A DNA stretch of 64,000 nt, taken from contig CP158635.1 in NCBI GenBank assembly GCA_050273025.1, positions 16,864,001 through 16,928,000 of the forward strand, read 5' to 3'. The translations under genes and the position numbers were made by a program. Positions within the stretch are counted from its first letter, which is position 1. Each line of letters opens with the position of its first letter. This DNA comes from Cenococcum geophilum. Lineage: Eukaryota. The notes under the pieces were generated by a model, which had not been told where the DNA came from, did no database searches, and was given only the letters and a program-made list of their open reading frames with translations. Of this stretch, positions 1 to 64,000 are shown one piece after another.

Positions 1-272
1 GTAGTACTATATTAACTAATTTTCTAGCTATATAACTAGCTTAGCGTGTTTTAGTATACTATAATGAATATAATACGCAATACTATTGCCAGGAGTTATA
101 ACTGCCTTAAATTAGATACTAAGGCCGTAGTAAAGAAAGTAAAGGAACTACTTAAGGATAACTGCTTTATACTTAGTGGCCTAGTTAGTACTCTATCTTT
201 TACTATACCTAACTAATTAAGGCTAGGATAGAGAGATAAGATTTAGGGCGCCGATTATTGCACTATATATTA

Positions 273-698
273 TATAACGGAACCTTGTAGCAAGAACTAC
301 GATAGGCTTATTATTGGGCTAGGTGTGTAGGAAATATAAGTATAAAAGTCAACAACATAATAACAACTGGTGGAGTGGTTGCCCAACAGATTAACTCCAA
401 TTATATTCTGAGAATCACTACAAAGGAAGGAACTATTTAGGTAGGGACTAAGGGTCCTTAAATACACAACCATACTCCTATAAAATCCTTCTTATATATA
501 ATATACGTTTTATATATAAGGTACGTAAGTTCCTCTCGTTCCTTTTATTTAATACGTAGCATATTATATAACCTTAGTTACTATTCCTTGTTATATAGTT
601 CTATTGGCTCTATCCTAAACCGTGCCTAAATTAACTAACTAGCTTCTTCCGTCTCTTTTCTAAGTAGTTATAACATTGTACTTAAAGCGTCCGTAATA
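273..698 (-). repeat. E1 3' LTR
   Basis: Direct repeat of 7802-8227; termini are RIP-decayed TGTTAC...GTTACA. Confidence 0.95.
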
Positions 699-806
699 CC
701 ATCTCCCTCCTCTTTATCTTTATCCTTAAAGATTTAAAACATCTCTAAGTCGTTTACTAAAGGTATAATATCCGTCTGATTAATTTGGTTAATATTATTA
801 CTTATT

Positions 807-1458
807 ATGCCTAAAGCAATTTCTTCTTTATACGCCCAACGTCGTGCTCGCACTATTGCTGTAATATTATCTCTTAGTAAGATTATGCCGTCTCTATATT
901 CTCGTTACTTAAAAGAGGGGTTGGTTTATATTATATTGGCGAACCCATCTTCACAACAACTATTTTCTTGCTTAGAGTGTACTAAAGCAAATATTCGTTT
1001 ATCCTATAACGTTCGCTCTACTTCTAATACTAAATATACGCGATCTATTACTCTTAATAGTCGTCTAGTTCTCTAATTAATTTATCTTAGGGTCTTATAT
1101 TTAATCTACTGCTATGCGGCTAAATAGTAAACTGTTATAAGCCCTTGCTAAGTTAGAACGTTCCTATAACGCGGAATAAAAGGCTCTAAATACTTAAATT
1201 GCGGCATCTACTCGTCTGCTTTATCTTAAAAAGGTTTATAAGAAGGTTTGTTTTAAGGAGTAGAAACTTATAAAATAAGGTTTATAGGAACTAGGCAATA
1301 AAAGAACGGACTTTCCTCTAACAGAGAAGGAAACAGATCTAAGTAGTTTAGTAACTGCTCTTCTTAGATCCCCCTTAGGTAACTTATTCTTTAGCAATCC
1401 TTTTTTATTAATACTGCCTAACCTAATCTCTTCTAATACTCCTATACCTTTCCTATAG
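807..1458 (+). pseudogene. Antisense accessory gene of E1: Zn2Cys6-like cluster, probable intron, coiled-coil exon
   Basis: ORF track 807-1076; de-RIP spacing C-x2-C-x6-C-x13-C-x2-C-x8-C; homologous copies in E2, E4 and E5. Confidence 0.65.
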
Positions 1459-4400
1459 CGTTCTTTAAATTCTCTAGTAGCTCCTAGGTAGTCTTAGTAT
1501 AGCCTATCCACTTAACCTCGTACTATGTTTTATTGTCAATGTTCTTATAATTAATAATCTTTAATACTTACTATTCGTCTTCTTCTTATCCTCTATACGT
1601 GTCTACTTTATAGACCGGTGGCTTAACATTTCTATATACTGGCTTTAGCATTGCGATATACTATATAGGGTAGATCTTCATTTTAGCTAGTAGGTTTAAC
1701 TTAAACGTGACCGGTGAAATCTTCTGCATAATTTCGAAAGGTCCTAGTTTAACATAGTTTAACTTCTTGCTTAGTCGTTAACTCTTAAAATTTTTATATA
1801 GTAGCCATACTTTATCTCCCTCCTTAAGATCTAGTCCCTTAGATCTCTTAGTATTATAGTACTTTTTTATTCTTTCTTATACTTTCTTTACTAATTCCAT
1901 AAGGTCTATATAAAGATTTATTAATATCTTTATTCTTTCTTTAGCTATACTACTCGTTTTCTTTACTTGCCGTAGTAACAACGATATTCTTAGCTTATAT
2001 CCGTAATTTGCCTTAAATAGTAATATGCCTATTTCTTCTTAAGGTGTTATATTATATGTAAACTATATAACTAGTAACAGTAATACCTAATTATTCTATA
2101 TATAATTAATATAATGCCTTAGATACTGCTCTAGTATCTAATTTAATTTTTCTATTTAACCGTCTGTCTGCGGATAGTATACGGTAAAAGTTACTACTTA
2201 AACTCCTTGCTTTGCTAAGAATACTTCCTAGAATACTGCTATAAATCTTAAATCTCTATCCGATATAATTTTACTTAATACTTTATATCTTATAAATACT
2301 TCTTTAATATAAATTCTAGTAATATCTTCCACTAATATTTCTTCCGTATAGGCTATAAAGTATCCCTACTTTATAAGCTTATCTATTATTACTAAAATCG
2401 CGTTATAATCTTATCCGGTAATAGAATCTTTTAATTTTAGTAACTTAATAATAAAGTCCCATAATATAACCTCCTATAGTCTTTTTAGTGTTTTAATAGG
2501 TTATAGCCCTCTATACAGCTTATACCTTATCGGTTTATTCCTTTAGTAATCTAAATATTCCTTTATAACTTTTTTAGCTATCCTCTAGATTCTATTAATA
2601 ATATACTCCTCCTAAAGTTTTAACACTAAGCCCGTAGCTCTATTATGTCCTTAAGTTAGTCCCTTATAGAAGTCTTTTATAAACTACTCTGCTATGCTTT
2701 TTAGGATATACTTTACTTTTTAATTTTTGTATATATCCGTCTATAGATCTTCTAGCTATACTTCTAGAATTCTTTATACCTAAAAGCTTTCCAGTATCTC
2801 ATAGACTTTCTCTAGTTTATTATCTTCTTAAGTTACTACAATTCTCGGATAATTATATCTAATTAATCCGTCTATATCTTTTCACAATAAAGCCCCTAAT
2901 GGCTTCTTCTTATTTTATAGTTTAGTTTTACGGCTTAGAGCATCTACCCGCGTATTATCTATACCTTTAGTATACTAAATCTTAAAATAGTATTCTATAA
3001 GCATCTCTACCCATCTAACCTATCTTTAGTTAAGTTTCTTTATTATTAGGAATCCTATTAGGTTCTTATAATCCGTCTTAACTATAAATAGTTTCTTTAT
3101 GCCTTATAAAAATGCTTTCTATTCCTTTAATACTATAACTATACCTAACAACTCCTTATTATAGATGTTATAGTTTAACTCTAGTAGTATTATCTTTTAA
3201 CTATAGTATGTTACTAGGTGCTATCTATCCTAATACCTTTATATAAAGCATGCCCTTAGTATATAGTTTAATATATCCGTCTTTACAACCGTCTCTAGTC
3301 CTAGTTAATAGATCTTAAAAACTGGCTCCTAGGTAAACAATTCTTTAACTTTTTTAAAGAGTTTTCTTTACTCCTCTCCCTATACCCATAGTTTTTCTTT
3401 CTTTATTAACCTTGTAAGTGGCTTAATATCCTTTAACTACTGCGCTATAAACCTTCTGCAGTAATTACAAAACCCTAAAAACGATCTTAACTATATAACG
3501 TTCTCTAGTTTCTACCAATTTACTATAGCCTTAATCTTCTTTAGATCTATACTAAATTAGCCTAGTTTAATAATAAATCCAATAAAATCGGTCTTCTTAG
3601 TAAAGAACTTGCATTTCTTAATTACTACTAGCATCTATTCTTCTTATAATCTCTTTAAAACCTATTTAACATATTCCCCGTATTCTTCCTTAGTTAATAA
3701 GTAGATAATAATATTGTTAAAATATACCATAATAAATTTATCTAAGTATTCTCCTAATACATTATTAATACGCTTCTAGAATATTGCTAGTGCGTTTATA
3801 AGTCCAAATTGTATAACTAATAGTTTATATAGTTTTTCCTTTAACCTAAAGGCTGCCTTTTATTTATTGCCCTCCTTAATCCTAATCTAATAGTACACCC
3901 ATCTTAGATCTATCTTTATAAAGATTTACGCATTACCTATTCTATCTTAGATTTCGCTAATTAAGAGTAAAGAATACCTATTCTTTCTAGTAATGCTATT
4001 TAACTATCTATAGTTAATACATAGCCTTAGTTTGCTATTTTTCTTTAGTACAAATAGTATTAGATATCCTGCTAATAACTATAATAGTCTAATATATCCC
4101 TTTTATAAGTTCTCTTAAATAAACTCTTTTAATACTCTACCTTCTTTTTTAGTAAGCTTATAGATTAGAAAAAACCTTAGACTTATTCCTAGTTCTAATT
4201 CTATCTTATAGTCCTATACTATATATTTTAATAGCTTTTTACTTTCTAGTAACTATAGTTTCTTACCATACTTATAGTATCTCTTTAGTATATAACTTAG
4301 TCCTTTTTCTATTTCTTTATAGGTTGCTCCTACTTAGTATTATACTAACTTAGCTTATTATCACCTCTTATAACATTAAGTATCTCTAATATTAACCTAA

Positions 4401-7400
4401 CCTATAATCCAATCAATCCTTAGATTATATTCCTATAACTAAAGTATACCTAATACTGCCTTATCCTGTCCCAATAGTAGGATATTAAAAGACACTTTAA
4501 TTTATCTTCCTTTAATAGTTATTTAAATAGGTCCTGTTTTAAGATTAATAATCCCTCCTCTATAGGTTATTAGATCTCCTAAAATTATAACTAATAGGTA
4601 AGATTACTCCCTTTATCTATAAGGTAGTCCTATTCTCTTAACTACTGCTAGTAAAATATGGTTTTGCGTTACTCTACTATCTATTAGCGCTTTAAACTGC
4701 TAGTCTTACTAATTAATTTATAAATTTAGGTATCATTCCTAAATTCCTTTAAGGGTCTAAGGCTCTACCACTGGCTCCCTCTAATCCTATAGGCCTCTAC
4801 TTTTCCTAACTATTAGCTACTTAATCCTAGTGCACTTAGCTCGCTCTTTAGCTAATGCCTAGTTCACTTTTTATCTTTAATATGCTATAAATACATATTT
4901 TCTAGGTATTCCTACCACTGTTATCCGTCTAAGCATTCTTCCATAAGGAATCTTTCTGGTTAAAGTACTAAACTTCCTTCCTTTTAGACCTCTGCTGGAT
5001 GCCATCTATATATATATTTGGCATTCCTATACTATTATTTATCCATTATCCAGTATATCCTTATAGGGTATTTCCAATTTTTTTTCCTTTAGATTCTTAT
5101 GCATTTTGTATATATCGTCTACATACGTAATTTATAATAACGTATAATATACTAGGTGCTTTAGGTTAACTTTTAGCTCGTCTTTATTCCTAAGTTTAAA
5201 CCTTTATTATGCTAATCTAAACGTTATAACTTTATTCGCAGGTACTAAGATACGTCTCTTACTTCTCTAGTCCTCTAAACGTTCCTCTAGATCCTTTAAC
5301 GTTATAATTAAGACTCCTTTAATATGCGTTATAGCCTTCTCTATAATTAGGTAGTTTTAAATAACTTTTTTATCTAACTACATATAGAAATCTTCCTACT
5401 TATTATTATGCCTTTGCCTATACTACTTTTAGTATAGCTGCTAGAGTATATACGGTCTGTCTATAAGGAAGTATTTTTTTTATTACTGCATTATAATAGC
5501 CCTTTATACATCGTTCCTTAAACCTAGTTAGAATTTCTAGATTCTCTTTATCTTCTAGTTTAGTAAGCTACTTAGCTCTTAGTGTGCCTACTCTTAGTCT
5601 ATTAGTAATTCTTTATACTAGTACTCTATCCTTTATACGTCCTAATATGCTAGATCTCTTATCTAGCTTCTATCCTTACTATACAATAATTCTTTACCTA
5701 AACTCTTCTATGGTTTCTTTTGGTTTACGCCTTATACTCTAATCCTTAAAGTTGTCTTGCTTCTTAATCCTAGTATTAACTTTTTAATCTTTAGTTTAAA
5801 CACTTCGTTTAACTAGTAAATCCTCTAGGTTTATATATTCATCTTCTAGTCTAATTACTATTTATACCGCAGATTCTCTAATCTATAAAGAAGCTCCTTA
5901 CCTCTTGTCTATAGGTGTCCTAATTTATACCCTAAATTCTTAACCCCTTAGGCTCTTTAATCCTAAGCTTGCTTTTAACTTAAGCTTAGCTCTAGCCTTA
6001 GTCTAACTAGGCTTACTTAGTGTTTTTATTTCATTTTAAGAGTCTTAAATCTCACTCATCTTATCTTAAGAATCTTATACCTATAGGAACTTTCGTCCCA
6101 AGCTCATTTATATATTTTTAAACTAAGCTACTGCTCTACTCTATCGGTTATTGTCCATTATAGGTCCTTAAGCTTACCTTATCTCGTTTTAAGAATTTTA
6201 GTTATCTTTTATCTCGCTATAAGAATCTTAAGCCTTTAGCCTTTTGCCTTTATTAAGTGCCAAAGTGGTTTACTATCCTACTTCTCTTACGTCTTATAAA
6301 GCGATAGACACTATATCTAGTAGGGTTTCAATCCCTACTAATGTTCCCTATTCTATAGTAAAATCATCCTCTACCTCTAGTATAATATCTCTAAGGTCTA
6401 CTTGCTCCTAATAAGCGGCCCTTATTACCTTATCATTATAGAATATTTTACCTAGGTTAAATTCATCGTCCTTAATATCCAATCTACGAACTAGTTTATT
6501 AGTTCCTCTATATTTTATAGGTACTAGCTCTTATAGCTAATAGCTTACGCCATACTTAGTATCCTTATAAATTTAGTATACGTTATTATAACAAAACGCA
6601 AAGCTTTTAATTAAATATTCTTTTATTCCTTATAGCACATTATTATCCCTTTATATATATATATCGTTTGCTAGTCTTATACCTTTTACTATATAGTAAC
6701 TCTACCTACTTCTATAGTTTCTAATATAATAACCCTATTTTCCGCAATTTATATAAGCTCCTTCTTTAAACCATTTCTCTTACTATAGAGTCCGCCTAAA
6801 TATCTTCTACTATTAAGATCCCTAATTTAGCCTCTACTCCTTAAACCTTTAATCACTTAATTTTTGTCCTCTAGGTTTCCATAGTTTACTCTATTTCTTA
6901 TAGGTTTCTTTAGTGCCACTTAGGTCTATTAGCTCTGCGCCATACCATAGTTTCTAACTTAGCTTTTATCGTTATATACTTTACGCCTTATATAACTATA
7001 GAACTCTATCCTAGCCTCTCTTAGCCTATTCCCTTTAGTAGATCTAATTATTAATCTTAATCGCCTAATCTATTAGTTCTCTTAGGGTATCCACATCTTC
7101 CATTAGGATAATCACGTCCTAGACTTTAGCCTTAAGTCCCTATTTATACTATGCTATAAGCGCCCTATTATTCCACTCTACTTATATTGCTAGTGTCTGG
7201 AACTATATCATATACTTAATTACTAAAGTTTATTACATAAGGTTCTAGAGTTTTTTTTCCGCTATAGTTATTTCTTCCAGGTCTCTAAATATCTGCGTAA
7301 GTTATTCTATAAATCCTTCCTAACTTAAGAATATAAATCGCACGTCTTAGTTAGTGGTCGTCATTCCGTTTACCTATATCTCCGTAAGGTAAGGTTTAAA

Positions 7401-7757
7401 CCATTTAAGTGCTTTTCCTAATAAGAATAGTCCTGCGTAGGCTATCCGATCCATAGGTATAGGTAACTTTACTCCCTTTTATAAGACCTTAAAGTGCATC
7501 TGCGTAAGGAATCCTTTAAGCTTTAACCTCTCTCCTATAAATCTCTTAATTAATAGTAGCTTAATCTTTACTGCTCCTATCCCATTAAGTCTTTCTTCTA
7601 ATACTACATTATTAGCTATTAGCTAGTTAACTATTTTTTATAGCTGTTTAACCGTCACAGGTTGCTATAAGTTAGTATCTACTATACTAGTATTACCTCC
7701 TATCCTTAAAGTAGTTGCTGCCGTTAATAGCGTTATAGTAGCTGCTTTTAGTAGCAT
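1391..7757 (-). pseudogene. E1 gag-pol pseudogene (Gag with CCHC knuckle, extended linker, protease, RT, RNase H, integrase, chromodomain)
   Basis: ATG at 7757 (MLLKAA, de-RIP MPPKAA); degenerate LIDSGAT, YxDDII and HPQTDGQTE-type motifs; many RIP stops. Confidence 0.9.
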
Positions 7758-7801
7758 ATTATTTAACTTCTTATATTAATATTATAACTAGGTAGTAATT
7801 A

Positions 7802-8227
7802 TATAACGGAACCTTGTAGTAAAAACTACGATGGGCTCGTTATTAGGCTAGGTGTATAGGAAATGTAAGTATAAAAGTTAACAACGTAATAATAACTAGT
7901 GGAGTGGTTGCCCAATAGATTAACTCTAATTATATTCTAAGAATTACTACAAAGGAAGGAACTATCTAGGTAGAGACTAAGGGTCCTTAAATATACAACC
8001 GTACTCCTATAAAATCCTTCTTATACGTAATATACGTTTTATATATAAGGTATATAAGTTCCTCTCGTTCCTCTTATTTAATACGTAGCACATTATATAA
8101 CCTTAGTTACTATTCCTCGTCATATAGTTCTATCGGCTCCATCCTAGACCGTGCCTAAATTAACCAACTAGCTTCTTCCGTCTCTTCTCCAAGTAGTTAT
8201 AACATTATACTTAAAGCGTCCGTAACA
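7802..8227 (-). repeat. E1 5' LTR
   Basis: Ends GCGTCCGTAACA followed by TSD TATTA. Confidence 0.95.
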
Positions 8228-8536
8228 TATTAAGCGCGTGTTCTTTAATACTAGGCTAAGGTTACTTACCCTTAATAGAAATAGTACTAACCTTTTTTTG
8301 CCTATTATAGCTAGTATAATATAGCTTATATATATAGCGATTTAATATACGCTTAAGGACTATAGAAGCGGAATATAAGTTATTTATAAGTTTAAAGCTA
8401 ACGCTATAATTACAGGTAAAACTATAGAAAGCCTCTTACTATACTTGCTAAAGCGTATTATAAATAGTTAGGAGTAACGTTAGAATACTTAAAAGAGCTA
8501 CTAACTTAAGCGTAATAAAAGGCTATATAGGCTACT

Positions 8537-11500
8537 TATTACGGACGCTTTAAATATAATATTACGACTACTAGGAGAGGAGTTGGAAAAAGCTAATTAG
8601 TTAATTTAGGCACGGTCTAGGATGGAACTAGTAGAGCTATATAATGAGGAATAGTAGCTAAGGTTATATATAGTATATACAGTATATAAAGGGAATGTAC
8701 GTATAATACGTATAATACGTACCTTACGTATAAAGGGGATTTCTTAGGAGTACGGTTATATATTTAAAGGACCACAGCCTCTACCTAGATAGTTCTCTCC
8801 TTTGTAGTAAATCTTACAATATAATTAGAGTTAATCTATTAAGCAACCACTCTACTAGTTATTATTACGTTGTTAACTTCTTATTTACCTATATACCTAG
8901 CCTATTAATAAGTCTATTATAGTTCCTGCTATAAGGCTTTGTTATATATTTACTACTAAGGTTACGGTATTAATAAAGTCGAATAATATACCACTAAAAG
9001 CAGCCACTATAACGCCATCGACGGCGGCAACTACTTTAAGATTAGGAAACGACACCAGTATGGCGGATACTAACTTATAGCAACCTATAACGGTCGGACA
9101 ACTATAAGAGATAGTCAACCAGTTAACGGAAAATAATATAATATTAAAAAATAGGATTAACGGGATAGAAGTAGTAAAGATTAAGTTACTATTAATTAAA
9201 AGGTACTTAGGAGAAAGATTAAAACTTAAAGGATTCCTTATATAAATGCACTTTAAGGTTATGTAAGAAGGAGTAAAGCTGCTAATACCTATAGATCGAA
9301 TAGCATATACGGGACTATTCCTATTAAGTAGAGCACTTAAGTAGTTTAAGTCTTACTTTATAAAAATATAGGCGAACGGAATAACAACTACTAATTAAGA
9401 AGTGCGGTTTATATTTATAAGCTAGGAAGGGTTTATAGAACAACTTATATAAATATTTAGAGACCTAAAGGCAGTAACCACAGTAAAAAGAACACTTTAA
9501 GATATTACGCAACAAACCTTAGCAATTAAGTACATAACGTAGTTCCAGACGTTAGTAATATAAGTTAAGTGGAATAATAAGGCGCTTATAGCATAGTATA
9601 AGTAAGGACTTAAGGCTAAAGTCTAGAACGCGATTATCCTAATAGAAGATGCAGAAACCCTAAGGGAACTAATAAATTAAGTAATTAAAATTAATAATTA
9701 GATCTACTAAAGGGAATAGGCTAAAAGAGGCTAAAATGGAGTTCTATAGTTATATAAGGCGCAAAGTACGCAATAACTAAAGCTAAGTTAAAAATTATAG
9801 TATAGCGTAGAGCTAATGGACCTAAGTAGTACTAAAGAATTTAAAAGATAGAATAAGAAATTATAGAAACCTAGAGGACAAGGATTAAGTAATTAAAGGT
9901 CTAAAAAGTAAAGGCCGAACTAGGGATTTTAGCAGTAGAAGACGTTTAGGCGGACTCTATAATAAGAAAAATGGTTTAAAGAGGGAGCTTATATAAATTA
10001 CGGAAAATAGGGTTATTACGTTAAAGACTATAAAGGTGGTTAGAGTTACTATATAGTAAAAGGAATAAGACTAGTAAATAATATATATATATAGAGGGAT
10101 AATAATATACTACAAGGAACAAAAGAGTATTTAATTAAAAGTTTTGCGTTTTATTATAATAACGCATACCAAATTTATAAGGACGCTAAGTATGGCGCAA
10201 GCTATTAGCTATAGGAGCTATACTTAGCAAAATATAAAGGAACTAATAAACTAGTTCGCAGATCGGACATTAAGGACAATAAATTTAATATAGGCGAAAT
10301 ATTCTATAATAATAAGGCAATAAAAGTAGTTTACTGGGAGTATATAGACCTTAGAGATATTATATAAGAGGTAGAGGATAATTCCACTATAGGATAGGAA
10401 ATATTAGTAGGGATTAAGACCCCACTAGATATAATGTCTATCGCTTTATAAGACGTAAAAGAAGTAGGACAGTAAGCCACTTTAGCACTTAATAAAGGTA
10501 AAAGGCTAAAAGCTTAAGAATTTTAAGATAAGATATAAGATAACTAAGATTCTTAAGACGAGATAAGGTAAGCTTAAGGACCTATAACGGACAATAACTA
10601 ATAGAGTAGAGTAATAGCTTAGTTTAGTAATATACAAATAAGCTTAAAATGAAGTTTCCTAAAGGTATAAGACTCTTAAGACAAAATAAGTAAGATTTAA
10701 GACTCTTAAGACGAGATAAGAATACTAGTAAAGCCTAGTTGGACTAAGGCTGGAGCTAAGCTTAAGATAAAAGTAAGCTTAGGATTAAGAATCTTATAGG
10801 ACTAAGATTTTAGCAATAAAATAAGGACTATTAAAGATATTACGAGCAAGGCTTAGCAATTAGATTAAAATATTAATACTAAAATTAAGAAGTAAGAAAA
10901 CTTTAAGGATCTATTTATAAGACGCAAACCAAAAGAAACTATAGAAGAATTTAGATAAATAATTATTATATAGCAAGAACAGAAACTAGATAAGAGATCT
11001 AGTATATTAGGTTGTATAAGGGACAGAGCACCTATATAAAGAATTACTAATAGGTTTAGAGCAGGCATATTAAGAGCTAAGTAGCTTACTAAACTAGAAA
11101 ATAAAGAGGATTTAGGAATCCTTACTAGATTTAAGGAACGACATACTAAAGGCTGTTACGACGTAGTAATAAGAAGATACTTCCTTATGGATAAGCCGTA
11201 TACACTCTAGTAGCTATACTAAAAGTAGTATAGATAGCAACACAACGATAAGTAGGAAGATTTCTATATATAGTTGGATAAATAAGTTATCTAGGACCAC
11301 CTAATTATAGAGAAGGCCATAACTTATATTAAAGGAGCCTTAATTATAACGTTAAAGGATCTAGAGGAATAATTAGAGGACTAAAAAAGTAAAAGGTGTA
11401 TTTTAGTACCTATAAACAAAGTTATAACGTTTAGATTAGCATAATAAAGGTTTAAACTTAAAGATAAAAATAAGTTAAGAGTTAACCTAAAGTACCTAGT

Positions 11501-14500
11501 ATACTATACGCTATTATAGATTATATATATAGATAATATATACGAAATATATAAAAATCTAAAGGAAAAGAATTGGAAATACCCTGTAAGGATATATTAG
11601 TCACTAGATAAGCGATAATATAAAAATACTAAGTATATATATAGCTAGTATCTAATAGAAGTTTAAAAGTTAGGAGACCTAATACTTTAACTAAAAAGAT
11701 TCCTTACGGAAGAATACTTAGATGGATAATAGTAGTGGGAATGCCTAAAGAATATATATCTATAGTATATTAAAGATAAAAGGCGAACTAGGTATTAGCT
11801 AAAGAATAAGCTAAGTATAATAGAATTAAACAGCTAATAGTTAGGAAAAGTAGAGGCCTATAGAACTAGAGGGAGCTAGTAGTAAAACCTTAGACCCTTA
11901 AAGGAATTTAAGAACGACACCTAAATTTATAAGTAAAGTAGTAAGATTAGTAGTTTAAAGTATTAATAGATAGTGGAGTAATACGAAACCATATTTTACT
12001 AGTAGTAGTTAAAAGAATAGGATTACCTTACAGATAGAAGGAATAACCTTACTTATTAGTTATAAATTTAGGAGATTTAATAACCTATAGAGGAGGAATT
12101 ATTAATCTTAAAATAGGACCTATTTAGATAACTATTAAAAGAAGATAAATTAAGATGTCTTTTAATATCCTACTATTAGGATAGGATAAGGTAGTATTAA
12201 GTATGCCTTAGTTATAGGAATACAATTTAAGGATTAATTAGATTATAGGTTAAGTTAATATTAGAGATACTTAACGCTATAAAACGTAATAATAAACTAA
12301 GTTAGTATAATACTAAGTTGGAGTAATATATAAAGAAACTAAGCGAAGCTTAAGTTACGTACTAAAGAGATACTATAAGTATAGCAAGAAACTATAAAGC
12401 CTAAAAAGTAAAAAGCTAGTAGATTATATAGTATGGGACTATAAAATAGAGTTAGAACTAGGAATAAGTCTAAGGTTCTTCCTAACCTATAAGCTTACTA
12501 AAAAAAGTTAAAAGCACTTAAGGAGTTTGTCTAAGAAAACTTATAAAAGGGACACATTAGACTATTATAGTTATTAGTAGGTTATCTAGTACTATTTATA
12601 CTAAAGAAGAACAGGAAACTTAGGCTATATATTAACTATAGGCAGTTAAATAGCATTACTTAAAAGGATAGGTATCTTTTACCCTTAATTAGCGAAATCT
12701 AGGATTAGATAGGTAATGTGTAAATCTTTATAAAGATAGATCTAAGATAGGTATACCATTAAATTAGGATTAAGGAAGGTAATAAATAAAAGGCAGCCTT
12801 TAAGTTAAGAAAAGGACTATTTAAACCATTAGTTATGCAATTTAGGTTAATAAATATACTAGTAACATTTTAGAAATATATTAATGGTGTATTAAGAGAA
12901 TACCTTAATAAGTTTATTATAGCATACCTTGACAATATTATTATCTACTTAATAACTAAGGAAGAACATGGGGAATACGTTAAATAGGTCTTAAAGAGAC
13001 TATAGAAAGAATAGATACTAGTAGTAATTAAGAAATACGAGTTCTTTATAAAGAAGACCGATTTTATTAGATTTATTATTAAATTAAGTTATATTAGTAT
13101 AGACCTAAAGAAAATCGAAGCTATAGTAAGTTGGTAAAAACTAGAGAATATAACGCAGTTAAGGTTATTCTTAGGGTTTTGTAACTACTATAGAAGGTTT
13201 ATAGCATAATAGTTAAAGAACATTAAAATATTTATAAGACTTACTAAGAAAGAGGAACTATGGGTATAGGGAGACAAGTAAAAAAAGCTATTTAAGAAAC
13301 TTAAGGAATTGTTTACCTAGGAGCTAATCCTTAAAATCTACTAACTAGGACTAGACACGGTTGTGGAGACAGATATATTAGACTACGTATTAAGAGTATA
13401 TTTGCTATAGAAGCATAAGGACGCATAGCATCCAGTATTTTATTATAGTAGAAAGATAACACTACTAGAGTTAAACTATGACGTTTATAATAAGGAGTTA
13501 TTAGGTATAATTACAGCACTTAAGGAATAGAGAGCATTTTTATAAGGCGTAGAGAAACTATTTATAGTTAAAACGGATTATAAGAACCTAACGGGGTTTC
13601 TAATAATAAAAGAACTTAATTAAAGATAGGTTAGATAGGTAGAGATACTTGTAGAATACTATTTTAAGATTTAGTATATTAAAGGAACTAAGAATATAAA
13701 AGCAGACGCACTTAGTAGAAAAGCTAAACTATAGAATAATAAGAAGCTATTAGAAGCAATACTACATAGAGATAAGAATAGATAGATTAGATATAATCAC
13801 CCTAAACTAGTATTAACTTAAGAGGATAATAAATTAGAAAGAGTCTATAAGATATTAGAGAGCTTTTAGGTATAGAGAATTCTAGAAGATCTATAGATAG
13901 ATATATACGAAAATTAAAAAGTAAAGTATATCCTAAACAGTATAGCAGAGTATTTTATGGAAGATTTTTATAAGGGAATAACTTAAGGATATAATGGAGT
14001 AATAGGCCTAGTGTTAAGACTTTAGGAAAAATACATTATTACCGGAATCTAGAATATTATAAGAAAAGTAATAAAAGAGTGTCTAGATTGCTAAAGAAAT
14101 AAACTAATAAGGTATAAGCCATATGGAGGGCTATAACCTATTAAAATACTAGAGAAACTATAGAAGGTTATATTATAGGACTTTATTATTAAGTTGCTAA
14201 AGTTAAAAGATCCTATTACCGGATAAGATTACAACGCGATCTTAGTAATAGTAGATAATTTAACTAAATGGGGCTACTTTATAGCATATATAGAAGAAAT
14301 CTTAGCAAAAGATATCGCTAGAATCTATATTAAAGAAGTATTTATAAGACATAAAGTACTAAGCAAAATTATATTGGATAGAGATTTAAGATTTATAGTA
14401 GTATTTTAGGAGGTATTTTTAGCGGAGTAAGGAGTTAAAGCAGTAACTTCTACCGTATATTATTCGCAGATAGACGGTTAAACGGAAAGACTAAATTAGA

Positions 14501-16359
14501 CGCTAGAATAGTATCTAAGATATTATATTAATTATACACAGAATAATTGGGTATTACTATTACTAGTTATATAGTTTATATATAATGCAACACTATAAAA
14601 AGGAATAGGCTTATTACTATTTAAGGCAAATTATAGATATAAGCTAAGAATATTATTGTTATTATAATAAGTAAAGAAAACGAGTAGTATAGCTAAAGAA
14701 AGAATAAAGATATTAATAAATCTTTATATAGACCTTATAGAATTAATAAAGAAAATATAAAAGAGAATTAAAAAGTACTATAATACTAAGAGATCTAAGG
14801 GACTAGATCTTAAGGAGGGAGATAAAGTATAGCTATTATACAAAAATTTTAAGAGTTAATAATTAAGTAAGAAGTTAGACTATGTTAGACTAGGACCTTT
14901 TAAAATTATATAAAGGATTTTACCGATTATATTTAAGTTAAACCTACTAGCTAAGATAAAGATCTACCCTATATAGTATATCGCGATACTAGAATTAGCA
15001 TATAGGAATATTAAGCTACTAATTTATAAGGCAGACACGTATAGAGGATAGGAGGAAGATAAATAGTAAGTTTTAAAAACCGTTAGTTATAAGGATATTA
15101 ACGATAAAATATAGTACGAGGTTAAGTAAATAGGCTACACTAAGACTACCTAGAAGCTACTAAAGAATTTAAAAAATGCTATAAGAAAGGTATAGGAGTA
15201 TTAAAAGAAATTAGGTTAGGCAGTATTAATAAAAAAGAATCGCTAAAAAAATAAGTTACCTAAGGGGGACCTAAGAAGAACAGTTGCCGAACTACTTAGA
15301 TCTATTTCCTTCTTAGTTAGAAAAGAATCCGTTCTTTTATTCCTAAGTTCCTATAAACCTTATTCTATAAATTTCCACTCCTTAAAACGGACCTTTTTAT
15401 AACCCTTTTTAAGACAGAGTAATTAAGCGGATGCCGCGATATGGGCTTTAAGAGCCTTCTGCTCTATATTATAAGAACGTTCCAGTTTAATAAGGGCTTA
15501 AGACAGTTTACTATTTAGCCGCGTAGTAGTAGATTAAACATAAAACTCTAAGACAAATTAATTAGGGAACTAGACGACTATTAAAAGTAATAGATTATAT
15601 ATATTTAGCATTAGAGATAAAGCAAACGTTATAGGACGAATAAATATTCGCTTTAGTATACTTTAAGTAAAAGGATAGTTATTATAAATATAAGCTCGCT
15701 AACGCAATATAGATTAACCCCTTTTTTAAATAGCGAGAACATGGAGACGGTATAATCTCACTAAGAGATAATATCGCAGCAATAGTATAAGCATGACGTT
15801 GCGCTTATAAAAAGGAAGGAGCCTTAGGTATAATAAATAATAATATTAATTAAATTAATTAAACGGATATTATACCTCTAATAGACAACTTAAAGATATT
15901 TAGAATCTTTAAGGATAAAGATAAAAAGGAGGGAGATAGTGTTACGGACGCTTTAAATATAATATTATAACTACTAGGAGAGGAGTTAAAAGAAGCTAGT
16001 TAGTTAATTTAGGTACGGTTTAAGATAAAACTAGTAGAGCTATATAATAAGGAATAGTAGCTAAGGTTATATAATGTTATACGTAGTATACGCAGTGTAT
16101 AAAGGGAATATACGTATAATATATATAACACGTACCTTATGTATAAAGGGGATTTCTTAGGAGTACGGTTGTGTATTTAAAGGACCACAGTCTCTACCTA
16201 AATAGTTCTCTCCTTTGTAGTAAATCTTAAAATATAATTAGAGTTAATTTATTAGGCAACTACTCCACTAGTTATTATTATATTGTTAACTTCTTATTTA
16301 CCTATATACCTAGCCTATTAATAAGTTTACCGTAGTTCCTACTATAAGGCTTTATTACA
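8537..16359 (+). mobile_element. E2: full-length RIP-inactivated Ty3/Gypsy chromovirus, subfamily B
   Basis: LTRs 8537-8946 and 15940-16359; TSD CTACT at 8532-8536 and 16360-16364; PPT AAAAGGAGGGAGATAG before 15940. Confidence 0.97.
8988..15246 (+). pseudogene. E2 gag-pol pseudogene
   Basis: Gag knuckle near 9990-10030 (de-RIP CINCGKQGHYVKDC); LIDSG near 11963; YLDNII (RT YxDD) near 12925; integrase and chromodomain to 15246. Confidence 0.9.
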
Positions 16360-17216
16360 CTACTTCTATAATAAGTTAATAAGATATGGAACATAACTAG
16401 AGATAAGATACTATAGACTTAATAGGCAATTAGCAATTCTTTTAAGGATACTATAGAAGATCTAAAGGAACTGGATCCTAAGTATAATAATAGGTTTACT
16501 TAATAACCGTATACTATAAGTAGAAACATAATATTATATTAATTGCATTATAACGTTATATCGCGATACTCGCTGTATACTATAGCACTTTACCGCCGTT
16601 TCCTATATTATAATATCCTACTATTTTAATTATTATATATAGGCTAATAAAGATAATATAATAGGGCAATAGTAGCCTAGCGTATTTGTTGCTAAGAATA
16701 AGCCCCGAAACCATATATAAGGTCTTCTTCTTACGGTATATTAATAAGACGATTTTAATGCTATATAACTATAATATTAACGCTATTTAAGCGCGCCTTA
16801 AATAAATTTAGGGTAATAATAAATAGGAAATAGGAATTAATTACCGTATTTTATGGTGTACTTTTGCCGGTAAGTCTAAGGTTATAAATATTATAAATAG
16901 TACTATATTAAAGGATATAAAGGCCTACCTACGGAGTGGAGATAGATATGTAATATTAGAATTTACTAACGAAGAGGATAAAAGTAAAAAAGGTAGTAGA
17001 ATAAATAGGGAAAATAATAGCGAGAATAAAGATGATTAGGGGTTTACTGGTATAGTGCTACTATTATAGTGGAACTAATATAAATATTAAACTTAAAATA
17101 GCAGGTTAACTAAAGGGCGTTATTAGGCGTATTAAGGTTATATTATACTACTATTAGGTTAAAATATATTCTTTATATAGTGTATACTAGGTATATAAAA
17201 TAAGTAGAAAATACTA

Positions 17217-17530
17217 ACTATATAGAATAAGTAAAGGGTACTAACTGCGTAGACTAAGTATAGTATACTAATTGCGTAGAATAGGTAAATATTACTAACC
17301 GCGCAGATTAAGTAAATACTATTAAGTGCGCGGGATAAGCACTTAATAATAACCGCGTAGGAAAAGTAATACCTATCTATTGCTTAAAGTAAGTAAAGTA
17401 TACTAATTACGCGGAATAGGTAAATACTACTAACCGCATAGACTAAGTAAATACTATTAAGTACGCGGGATAAGTACTTAATAATAACCGCGTAAGAAGA
17501 GCAACGCTTATCTATTACTTAAAGTAAGTA
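17217..17530. repeat. Subterminal tandem array: ~27-bp units (TACTAACCGCGCAGACTAAGTAAA-like) forming a 135-bp higher-order duplication
   Basis: 17262-17396 is repeated at 17397-17531. Confidence 0.85.
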
Positions 17531-17899
17531 AGATATATAGAATACACGAGGAGGGCATTATACGTTAATTGCGTATTAAGTATAAAAAAAGCTTAATAGA
17601 ATAAAGGTACTACTTGCCCGGGTGGCTATAAATGCGCAATTAGCTGCACCGCGTTATTGGTTTCTATTAAATGCGGCAGTATGCCGCACCTTAGTTGATA
17701 CCATACGCTACACGTTACAATGCGCGAAATGCGCATTTGGCCGCAATATGCTGCCAAATGCTGCAAAAATGCTGGTAAATTTTTTCCTGACGTTTAAAAC
17801 TAACCAGCTAGAGGCTAATTAAAGCTCTAAACCAGTTGCGATTTTAAAGCTTTTTTAATTAACTAACTAATAGGCGAACTAGACTAGTTATAGCACTAG

Positions 17900-18135
17900 T
17901 ATAGCTATTACATAAAAATTTCACGAGTTGACGACTAAGTAAGAAGTTAGATTACGTTAGACTAGGACTATTTAAAATCGTGGCTAAGATTTTAGAAGTT
18001 ATATATAAACTTAACTTATAAGCGAAAATAAAGATCTACCCTATATAGCATATTGCGATACTAAAGCCAGTGTATAGAGACGTAGAGCTACTAGTTTATA
18101 AAGTAGATACGTATAGAGGATAAAAAGAAAATAAA
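17900..18135 (+). mobile_element. Gypsy integrase C-terminal fragment related to the E1-E5 family
   Basis: Similar to E2 ~14830-15063 (SKKLDYVRLGxFKI...KIYPI). Confidence 0.8.
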
Positions 18136-18137
18136 TA

Positions 18138-20181
18138 TAGTAAAATCTCTTTAGTACGGTACGGTTTATTTAACCGAGCGTATTGTAATACTAAGGGTAT
18201 TATTATATTGCATACTTATATATATAAAATGTACCCAAGATTAAAATTAGGTAATGATATTATGTATCTACGTATATGAACTCGTAATTAAGCGATTAGC
18301 TACACCAAAATACGTCGCGATTGATTGCTGCTTAGTGTTTTAAGGTCGTTGGCCTTAAATTTAGCGCTCATGCCTTAATAGAGTCGTAATTACATCTCTA
18401 TTAGAATTGCTTTACTACTCCTTATAGAGATAAAGCTTTTATAAGGCTATAAGCGCCTTATTAAGTTTAATTTAAGGTTACTTAATAGCTTCCTTATCCG
18501 TTTCTATATCGCGATTAGGCCCTATATAGAGCTCTACTATATACTTAATAAGATCCTTAGACGAATCTTCTACTTCCTTACCTAGTAGCTTAATATATTC
18601 CTAAATATTTATTATAGTATAAATCCTTCCTACTACAAGTAGCTGTTCTACTATTTACTATATATTATTAACTATAGGAGGATCTAGATAATTTTAAGGG
18701 TAAGGCTATAGGCCTATATAAGAGCTAAATAACGTAGATTTAATAAAGCAATTCTTAATCGTTTATAGTATAACTTTCTTTTAAGCTTTAACTAACTATC
18801 GAATTGCCCATAAGATGTGCATCTACTTAATTAAATTCTTATCTTAAAGTAAAACCTTTACTATAAATTATAGCTAGTATCGCCAGTAGATCAGCTTAAA
18901 GTTTATAATTATCCCTTAATTAAGAGGCTAATATACTAAGGTGTAATTAGGAGGAAGGAACTCTACGCGCGTATTCTTAAAAGAGCCATTCTTAATAAGT
19001 ATTTAAATAGCTGCTTTATAGGCGCTAAAGCCGTTAATTAAGAGTAATATCTTTCTGCTATATATCCTTTTATTAAACTAGGTAAGCTACTTAAGTATAA
19101 TTACCGTTATTATCTAGGCCTTCTTATTATACCTCTATATAATATTTATTAAGGCTATATTAATGCGATTATGTAAGAAGTAATATAGCTTTAGTAATAA
19201 GCCAATTATAAGGAAAGGAAGCTTATTTAAGCTATTTATATTAGAGTAATTGCCTAAAGAGATTTATGCCTTCTACTTCTTTGTTCCTAATAGAGCCTTA
19301 GTAGCTAATATAGTATCTAGTATAGCCTTCTAAAATAGCCCTATCTTATCTATATTATAAACATCCTTTAGTAAATAAGGCTTAATAATTACTTAAAGCT
19401 CTACTATATAATCTTCTATTCCATCTATATTGGCTAAGGTAGCCTTACTATACTACTTTCTCTTATAAATACTGTTATGAGATTTAAAGCCTTCCAACTA
19501 GCTAAGCGACTACTTTAGCTTAGATGCTATCGCCAATATAGGTATTTATTGCCATAATTAAGTGGCTGTAGTATGTATAAGGTCGTTAGTAATAGGAATA
19601 CAAGAGTTTTATAGGCGTTAGTACTACTTAAAAAGAGCCTCCTCTAAAAGAGGATGTTTGGCAGCTCTTTTTCGCTCTTATATACTTTACCCACATTATA
19701 ATTTAGCTTAATTAAGCTATTAGAATTTATCGCTTAGTATTTTTAATATTAAGAATTAATTAATATTATAATAGAGGAAGTTACTTACTTAGCGAGCAAT
19801 GTCTAATTATAGTAGACTGGGGTATTTTTAGTAATAGGCGTGTATTTTTTGGCGCTTATAATTAGTAAAGCCGTAATAGCGTTGCCTTATAGAATTTTAA
19901 TGTTTTACTATAGTAAATAAGGTAGAATTAAGTATAGAGAGTAAGATCTAAAGGTATTTTTAATAGATTTTAATAGATTTTATAGCTAAACTTATAGTAA
20001 GTAAAGGTTAAATCTAACAAATTAAAATCTGCTTATACCGATATTAGTAATAGGTACTTAACGATATTAGCAAAAGTTAGATTATCGTAATATTACACTA
20101 AAAAGGCTTAACTAAGGGGTATAGATTGTTATGTAAAGGGTATCGTTATATACCCTATATCTTATTAAGGAGATTTTACTA
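18138..20181 (-). mobile_element. pogo/Tigger-like DNA transposon, RIP-inactivated
   Basis: TIRs (C/T)AGTAAAATCTC(C/T)TTA at both ends, flanked by TA; CENP-B HTH plus DDE_1 transposase remnant. Confidence 0.9.
18330..19890 (-). pseudogene. CENP-B/pogo DDE transposase pseudogene (ends approximate)
   Basis: Reads AKHPLLEEALF, DVYNIDKIGLF (de-RIP NMDETGLFW), NKKA(W), ILLLINGFSAY (de-RIP IDGFSAH), FLPPNxT. Confidence 0.85.
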
Positions 20182-20183
20182 TA

Positions 20184-20531
20184 GTAATTTTAATATTTAT
20201 TAATAAAGTATTTAAAATTATTAAAATTATAAAATTATACTTTATATATGCTTACTAATATTAATAAAATTTAAATTTTATAAAAATTTAACTTTTATAC
20301 TTTTATATATGCTTACTAATATTAATAAAATATATATAAAATATAAAATTTATAAAATTTATACTTTTATGTATGCTTAATAATCTTATAGTTAGCACTT
20401 AGTAGCTAAATACTAAGACTTAATTATAAATGCCGCATTTAGCTACTAAATGCTAGAAACTGCTAGAAATGCTATAATATGCTAAAATGGCTAAAAAGTA
20501 AAATTAAATGCTAGTAAATTTTTTCCTAACG
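20184..20531. mobile_element. Second terminal fragment of the 17792-type DNA element
   Basis: AT-rich repeats TTTATATATGCTTACTAATATTAATAAAA, then AAATGCT repeats ending AAATGCTAGTAAATTTTTTCCTAACG. Confidence 0.6.
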
Positions 20532-20727
20532 TTAGTAATAGTATAACTACTAAGAAGAGATATAAATAGGTTAGTTAAGATAGTATAGGAGGCGCTAAAA
20601 CTAATTAAGCTATAAGATAAGGGGCAGTTAAGTTATATAGCTAGTTACGTTATAAGTTTAAAACGTAGGAATATAGGAACGTAAAAACGTAATATACTAA
20701 CGTACTAATATGCTAACGTACTTAGTA

Positions 20728-21157
20728 CATTTCTTAGGCGTAGTATTATATATTTAAAGAACTATAGTCCCTACCTAGATAGTTGTAAGGGATATTATTG
20801 CGGATACCTTGGGTTGCCCTTAGGACAACCCCCGGACGCCCCTTGGATAGTCGCCGGTCACGTGCTAAAGGCACGTGCCCGTAGTATATAGTCTCTACAA
20901 TCCCTAAGGCCTTACCTCCTTAAGAATTTGTCTCTCTTACCAATCTATTCTGTTCCAATCGTGTCTTTATAGCCCCCTGTCTACAAAGTCCCCTTATAAT
21001 AGTTCTCTTCTTTATAGTAAATCTTAGAATATAATTAGAGTTAATTTATTAGGTAACCTACTCCACTAGTTATTATTATATTGTTAACTTCTTATTTACC
21101 TACATACTTAGCCTATTAATAAGTCTACTGTAGTTTTTACTATAAGGCTTCGTTATA
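20728..21157 (+). mobile_element. 5'-truncated subfamily-B LTR, interrupted by a solo LTR
   Basis: Matches the 3' half of the E2/E3 LTR; ends GGCTTCGTTATA. Confidence 0.85.
20784..20998. mobile_element. Solo LTR (215 bp) of an unrelated family
   Basis: TGTAAGGG...CCCTTATA termini; TSD ATAGT at 20779-20783 and 20999-21003. Confidence 0.9.
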
Positions 21158-21457
21158 TTAATATTAAGAAGGAGCTAAAGATAAAGGGATTAGTTAAAGG
21201 TAATAGATAAACTAAAGTATTTAAGGGATCTACTACTAGTATACTAGTTATTTCCATCTCTTCTTAATTAGAATTCTTTTTGGCCTTCTTAGCCTTAAGT
21301 TTCGCTAAACTTTACTCAGCAAAACGCAACTCCTTTAAGCGTACTTTTTTATAAACTTTTAATAAATAGTTTAATTAAGCGTAGGCATCTAGCTAAGCCT
21401 TCAGAGCCTAAGATACTTTATTAGAGCGATGCTAAACCTTAATAAGAGCTAAGGATA

Positions 21458-22960
21458 CGAGGTCGGTTCAATAAGTATTCGGACGCCCTACCGAGCCTCA
21501 CCAAATCAAAAGGTCAACAACCAAATATGAAGCTATATTGGTAATATTTATCTATTTTTTATCCATGAAAGTCGTTCCTTCCCTGGTGATCTTTGACCTT
21601 TTGTATACGACCTGGAAGGCCTAAAATGCACTCATTAATTTCCTTAATTGAAAGCTCGTCCTATGCAGAGCTCCAAGCATGCTCTAAGGCCTCAAAGGAA
21701 GTATATATTCTATTGTCCTTGTAGATCTTTTGCTTAAGAAGCTCCCAAATATGCTCAATAGGATTTAGATCTGGCGAGTTGCCTGGCCACGACAGGAACT
21801 TAATACCCCAAGCTTCCCATAGAGGCCTAAGTAGTGCTGCATTGTGAATAGAGGCTCCGTCTTGCATAAAGGAGGCCTCTAGACGTCCGTCTCGTTGAAA
21901 TTGCTCAAAGGCGGGGCAAAGAATTGGTTTGGTGACTTCTTGATAGAATCGGAAGGCGTCAACACCTTTGCCCTCACTCCTTTTGGCCTCCTGAGGTAGT
22001 CGCGGCTCTGCAGGACGTCTGCCCGGCCTGAAGTCCTTGTATTGAGGATCCTTTTGGCGTCCTTTGAAACCAAGCTCCCCCCCTTGCTCCACCCGGTCCG
22101 CAATTTAACTGTCCATTCTGCACGCGCAGCTTCAAGATCTTCGGCGTGAGGATCCTCCCTCTGCTGCCTGGTTTCCTTCCGATATACGTGGCAGGGTCCC
22201 TTCCAATTGAATCCTATAATTCCATAGAATAGGATACCCTGTCTAGGACCCCCGAAGGTCTTATCAGTTGTATCTTCCAGCCAGCCTTCATCTGCAAGAC
22301 GGGTGATACGTCGCTTTCCTTTTACCTCTCCCATACGCCCAAGAGTTTTGTCGGAAAATAACACTTGATTGAAGCCCATATTAGGGGGGTATTGTGGGCC
22401 ACAGGGCCACTCATTGTGTTTAATTGCCCACGCCAACCGAGCTTCCTTCATAGCCTCTGAAAGGAAGGGCTTTTTGTAGACACGATATCGTCCATAGCCG
22501 CGTGAGAAGAAGGCTGAATTAATCGTTCCGCGTGAGGCTTTGATGTTAAGTTCGGCAGCAATCCGAGTCCATCCCCTAAGCCTTTGAGGCTTATTCTTTG
22601 TTGCGTGCGCAATTAGTTGATCAATATTATGGTTGGAAAGGATGCGAGGAGCTCCGGAACGCTTGTACGAAGCTAGATTATGAGGCTCTAGTGGGTGGGA
22701 GTTGTCTTGAGAGGCAGCCTCGAGGGCGTGTTTGGCGACAGAATGAACTGTTGACTTAGGGAGATGTCGGCCTAAATCGCGCTTTGAATTGGCAGAAATA
22801 ACCCCTAAGGGTGTCCTTTTAGTTGTAACTTCGTGAACAATAATTGCGCGGTGGGGTTCTGACAATTCAGAGCCTTTGCGACCCATATTGGTGGTTTATT
22901 TTAGTGGTGGAGAGCCTTGTTTACTACATTTGGGGGTTTGATTTTGGGTGAGACCTGGCA
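21458..22960 (-). mobile_element. Tc1/mariner element, lightly RIPed, one TIR missing
   Basis: TA|CGAGGTCGGTTCAATAAGTATTCGGAC at the left end; inner repeat CTCACCAAATCAAA mirrored at ~22937-22952, but the outer right TIR is absent. Confidence 0.8.
21559..22886 (-). pseudogene. Tc1-family DD34E transposase, frameshifted, with one premature stop
   Basis: HTH region with KKPFLS, VLFSD(K), FMQDGASIH...WPGNSPDLNPIE (34 residues between D and E); frameshift at ~22090-22160; TAG at 21661 in place of Trp, natural C-terminus continues to 21559. Confidence 0.92.
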
Positions 22961-23153
22961 CCGATACGAACCAAGACGAACCGATAAGATATCGGTTATC
23001 GGAAATATATCGGCAATATGATATTGCCAATATTAGGTAAAAAAATATAAATAACTAACTTTATACAGCCTTATATTATAAAAGAGCCTTACTACTTTAT
23101 AAAAATGGCTTTTTATTATAATAATAAAATATAAAATATTCCTATTATATAAT

Positions 23154-23329
23154 TAGGGTGGCAGAAAATCCAATTAATTATATTATATTATTGTCCCGTA
23201 ATACCTTATACACGCTACCTACCATATTCTGCTATATTCTGCCTACCTACTTCCTCCGCAATATCCGCAATATTTGTAATATTCGTAATATTCGCAATAT
23301 CCGCAAATTCTGCCAAATTCTGCCACCTA
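23154..23329. repeat. Short segment with inverted ends TAGGGTGGCAGAA / TTCTGCCACCTA and 9-bp GCAATATCC repeats; hAT terminus or MITE
   Basis: Imperfect 12-13 bp inverted repeat; TAGGG start is hAT-like; no clear TSD. Confidence 0.5.
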
Positions 23330-23381
23330 TGCGCCTTTCCTGTAATATTGTACGACGTCCTCCTAAAAATTCGAAATTATC

Positions 23382-25143
23382 TTAAAGTAGGTCTCTCTTT
23401 TTCCAATCTCTTCTATATTCTAATTGCTTTAATATTACTGCCGTTATTAACGTCTTATCCTAAGTAACCGTACGATAACCCCCTAAAAAGATTCTCTCTG
23501 GCTTATTACTTATTAATAGGATTAATAGGATTTTAATTGCCTAGCGTGAAAGCTGTAGCCATTGTTTTTGTTATATGTCCTACCACTCTAATATGGGTAT
23601 TTTAATATTGTACAACGCTGCTTTATTATAGTAATCCTTAAATTTATCTTAACTTTAAGGCTAGATGTGTTTCTGCTTTATATTTTAATAAAGCTTCTTA
23701 AACCGATTTAGAGGCTAGGCCTAATTACTTAAAGAATTAGCTGGTTTCTGAAGGCTATTATATAATTAAGAAAAGAATTAATTCTCTCGGCGGAATTTCT
23801 TCTAAAGGCTTTAGACTTTAAGTTTATAGGCGACGTATATATTAATAGGATTACCGTCTATATCCTTAAGCTAGGTTATATAATGTTCTAGATAAAGAAT
23901 ATAAGCCGCAGCGTAGTAAGGCGATTAATCTAGCTTTAAAGCATAGAAGTTAAACTTAGCCTTTACGTATTTAATTTAATTTTTAAGCTATTGGTTTTCT
24001 TTCTACTTAAATTAGTAAAAGCTATTAATATTATTGTACGATATACTAAAGAGATTTTAAAATGTTCCTTAATAATCTTAATAACTTTAAGAATACATTT
24101 AATTATTGCTTATTAACCTTTAAGAAATAGAGTTGCACTCTTAAAGATAGAGAGAAATTGCTCTATTATACGACAGAGAGCAATATCAGAAGGAGTAAGC
24201 TTATCTCTTTTATTAATCGTACCCTTATTAATATGTGCTTTAGTATAGTTGTAAAGTGTATTAAGGACCCCCGTTTTAAGTGTAATATAAAGTATACAGA
24301 ACTAGCTATTCTATCTTATACGATTATTTAGGGGGATTAACTTTCTAAAAAGTGCTTTAAACTTATTTATATAATTAGGTAAGGCATAAATATAGATAAT
24401 AAGATTAAGGATATAGCCTATGTAGCAGAGCCGTTAGAAAGTCTAATTTTAGCCAATTTAATTCTCTATGCTAAGATAAGTTGCCATTATACAATAAAGT
24501 GTATTATTTATGGTAGAATTATGGCTAATAAGGATGCTAATATTTTCTATAATTCTATAATCTTTAAGGACAGGGCAAAGGATTTCCTATTAATTTAAAC
24601 CACTATAGCTATATACCGTACGAAGGGCAATTAAAATATTTTAAAAGTGATTCTAGGTATTAATAAAGCTAGCGCAAATTATAAGTAAAAGGTTATGGCT
24701 TAGTAAGGTCCAGATATCGACAGCGAGATGGATACTTATTTATGGCGATTAAAGCCTTTTTTATATAATATCTTTTGCTTGCGGAAACTAAGCCCCTACC
24801 CTCTATTTAATTATATTATAAGATGCTGGCATAAATATACGGCCCTATGGATTTATTGCCTAAATAAAGGCATACTATTTTGGCCATTTTATATATAAAA
24901 ACGGAAGCCGTTATACAATAATTAGATCTAGGAGGGTTTGGTTAACGACCTGTTAATTAACTATACGCTAAAGAATCTCTTAATTAAGGTCGTCTTTACT
25001 ATTACTAAGCTAGAGAAGAAGCTTAGTGTATAACGCTTTAATGGTTTCGGAAGCTATTATATAAATACTAAAGTTAGGTATCTTACTAATGGTAATTCTA
25101 TAAACACTCTCTAGATGCTATTTTATATTTATTATACTTTAAG
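23382..25143 (-). pseudogene. hAT-family transposase pseudogene, 5' part interrupted by E3
   Basis: IHLAVDIWT catalytic motif near 24710-24740; C-terminal dimerization motif (de-RIP WPQLSRWAIEILSIP..SDEPERIFS). Confidence 0.88.
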
Positions 25144-28100
25144 TGTTACGGACGCTTTAAGTACGATATTATAACTACTAGGAGAGGAGTTGGAAGCAGC
25201 TAGTTAGTTAATTAAGGTACGATTTAGGATGGAGCCGATAGAACTATATAATAAGGAATAGTAGCTAAGGTTATATATAAGGCGTATATTACGTATAAAG
25301 AGGATTTCTTAGAAGTACGGTTGTGTATTTAAAGGACTATAGTCCCTACCTAGATAGTTCTTCTCTTTGTAGTAAATCTTAGAATATAATTGGAGTTAAT
25401 TTGTTGGGCAACTACTCTACTAGTTATTATTACGTTATTGACTTCTTGTTTACCTATATACCTAGCCCATTAATAAGTCTACCGTATTTCCTACTATAAG
25501 GCTTTATTATATATTTACTACTAAGGTTACAGTATTAATAAAGTTAAATAATATACCACTAAAAGTAGTAGCCACGATAGCGTTAACAGCGGCGACTACC
25601 TTAGGATTAGGTAATAACACTAATATAGTAGATACTAACTTGTAATTAGTTACTGTTAGACAGCTATAGGAAATAGTTAATTAATTAATAGACAATAATA
25701 GGATATTTAAAGAAAGGATTAATGGGATTAGAGCAGCTAAGGTTAAGTTACCCTTAATTAAGCGATTTTTAGGGGAGAAGTTAAAACTTAAAAGATTCCT
25801 TATATAAATGCACTTTAAGGTTATATAGGAAGGAGTAAAACTAGGAACGCCTATAGATTAAGTCACTTATATAGGATTGTTTTTAACAGGAAGGGCACTT
25901 AAGTGGTTTAAGCCTTACCTTATAGTGGTATAGGAATATAGTATAATAACTACTAACCTAGAGGTACGATATATATTCTTAAGTTGGAATGGGTTCGCGG
26001 AACACTTAACGCAAATATTTAAAGACTTAAAGGTAACTACTATAGCGGAACAAAAACTTCAAAACCTAGTATAAAGGACTTTAGTAATTAAATATATAAT
26101 ATAGTTTTAAATATTAGCAATATAAGTCGAATAGAATAATAAAGCGCTTATAGTATAGTATAAGTAAGGACTTAAAGCAAAAGTCTAAGACGTAATTATT
26201 TTGATAGAAGATGCGGATACTCTTAGGGATTTAATTAATTAAGTAATTAAGATCGATAATAGGATCTACTAAAGAGAGTAGACTAAGAAGGGTTAGAATA
26301 GAGTTCTATAGTTGTATAAGGTGTAAGGCACGTAATAATAAAGTTAAAGTTAGAAATTATGGTATGGCGTAGAGCTAATAGACCTAAGTAATACTAAAGA
26401 AAACTAAAAATAAAATTAACGACTATAGAAACCTAGAGGATAAGAATTAAGTAATTAAAGGTTTAAGGAGTAGAGGCTAAACTAGGGATCTTAGTAGCAG
26501 AAGACGTTTAGGCGGACTCTATAGTAAGAAAAATGGTTTAAAAAAGGGGCTTATATAAATTACGGAAAATAGGGTTATTACGTTAAAGACTATAGAAGTA
26601 GTTAGAATTACTATATAGTAAAAGAAATAAGACTAGTAGAAGACATACATGTATAGAGAGATAATAGTATACTATAAGGAATAAAAGAATGTTTAATTAA
26701 CAGTTTTACGTTTTATTATAATAACGTATACCAAATTTATAAGGATGCTAAGTATGGCGTAAGCTATTAGCTATAGGAGCCAAAATTATTAAAGTTTAGA
26801 GGAACTAACGAACTAGTTTATAGATTGGATATTAAGAATAATAAATTTAATATAGGTAAAATATTCTATAATAATAAGGTAATAAAGGTAGCTTATTAGG
26901 AGTATATAGACCTTAAAGATGTTATATAAGAGGTAAAGAATAATTCCACTATAGAATAGGGAATATTAGTAGGGATTAAGACCCTACTAGATATAATATC
27001 TATTACTTTATAAGACGTAAGAGAAGTAAAATAGCGAACTACTTTAGCACTTAGTAAAGGTAAAAGGCTATAGGCTTAAGATTTTTAAGAAGAGATATAA
27101 GACGCTTAAGATTTCTAAGACGGGATAAGATAAGCTTAAGGACTTATAATAGACGATAACTAATAGAGTAGAGTAATAGCTTAGTTTAGTAATATATAAA
27201 TAAGCTTAGGACGAAGTTTCCTAAAAGCACTAGACTCTTAAGACAAAATAAGTAAAATTTAAAACTTTTAAGATAAGACGAAAACACTATAGAAGCCTAG
27301 TTAAACTAAGGCTAGAGCTAAGCTTAAGACAGAAGTAAGCTTAGGATTAAGAATCCTATAGGACTAAGACTTCTAGATATAAATAAGGACTATTAAATAA
27401 ACTAAGATTAAGAAGTAAGAAGACTTTAAGGATTTACTTATAAGGCGAAAACTAAAAGAAACTAAAGAGGAGTTTAGATAGAGAATCCTTATATAGTAAG
27501 AATAAAAGCTAGACTAGAGATTTAGTATATTAGGTTATATAAGGGATAGAGTACCTATATAAAGAATTACTAATAGGCTTAGGGTAGGTATATTAAGAGC
27601 TAAGTAGCTTATTAAACTAGAAGATAAAGAGGATCTAGAAATCCCTACTGGGTTTAAGAAACAATATATAAAGGGCTGTTACGATATAGTAATAAGAAGA
27701 TACTTCCTTATAAGATAAGCCGTATATACTCTAGTAGCTATACTAAAAGTAGTATAGGCAGCGATATAACGATAAGTGGGAAGATTTCTATATATAGTTG
27801 GATAAATAAGTTATTTAGGACTACCCTATTATAGAAAAGGCTATAACATATATTAAAGGAGCCTTAATTATAATATTAAAGGATTTAAAGGAATAATTAG
27901 AGGACTAAAGAAGTAAGAGACGTATTTTAGTACCTACGAATAAAGTTATAACGTTTAGATTAACATAATAGAGGTTTAAACTTAAAGATAAAGATAAGTT
28001 AAGAGTTAACCTAAAGTACCTAGCGTATTATACGTTATTATAGATTATATATATAGATAATATATGCGAAATATATAAGATTCTAAAAGAAAAGAATTAG

Positions 28101-29839
28101 AAGTACCTTATAAGAATATATTAGGCGCCAGATAAGTAATAGTATAGAAATACTAAGTATATACACAGCTAGTATCTAATAAAAGTTTAGGAGTTAGAGG
28201 ACTTAATACTTTAACTAAGAAGATTTTTTATAGAAAAATGCTTAAATAAACGATAGTAGTGGGAATGCCTAGAAAATACATGTCTATAGTATATTAAAGA
28301 TAAAAAGTAAACTAAGTATTAGCTAAAGAGTAAGCTAAGTATATAAGGATTAAGTAGCTAATAGTTAGGAAAAGTAGAGGCCTATAAAATTAGAGGGAGC
28401 TAGTAGTAGAGCCTTAGACCCTTAAAGGGATTTAAAAATAATACCTAAATTTATAAGTTAATTAGTAAGATTAGTAGTTTAAAGCATTAATAGATAGTAG
28501 AGCAACTAGAAACTATATTTTACTAGTAGTAGTAAAAAAAATGGGATTACCTTATAGATAAAAAGAGTAACTTTACCTATTAATTATAATTTTAGGAGAT
28601 CCGATAGCCTATAGAGGAGGCATTATTAACCTTAAAATAGGACCTATTTAAATAACTATTAAAGGGAGATAAATTAAGATATCTTTTAATATCCTACTAT
28701 TAGGACAGGATAGGGCAGTATTAGGAATGCCTTAGTTATAGAAATATAATCTAAAGATTAATTAAATTATAGGTTAGGTTAATATTAGAGATACTTAATA
28801 ATATAAAATATAATAATAGACTAAGTTAGTATAGTACTAAGTTAGAGTAATATATAAAGAAACTAAGCGAGGTTTAAGTTATATACTAAAGAGATATTAT
28901 AAGTATAGTAAGAAGCTATAGAGCCTAAAAAGTAAAAGCTAGTAAATTATATAGTATAGAACTATAAAATAGAGTTAGAACTAGGAATAAGTTTAAGGTT
29001 CTTTCTAATCTATAAATTTACCTAAAAGGAGTTAAGAGTACTTAAAGAGTTTGTCTAGGAGAACTTATAAAAGGGATATATTAGACTATTATAGTTATTA
29101 GCAAGATATCTAGTACTATTTATACTAAAGAAGAACGGGAAACTTAGGCTATATATTAACTATAAATAGTTAAATAGTATTACTCGGAAGGATAGGTATT
29201 CTTTACCCTTAATTAGCGAAATCTAAGATTAGATAGGTAGTGCGCAAATCTTTATAAAGATAGATCTAAGATAGGTATATTATTAGATTAGAATTAAGAA
29301 AGGTAATAAATAAAAAGCAGCTTTTAGGTTAAGAGAAGGGCTATATAAACTATTAGTTATATAATTTAGATTAATAAATGCATTAGTAACGTTTTAGAAA
29401 CAAATTAATAGTATATTAGGAGAACACCTTAATAAGTTTATTATAGTATACCTCAACGACATTATTATCTACTTAATAACTAGGGAAGAGTGTAGAGAAT
29501 ACGTTAAATAGGTCTTAAAGAGACTATAAGAAGAACAGATACTAGTAGTAATTAAGAAATATAAGTTCTTTATTAGGAAGACTAATTTTGTTAAATTTAT
29601 TATTAAACTAGGTTATATTAGTATAGACCTAAAGAAGATTAAAGCTATAGTAAGTTGGTAAGAACTAGAGAATATAACGCAGTTAAGGTTATTCTTAGGG
29701 TTTTATAACTACTATAGAAGGTTTATAGCATAATAGTTAAAGAATATTAAACCGTTTACTAGGCTTATAAAGAAAGAGGAACTATTATAGTAGTGTGATT
29801 TGGCCCCCTAGATTTAACATCTAGATTAAGCGTAGCTTT

Positions 29840-32800
29840 TGTAACGGAACCTTGTAGTAAGAACTACGATGGGCTCGTTATTAGGCTAGGTGTGTAGGAA
29901 ATGCAAGTATAAAAGTTAACAACGTAATAACAACTGGTGGAGTAGTTGCCTAATAGATTAACTCTAATTATATTCTAAGAATTACTATAAGGAAGGAACT
30001 ATCTAGGTAGGGATTAAGGGTCCTTAAATATATAACCGTACTCCTATAAAATCCTTCTTATACGTAATATACGTCTTATCTATATTAAATATAACGTCCT
30101 TTATATTTAGTGTAGCTAATATATTTAACTATTATGTGACTTGCTTATTATTCCTTATTATATAGTTCTACGGGTTCTATCCTGGTCTATATCTATATTA
30201 ACTAACTAGCTTCTTCTATTTCTTCTTTAAGTAGTTATAGTATTATACTTAAAGCGTTCGTAATACTATCTCCCTCCTCTTTATCTTTGTCCTTAAAGAT
30301 ACCTAGTATCTCTAGGTTGTTTACTAGAGGTATAATATCCGTCTAATTAATTTAGTTAATATTATTGCTTATTATACCTAAAGCAATTTCTTCCCTCTCT
30401 TAGGTTAAGCGTCACCTTCGTACCGTCTCCTTAATACTATTACTTAGTAAAGTAATAGCAATCCCTTACTCTTGTTATATAAAAGAGGGGTTAAGTTATA
30501 TTATAATTGCGAGTCCTTCTAGTTACTAACCCTCCTTTTATTCTAAATGTACTTGCGCTAATATACGTTTATTATATAACGTTTATTCTATATTTAATAC
30601 TAAGTATTTATATCCTATTACTCTTAATAGTCTTTAAGTTCCCTAAGTAATTTATTATAGGGTCTTATGTTTAATCTACTGCTGCGAAGCTTAATAGTAA
30701 GCTAGCCTCTACGCTGCTTAAGGTTTAGCGTACCTTAGAAGAGTCTATACGTATCCTTAAAGCTTAGCGTCTAGCTTATACTCATCTTTAGCGTTTAAAA
30801 TATATCTATAAGAAAGTTCGTTTAAAGGAGTAGAAGCTTATTTAATAAGGTCTTTAGGAACTAGGTAATAAAAGAACGGATTTTCTTCTAATAAAGAAGG
30901 AAATAAATCTAAGTAGTTTAGCAACTGCTCTTCTTAGGTCCCCCTTAGGTAACTTATTCTTTAGCGATCCTTTTTTATTAATACTGCCTAACCTAATCTC
31001 TTCTAATACTCCTATACCTTTCCTATAGCGTTCTTTAAATTCTTTAGTAGCTTCTAGGTAGTCTTAGTGTAGCCTATTTACTTAACCTTATACTATATCT
31101 TATTATTAATATCCTTATAATTAATAATCTTTAATACTTACTATTTATCTTCTTTTTATCCTCTATATATGTCTGCTTTATAAACCAGTGGCTTAATATT
31201 CCTATATACTGGCTCTAGTATTGCGATATACTATATAGGGTAGATCTTTATTTTAGTTAGTAGGTTTAACTTAAATATAACTAGTGAAATCTTTTATATA
31301 ATTTTAAAAGGTCTTAGTTTAACGTAGTCCAACTTCTTACTTAGTTGTTAACTCTTAAAAATTTTATATAGTAGCTATACTTTATCTCTCTCCTTAAGAT
31401 CTAGTCCCTTAGATCTCTTAGCATTATAGTACTTTTTTATTCTTTCTTATACTTTCTTTACTAATTCTATAAGGTCTACATAAAGATTTATTAACGTCTT
31501 TATTTTTTCTTTAGCTGTACTACTTGTTTTCTTTATTTACTATAGTAACAACGATATTCTTAGCTTATATCTATAATTTGCCTTAAATAGTAATATACCT
31601 ATTCCTTCTTAAGGTATTATATTATATGCAAACTATATAACTAGTAATAGTAATACCTAATTATTCTATGCATAATTAATATAATGCCTTAGATACTACT
31701 CTAGTGTCTAGTTTAATCTTTCTATTTAACTGTCTATCTGCGGATAGTATGCGGTAAAAGTTACTACTTAAACTCTTTGCTCTACTAAGAATACTTCCTA
31801 AAATACTGCTATAAATCTTAGATCTCTATCTAATATAATTTTATTTAGTGCTCTATGTCTTATAAATACTTCTTTAATATAGATTCTAGTAATATCTTCC
31901 GCTAATATTTCTTCCGTATAGGCTATAAAGTATCCCTACTTTATAAGCTTGTCTATTATTACTAAAATTATATTATAATCTTATCCGGTAATAGGATCTT
32001 TTAATTTTAGTAACTTAATAATAAAGTCCTATAATATAACCTTTTATAGTCTTTCTAGTATTTTAATAGGTTATAGCCCTCTATACGGCTTATACCTTAT
32101 TAGTTTATTCCTTTAGTAATTTAGATATTTCTTTATAACCTTTCTAGCTATTCTTTAGATTCTGTTAATAATATACTCCTTCTAGAGTCTTAACACTAAG
32201 CCCATAGCTCCATTATGTCCTTAAGTTAGTCCCTTATAAAAATCTTCTATAAACTACTCTACTATACTTTTTAGGATATACTTCACTTCTTAATTTTTAT
32301 ATATATCCGTCTATAGATCTTCTAGCTATACTTCTAGAATTCTTTATACCTAAAAGCTTTCCGGTATCTCGTAAACTTTCTTTAGTTTATTATCTTCTTA
32401 AGTTACTATAATTTTTAGATAATTATATCTAATTAATCCGTCTATATCTTTTCGCAATAAAGCCCCTAATAGCTTTTCCTTATTTTATGGTTCAGCTTTA
32501 CGGCTTAGAGCATCTGCCCGCGTATTGTCTATACCTTTAGTATACTAAATCTTAAAATAGTATTCTATAAGCATCTCTACCTATCTAACCTATCTTTAGT
32601 TAAGTTCCTTTATTATTAGGAATCCTATTAGGTTCTTATAATCCGTCTTAACTATAAATAGTTTCTTTGTGCCTTATAAGAATGCTCTCTATTCCTTTAA
32701 TACTGTAACTATACCTAATAACTCCTTATTATAGATGTTATAGTTTAACTCTAGTAGTGTTATCTTTTAACTATAGTATGCCACTAGGTGCCATCTATCT

Positions 32801-35800
32801 TAATATCTTTATATAAAGTATACCCCTAGTATATAGTCTAATGCATCCATCTCTATAACCGTCTCTAGTTCTAGTTAATAGATCTTAAAAACTAGCTCCT
32901 AGGTAAACAACTCTTTAACTTTCTTAAAGAGTTCTCTTTACTCCTCTTTTTATACCTATAGTTCTTCTTTCTTTATTAACCTTATAAGTGGCTTAATATC
33001 CTTTAACTACTGCGCTATAAACCTTCTATAGTAATTGCAAAACCCTAAAAACAATCTTAACTGTATAACGTTCTCTAGTTCCTACTAATTTACTATAGCC
33101 TTAATCTTCTTTAGATCTATGCTAAATTGGCCTAGTTTAATAATAAATTTAATAAAATTAGTCTTCCTAGTAAAGAACTCGCATTTTTTAATTACTACTA
33201 GCATCTATTCTTCTTATAGTCTCTTTAAGACCTATTTAACGTATTCCTTATATTCTTCCTTAATTATTAAGTAGATAATAATATTATTAAAATATACCAT
33301 AATAAATTTATCTAAGTATTCTCCTAATATATTATTAATACGCTTCTAGAACGTTACTAGTGCGTTTATAAGTCTAAATTATATAACTAATAGTTTATAT
33401 AGTCCTTCCTTTAACCTAAAGGCTGCCTTTTATTTATTGCCCTCCTTAATCCTAATCTAATAGTACGCCCATCTTAGATCTATCTTCGTAAAAATTTACG
33501 TATTACCTATTCTATCTTAGATTTCGCTAATTAAGGGTAAAGAATACCTATCCTTTTTAGTAATACTATTTAACTATTTATAGTTAATATACAGCCTTAG
33601 TTTGCTATTTTTCTTTAGTATAAACAGTACTGGATATTCTGCTAATAACTGCGATAGTCTAATATATCCCTTTTATAAGTTCTCTTAGATAAACTCTTTT
33701 AATGCTCTATCTTCTTCTTTAGTAAGCTTATAGATTAGAAAGAACCTTAAACTTATTTTTAGTTCTAATTCTATCTTATAGTCCTATACTGTATATTCTA
33801 ATAGCTTTTTACTTTTTAGTAACTATAGTTTCTTACTATACTTATAGTATCTCTTTAGTATATAACTTAGTCCTTTTTTTATTTCTTTATAGGTTGCTTC
33901 TACTTAGTACTATACTAACTTAGCTTATTATTATATCTTGCGGCATTAAGTATTTCTAATATTAACCTAACCTATAATCCAATTAATCCTTAAATTATAT
34001 TCCTATAACTAAGGTATACCTAATACTGCCTTATCCTATCCTAATAGTAGAATATTAAAAGACATCTTAATTTATCTTCCTTTAATAGTTATCTAAATAG
34101 GTCCTGTTTTAAGATTAATAATCCCTCCTCTATAGGTTATTAGATCTCCTAAAATTGTAACTAATAGGTAAGGTTACTCCTTTTGTCTATAAGGTAGTCC
34201 CATTCTTTTAACTACTACTAGTAAAATATAGTTTTGCGTTACTCTACTATTTATTAGCGCTTTAAACTGCTAATCTTACTAATTAATTTATAAATTTAGG
34301 TATTGTCCTTAAATTCCTTTAAGGGTCTAAGGCTCTACTACTAGCTCCCTTTAGTCCTATAGGCCTCTACTTTTCCTAACTATTAGCTGCTTAATCCTAG
34401 TATACTTAGCTTATTTTTTAGCTAATACCTAGTTCGCTTTTTATCTTTAATATACTATAGATATATATTTTCTAAGCATTTCTACTACTATTATCCGTCT
34501 AAGCATTCTTCTATAAGGAATCTTCCTGGTTAAAGTACTAAACTTCCTTCCTCTTAGACCTCTGCTGGATGCTATCTATATATATATTTAGCATTCCTAT
34601 ACTATTATTTATCCGTTATCTAGTATATCCTTATAGAGTATTTCCGATTTTTTTCCTTTAGATTCTTATATATTTTGTATATATTATCTATATACACAAT
34701 CTATAATAACGTATAGTATACTAGGTGCTTTAGGTTAACTCTTAGCTCGTTTTTATCCCTAAGTTTAAATCTTTATTATACTAATTTAAATATTATAACT
34801 TTATTTGCAGGTACTAAGATACGTCTCTTGCTTCTTTAGTCCTCTAAATATTCCTTTAGATCCTTTAACGTTATAATTAAGGCTCCTTTAATATGCGTTA
34901 TAGCCTTCTCTATAATTAGGTGGTTTTAGATAACTTTTTTATCCAACCATATATAGAAATCTTCCCACTTATCATTATACCTTTGCCTATATTACTTTTA
35001 GTATAGCTACTAAAGTATATACGGTCTATCCATAAGGAAGTATCTTCTTATTACTGTATTGTAATAGCCCTTTATATATTATTCCTTAAACCTAGTTAGA
35101 ATTCCTAGATCCTCTTTATCTTTTAATTTAGTAAGCTACTTAGCTCTTAGTATGCTTACTCTCAGTCTATTAGTAATTCTTTATACTAATACTCTATCCT
35201 TTATACGTCCTAATATGCTAAATCTCTTATCTAGTTTCTATTCTTGCTATACAATAATTCTTTACCTAAATTCTTCTATAGTTTCTTTTAATTTGCGCCT
35301 TATACTCTAATCCTTAAAGTTATCTTATTTCTTAATCCTAGTATTAACTTTTTAATCTTTAGTCCGAACACTTTATTTAACTGCCTCTTATCTATAGGTG
35401 TCCTAATTTATACCCCAAATTCTTAACCCCTTAGGCTCTTTAATCCTAAGCTTACTTCTAACTTAAGCTTAGCTTTAGCCTTAGTTTAACTAGGCTTACT
35501 TAGTATTCTTATCTTATCTTAAGAGTCTTAAATCTCACTTATCTTGTCTTAAAAATCTTATACCTATAAGAACTTCCGTCCTAAGCTTATTCGTATATTT
35601 TTAAACTAAGCTACTACTCTACTCTATTGGTTATCGTCCGTTATAGGTCCTTAAGCTTACCTTATCTCGTTTTAAGAATCTTAGTTATCTTTTATCTCGC
35701 TATAAGAATCTTAAGCCTTTAGCCTTTTGCCTTTATTAAGTGCTAAAGTAGTTTACTATCCTACTTCTCTTACGTCTTATAAAGTAATAGACATTATATC

Positions 35801-37710
35801 TAGTAGGGTTTTAATCCCTACTAATATTCCCTATTTTATAGTGGAATTATCCTCTACCTCTAGTATAATATCTCTAAGGTCTGCTTACTCCTAGTAAGCG
35901 GCCCTTATTACCTTATCATTACGGAATATTTTACCTAGGTTAAATTTATCGTCCTTAATATCCAATCTACAAACTAGTTCGTTGGTTCCTTTATATCCTA
36001 TAGGTGCTAGCTCTTATAGCTAATAGCTTACGCCATACTTAGTATCCTTATAAATTTAGTATACGTTATTATAACAAAACGCAAAACTTTTAATTAAACA
36101 CTCTTTTGTTCCTTATAGCATATTATCGTCCCTTTATATATATATATTGTCTATTAGTCTTATACCTTTTACTATATAGTAACTCTACCCACTTCTATAG
36201 TCTTTAATGTAATAACCCTATTTTCCGTAATTTATATAAGCTCCTTTTTTAAACTATTTCTCTTACTATAGAGTCCGCCTAAATATCTTCTGCTATTAAG
36301 ATCCCTAATTTGGCCTCTACTCCTTAGACCTTTAATTACTTAATCCTTATCCTCTAGGTTTCTATAGTTTGCTCCATTTCTTATAGGTTTCTTTAGTACC
36401 ACTTAGGTCTATTAACTCTACGCTATTCTATAGTTTTTAACTTAGCTTTTATTATTACGTACTCTGCGCCTTATATAACTATAAAACTCTATCCTAGCCT
36501 TTTTTAGCCTATTCCCTTTAGTAGATCTAATTATTAATCTTAATTACCTAATCTATTAGTTCCCTTAGGGTATCTGTATCTTCTATTAGGATAATTACGT
36601 CCTAAACTTTAGCCTTAAGTCCCTATTTATACTATACTATAAGTACCCTATTATTCTACTCTACTTATATTGCTAGTATCTAGAACTATATCGTATACTT
36701 AATTACTAAAGTTTATTACATAAAATTCTAGAGTTTTCTTTCCGCTATAGTTATTTCTTCTAGGTCTCTAAATATCTGCGTAAGTTGTTCTATAAATCCT
36801 TCCTAACTTAAAAATATAAATCGCACGTCTTAATTAGTAGTTATTATTCCATTTACCTATATCTCTATAAGGTAAGGTTTAAACTACTTAAGTGCTTTTC
36901 CTAATAAGAATAGTCCTATATAGGCTATCCGATCCACAGGTATAGGTAACTTTACTTCTTCTTATAAAACCTTAAAGTATATCTATATAAAGAATCCTTT
37001 AAGCTTTAACCTCTCTTCTATAAATCTCTTAATTAATAGTAGCTTAATCTTTGCTGCTTTTATCCCGTTAAATCTTTCTTCTAATACTATATTATTAGCT
37101 ATTAGCTAGTTAACTATTTCCTATAGCTATTTAACCGTCATAGGTTGCTATAAGTTAGTATCTACCATACTAGTATCACCTCCTATCCTTAAAGTAGTTG
37201 CTGCCGTTAATGGCGTTATAGTAGCTGCTTTTAGTGGCATATTATTTAACTTCTTATATTAATACTATAACTAGGTAGTAATTATATAACAGAACCTTGT
37301 AGCAAGAACTATAATAGGCTTATTATTAGGCTAGGTGTATAGGAAATGCAAGTATAAAAGTTAACAACGTAATAACAACTAGTAGAGTGGTTGCCTAATA
37401 GATTAACTCTAATTATATTCTAAGAATTACTATAAGGAAGGAACTATCTAGGTAGGGACTAAAGGTCCTTAAATACATAACCGTACTCCTATGAAATCCT
37501 TCTTATATGTAATATATGTCTTATCTATATTAAACGTGACGTCCCTTACGTTTAGCGCAGCTAATACGTTTAACTATTATGTGACTCGCTTACCATTCCT
37601 CGTTACATGGTTCTACGGGTTCTATCCTAGTCCGTGCCTATATTAACCAACTAGCTTCTTCCGTCTCTTCTCTAAGTAGTCGTAGCATCGTACTTAAAGC
37701 GTCCGTAACA
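29840..37710 (-). mobile_element. E4: full-length subfamily-A Gypsy inserted in the 5' LTR of E6
   Basis: 426-bp LTRs 29840-30265 and 37285-37710; TSD GCTTT; gag ATG at 37240, pol end at 30961. Confidence 0.97.
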
Positions 37711-38324
37711 GCTTTAGGAGAGCCTAGGCCTTTTATAAGTTATATAAATCGGTTTAGAGCCCTTAGAGTCTTTAATAACTTAGGTAAAACTAATAGATAT
37801 ACAATTTTCCTTTAATATACTCTTCTCTTTCTCTTCTTACTGCTTAATTCTAACTAATGGTGACTGACTAATAGACTGACTGACCGACTGATAGACAGCA
37901 CTAAGACTTTCTTATCTTAGAGAGGTCGTACCCTCCTATATATTTTATGGCATTCTATATAGGGACGACGGCAAGCTCTTTAGATTGGAAGTCTGGTGCT
38001 CTATATATAGGAGATATATAGGAACGATCTGGAACTGCGATAAAACGACTAAGATAAAGAAGTACGGGCATATAAGCGACCTATGCGCAGCTACCGCTAT
38101 AAAAAATAAACCAATGACACTTGCCAAGCTCTCTATGCGGGAATAGTGGTCGGTAAGTAGCGACGAGAAGGCGAGTACGTAGTATAGTAAGACGAAGGAT
38201 AAAAGGAAGGACTATAGTACACCAGGAACAGTAGAGAAAAGTCTTTTATATTTTATTTACTATATTTACAACAGTTTATACTATTATTCTTATATTTATT
38301 AGAGCTACCTTTAAATTTATAATA

Positions 38325-41300
38325 ATGGCGATAGTACTAGTAAAGGGATTGTTAGGAATGTTAGGCCCATTCTATAATAACGGTAAGGGTGCTAAAAAGG
38401 GAAAGAAAAGCAAGCAGCCTATTAAACCGCGAAGCTCTCCTAAACTAGGGCATGTAATACTAACCCTAACTCCCGTAATATTAGGGACCAATAACCCTTA
38501 ATAGATAGAGGATAAGGGTTATAAGGTCTACCTACCTATCTCTAGAGAAACTATAGGTCCGCTACTTCTTACTAGACTACTAATAGAACGAGATAAGGTG
38601 TATATTATAGCCTAGCCTATACTAGCTCTGGGAACCCCTAGGACCCCTTACTTTACGGGATAAAACGTATTATAATTTATTAAATAGTATAAGCGGCTAT
38701 GTATCTAGCACCGTGTTACAGATAATAAGAAGTATTAAGGACTTTTAGAGTATTGCGACTATTAAATAGGGATATAGATCCGAAGTCTGCCTAAGTTTGC
38801 TATTAGTAACTAGATGGAACTTATAGGAAAGCTTAGGACAGACTACTAAGGAAGTAACTACTTTTAATAAGTTAAAACGGTAGAATTCTTGGAAGCTTAT
38901 ATACTGTAGTATAAGAACAATCCACCCAGCAGTATACGCGAATACTGTAGGTAGTTCACGTTAATCTCCTAGAAGGTTACTAAGGCTAGTAATTTAAAAA
39001 ACTGCGAATAAGGGTACTGGTTTACAAGAGGACTCCTATTTAAATACTAAAGATATATAATAACTAAAACAGGAGCCGACCCTAATAAGCGAGAGTTTTT
39101 TAACTTCTACCTGCTAAGGAGAGCTGTAGAAGACAGGCTTAATTCGCATAAAGGCGCTAATTGGTTATTAATTATAAATCCTAAGGAATAAGGCCTTTGT
39201 TAGCTAGTTAGATAATTTTATAATTAGCAACTAGCTATAATAAACTAAAGAGATGCTGCCCTTTGACTACCTATAGTCTTTTAGCTAAGCGAGTTGGCAA
39301 ATACTTATTAAGCGATTTAGGAAACAGACCCTAAACTAGAGAAACTTACTAATTAACTCTAGAAGCTTAATCTTGGGATAGTTAAATTGGCAGGCGTTAT
39401 ATCTTTAATGCCGTTCCTAGATAGGATTTGCTAAGATCTAATATGGTATATATAGCTCCTAAATAGGGCGTTAATGCGTTAAGAATAAATGGACCTGTAA
39501 CTGGCACTAGGTAATAATAGACTATAGCTGCCTTATAAGGGAGCGCTATAAGAATAATATAAGCCGGGCCTAGGAAGGTATAGAGGGCTAGGGAACTTTG
39601 ACGCATACTAAATATAAAATTAGACGTGTTATAGATATAGGGGTGCTTACTATTTTATTAATTAGTGTCCAGAGCTTAAAGAGTTAGTTTGTTGTAGTTT
39701 CCTATATATAAATGAAAATAACCAAATATGTGCTGGAATACGTAAGCGCCTAGAAAATATAATTCTGTATTTGCTAAGTAATAATTAGATCTAGTTTTTT
39801 AAAGACTAGCTAAGGTAGAACGCGAATATTAATTTTAATGCGCTAGTGATAGGTGTCTAATTAAAGGCAGCTTCTATGGAGCTTATAGAGGGTAGTGACG
39901 CTAAAAGCAAAGAGGAACTTAGTAAGTCCTAGGAAGATATATACTAAGTAGAGTTGATATACGTTGATTTAGTAGGGGCTGTAACTTAGTTATAGCCTAC
40001 GCTATGGGTATATAATCTTAGGAGACCGTAAGGGGAAGTAAGGGTGATAAAATAGCCTCTAAAACTATCTGGTCTATGACTAGCAATGGTTTAAAATATA
40101 TAACTAGGAGGATATATCTAAATTACACTATAGCCCTAGTAGTAGGCTTCTCCACCACCGTTAAGCAGTAATAGGGGTAATGAAATCAATTACACTAAAT
40201 AGCTAAGATAGATGGAGTAAATAGCGGATGTAATAATAATAGTTAAAGTATTACGACTAAAGCTAGTTAGGATAATGGATATACTAAAAGGAAACGTCTT
40301 AAGCCTAATAGTAATGGCGGACAAGATCTTGTTAAAAACTATTAAAGTTACTGTTAGTGACTGCCTTATGTATATGCCTAAAGTTATAAGGCTATTCTTT
40401 AAGCCTCTTTTGCTACCCCTTACGGAGCCTTACTGATAGAAGTAGGAGGACGTTAAGGCATTTGTGTTATTAGTATACCTAACGTTTTATGCTAATTAAG
40501 CCGGCCTAATAACTGCTGAAGTGGACTAGATTAAACGAGAAGTAGGATTTGTCCGGTTTTAAAGGCGGTGCCTAAAGGTAGAAGCGTAGATAGGAGACGG
40601 AAGGGCTAAATGCTTAATTAACTCTAGAGCTAAGCTTAACCTTATTAAGGAAAGCGTAGCCCTATAATACGGCCTACTAATATTAAGTCTGCCTTTATAG
40701 TTATAAGGTGCGCGTTTAACGTCTATAAATAGAACTTAGTTTAAGTTTATTAGGCTAGTATATGCGGTCCCTATAGTAATAGGTAATGTCTTAATATCTA
40801 TAACGTTTATTACTATAGGGGAAATATTATATAAGGTGATACTTAGTAAGCTATTGTTAGTAAGGGCTAGACTAGTAATAAAACGAACCGCAATAGGTTA
40901 GGTATCTTATATTATTTAATTAGAAGATAGTAGAGTTAAAATAAGGTTCTTAACGTCCTATAAGGATGTGATGTTCTTTAAACTAGATAAAGGTATTAGT
41001 ATAGAAAATAGTTTGGGAAATATATAGCTGGTGCGACCGCTAGGATTGTATCTAGGGTTACTTATAACCTGGTATATTAGGATAAGAAGGATATTAAGAA
41101 TAAAGAGGAGGGAAATAAGGTGCGGCTCTAATACGGACGTATGTTGTTTTAGATATCCGCTAGATAGAGCTATTAGTAGGGAGAGGAGTATAATATTAGA
41201 GGGAGAGAGCTTAACAGTAAAATGTTAAAGGAAGTCCTAAAGAAATATATAAGGAAGAATTAGAAGCTAGTATTTAAAGTAAAATCTAAGTCTCTTATAT

Positions 41301-44300
41301 ATTAAATGTTAAAGATAATAGATTTATTTATAATATAAATAGAAAGCTACTAAAGTAAGGCCTAACTAAACGCTATAAATATAGCAACTGCGTATAAATG
41401 GAAAGCAGATAAAGTCTACCTAGTTAATTTATTGGCACTAGATAGAACAGTTATAGGAGGTATAATAGAATGGCGAGAGGTGGCCTTATATTGATAGAAG
41501 GTGTTTATCTAAGGATTGCTTTTTAGACTATATAATTATTTCCTTAAGCCGTAATATACTAAGCTGGCCTATAGTACACGACTAAAGCTAGAATAATTGG
41601 AGCGTATAATTATAGGAGATATTTAGCTAAGAGAACGAGAGATCCTTAAGGCTATATTGTTTAACTAAGAAGAGGCTCTAGTATGGGAGTTCTCTGAGAT
41701 GGGTCGGGTTGGTAGAGACGTAACTCTACTACTAAAGATTAAAACTGTGCCGTATAAAGTATAGTAAGTACTAAACTTTCTAGTATCTAGGGCCCTATAA
41801 GGAGAAGTAATAAATATATTATAAGAACAACTAGTTTAAGGGACTCTAGAATATTGTAAAAGCCTATATAGGAATCTATGGTTTCTTATAAGTAAAAAGG
41901 AACGTAATAAGTACCGACTAATTAACGCGGCGATAAATATTAACTAAGTAACTGTTAGGGATATAAATCTACCGTTATATGCCGATGAATTTTCTAAGGA
42001 GTTTGTAGGGTATAAGGTTATATCTTTCGTAGACTTCTTCTCTAGCTATAACTAATTAGAGCTAGATATAGAAAGCCAGAACCTAATAGCTTTTATAATA
42101 CCTCTAGGACTTTTATAATAAATAACGGTACCTATAAAAGGTATAAATTCTATAGCCTAGTTTGTGTGGATGATTACTAAGATCTTAGAACGACACATTT
42201 TATACTATGCCCTGCCATTTCTAGATAATATTATAGTGAAAGGCCTATAGATAGTATATAATGGGGAGGAGAGCCTTCTAGGTATGCGTAGATATATTTT
42301 AGAATATATTATATAGCTAGACGGAGTGCTTGCAGATTTAGAATAAGCTAGGTATATAATTTTAGGCGTAAAGTCTTACTTCTATAAAGACAAGATTATA
42401 GTAGTTGGCTATTACTATAATAGAAAAGGATAATATCTAGAAGAGTTAAAGGTTGTAAAGATTATTTACTGGAAAGACTGTAAAGACGTTACGTTAGCCT
42501 AAGCGTTTTTAGGAGTTGTTATATATTACTAAATATAGGTAAAAGACTTTGCAATTAAGGTAAAGCTAATTTTCCAACTACTATAAGTAAATGTTCCGTT
42601 TATATAGGGTATAGAGCAGATAGCTACTATAAAGACTCTAAAGCATGCAGTTACTACTATACCTATATTAGTTTAGCTAGATTATAGTAAAGGGGTTAAG
42701 CTAATTATTCTCGCCGTTAACGAATGCAAGAATAGATAGGGGTGCGGCCTTATATAACTAGACATGCAAGGTTATTATTACCTGTATTAATATAAAAGCG
42801 GTATCTAGTCTTTAGCGGAGCAGAAATATAACTTAGGAAAGCTTAAATATTGGGTATTATTATATACGTTAAAGAAGTATCGCGTGTACCTATACGGCGT
42901 TCGCTTTATAGTGGAGATAGACGCAAACACCCTAGTTATATAGCTAAATTGTACCGCTACTAATTTACCTAAAGCCTTAATAATAAGATGGCTAGTATAG
43001 ATTTAGCTATAGGACTTTAATATTAGATATATATTAGGGAAGAAGAATAGCCTAGCTAATAGACTTTTATAACGGCTACCTAATGGTAAACGACCTAATA
43101 AGCCGACTGAGGATATTAAAGAGTTTATTAACTGTAAACTAAGTGCCTTAGAATATACGGCTGCCCCTCTTAAAATAGAAGCGGGTTTGCTACTAGAAGA
43201 CTTATATTTAGAGAAATCTTAGGAGATTGCAAAGTAGCTAGTAACCTTATAATATCTAGAAAAGATAAATACTAAGGAGTTTAAAAAGTTTAAATAATAT
43301 GCGCTAAAGTTTCTGGTGTATAATTAATAGCTCTTTTACTAGTAGTTAAAAAATATACTAATATAAAGGGTAGTTGATAATAAGGATACTTAGTAGGAGA
43401 TTATTAAAAGCCTTTATAATTAAAGCGGATATTATAGATAAAAGGAAATATATTAGAGGATTTTAAATTAATATTAGTGGCTAGGGCTATAGAATTAGAT
43501 ATTATGGCATATTAAGTCGTATTTATAATACTAGGAGCAATAGCTAGGATAGGAAGAAGAAGCGATATACCCTATATAGGAGTCCACCTTATAGTAATAA
43601 GTAGTAGTAAATATTACGTTTATGCCTCTAAGCCGTCTTAGATTTTAATACCTGGCTATTACCTAAGAATATATATCTAGATAGGTAGAAGCTTATGCCC
43701 TTTAAAATAAGGATATGAAAAGTATAGCAAAGTTCCTCTATAAAGATGTTATCTGCTAATGGGGAGTATTCGGACAACTCTCTATAGATGGTAGAGGAGA
43801 GAATGCTAATATTACCGCTGCGCTCGCAGAGCTCTACAATATTAAAAGGGTTATGGCTTCCGCTTACTATACTTAGGCGTAAGGCTTTATAGAGCGAGGC
43901 CATAAACCTATAATAGACGCTTTAGTGAAGATGGATGGCTTATAACTAGATAATCTTTATACCGTTTTATGGGCAGATAGGATAACTATTAAGCGGCCTA
44001 TGGAAATAATGCTAGTAAGAGTTATATGCGGATATAAGCATGTCCTTCCTATTGAACTCTGTATACCTACTTAGTAGACGCTACCTTAGTAAATAGTCCA
44101 GACTATTATAGAGCTACTAGTACTTTATATAAAGTAGTTTAACTAAAAAGACGTAGATATAAAAGAGGCTGTTGCGTATATAAGACGACTAAGGGTAGCA
44201 AATAAGGAATACTTTAATAACACCTACTATATTCGCTAGGACGGATTTAAGGTTAGAGATATAGTTATACTTTATAATACGTAGCTTAAGTAAGACTATT

Positions 44301-44640
44301 CTAGCAGTTATAAGTTAGATCTAAAATGGCTGGGCCCGTTCCGTATATGTAAGAGTTACCCTTATAAAGGATGGTACTTAATTAAGGATCTTAATAGCAC
44401 GCCGTTCCGTGATTAAACTTTAGGGAATAGATTAAAGAAGTTATATTAATAATAGATATCTAAGGTCTGCTAGGAAGACTAGCTTAACTAGTTAGGCGGA
44501 ACTATACTATAAGAAATAATAGTAGAGCTAGAACCTAAGGAGGATATTATATAAAATCTACTAGTATTATAACGCCGTGTAGTTTAAGAAGTATATGTTC
44601 TAAAAAGATTGTTTAATAGAACTAAGTACGAAATATTTAA
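38325..44640 (+). pseudogene. E6 gag-pol pseudogene
   Basis: PYFTG-NV Gag motif; CCHC knuckle ~39627; LINSRAKLNLI (de-RIP LIDSGAELNLI) ~40613; RT WFL..K, VDFFSSY, PFLDNIIVKG; RNase H; HHCC plus DDE integrase; no chromodomain seen. Confidence 0.88.
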
Positions 44641-45680
44641 CTAGGGGATAGTTAAGTTCTAAGGTGGGGGAGGGGATGTAGATAATAGCCGTATAATCCG
44701 TTTATTTATTTACCGTATTTCCTAAAGCTCTTTTTATTGCGCTTTTTTATTTACTTTTTTTAGTTATAGAAATCTAATGCGTGGTGGCAGTAAGGTAAGG
44801 ATAAAAGAATATTTACGTATAACTATCTAGTATTATTTACTGCAAAGATATTAGTTCCGCTTACCGCCTTTATTAAGCTAATAGCGATTTTCTATCCTAG
44901 GGATGGAAAATTATAATTAGTCTATTTAATGATTAGAGCTAGTAGAACTCTATACTACTACCTAGATTTAGTAGACTATTTAAATTAGAAAACCCTATTT
45001 AGAACTTTACCTTTTTACCCTTAATAAACCTTAAATATAGTTGTAATTAGTTAAAGTTATAAGTTAAATAGAATTAATAATAGTATATTTATTATATCTT
45101 TATCTAGTAGACCTCTAGTACTATATAAAGGAGCTAAGTAATAGATTAGTAACGTCCTTATAGAAGTTAGAGGCTTTGTAGTTAATCGGCATTAAATAGT
45201 ACTCCTTTAAATCTATAATGAGATTCTGCTCTCTTAAGAAAACTACGTAGATACTGCTAGTGTGGTAGTTAATTTTATTAACTAGGATAATAGGCTATAA
45301 GTATCTCTAGGAAGGGACGCGTTTTTATTAATCTTTAAGAACATCTCTAACGTTAGTAAGATAGTAAAAGATTAAAGAAATTAGTATAATGAAGCTAGAG
45401 AAACTATCCGAAAGTCCTGGGGATAAGGTGTTCTTAACAGTCTACTTAAATACGCGGTCTCCTACTACTTCCTTTTTACCGTCTAAAAGCTTACCGTCTA
45501 CTTACTTTATAAAATAACGGCATAAGTTAATAAGGCCCTAATTAACAGGCTCAAATATCTAGGACGCGGTATTAAGAACACTACTTTACTATAGCCGACC
45601 GATTTTACGCTCGCGCCGAAGATGCTAGGAAGGGCAGTATTAAATTAGGTGGTAAATAAGTATAGCTTAGGAAGATACTT

Positions 45681-48600
45681 TGTTATAGACGCTTTAAGTA
45701 CAATATTATAACTACTTAGAGAAGAGACGGAAGAAGCTAGTTGGTTAATTTAGGCACGGTTTAGAATGGAGCCAATAGAACCATATAACGAGGAATAGTA
45801 ACTAAGGTCACATAATAGTTAAACGTATTAGCTGCGTTAAATATAAGGGACGTCACGTTTAATATAGATAAGGCGTATATTATATATAAGAAGGATTTTA
45901 TAGGAGTACGGTTATATATTTAAGGACCCTTAATCCCTACCTAGATAGTTCCTTTCTTATAGTAATTCTTAAAATACAATTAGAGTTAATCTATTAGGCA
46001 ACCACTCCACTAGTTATTATTACGTTGTTAACTTTTATACTTGCATTTCCTATACACCTAGCCCAATAATAAGCCTATCGTAGTTCTTACTACAAGGTTC
46101 CGTTATATAATCACTACCTAGTTACAGTATTAATATAAGAAGTTAAACAATATACCACTAAAAGCAGCCACCACAATGCCATTAACGGCAGTAACTACTT
46201 TAGGGACAGGAGGTAATACCAGTATAGCAGATACTAACTCACAGCAACCTATAACGGTTAGATAGCTATAGGAAATAGTTAACTAGCTAATAGCTAACAA
46301 TATAGTATTAGAAGAAAGACTTAATAGGATAGGAGCAGTAAAGATTAAGCTACTATCAATTAAGAGATTTATAGGAAAAAGGTTAAAGCTTAAAGGATTC
46401 CTTATATAGATATACTTTAAGGTCTTATAAGAGGGAGTAAAGTTACCTATACCCATAGATCGGATAGCCTACGCAGGACTATTCTTATTAGGAAAAGCAC
46501 TTAAGTAGTTTAAACCTTACCTTATGGAGATACAGGTAAACGGAATGACGACCACTAACTAAGACATGTAATTTATATTCTTAAGTTAGGAAGGATTTGC
46601 AGAACAACTTACACAGATATTTAGAAACCTAGAAGAAATAACTACAGTAGAAAGAAAACTCTAGAACCTTATATAATAAACTTTAGCAATTAAGTATATA
46701 ATATAGTTTTAGACACTAGCAATATAAGTAAAATAGAATAATAGGGCGCTTATAGTACAGTATAAATAGGGACTTAAGGCTAAAGTTTAGGATGTAATTA
46801 TCCTAATAGAAGATGCGGATACCCTAAGGGAACTAATAAATTAGGCGATTAAGATTAATAATTAGATCTACTAAAGGGAATAGGCTAAGAGAGGCTAAAA
46901 TAGAGTTCTACAGTTATATAAGGCGCAGAGTACGCAATAACAAAAGCTAAGTTAGAAACTATAGTATAGCGCAGAGCTAATAGACCTAAGTGGTATTAAA
47001 GAAACCTATAAGAAATAGAGTAAACTATAGAAACCTAGAGGACAAGAATTAAGTAATTAAAGGTTTAAGGAGTAGAGGCCAAATTAGGGATCTTAATAGT
47101 AGAAGATATTTAGGCGGACTCCATAGCAAGAGAAATGGTTTAAAGAAGGAGCTTATATAAATTGCAGAAAACAGGGTTATTACGTTAGAGACTATAAAAG
47201 TGGGTAGAGTTATTATATAGTAAAAGGTATAAGACTAGTAGACGATATATACGTATAAAGGGATAATAATATACTGCGAGGAACAAAAGAATGTTTAATT
47301 AAAAGTTTTATGTTTTATTACAATAACGTATACCAAATTTATAAGGATGCTAAGTATAGTGTAAGCTATTAGCTATAAGAGCTAGCACCTATAAAATATA
47401 AAGGAACTAACGAACTAGTTTATAGATCGGATATTAAGGATAATAAATTTAACTTAGGTAAAACATTCCGTAATAATAAGGCAATAAGGGCTGCTTACTA
47501 GGAGCGAGTAGACCTTAGAGATATTATACCAAAGGTAGAGAATAATTCCACTACAGAATAGGGAATATTAGTAGGAATTAAAACCCCACTAAACACGATA
47601 TCTATCACTTCGCGAGACGTAAGAGAAGTAGGATAGTAAACCACTTTAGCACTTAATAAAGGCAAAAGGCTAAAGGCTTAAGATTCTTATAGCGAGATAA
47701 GAGATAACTAAGATTCTTAAAATAAGATAAGGTAAGCTTAAGGACCTATAATAGATAATAACCAATAGAGCAGAGTAGTAGCTTAGTTTAAAAATATACA
47801 AATAAGCTTAGGACGGAAGTTCCTATAGGTATAAGATTCTTAAGACAAGATAAGTAAGATTTAAGACTTTTAAGATAAAATAAGAATACTAAGTAAGCCT
47901 AGTTAGACTAAGGCTAGAGCTAAGCTTAAGTTAAAAGTAAGCTTAGGATTAAAGAACCTAAGGGGTTAAGAATTTGGGGTATAAATTAAGACACCTATAA
48001 ATAAGAGGTAAGGAGCTTCTTTATAGATTAGAGAATCTGCGGCATAAACAGTAATTAAACTAGGAGATAAATATATAGACCTAGAGGATTTACTAGTTAA
48101 ATAAAGTATTCAGACTAAAGATTAAAAAGTTAATATTAGGATTAAGAAGTAAGACAACTTTAAGGATTAGAGCGTAAGGCGTAAACCAAAAAAAACCATA
48201 GAAGAGTTTAGGTAAAGAATTATTATATAGCAAGAACAGAAACTAGATAAGAGATCTAGTATATTAGGATATATAAAGGATAGAGCACTAGTATAAAGAA
48301 TTATTAATAGACTAAGAGCAGGTATACTAAGAGCTAAGTAGCTTACTAAACTAGAAGATAAAGAGGATTTAAGGATTCTAATTAGGTTTAAGGAATAATA
48401 TATAAAGGGCTATTACGATATAGTAATAAGAAAATACTTCCTTACGGATAGGCTATATATACTCTAGCAGCTGTACTAAAAGTGGTATAGATAAAGGCAC
48501 AATAATAAGTGGGAAGATTTCTATATATAGTTAGATAAAAAAGTTATCTAGGACTACCTAATTACAGAGAAGGCTATAACGCATATTAAAGGAGCCTTAA

Positions 48601-51600
48601 TTATAACGTTAAAGGATCTAAAGGAATATTTAGAGGACTAGAGAAGTAAGAAACGCATCTTAGTACCTATAAATAAAGTTATAACGTTTAGATTAGTATA
48701 ATAAAGGTTTAAACTTAGGGATAAAGATAAGCTAAGGGTTAACCTAAAGCACCTAGCACACTATACGTTATTATAGATTGCGTATATAGACGATATATAT
48801 AAAATACATAAGAATCTAAAGGAAAAAAATTAGAAATACCCTATAAGGATATACTGGATAACAGATAAGTAATAGTATAGGAATGCTAAATATATATATA
48901 GATGGCATCCAGCAGAGGTCTAAGAGGAAGGAAGTTTGGCACTTTAACTAGAAAGATTTCTTATGGAAGAATGCTTAGACGGATAATAGTAGTAGGAATG
49001 CCTAGAAAATACATGTCTATAGTATATTAAAGATAAAAAGCGAACTAGGTATTAGCTAAAGAACGAGCTAAGTATACTAGGATTAAGCAGCTAATAGTTA
49101 AGAAAAGTAGAGGCCTATAGGACTAAAGGGAGCTAGTAGTAGAGCCTTAAACCCTTAAAGGAATTTAAGGATAACACCTAAATTTATAAATTAATTAGTA
49201 AGATTAGCAGTTTAAGGCGCTAATAGATAGTAGAGTAACGCGAAACCATATCTTACTAGTAGCAGTTAAAAGAATAAGACTACCTTATAGATAAAAGGAG
49301 TAACCTTACCTATTAATTACGATTTTAGGAGATCTAATAACCTATAGAGGAGGGATTATTAATCTTAAAATAGGACCTATTTAGATAACTATTAAAGGAA
49401 GATAAATTAAGATATCTTTTAATATCCTACTATTAGGACGGGATAAGGCAGTATTAGGTATACCTTAGTTATAGGAATACAATCTAAGGATCAATTAAAT
49501 TACAGGTTAGGTTGATATTAGAAATACTTAACGCCGTAAGATGCGATAATAAGCTAAGTTGGTATAGTACTAAGTAGGAGCAACCTATAAAGAAATAGAA
49601 AAAGGACTAAGTTATATACTAAAGAGATACTATAAGTATGGTAAGAAACTATGGTTACCGGAAAGTAAAAAGCTATTAAAATATATAGTATAGGACTATA
49701 AGATAGAATTAGAACTAGGAATAAGTTTAAGGTTCTTTCTAATCTATAAGCTTACCAAAGAAGAAGATAGAGTATTAAAAGAGTTTATCTAAGAGAACTT
49801 ATAAAAGGGATATATTAGACTATCGCAGTTATTAGCAGGTTATCTAGTACTATTTATACTAAAGAAGAATAGCAAACTAAGGCTATGTATTAACTATAGA
49901 CAGTTAAACAGCATTACTAGGAAGGATAGGTATTCTTTACCCTTAATTAGCGAAATCTAAGATAGGATAGGTAATGCGCAAATCTTTATAAAGATAGATC
50001 TAAGATAGGCATACCATTAGATTAGGATTAAGGAGGGCAACAAATAAAAGGCAGCCTTTAGGTTAAAGGAAGGACTATATAAGCTATTAGTTATATAATT
50101 CGGACTTATAAATATACCAGCAATATTCTAAAAGCATATTAATAATATATTAGGAGAATACTTAAATAAATTTATTATGGTATATCTTAATAATATTATT
50201 ATCTACTTAATAACTAAGGAAGAATACGGAGAATACGTTAAATAGGTCTTAAAGAGACTATAAAAAGAATAGATACTAGTAGTAATTAAAAAATGCGAGT
50301 TCTTTACCAGAAAGACCGATTTTATTAGATTTATTATTAAACTAGGCTAACTTAGCATAGATCTAAAAAAGATTAAGGCTATAGTAAATTGGCAGGAACC
50401 AGAAAACGTTATATAGTTAAGATCGTTCCTAGGGTTTTGCAATTACTGTAGAAGGTTTATAGCGTAGTAGTTAAAGGATATTAAGCCATTTATACGGTTA
50501 ATAAAGAAAGAAGAACTATAGGTATAGGGAGAGGAGTAAAGAGAACTCTTTAAAAAGGTTAAAGAGTTGTTTACCTAGGAGCTAGTTCTTAAGATCTATT
50601 AACTAGAACTAGAGACGGTTATAGAGACAGATATATTAAACTATATACTAGGGGCGTGCTTTATATAAAGGCATTAAGATAGATGGTACCTAGTAGCATA
50701 CTATAGTCGAAAGATAATACTACTAGAGTTAAACTATGACATCTATAATAAGGAGTTATTAGGTATAGTTATAGCATTAAAGGAATAGAAAGCATTCTTA
50801 TAAGGTATAGAGAAACTATTTATAATTAAAACAGATTATAAGAACCTAATAGGATTCCTAATAATAAAGGAACTTAACTAAAAATAGGTTAGATGGGCAG
50901 AGATACTTACGGAATACCATTTTAAGATTTAGTATACTAAGGGTACAGATAATACGCGGGTAGATGCTCTAAGCCGTAAAGCTAAACTATAAAATAAGGA
51001 AAAGCTATTAGGGGCTTTATTATAAAAAGATATAGACAGATTAATTAGATATAATTATCCAAAAATTGTAGTAACTTAAGAAGATAATAAACTAGAGAAA
51101 GTCTATAAGACACTAAAAAGCTTTTAGGTATAAAGAATTCTAAAAGTATAACTAAAAGATCTATAGACAGATATATACGAAAATTGAGAAGTAAAGTATA
51201 TCCTAAGAAGTATAGTAGAACAGTTTATAGAGGACTTCTATAAGGGACTAACTTAAGGACATAATGGAGCTATGGGCTTAGTATTAAGACTCTAGGAGGA
51301 GTATATTATTAACGGAATCTAAAGGATAGCTAGAAAAGTTATAAAGGAATATTTAGATTACTAAAGAAATAAACTAACGAGGTATAAGCTATATAGAGGG
51401 CTATAACCTATTAAAATACCAGAGAGACTATAGGAGGTCATATTATAGGACTTTATTATTAAGTTACTAAAATTAAGAAATCCTATTACCGGATAAGATT
51501 ATAACGCGATTTTAGTAATAATAGATAAGCTTATAAAGTGGGGATACTTCATAGCATATACAGAAGAAATCTCAGCGGAAGATATCGCTAAAATCTATAT

Positions 51601-53836
51601 TAAAGAAGTGTTTGTAAGATATAGAGCACTAAGTAAAATTATATCGGATAGAGATCTAAGATTCGTAGCAGTATTCTAAAAAGTATTCTTAGCGGAGTAA
51701 GGAGTTTAAGTAGTAACTTCTACTATATACCATTTGCAGACAGACGGTCAAACAGAAAGATTAAATTAGACGCTAAAATAGTATCTAAGGCATTATATTA
51801 ATTATGCATAGAATAATTAGGTATCACTATTACCAGTTATATAGTTTATATATAATATAATACCTTAAAAAGGAATAGGCATATTACTATTTAAGGCAAA
51901 TTACGGATATAAGCTAAGAATATCGTTATTACTACAGTAAGCGAAGAAAATAAGTAGTACAGCTAAAGAAAGAATAAAGATATTAATAAATCTTTATATA
52001 GACCTTATAGAATTAGTAAAAAAAGTATAAGAGAGAATAAAAAAGTACTATAATGCTAAGAGATCTAAGGGACCAGATCTTAAGGAGGGAGATAAAGTGT
52101 GGCTACTATACAAAAATTTTAAGAGTTAATAATTAAGTAAGAAGTTGGACCATATTAAACTAGGACCTTTTAAAATTACATAAAAGATTTTACCGGTTAC
52201 GTTTAAGTTAAACCTACTAGCTAAAATAAAGATCTACCCTATATAGTATATCGTAATGCTAGAGCCAGTATATAGGAATATTAAGCCACTGGTTTATAAA
52301 GTAGACATATATAAAGGATAAAAAGAAGACAAATGGTAAGTATTAAAGATCGTTAATTATAAGGACATTAACGACGAAATATAGTATAAGGTTAAGTAGA
52401 TAGGCTATACTAAGACTACCTAGGAGCTACTAGAGAATTTAAAGAACGCTATAGAAAAGGTATAGAAGTATTAGAAGAGATTAGGTCAGGCAGCATTAAT
52501 AAAGAAGGATCGCTAAAAAATAAGTCACCTAAGGGGGACCTAAGAAGAGTAGTTACTAAGCTACTCGGATCTATTTCCTTCTCTATTAGAAAAGAATCTA
52601 TTCTTTTATTACCTAGTTCCTAAAGACCTTATTAAATAAGCTTCCACTCCTTTAAATAAACTTTCTTATAGATACGTTCTAAACGCTAAAGACGAGCATA
52701 AGCTAGATGCTAAGCTTTAAGAACACGTGCGGACTCTTCTAAGGCATATTAAACCTTAAGCAGCGCAGAGGCTAATTGTGACGGCTCGAACCATCGAACA
52801 AATGTCTCGACAGAGACTTGAACGAATGCTTGCAAGATCAAGCGAACGAATGCTGTATTACGAAGATATTAAGCTAAGGAGCAAGAGAAGGTGGTGAGGC
52901 CACGTCTATATACACACGCCAAGTCTTAAGCGAACCCCTGACTAGGTGACGCGCTCCAGCGCCGTCACACTAATTTACCGTTAAGTTTCGCAGTAATAGA
53001 TTAAACATGAGACCCTATAATAAATTACTTAGGGAACTTAAAGACTATTAAGAGTAATAGGATATATATACTTAATATTAGACGTAGAACGAACGTTATA
53101 TAATAAACGTATATTAATACAAGTGCATTTAAAACAAGAGGAAGGTTAGTGACTAGAGGGACTCGCAATCGTAATATAACTTAACCCCTCTTTTGCACAA
53201 CAAGAGTAAGGTATTACTATTACTTTACCTAGTAATAGTATTAAAGAGACAGTATAAAGGCGACGCTTAACCCAAGAGAGAAAAGAAATTGCTTTAGGTA
53301 TAATAAGCAATAATATTAACTAAATTAATTAGACGGATATTATACCTCTAGTAAACAACCTAGAGATGCTAGGTATCTTTAAGGACAAAGATAAAGAGGA
53401 GGGAGATGGTGTTACGGACGCTTTAAGTATAATATTACGACTACTTAAAGAAGAGACGGAAGAAGCTAGTTAGTTAATTTAGGCACGGTCCAGAATAGAG
53501 CCAATAAAACTATATAATAAGGAATAGTAACTAAGGTCATATAATAGTTAAACGTATTAGCTGCGTTAAACGTAAGGGACGTCACGTTTAATATAGATAA
53601 GGCGTATATTACGTACAAGAAGGATTTTATAGGAGTATGGTTGTGTATTTAAGGACCCTTAGTCCCTACCTAGATAGTTCCTTCCTTATAGTAATTCTTA
53701 GAATACAATTAGAGTTAATCTATTAGGCAACCACTCCACCAGTTATTATTACGTTGTTGACTTTTATACTTGCATTTCCTACACACCTAGCCCAATAACG
53801 AGCCTATCGTAGTTCTTGCTACAAGGTTCCGTTATA
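45681..53836 (+). mobile_element. E5: full-length subfamily-A Gypsy inserted in the E6 cargo ORF
   Basis: 427-bp LTRs 45681-46107 and 53410-53836; TSD TACTT; gag-pol ~46152-52516. Confidence 0.97.
52777..52969. mobile_element. Solo LTR (193 bp), little RIP
   Basis: Perfect 9-bp inverted termini TGTGACGGC/GCCGTCACA; TSD CTAAT. Confidence 0.93.
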
Positions 53837-56800
53837 TACTTAACTAGCTTCCTTGTTCTAAATAAGGACCTACCGCTAAGAAGTAGGAGACTAACTACTA
53901 TGGGACTAGAGGTCATTAATATTGGAATTAGATAAGTAGGAGAGAGCTTAGCTCTTATACTATAAATATATCTATAATATGCTTCTAACGTAATAAATCC
54001 CTTAGCCTTTTAGCTATTAACACCTATTTAAGGAGGAGGCGTTAGTATTATGCTAAGTCTGTCCTAATAAGGATTACCTATATTAGTTAACTCGCCCTTA
54101 TTATCTATAAATAAGAGTATTCTTACAGCTAAAACGCCTATTGGCTCGCCCTTGTAGCTGCTAGTATCTTTATTAAAAAGGAATCTAAGAAGAGGGCTAA
54201 TAATTACTTACCTAGAAGTAGGAGGGCTAGGAGTAGAATTAATATTTAATAAAAACGTTATTAAGCTGGGAGATAATAAGGAGTATATTAAGGAGGCCGT
54301 AGATATTATAGCGATACTCTGCGCAAAATAAGGGTGTGACTATAAGGATAATATGCCCGCTTATCTTAAGGTGTCCCTAAACCGAACTACTAAAATTAAA
54401 CTAACTAAGGTTATAAAGCTCTTACGTAGTTAGTATAGGGTAGCTAGTTCTAATCTAGAGATATATAAGGTTTTCTAGATGTATATATAAGCTATAGGAG
54501 GACGTATAGGTTTAGTAATAAAGGGTCTAAACTATACCGTACTATGTTATAGATTCCGTTTAATATATTACGCTTATAACTACCTTAGCACTATAAAGAC
54601 CGATCCTACTACGTACTCTTAATTTAGAAAGGCTTATAGACCTCTAGTTTTATCTAATTCCTTAGGACCGTATAAATTTATTTATAACTTAACGCTAAGG
54701 TTTTTATATAATAGAGAGGCTTTGCTTAATTAGATAATGTTACTAAAAGACTAAGAAGTGTAGCAGCGAGAAAGATCTATAATTTTAAATGTATTTAGAT
54801 AGTGGTGGGATTCTAGTATCTTGGCAATAATTAATAAGGAAATGCGTATATACCGCCACCATTAGTATCTAATTAATAGGCGGCCAAATTATAGCTAGTT
54901 AAGAATAATAGTTTACGGTCTTTACTAACAGCTAATAAAATAAGACCCTTAGTATTATTATCTTTATTGCGCTCTTAGACCTAATAGCTAGTAGCAACTT
55001 ATTTCCTACCCTTATTATACAAAATTCGCGGTTAAAGGAGACTCTATAGCTTTCCGTTATATTAACATTAATATTTCCTTACTCCTTAAAAGTGAACGCG
55101 GTGCTAATATAATCTAAAGGAGCGTTTCTCTAGATAATAAGACTAAGGATAACTGCACAATTATCCTACCCGGTATGTATTACTACCTAGAATTATAGTA
55201 GGAGGATCTTAAGGCGTAAAGATTAACTAAGGGTAATAGATTTGTTTATAAGATCTTTAACTAAAACTGGACTACTAAAGACGTAGAAAAGTATGTAACT
55301 AACTAGGTAGCTTAGCTATATAAGAAAGGAGATATACGTATAACTATACCTTACCTTCCTTATAGAGTGAAAGGACCTTTAACTAGAACCCGGCGAATAA
55401 TGCTACTATAGTTTATTAGTATTTAGGACGATTATAATAACCTTAAGGTTACTAAAGGAGGTACTTGGGCAGAGTTGGTAGATACGTACTAAGACTTAAG
55501 AGCGCCGCCTTATACGCCGTTTAGATATATCAATCTCTACGGCGCGATTTTATATCGCTTCCCTATAGCAGTTAAGCTTATAGCTGCTAGCGCTTTATTT
55601 AACGCCCTTTTTAGTAAATAACGATAGGATTCTCTAGCGGTAATTTAAGATTGCGATTTTTTTCTTAATAGCAACGGGAACGAAGTTAGGAAATAGATGC
55701 ATTCCTACTGTCTTAGGGCCGTTAAGAATTATAAAGATACGTTTAAGCTAATACGTGGGACTAAAATGGAGCGCTTTAAAAGCCGCTTATACTTCTACTG
55801 CGTTAATAATGGAATTAATCCTTTAACTGTTGCGGTAGATCTAAGTAAAGTACCCCTAATTATTGCAGAAGGATAGAGTTATATAGAGTTGCCTAAAGAG
55901 TTGTGGGACAGAACTAAGCAAATGGAAGGACGTAAAAGAGCTATATTATCCGAGAGCCGCTAGTCTAATATATCTTATACTACCTAGCCAGGCGGATAAG
56001 AATAGTCTCGTTTAACTAGAACGGAGTCTCTTTATTTACTATTTCGGGTTTGTAGTAAAGGTAAGGAACGTATATAATTACCTACCGCGCCTTTGTTTCG
56101 AAGATAAGGAGTTTTAGAGTTTTAGAAGTCGTTAGGGGACAATAACTTAGGTGGGGGAGGTATGTGGTAGTGTAATTTGGCCCCCTAAATTTAATATTTA
56201 AATTAGGCGTAGCTTCGGGAGAGCCTAGGTCTTCTATAAGTTATATAGATTGGTCTAAAGCCCTTAGAGTCTTTAACAACTTGGATAAAACCAATAGATA
56301 TACAATTTTCCTTTAATATACTCTTTTCTTTCTCTTCTTACTGCTTAATTCTAACTGATGGTGACTGACTAATAGACTGACCGACCGACTGACAGACAGC
56401 ACTGAGACTTTCTTATCTTAGAGAGGTCGTACCCTCCTATACTATAGGTATAGGGAGATAAATAGAAGAAGCTGTTCTAGAAACTTAAAGAGTTATTTAC
56501 CTAAGAATTAATTCTTAAAATTTATTAACTAGGACTAGATACGGTTATAGAAACGGATATATTAGACTTTATACTAAAAGTATATTTACTATAGAAATAC
56601 GGAAACGCATAGCATCTAGTAGTATACTATAGTTAGAAAATAACACTACTAGAGTTAAACTATAACATCTATAATAAGGAGTTATTAGGTATAGTTACAG
56701 TACTTAAGAAATAAAAAGTATTCTTATAAGGTGTAGAAAAACTATTTATAGTTAAAACGGATTATAAGAACCTAATGGGGTTTCTAATAATAAAAGAACT

Positions 56801-59800
56801 TAATTATAGATAAGTTAAATAGGTAGAAATGCTTATAGAATACTATTTTAAGATTTAGTATACTAAAGGAACTAAGAATATAAGGGCAGACGCACTTAGT
56901 AAAAAGGCTAAACTATTAGAAGTAATACTACGTAAAGATAAAGATACATTAATTTAGTATAATTACCCTAAGCTAGTAATAACCTAAGAGGATAATAAAC
57001 TAGAAAAATCTATAAGACACTAGAGAGCTTTTAAGTATAAAGGATTTTAGAAATATAGCTAGAAGATTTATAGGTAGATATATATAAAAATTAAGAAGCA
57101 AAGTATATCCTAAAAAGTATAGCGGAGTATTTTATAGAAGATTTCTATAAGGGAATAACTCAAGGACATAATAGGGTAATAGGCCTAGTATTAAGACTTT
57201 AGGAAGAATATATTATTAACGGAATCTAGGGTATAGCTAAAAAAAAGTAATAAAAGAGTATTTAGATTACTAAAGGAATAAACTAATAAGGTATAAGCTA
57301 TATAGAGGGCTATAACCTATTAAAACACTAAAGAGACTATGGGAGGTTATATTATAGGACTTTATTATTAAGTTACTAAAGTTAAGAGATCCTATTACTG
57401 GATAAGAATATAATGTAATTTTAGTAATAGTGAATAAGTTAACTAAATAGGGCTACTTTATAGCATATATAGAAGAAATCTAGTAGAAGATGTTGTTAGA
57501 ATCTATATTAAGGATATATTAAGGAAGTATTTATAAGATATAAAGTACTAAGTAAGATTATATTAGATAGAGATCTAAGATTTATAGTAGTATTTTAGGA
57601 GGTATTTTTAGCGGAATAAGGAGTTAGAGTAGCAACTTTTACTATATATTACCTATAAACAAATAGTTAAATAGAAAGATTAAATTAGACGCTAGAACAG
57701 TATCTAAAATATTATATTAATTATATATAGAATAATTGGGTATCGCTATTACTAGTTATATAGTTTATATATAATATAACACTATAAGAAGGAATAGGCA
57801 TATTATTATTTAAGGCAAATTATGGATATAAGCTAAGAACATTATTATTACTATAGTAAATAAAGAAAGAATAAAGATATTAATAAATCTTTATATAGAC
57901 CTTATAAAATTAGTAAAGAAAGTATAAAAGAGAATAAAAAGGTATTATAATGCTAAGAGATCTAAGGGACTAGATCTTAAGGAGGGAGATAAAGTATAGC
58001 TACTACACAAAAATTTTAAAAGTTAATAACTAAGTAAGAAGTTGAACTATATTAGACTAAGACCTTTTAAAATTATATAGAGGATTTTACTAGTTATATT
58101 TAAGTTAAATCTACTAGGTAAAATAAAGATCTACCTTATATAGTATATTATAATACTAGAGCTAATATACAGGAATATTGTTATAGGACACCCCCGTAAT
58201 ACCTTATACACGTCTACCTATTTCTACTAACTTAGCAACCAGAGACTAACTACAAGATAGTAATCTAATAGCAATCCACGGTAATCTGACGGCAACTTAT
58301 TACATTCTACTATATTCTACTAAGTTTTACTAAGTTCCACCAAACCCTGCTAAGTTCTACCAGGACTACCACCTAAATCCTATTCTACTCCGTGTACGTA
58401 TTAACTAAGCAACTAAGTCTATAATATATACCCTTTCTTCCTATTTTCCTACCTTCTTTTCTTATATAATGTCTTAACTTCTTATATAGTTTATATATAT
58501 AGCTTAATAATATCTACCTTGCTATATATTATCGCCGCTTATAACTTACTCTGTAATACTATGTTGCGTTAACTTTATATACTACCTCCGAAATGTAGAA
58601 TAACCCTAAAGCCTCTATAACGGCCGCCAGTATTATATCCGCACTTTAAGAATAACTGGCAGAAATATAGAAGTTTTTTATAGACACCCTCGCATAAAAC
58701 TAAGCCACTTTAAATTAATAATAAGCCGAATAAAAACCACGACATTAGTAATTAATTAAAGACCTTTAAGAAGAAATCCGTATACTTAAGACGCCTACGT
58801 TAGGGCCTTAAGACTAAATACTATCTCTAGAGATAAATACGCGGAATATAAGCCCTAAACCTATAGCAGCTGTCTACCTTAAACTAACTACTATATTAAA
58901 ACGATCTAAATGACTACTAAATCCCCTAGTATTTACTAGTAAATAATAAGAACTCTAATTATTTCTAAGCTAGCTTAAAAATAAGCTAACTAGTAATGCT
59001 AACTGTTACCTAACCGAAGCTAACCAACTCTATTACGCACTAAGTTAACTAGGAGGAAAGGCAGCCAACCTTATTAAACCTTTTTTGCCAACCTTAGTAT
59101 AAAGCCTAGTTGTACTTCTTAAAGCCTTATACGGTAACCTAAACCGCTAAGCTACTACTTAGAGAAAAATAAACTATATAGCTTAAGGAACAAAAAGTTT
59201 CCCAGTATACTTCTCCAAATTTAACCGTTATGTAAGGGAAATAGGCTAGAACGACTCCGCACTAATTAATAGCCTTATTAAATCTTTAAGCCCTAAACTA
59301 AAAACCTCCCTAATGGGTGTAGACCTACCGGGAGCCCTTAATGCCTGCGTAAACGTCATTAATAAACGGTATAATAATATACTATGCCTAATACCAAAGC
59401 CCGCCCCCTAATATAATACGGCAACCCTATAAATATCTACTAAGTTATTATCTTAGCCTAAGTACCCTAACGCTATAGATATTGACACTAAAACCCTAAA
59501 GTATGCCCTACTAGGGTCCCCTAAATAAGAAAGACGCATTAAGCTAGGCCTTTACTTTAAGTGCGGAAGTAAGGACTATATCTTAAAATACTATCTTATC
59601 CCCTTACCTACGCCCCGAAACGATTTATAAACGGCTAATACTAGCAACCGTTTACCGTATTAATCTTTTAGTTACCGCCCCTAATCTTTACCTAGTTCTA
59701 ACCTTATGTTTAATAAGCACTACTTATAAGGGTAAAGCTATAACCGACGTTCTATAGGAACCCCTTTCCGCTTACCACTAAAAGGCATATCTTAAAGTTA

Positions 59801-60759
59801 AGTCACTCTCTAGAACGGCTCTGCCTTAGGATTTCATTAAATGCTTTAGATGTCACGAACTCTAACTTTTAGGATTATAGTATAACCGTTAACTATTGTC
59901 TTTAGTAGAATATTTAATAGGTTAATGCTTAAGTCCTAATTAATATAGGAGCTAGTGGCATAGGATTTATTAACAAGATCTTTACGTAAGATAATAGTTT
60001 TACCCTAACCCCCCTTAACCGGCATATTAACGTATTTGGATTTAATGGCAAATATATAATCTTAGGCCGAATTACCTACGTAGTATACCTAAGACTCTAA
60101 TACCTAAACCACGAAGAACTAATTAAGCTTTTTGTTACTACCTTAGGTTATTTAGTAATCCTTAGATAACCCTAAATAAAGCTATATAAGGTAACTATTA
60201 ATTAGGACAACCTTAAGCTTTTATTTACCGCCTCCTGTTATAAGTAGAAGTGCCTTATAATATATCGCCCTAACCCTAAACTAAAATCTAGGAAATCTAC
60301 TAAAATCTATTAGCCTAAGATTTCTACTAATGTCCACCCTACGCCTAAAGAATTTACCAGATTTTACTAACCTAGGAATTCTACCGAATTCTACCGACGT
60401 AAGATTTCTACTAATATCTATTAAGGATCTAAAAATTCTACTAAACCCTACAAACAGACCCTAAGTACTACACCGCCCCAAACTAAGTAAAATCTTTAAG
60501 CTTAGTATACAAAACTACTAGAAGAACTAGTACCCTATAACAAAAAGAATACTTAAAGAACCTAAACCTAAATCTAATATTAACTCTATACCTAATACTA
60601 AACCTAAAATCGAATAAGGAACTATATAAGAAACTATAGATAACTAGAGCCCGCTTAACGCCCTAGATATCCACATAATTAGAGCTACCCCATCGGGAAA
60701 ATATTCGCAGGATGAGATTTAAGTAGACTTTAATTTTCGCGTTTCGCGTCATTAACATG

Positions 60760-61032
60760 CAATTTAACCAACTCGACACGCAATTAACCAACTTGACACG
60801 CATTTGACTAACTTAACACGTAATTCAACTAACTTAACACGCAATTGACTAACTTAACACGCAATTTAACCAACTTAATACGCAATTAACCAACTTAACA
60901 CGCAATTCGACCAACTTAATACGCAATTGACCAACTTAATACGCAATTTGACCAACTTAATACGCAATTAACTAACTTAACACGCAATTTAACCAACTTA
61001 ACACGCAATTAACACGCAATTGACTAACTTAA
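60760..61032. repeat. 19-20 bp tandem array ACGCAATT(T)GACCAACTTAAC
   Basis: More than a dozen visible units. Confidence 0.92.
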
Positions 61033-61194
61033 TATATTTAAAAGTTAAATAATACGCAGTTAACCTACTTAGCAACTTTAAAAGGTAACTGTATATTTCT
61101 TAACATGTAATTAAGGTAAAGTTATATACTATATATTTAACTATTATATATTATCTAATATAATCTTATACAATCTTATATAGTCTTATTACTT

Positions 61195-61601
61195 AGAGGC
61201 TCTGCACAAGGCTCTGCACGAGGCTCTACACGAAGCTCTACACGAAGCTCTGCGTACAGAGGCTCTGCACGAAGCTCTGCGCATAGAGGCTCTGCACGAA
61301 GCTCTGCGCATAGAGGCTCTGCACGAAGCTCTGCACGAAGCTCTGCACGAAGCTCTACGTACAGAGGCTCTGCACGAGGCTCTGCGCGAGGCTCTGCGTA
61401 CGGAGGCTCTGCACGAAGCTCTGCACGAAGCTCTGCACGAGGCTCTGCGCGAAGCTCTGCATACGGAGGCTCTACACGAAGCTCTACACGAAGCTCTACA
61501 CGAAGCTCTATACGAAGCTCTACGTACAGAGGCTCTGCACAAGGCTCTGCGCGAAGCTCTGCGTGAAGCTCTGCGTACGGAGGCTCTACACGAAGCTCTG
61601 C
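61195..61601. repeat. 12/16-bp tandem array GAAGCTCTGCAC / GAAGCTCTGCGTACGG
   Basis: Visible periodicity; produces the spurious RASC ORF. Confidence 0.95.
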
Positions 61602-61739
61602 ATCGGGTCCCCGCTATATTCCCAATAGCGTCTACACGTGTCTCTGCCTATGTAGCCGCCTTATTTTTTACCCTTCCTTCCTTCCTTACATCCTCCCTAC
61701 CTAGGGAGGCACTAGAACGGCAGCCAGCAGAGGACCGTT

Positions 61740-61920
61740 GCTAGAACTAGATGACTATCGCTAGAATCAGACGACCGTCGCCAGAACCAGACGACCGTTA
61801 CCAGAACCAGACGACCGTTACCAGAACCAGACGACCGTCGCCAGAGCCAGACGACCGTCGCCAGAACCAGACGACCGTCGCCAGAACCAGACGACTATCG
61901 CCAGAGCCAGACGACAACGA
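61740..61920. repeat. 20-bp tandem array CCAGAACCAGACGACCGTCG
   Basis: About 9 head-to-tail units, no spacers. Confidence 0.95.
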
Positions 61921-61969
61921 CTAGCCAGCGAACACTATAAACGATTCGATCGATTGATCGAATCAAGGT

Positions 61970-62372
61970 AGCACAGACAGGTAGGCATAAACAGGGAGAT
62001 ACTAACGGGTAGGCAGATGCAGACAGGTAGGCAGATACAGACAGGTAAGTAGATACAAACAGGCAAGCAAATGTAAACAAGTAGGTAGATATAGATAGGT
62101 AAGTAGATATAGATAGGTAAGTAGATATAGATAGGTAAGTAGATATAGACAGGTAGGCAGATATAGATAGGTAAGTAGATGCAGACAGGCAAGTAGATAT
62201 AGATAGATAGGCGATATAGACGGGTAGGCAATGCAAATAGGTAGGTAGATATAGACAGGTAAGTAGATGCAGATAGGCAAGTAGATATAGATAGGTAGGC
62301 AATGTAGACAGGTAGGCAATGTAGACAAGTAGGCAATGTAGGCAGGTAGGTAAGTTAATAGGTAGATAGGTA
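61970..62372. repeat. 17-18 bp tandem array GTAGGCAGATGCAGACAG with RIP variants
   Basis: Visible periodicity; produces three spurious minus-strand ORFs. Confidence 0.92.
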
Positions 62373-64000
62373 GAAGAGAACCATCGCTATATTATATTAA
62401 ATTATCTAAAATAATAATATTTATTTTGCTAGCCTTATAAATAGCTTTAAAGTAGCTTTTATTTATTTAAAATATGCTATTAGTATAAAAGAGGTAAATA
62501 TAATTATAGTTGCCAAATGCGCAGATTGCTGGCAGGTTGCGCGCAGGCTGCGCGCAGGCTGCGTGTCAAAAAAACACGACATAGGCTAGTCGGTCGAGTT
62601 GCTAAATGACCTCAACTGCGCGCCAATTGCGTCAACCACCAGCCATTGAGGCCATTGAAAGGGTACCATATTTTCCCGATGCCCGCTAGCGCAACTCGCT
62701 AAGAAACCCAAATATACAATCTTTGCTGTTACTATAGCTAATATTAAGAAGGCCTTAGCACTAAAGAAGTATACTAACCCTACTACGAAGGTATTAGTAG
62801 AGTACTATAACCGCCTAGAAGTATTCTTATAGAAGAAAGCCGATAAGCTACTAAAACACCAATCGTATAACCATAAGATTATACTTAAAGAAGGAAAGCA
62901 GCCTAGATTTAGACCCCTATATAGAATATCCTAAAACGAACTCTAAGTGCTATAGAAGTATTTAGACAAGAACCTAAGTAAAGGATTTATTAGAGTAAGC
63001 TCTTTACCTATAGCTATACTAGTAATCTTTATTAAGAAACTTAATAGTAGTCTGCGCTTTTATATAGACTACTAAGCTCTTAACGCCGTTACCGTTAAGA
63101 ACTAATACCTAATCCTATTAATATAGGAGACACTAAACTAACTAAGTAAGACTCGCTACTATACAAAGCTTAATATTATCTCTGTATTTAACCGCCCCCG
63201 TATAGTAAAAGGAGATAAATGGCTTATTATATTTCGTACTTAGTATAGATTATTTAAATACTTAATAACGCTATTCGGCCTCGTAAATGCTCTAAGCTTA
63301 TTTTAATATTACGTAAATAATACCCTACGTCCCTACCTAGATATCTTCTGTACTACTTATATTAACAATATCCTAATATATAGTAATAACCTAACCGAAT
63401 ATTAGAAATACGTTTATTTTATTTTATAAGCCCTATATAGAGCTAGTTTATAATTAAATATAGATAAATATAAGTTTTATAAAACGGAAGTTCTATACCT
63501 TAGACTCCTTATTTCTATAAACGGTATATAAATAGACCTAAAGAAAGTTAAAGTAATTATAAACTAGTAAGAACCTAAGGACGTTAAGGATATAAAAGCC
63601 TTTATAGGATTTGCTAATTTCTACTAACGGTTTATTAATAACTTCTCCGCCCTAGTTTTACCCCTTATTACTTTAACCTAAAAGGATAAAGCTTTTATCT
63701 TTAATAAGGAATATAAGAAGGCCTTTGCTTATCTAAAGGTTATATTTACTACTATATCTATACTCTAATACTTTAACCTAAAATAAATAAGTGTTATAGA
63801 AGCCAACTTATCTGATTATGTTACTAAAGGTATTCTATCTTAATATAATAAAGAAGGAATATTATACTCCATAATATACTTCTTAAAATAACTAAGTCCT
63901 GCCGAATATAATTATAAGATCTATAATAAAGAATTGCTAGCTATTATTAGATACTTTAAGCAATAGCAACCCAAACTAGAAGGCGCTGGATTTTTAATTA

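What the first reader, a model, noticed from the sequence alone, without database searches (positions are those of the whole stretch)
807..1458. Antisense Zn2Cys6-like gene between pol and 3' LTR in the main Gypsy family
Seen in four copies (E1 807+, E2 15831-, E4 30374+, E5 53301-), always antisense to gag-pol and starting about 110 bp from the 3' LTR. Combining copies gives C-x2-C-x6-C-x13-C-x2-C-x8-C: Cys1 is intact in E2, Cys2 in E5, Cys4/5 in E1 and E5, and Cys3/6 are TAT in all copies (TGT->TAT RIP inferred). Established: this spacing fits the fungal binuclear zinc cluster. A probable intron (~1035-1127) is followed by a coiled-coil exon (de-RIP AQIAASARL..LEKVHKKVRSKEWKL..QGLQEL) that overlaps the end of pol. 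Inference: an element-encoded transcription regulator or anti-silencing factor. An intron could persist in a retroelement because it is antisense to the genomic RNA.
Basis: partly seen in the sequence, partly recalled or inferred. Interest (0 to 1): 0.72.

Follow-up and report, generated by a model that had tools for sequence, protein, structure and literature searches.

The report
Spliced antisense gene in fungal Gypsy retrotransposon
The Gypsy-type retrotransposons in this mutation-riddled fungal region once carried a real extra gene, read backwards between pol and the right-hand repeat, that has one small intron and encodes a six-cysteine module followed by a long pairing helix; such backward genes are already known in fungal elements, so it is a good new example rather than a new kind of thing.

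Summary
Four RIP-degraded copies carry, antisense to gag-pol and 110 nt from the 3' LTR, a two-exon gene. In E1 it is exon 1 807-1035, intron 1036-1090 and exon 2 1091-1458.

It was a real coding gene:
- 84 DNA copies show RIP-proof period-3 variation (pos2 < pos1 < pos3).
- Only in-frame indels occur in exon 1 (84 of 84).
- pN/pS is 0.25-0.41.

The intron is real but shorter than proposed: 55 nt, with its 3' end at 1090 rather than 1127. Seven database proteins on nine short contigs read exon 1 joined to exon 2, and a genomic relative has the unspliced form.

Cys3 and Cys6, Tyr in all four window copies, are Cys elsewhere. All six columns are C/Y only in 273 sequences, and 3 of 215 sequences keep all six.

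Membership of the fungal Zn2Cys6 family is not supported:
- Zn_clus stays below its cut-off (4 of 86 at E <= 1, half-domain matches).
- No PDB sequence match was found.
- Both AlphaFold models are unconfident over the Cys module.

Exon 2 is a confident long helix. A homodimer model passes its controls (0.39 against 0.11) but is antiparallel.

Closest known is the antisense gene brtn of Boty-like elements, which could not be compared. Function is inferred: a zinc-binding, dimeric regulator.

The parts
269..696 (-). 3' LTR of element E1 (the element lies on the minus strand)
   Evidence: 428-nt match at 92% to 7798-8225. RNA reads break off at 696 (loose ends).
701..732 (-). Polypurine tract, and the start of the conserved 106-nt spacer between LTR and ATG
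   Evidence: Purine-rich when read on the minus strand. The spacer length is 106 nt in 81 of 84 copies.
807..1035 (+). E1 exon 1. It runs from the ATG through a basic and hydrophobic N-terminus to the six-Cys module. 4 of the 6 Cys are now Tyr.
1036..1090 (+). E1 intron, 55 nt. The 5' site GT is RIP-mutated to AT; the branch-like CTAAT lies at 1073-1077; the 3' TAG lies at 1088-1090.
   Evidence: Column counts. Homology with L065 breaks and resumes here. Joined forms P0129, P0173, P0209-P0212 and P0241.
1091..1458 (+). E1 exon 2. It holds a linker, a long coiled-coil helix and a conserved C-terminal tail, with the stop TAG at 1456-1458. RIP stops lie inside it, including TAA 1102-1104, which is Gln in intact relatives.
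1391..3499 (-). 3' part of pol of E1: RNase H, integrase SH3 and a chromodomain-like end. The candidate stop is TAA 1393-1391.
   Evidence: Pfam matches. The stop position comes and is uncertain because of RIP.
15603..15831 (-). E2 exon 1
   Evidence: Mapped through alignment A1.
15548..15602 (-). E2 intron
15179..15547 (-). E2 exon 2 (carries a 1-nt insertion near its end)
30374..30605 (+). E4 exon 1 (variant 2)
30606..30660 (+). E4 intron
30661..31028 (+). E4 exon 2
53070..53301 (-). E5 exon 1 (variant 2)
53015..53069 (-). E5 intron
52449..53014 (-). E5 exon 2, interrupted by a 198-bp insertion at 52778-52975

Best explanation
What it is. The region is the decayed remnant of a genuine accessory gene of this Ty3/Gypsy family. 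The gene lies between the end of pol and the polypurine tract and is read on the strand opposite to gag-pol.

Shown:
- It was under purifying selection as a protein-coding gene in the active ancestors.
- It has two exons and a 55-nt intron with fungal-type signals.
- Joined (intron-less) reading frames of close, un-RIPped relatives exist in public assemblies.
- The product is about 198 aa. It has a short basic and hydrophobic N-terminus, six invariant Cys spaced C-x2-C-x6-C-x13-C-x2-C-x8-C, a ~15-residue linker that spans the exon junction, a confidently predicted helix of about 60 residues, and a conserved tail whose last ~22 codons overlap pol.

Inferred mechanism:
1. The gene is transcribed from an antisense promoter in or next to the 3' LTR.
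2. The intron is removed only from this antisense RNA. The genomic RNA is the other strand, so the intron is copied at every retrotransposition.
3. The protein binds zinc through the six Cys and pairs through the helix.
4. It acts in the nucleus as a sequence-specific nucleic-acid-binding regulator of the element's own expression, or of host silencing of it. This would work like the antisense bZIP protein HBZ of HTLV-1.

All four window copies are dead. They carry RIP stops, three have lost the ATG, and all four have the 5' splice-site G changed to A.
For: Coding:
- Purine/pyrimidine (RIP-proof) diversity in 84 copies by codon position 1/2/3 is 0.058/0.023/0.141 in exon 1 and 0.098/0.060/0.209 in the variable half of exon 2.
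- Exon 1 has six length classes, and all 84 of 84 lengths are multiples of 3. The variable part of exon 2 is in frame in 79 of 84.
- After per-group de-RIP, the exon 1 frame holds 7 stops summed over 10 groups, against 23-76 in the other five frames.
- pN/pS over 45 group pairs is 0.25 (exon 1) and 0.41 (exon 2), against about 1.0-1.6 in the out-of-phase frames. For V1 against V2 in the window alone the values are 0.18 and 0.23.

Spread:
- 220 proteins at E <= 10.
- 232 cluster representatives at E <= 0.001.
- 606 confirmed metagenome stretches.

Intron:
- The GT, CTAA and TAG columns are conserved apart from RIP changes.
- In the diverged copy L065, homology stops right after AAGT and resumes at CTAAT...TAG, with 130 nt in between.
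- P0129, P0173, P0209-P0212 and P0241 read exon 1 fused to exon 2.
- tblastn splits these proteins into two frames about 55 nt apart.
- The same 90% cluster also holds the unspliced genomic form, P0158, on a 120-kb contig.

Cysteines:
- The six columns are C/Y only in 273 sequences: C 111, 116, 45, 68, 161 and 88.
- 3 of 215 pattern-bearing sequences keep all six Cys.

Helix and pairing:
- AF2 pLDDT is 95-99 over residues 51-110 of P0241.
- A homodimer of residues 12-100 of P0209 scores 0.39, with the best of 3 controls at 0.11. The mark was reached by 21 of 30 solved same-chain pairs and 0 of 23 single chains. On eukaryotes it was reached by 17 of 29, but by only 1 of 7 without an older solved relative.
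- The three runs agree in at least 98% of contacts, and the partner pLDDT is at least 84.
Against: Zinc-cluster identity is not shown:
- Pfam Zn_clus reaches at most 14.5 bits (cut-off 21). It matches only model positions ~16-38, and only in 4 of 86 members at E <= 1.
- The profile finds no PDB sequence at E <= 10.
- Both AF2 models have pLDDT 40-58 over the Cys module.
- The only nearly un-RIPped sequence that covers Cys3 (P0241) has Tyr there.

Other points:
- The dimer model is antiparallel, unlike Gal4-type parallel coils. It may also reflect the generic tendency of long helices to pair.
- Exon 2's strand cannot be told from stops or pN/pS alone: the antisense partner frame scores the same, 0.41. 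The strand rests on pos2 < pos1 and on continuity with exon 1.
- The RNA run laid on E1 gave almost no depth over 767-1252 and no joint at the intron.
- Whether the contigs with the joined form are RNA-derived is not known to me.
- No DNA-binding, zinc or regulatory function was tested.
Confidence: 0.6

Rival explanations
1. The gene is real, but the product is not a DNA-binding transcription regulator. The six Cys would form some other zinc module, or a disulphide-stabilised one. The coiled coil would serve protein-protein or RNA-related work in the element's cycle, such as binding Gag, integrase or the genomic RNA, or countering a host factor.
For: - There is no significant match to Zn_clus or any other DNA-binding family, and no PDB match.
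- The stretch between Cys2 and Cys3 holds few basic residues (consensus).
- The modelled dimer is antiparallel, which would put the two Cys modules far apart.
- Exon 2 matches no Pfam family.
Against: - The order Cys6 module, short linker, coiled coil is that of Gal4-type DNA-binding domains (recalled, not tested).
- The only Pfam family hit by more than two members is Zn_clus: 4 of 86, all below cut-off.
Confidence: 0.3
2. The period-3 signal comes from the other strand. On this view the region is a C-terminal extension of pol, or another sense-strand ORF, and the antisense frame is open only as its mirror image.
For: - The minus-strand frame that shares third positions with exon 1 is the pol frame itself, and it has pN/pS 0.33 (0.22).
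- For exon 2 the mirror frame has the same pN/pS (0.41) and as few residual stops: 24 against 23 internal.
Against: - Exon 1's plus frame has 7 residual stops against 26 in its mirror.
- Diversity is lowest at plus-strand position 2 in both exons.
- The two blocks would need two frame changes on the minus strand.
- An ATG, or its RIP product ATA, heads the plus frame in 82 of 82 sequences that cover it.
- Database ORFs that join the two blocks lie on the plus strand.
- The pol frame carries 27 stops over 10 groups between columns 701 and 879.
Confidence: 0.03
3. There is no gene: a non-coding spacer in which abundant RIP-made TAT codons happen to fall at zinc-cluster spacing.
For:
- Pfam finds nothing in the four window copies.
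Against: - In-frame indels only (84 of 84), period-3 transversion diversity and low pN/pS.
- The six columns hold only C or Y across 273 sequences from many lineages. Arg-derived columns, by contrast, show R/C/Y/H mixtures.
- Three natural sequences have all six Cys.
Confidence: 0.01

Closest known systems
[quoted passage not shown] 2011, Virology 417:248)
   Same: It is an additional gene in a fungal Gypsy element, antisense to gag-pol, between pol and the 3' LTR. I saw this in passages of PMC7264820, PMC8365987 and PMC4227169. A Monilinia transcript matches both truncated Pol and BRTN (passage of PMC5987419), which suggests the same abutting arrangement.
   Different: Homology is unknown. 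The original paper is not held and no BRTN sequence was available. None of my database hits carried that name or an NCBI source. I do not know whether BRTN has the six Cys, the intron or the coil.
Antisense additional ORFs between pol and the 3' LTR of plant LTR retrotransposons (aORF-3R: Grande1, RIRE2, Retand, PvRetro13)
   Same: They have the same position and orientation and are conserved across copies of a family. Their function is unknown (PMC7264820, passages).
   Different: They are in plants and in other Gypsy lineages. No sequence relation was tested. No Cys6-plus-coil architecture was mentioned in the passages I read.
HBZ of HTLV-1 (antisense bZIP factor); details recalled, not from any call
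   Same: It is an antisense gene next to the 3' LTR, has a spliced mRNA, and encodes a small nuclear protein with a nucleic-acid-binding part followed by a dimerising coiled coil that modulates sense transcription. It is an analogy for how this gene might work.
   Different: It belongs to a vertebrate retrovirus and has a basic-zipper domain, not a Cys module. There is no homology, and no bZIP family appeared in any Pfam scan.
Fungal Zn2Cys6 binuclear-cluster DNA-binding domains (Gal4 type; Pfam PF00172)
   Same: There are six Cys in two C-x2-C-x6/8-C triads, followed by a linker and a coiled coil. Weak sub-threshold Zn_clus matches occur.
   Different: - It falls below the Pfam cut-off in every sequence.
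- Only one triad aligns, and to the second half of the model.
- The inter-triad loop is 13 residues.
- The Cys2-Cys3 stretch is A-K-[KE]-G-L-V.
- The modelled coil is antiparallel.
- The fold was not resolved.

Membership tests
Zn2Cys6 binuclear cluster (Pfam Zn_clus, PF00172) | Profile match at or above the curated cut-off (21 bits) | tested here: not met
   - 0 of 4 window copies match.
- The best score is 14.5 bits, and 4 of 86 members match at E <= 1.
- 0 of the 3 natural six-Cys sequences match at E <= 10.
- Matches cover only model positions ~16-38 of 39.
Zn2Cys6 binuclear cluster (Pfam Zn_clus, PF00172) | Six Cys spaced C-x2-C-x6-C-x(5-12)-C-x2-C-x(6-8)-C (pattern recalled from PROSITE, not from a call) | tested here: inconclusive
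   The spacing is 2/6/13/2/8, so the loop is one residue over the recalled range. All six columns are C/Y only in 273 sequences.
Zn2Cys6 binuclear cluster (Pfam Zn_clus, PF00172) | Basic residues between Cys2 and Cys3 that contact DNA (recalled) | tested here: not met
   The consensus is [AIVT]-K-[KE]-G-L-V, with Gly in 203 of 270 sequences at the position where I recall the pattern requiring R/K/H/Q.
Zn2Cys6 binuclear cluster (Pfam Zn_clus, PF00172) | The fold: two short helices around a two-zinc cluster | tested here: inconclusive
   Two AF2 models place helices starting at each C-x2-C, but with pLDDT 40-58. No fold search was run on so weak a model. The profile finds no PDB sequence.
Zn2Cys6 binuclear cluster (Pfam Zn_clus, PF00172) | A linker and dimerising coiled coil after the cluster | tested here: met
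   A helix spans residues 47-109 of P0241 at pLDDT 95-99. The homodimer model scores 0.39 against a best control of 0.11; the mark was reached by 21 of 30 solved pairs and 0 of 23 single chains. The modelled orientation is antiparallel.
Zn2Cys6 binuclear cluster (Pfam Zn_clus, PF00172) | Binds two zinc ions and CGG-type DNA sites | not testable with these tools
   Needs protein chemistry.
brtn (antisense gene of Boty-like elements) | Antisense gene between pol and the 3' LTR of a fungal Ty3/Gypsy element | tested here: met
   literature passages.
brtn (antisense gene of Boty-like elements) | Sequence homology to BRTN | not testable with these tools
Antisense additional ORF of LTR retrotransposons (aORF-3R) | An ORF between pol and the 3' LTR on the opposite strand, kept across copies with conservation like other element proteins | tested here: met
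   84 aligned copies have pN/pS 0.25-0.41, against 0.29 for the pol 3' end.
DUF3716 (PF12511) | Profile match at or above the cut-off (22 bits) | tested here: not met
   There is one hit of 14.8 bits among 20 sequences. The family is not among those listed for the 86 members.

The most novel reading that the evidence does not exclude
Fungal chromoviruses may carry an HBZ-like antisense regulator: a spliced, 3'-LTR-proximal gene for a zinc-binding, coiled-coil dimer. Its N-terminus and first coil half are cassettes that diverge several-fold faster, or more deeply, than the neighbouring pol. These segments would set lineage-specific recognition, for example of the element's own LTR or of a host silencing factor. 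That would give each sub-lineage its own copy-number control or counter-silencing specificity.
Probability: 0.15. Interest if true: 0.8.

Novelty: new member of a known kind. Interest (0 to 1): 0.55.

Why it matters
Accessory genes of LTR retrotransposons are rare and almost none has a known function. This work gives one in fungi a firm gene model (start, intron, stop, overlap with pol). It also provides hundreds of natural variants, evidence of selection, and a testable architecture of six Cys plus a pairing helix.

If the product regulates the element or its silencing, it would be a fungal counterpart of retroviral antisense regulators. The work also shows that a coding gene can be recovered from heavily RIP-mutated DNA by using purine/pyrimidine coding and indel phase.

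If it proves to be a brtn homologue, the result adds an architecture and intron model to a gene for which I found no function reported in the passages I read.

Tried and rejected
- **Whole genome:** none is held for this window, so copies were taken from the window and from 80 metagenome loci.
- **Earlier findings:** nothing by place or by sequence.
- **Pfam on the four window copies:** nothing.
- **'Longer' protein search:** it returned only read-through ORFs and no annotated full-length protein.
- **RNA runs:** one search and one lay.
  - Run X2 gave 81 laid reads, 80 of them under 90% alike.
  - Depth was about 0-1.5 over 767-1252.
  - There was no joint at the intron.
  - Two listed joints (759>966, 1035>1277) come from contigs of diverged copies with unaligned letters in between and are not splices.
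  - This says nothing either way about expression.
rejected. The 'TAG' at 1125-1127 is TAG, CGG, TAA, TGG or GTC in different groups, and it sits inside codons that vary like coding D/N and S/G/N.
- **Intron from CAG|GTTCCC to AAG|CTT:** rejected. The 5' site is poor, the AAG is absent in three groups, and the segment is not conserved in L065.
- **Ribosomal frameshift between the two frames:** set aside once the joined forms were found.
- **Stop codons as a guide to frame ends:** abandoned. CpA sites are RIP-saturated, with 52 of 71 YpA columns holding under 10% C.
- **ESM Atlas on the Cys module:** only unnamed Ascomycota clusters at 0.81-0.87, which is the chance range.
- **Fold search:** not run, because the Cys module is below pLDDT 60 in both models.
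- **Cluster look-ups:** no names.
- **Literature searches for a zinc-cluster antisense ORF in fungal retrotransposons:** nothing beyond brtn. These cover only the held library, and the brtn paper itself is not held.

Full report
**Setting.** The window is AT-rich (GC 0.27-0.41). It is filled with RIP-like, transition-riddled copies of one Ty3/Gypsy family (repeat families and long inverted matches). No whole genome is held for it.

Element E1 lies on the minus strand, with LTRs at 269-696 and 7798-8225 (92% alike). Its minus-strand frame matches RT_RNaseH, RT_RNaseH_2 and the Tf2-type integrase SH3 domain. A chromodomain-like end can be recognised by eye. A purine-rich tract (read on the minus strand) sits at 701-732.

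**The observation.** They fall into two variants, V1 (E1, E2) and V2 (E4, E5) (alignment A1). The ATG at 807 is 110 nt from the LTR end.

The spacing is 2/6/13/2/8, and Cys3 and Cys6 are Tyr in all four. E1 807-1076 is one of only eight ORFs of 80 aa or more in the 64 kb. Pfam sees nothing in the four copies.

**Is it coding?** Flanks and pol differ between V1 and V2 only by transitions. Positions 825-1250, however, are deeply diverged and show period 3.
- Exon 1 differences by codon position are 20/14/39 (transversions 9/2/15).
- dN/dS is 0.18, and one stop-bearing codon column remains in 67.
- The variable part of exon 2 gives 17/13/28 and dN/dS 0.23.

A profile of the four copies found 220 proteins at E <= 10 (120 listed), all RIP-like ORFs from metagenome sources. 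A metagenome scan found 606 confirmed stretches, of which 80 loci were kept. All 80 align over the full 1.2 kb at 81-87% to E1.

In the 84-copy alignment I recoded bases as purine or pyrimidine, which RIP cannot change.
- Diversity by codon position 1/2/3 is 0.058/0.023/0.141 in exon 1.
- It is 0.098/0.060/0.209 in the variable half of exon 2.
- It is flat, at about 0.05, in the neighbouring pol stretch.

Further tests agree.
- Exon 1 has six length classes, and all 84 of 84 lengths are multiples of three.
- The variable part of exon 2 is in frame in 79 of 84.
- After de-RIP within ten groups of three or more copies, the exon 1 frame keeps 7 stops in total, against 23-76 for the other five frames.
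- pN/pS over the 45 group pairs is 0.25 (exon 1) and 0.41 (exon 2). It is about 1.0-1.6 out of phase and 0.29 for pol.

**Which strand?** The mirror frames, which share third positions, have similar pN/pS (0.33 and 0.41). For exon 2 the residual stops also do not decide. The plus strand is favoured for four reasons:
- exon 1 has fewer stops (7 against 26);
- position 2 is the least variable in both exons;
- the plus frame is headed by a conserved start, M in 69 and I in 13 of 82 sequences;
- the joined forms described below lie on this strand.

**The cysteines.** In 273 aligned sequences from two searches, the six columns contain only C or Y, apart from one or two stray residues. The C counts are 111, 116, 45, 68, 161 and 88. 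Arg-derived columns, by contrast, show R/C/Y/H mixtures (first seen in 124 sequences).

Three of 215 pattern-bearing sequences keep all six Cys (P0290, P0125, P0121).

A seventh C/Y-only column just after the module is an artefact. It is the T|GT read across the 5' splice site, whose G is RIP-prone. One caution applies: P0241, the least mutated sequence that covers Cys3, has Tyr there, though it does carry some RIP-type changes.

**The intron.** The coding phase changes by +1 between consensus columns ~450 and ~510. It is TAG, CGG, TAA, TGG or GTC in different groups, and it lies inside codons that vary like coding residues.

The only conserved canonical signals that keep the frame are these:
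- a 5' site GT[AG]CGC at E1 1036, RIP-mutated to AT in all four window copies;
- a CTAA[TG] box at 1073-1077;
- a TAG at 1088-1090.

This gives a 55-nt intron. The model required the in-frame TAA at 1102-1104 to be an old CAA. That is plausible, because CpA sites are RIP-saturated: 52 of 71 YpA columns hold under 10% C.

A diverged copy, L065, loses homology right after AAGT and regains it at CTAAT...TAG, with 130 nt in between.

Direct support came from a search with exon 2 (82 proteins).
- P0129 and P0173 read ...SCDVRSVS[ND]AE-WS[QR]VQSAAAKLDGEL..., which is the end of exon 1 joined to the start of exon 2, with Gln at the disputed codon.
- One 90% cluster holds both the unspliced genomic form (P0158 on a 120-kb contig, and P0208) and four joined forms (P0209-P0212, on six contigs of 1-1.6 kb).
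- P0241 is a further joined form.
- tblastn splits these proteins into two frames about 55 nt apart on E1 and on the loci.

I do not know whether those short contigs are RNA-derived. The one RNA lay I could make on E1 was uninformative, with almost no depth over the gene and no joint at the intron.

**The gene model.**
- In E1: exon 1 807-1035, intron 1036-1090, exon 2 1091-1458.
- The pol frame's first stop after the chromodomain-like end is TAA 1393-1391. The last ~22 codons therefore overlap pol. This probably explains why the C-terminal tail is so conserved even in distant lineages.
- The product is about 198 aa.

**What is the protein?**
- *Zn_clus.* It never reaches its cut-off: the best score is 14.5 bits against 21, and 4 of 86 members match at E <= 1. 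None of the three six-Cys sequences matches at E <= 10, and only one triad aligns, to the second half of the model.
- *DUF3716.* It appeared once at 14.8 bits.
- *PDB.* The profile finds no sequence at E <= 10.
- *ESM Atlas.* It gives only unnamed Ascomycota clusters at chance-level scores.
- *AF2 models.* Two models place short helices at each C-x2-C, but with pLDDT 40-58. The fold is unresolved, so I ran no fold search.
- *Exon 2.* It has no Pfam family and is a confident helix: residues 47-109 of P0241, pLDDT 95-99.
- *Homodimer model* (residues 12-100 of P0209).
  - It supports pairing: score 0.39, with the best of three controls at 0.11.
  - The mark was reached by 21 of 30 solved same-chain pairs and 0 of 23 single chains.
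  - On eukaryotes it was reached by 17 of 29, but by only 1 of 7 without an older solved relative.
  - The runs agree in at least 98% of contacts, and pLDDT is at least 84.
  - My alignment was not used.
  - The contact list (46 with 46, 29 with 57, 25 with 60) shows an antiparallel pair.

The architecture therefore resembles a Gal4-type DNA-binding region: Cys6, linker, pairing helix. Family membership, however, fails the tests that could be run.

**An unexpected feature.** Third-position transversion diversity in the accessory gene (0.141 and 0.209) is 2.5-4 times that of the adjacent pol third positions (0.055). The intron and the LTR-to-ATG spacer sit near the baseline, at 0.079 and 0.024. 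Clustering gives 25 groups at 4% transversion distance. Either the variable segments are exchanged between lineages as cassettes, or they evolve much faster than the rest of the element. I did not resolve which.

**Comparison with the known.** An antisense gene, brtn, between pol and the 3' LTR is described for Boty-like elements of Botrytis and Sclerotinia. I saw this in passages of PMC8365987, PMC7264820, PMC4227169 and PMC5987419. The original paper is not held.

Plant elements have analogous antisense ORFs of unknown function (PMC7264820, passages). I could not compare sequences with BRTN. My searches of the held library found no report of a zinc-cluster-like antisense ORF in a fungal retrotransposon. 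One survey figure legend mentions 'additional ORF with unknown function' in fungal chromoviruses (PMC2864245, passage).

**Verdict.** The gene is real (about 0.95) and spliced as described (about 0.9). In this window it is a fossil. The zinc-binding, dimeric regulator reading is the best-supported mechanism but rests on inference (about 0.4-0.45). It is a new, well-characterised member of a known kind.

Noticed in passing
window 52778-52975 (inside E5 exon 2): A 198-bp GC-rich insertion that is not RIP-mutated. It has short terminal inverted repeats (GTGACGGC...GCCGTCAC) and AATTA on both flanks, so it looks like a MITE. There is one copy in the window. The same end appears as a loose end at E1 position 2234 in a metatranscriptome contig, which suggests it has inserted elsewhere in related copies.
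   Followed up: partly
window 807-1300 and the homologous stretches of L001-L080: The accessory gene's variable segments carry 2.5-4 times the third-position transversion diversity of the adjacent pol 3' end. They split the copies into 25 groups. The cause could be cassette exchange or fast evolution.
   Followed up: partly
window 21879-22886 (-): A 335-aa ORF in a GC-richer island matches HTH_Tnp_Tc3_2 (4e-10). It is a Tc1/mariner-type transposase remnant among the Gypsy copies.
   Followed up: partly
window 61189-62336 (-): Several overlapping TTG-started ORFs of 108-135 aa lie in the GC-richest part of the window (GC 0.41). The one tested has no Pfam family.
   Followed up: partly
L065:2712-3400: This is a diverged sub-lineage of the same gene. 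Its intron is 130 nt, and it has an unrelated sequence between the 5' site and the branch box.
   Followed up: yes
window 1036, 15602, 30606, 53069: All four window copies have the G of the 5' splice site changed to A, while the 3' TAG is intact. Across 84 copies only 10 keep the G.
   Followed up: yes
P0260, P0298 (database proteins): In some distant sub-lineages the unspliced reading runs in frame from exon 1 through the intron into exon 2. Intron retention there could still give a long product.
   Followed up: no
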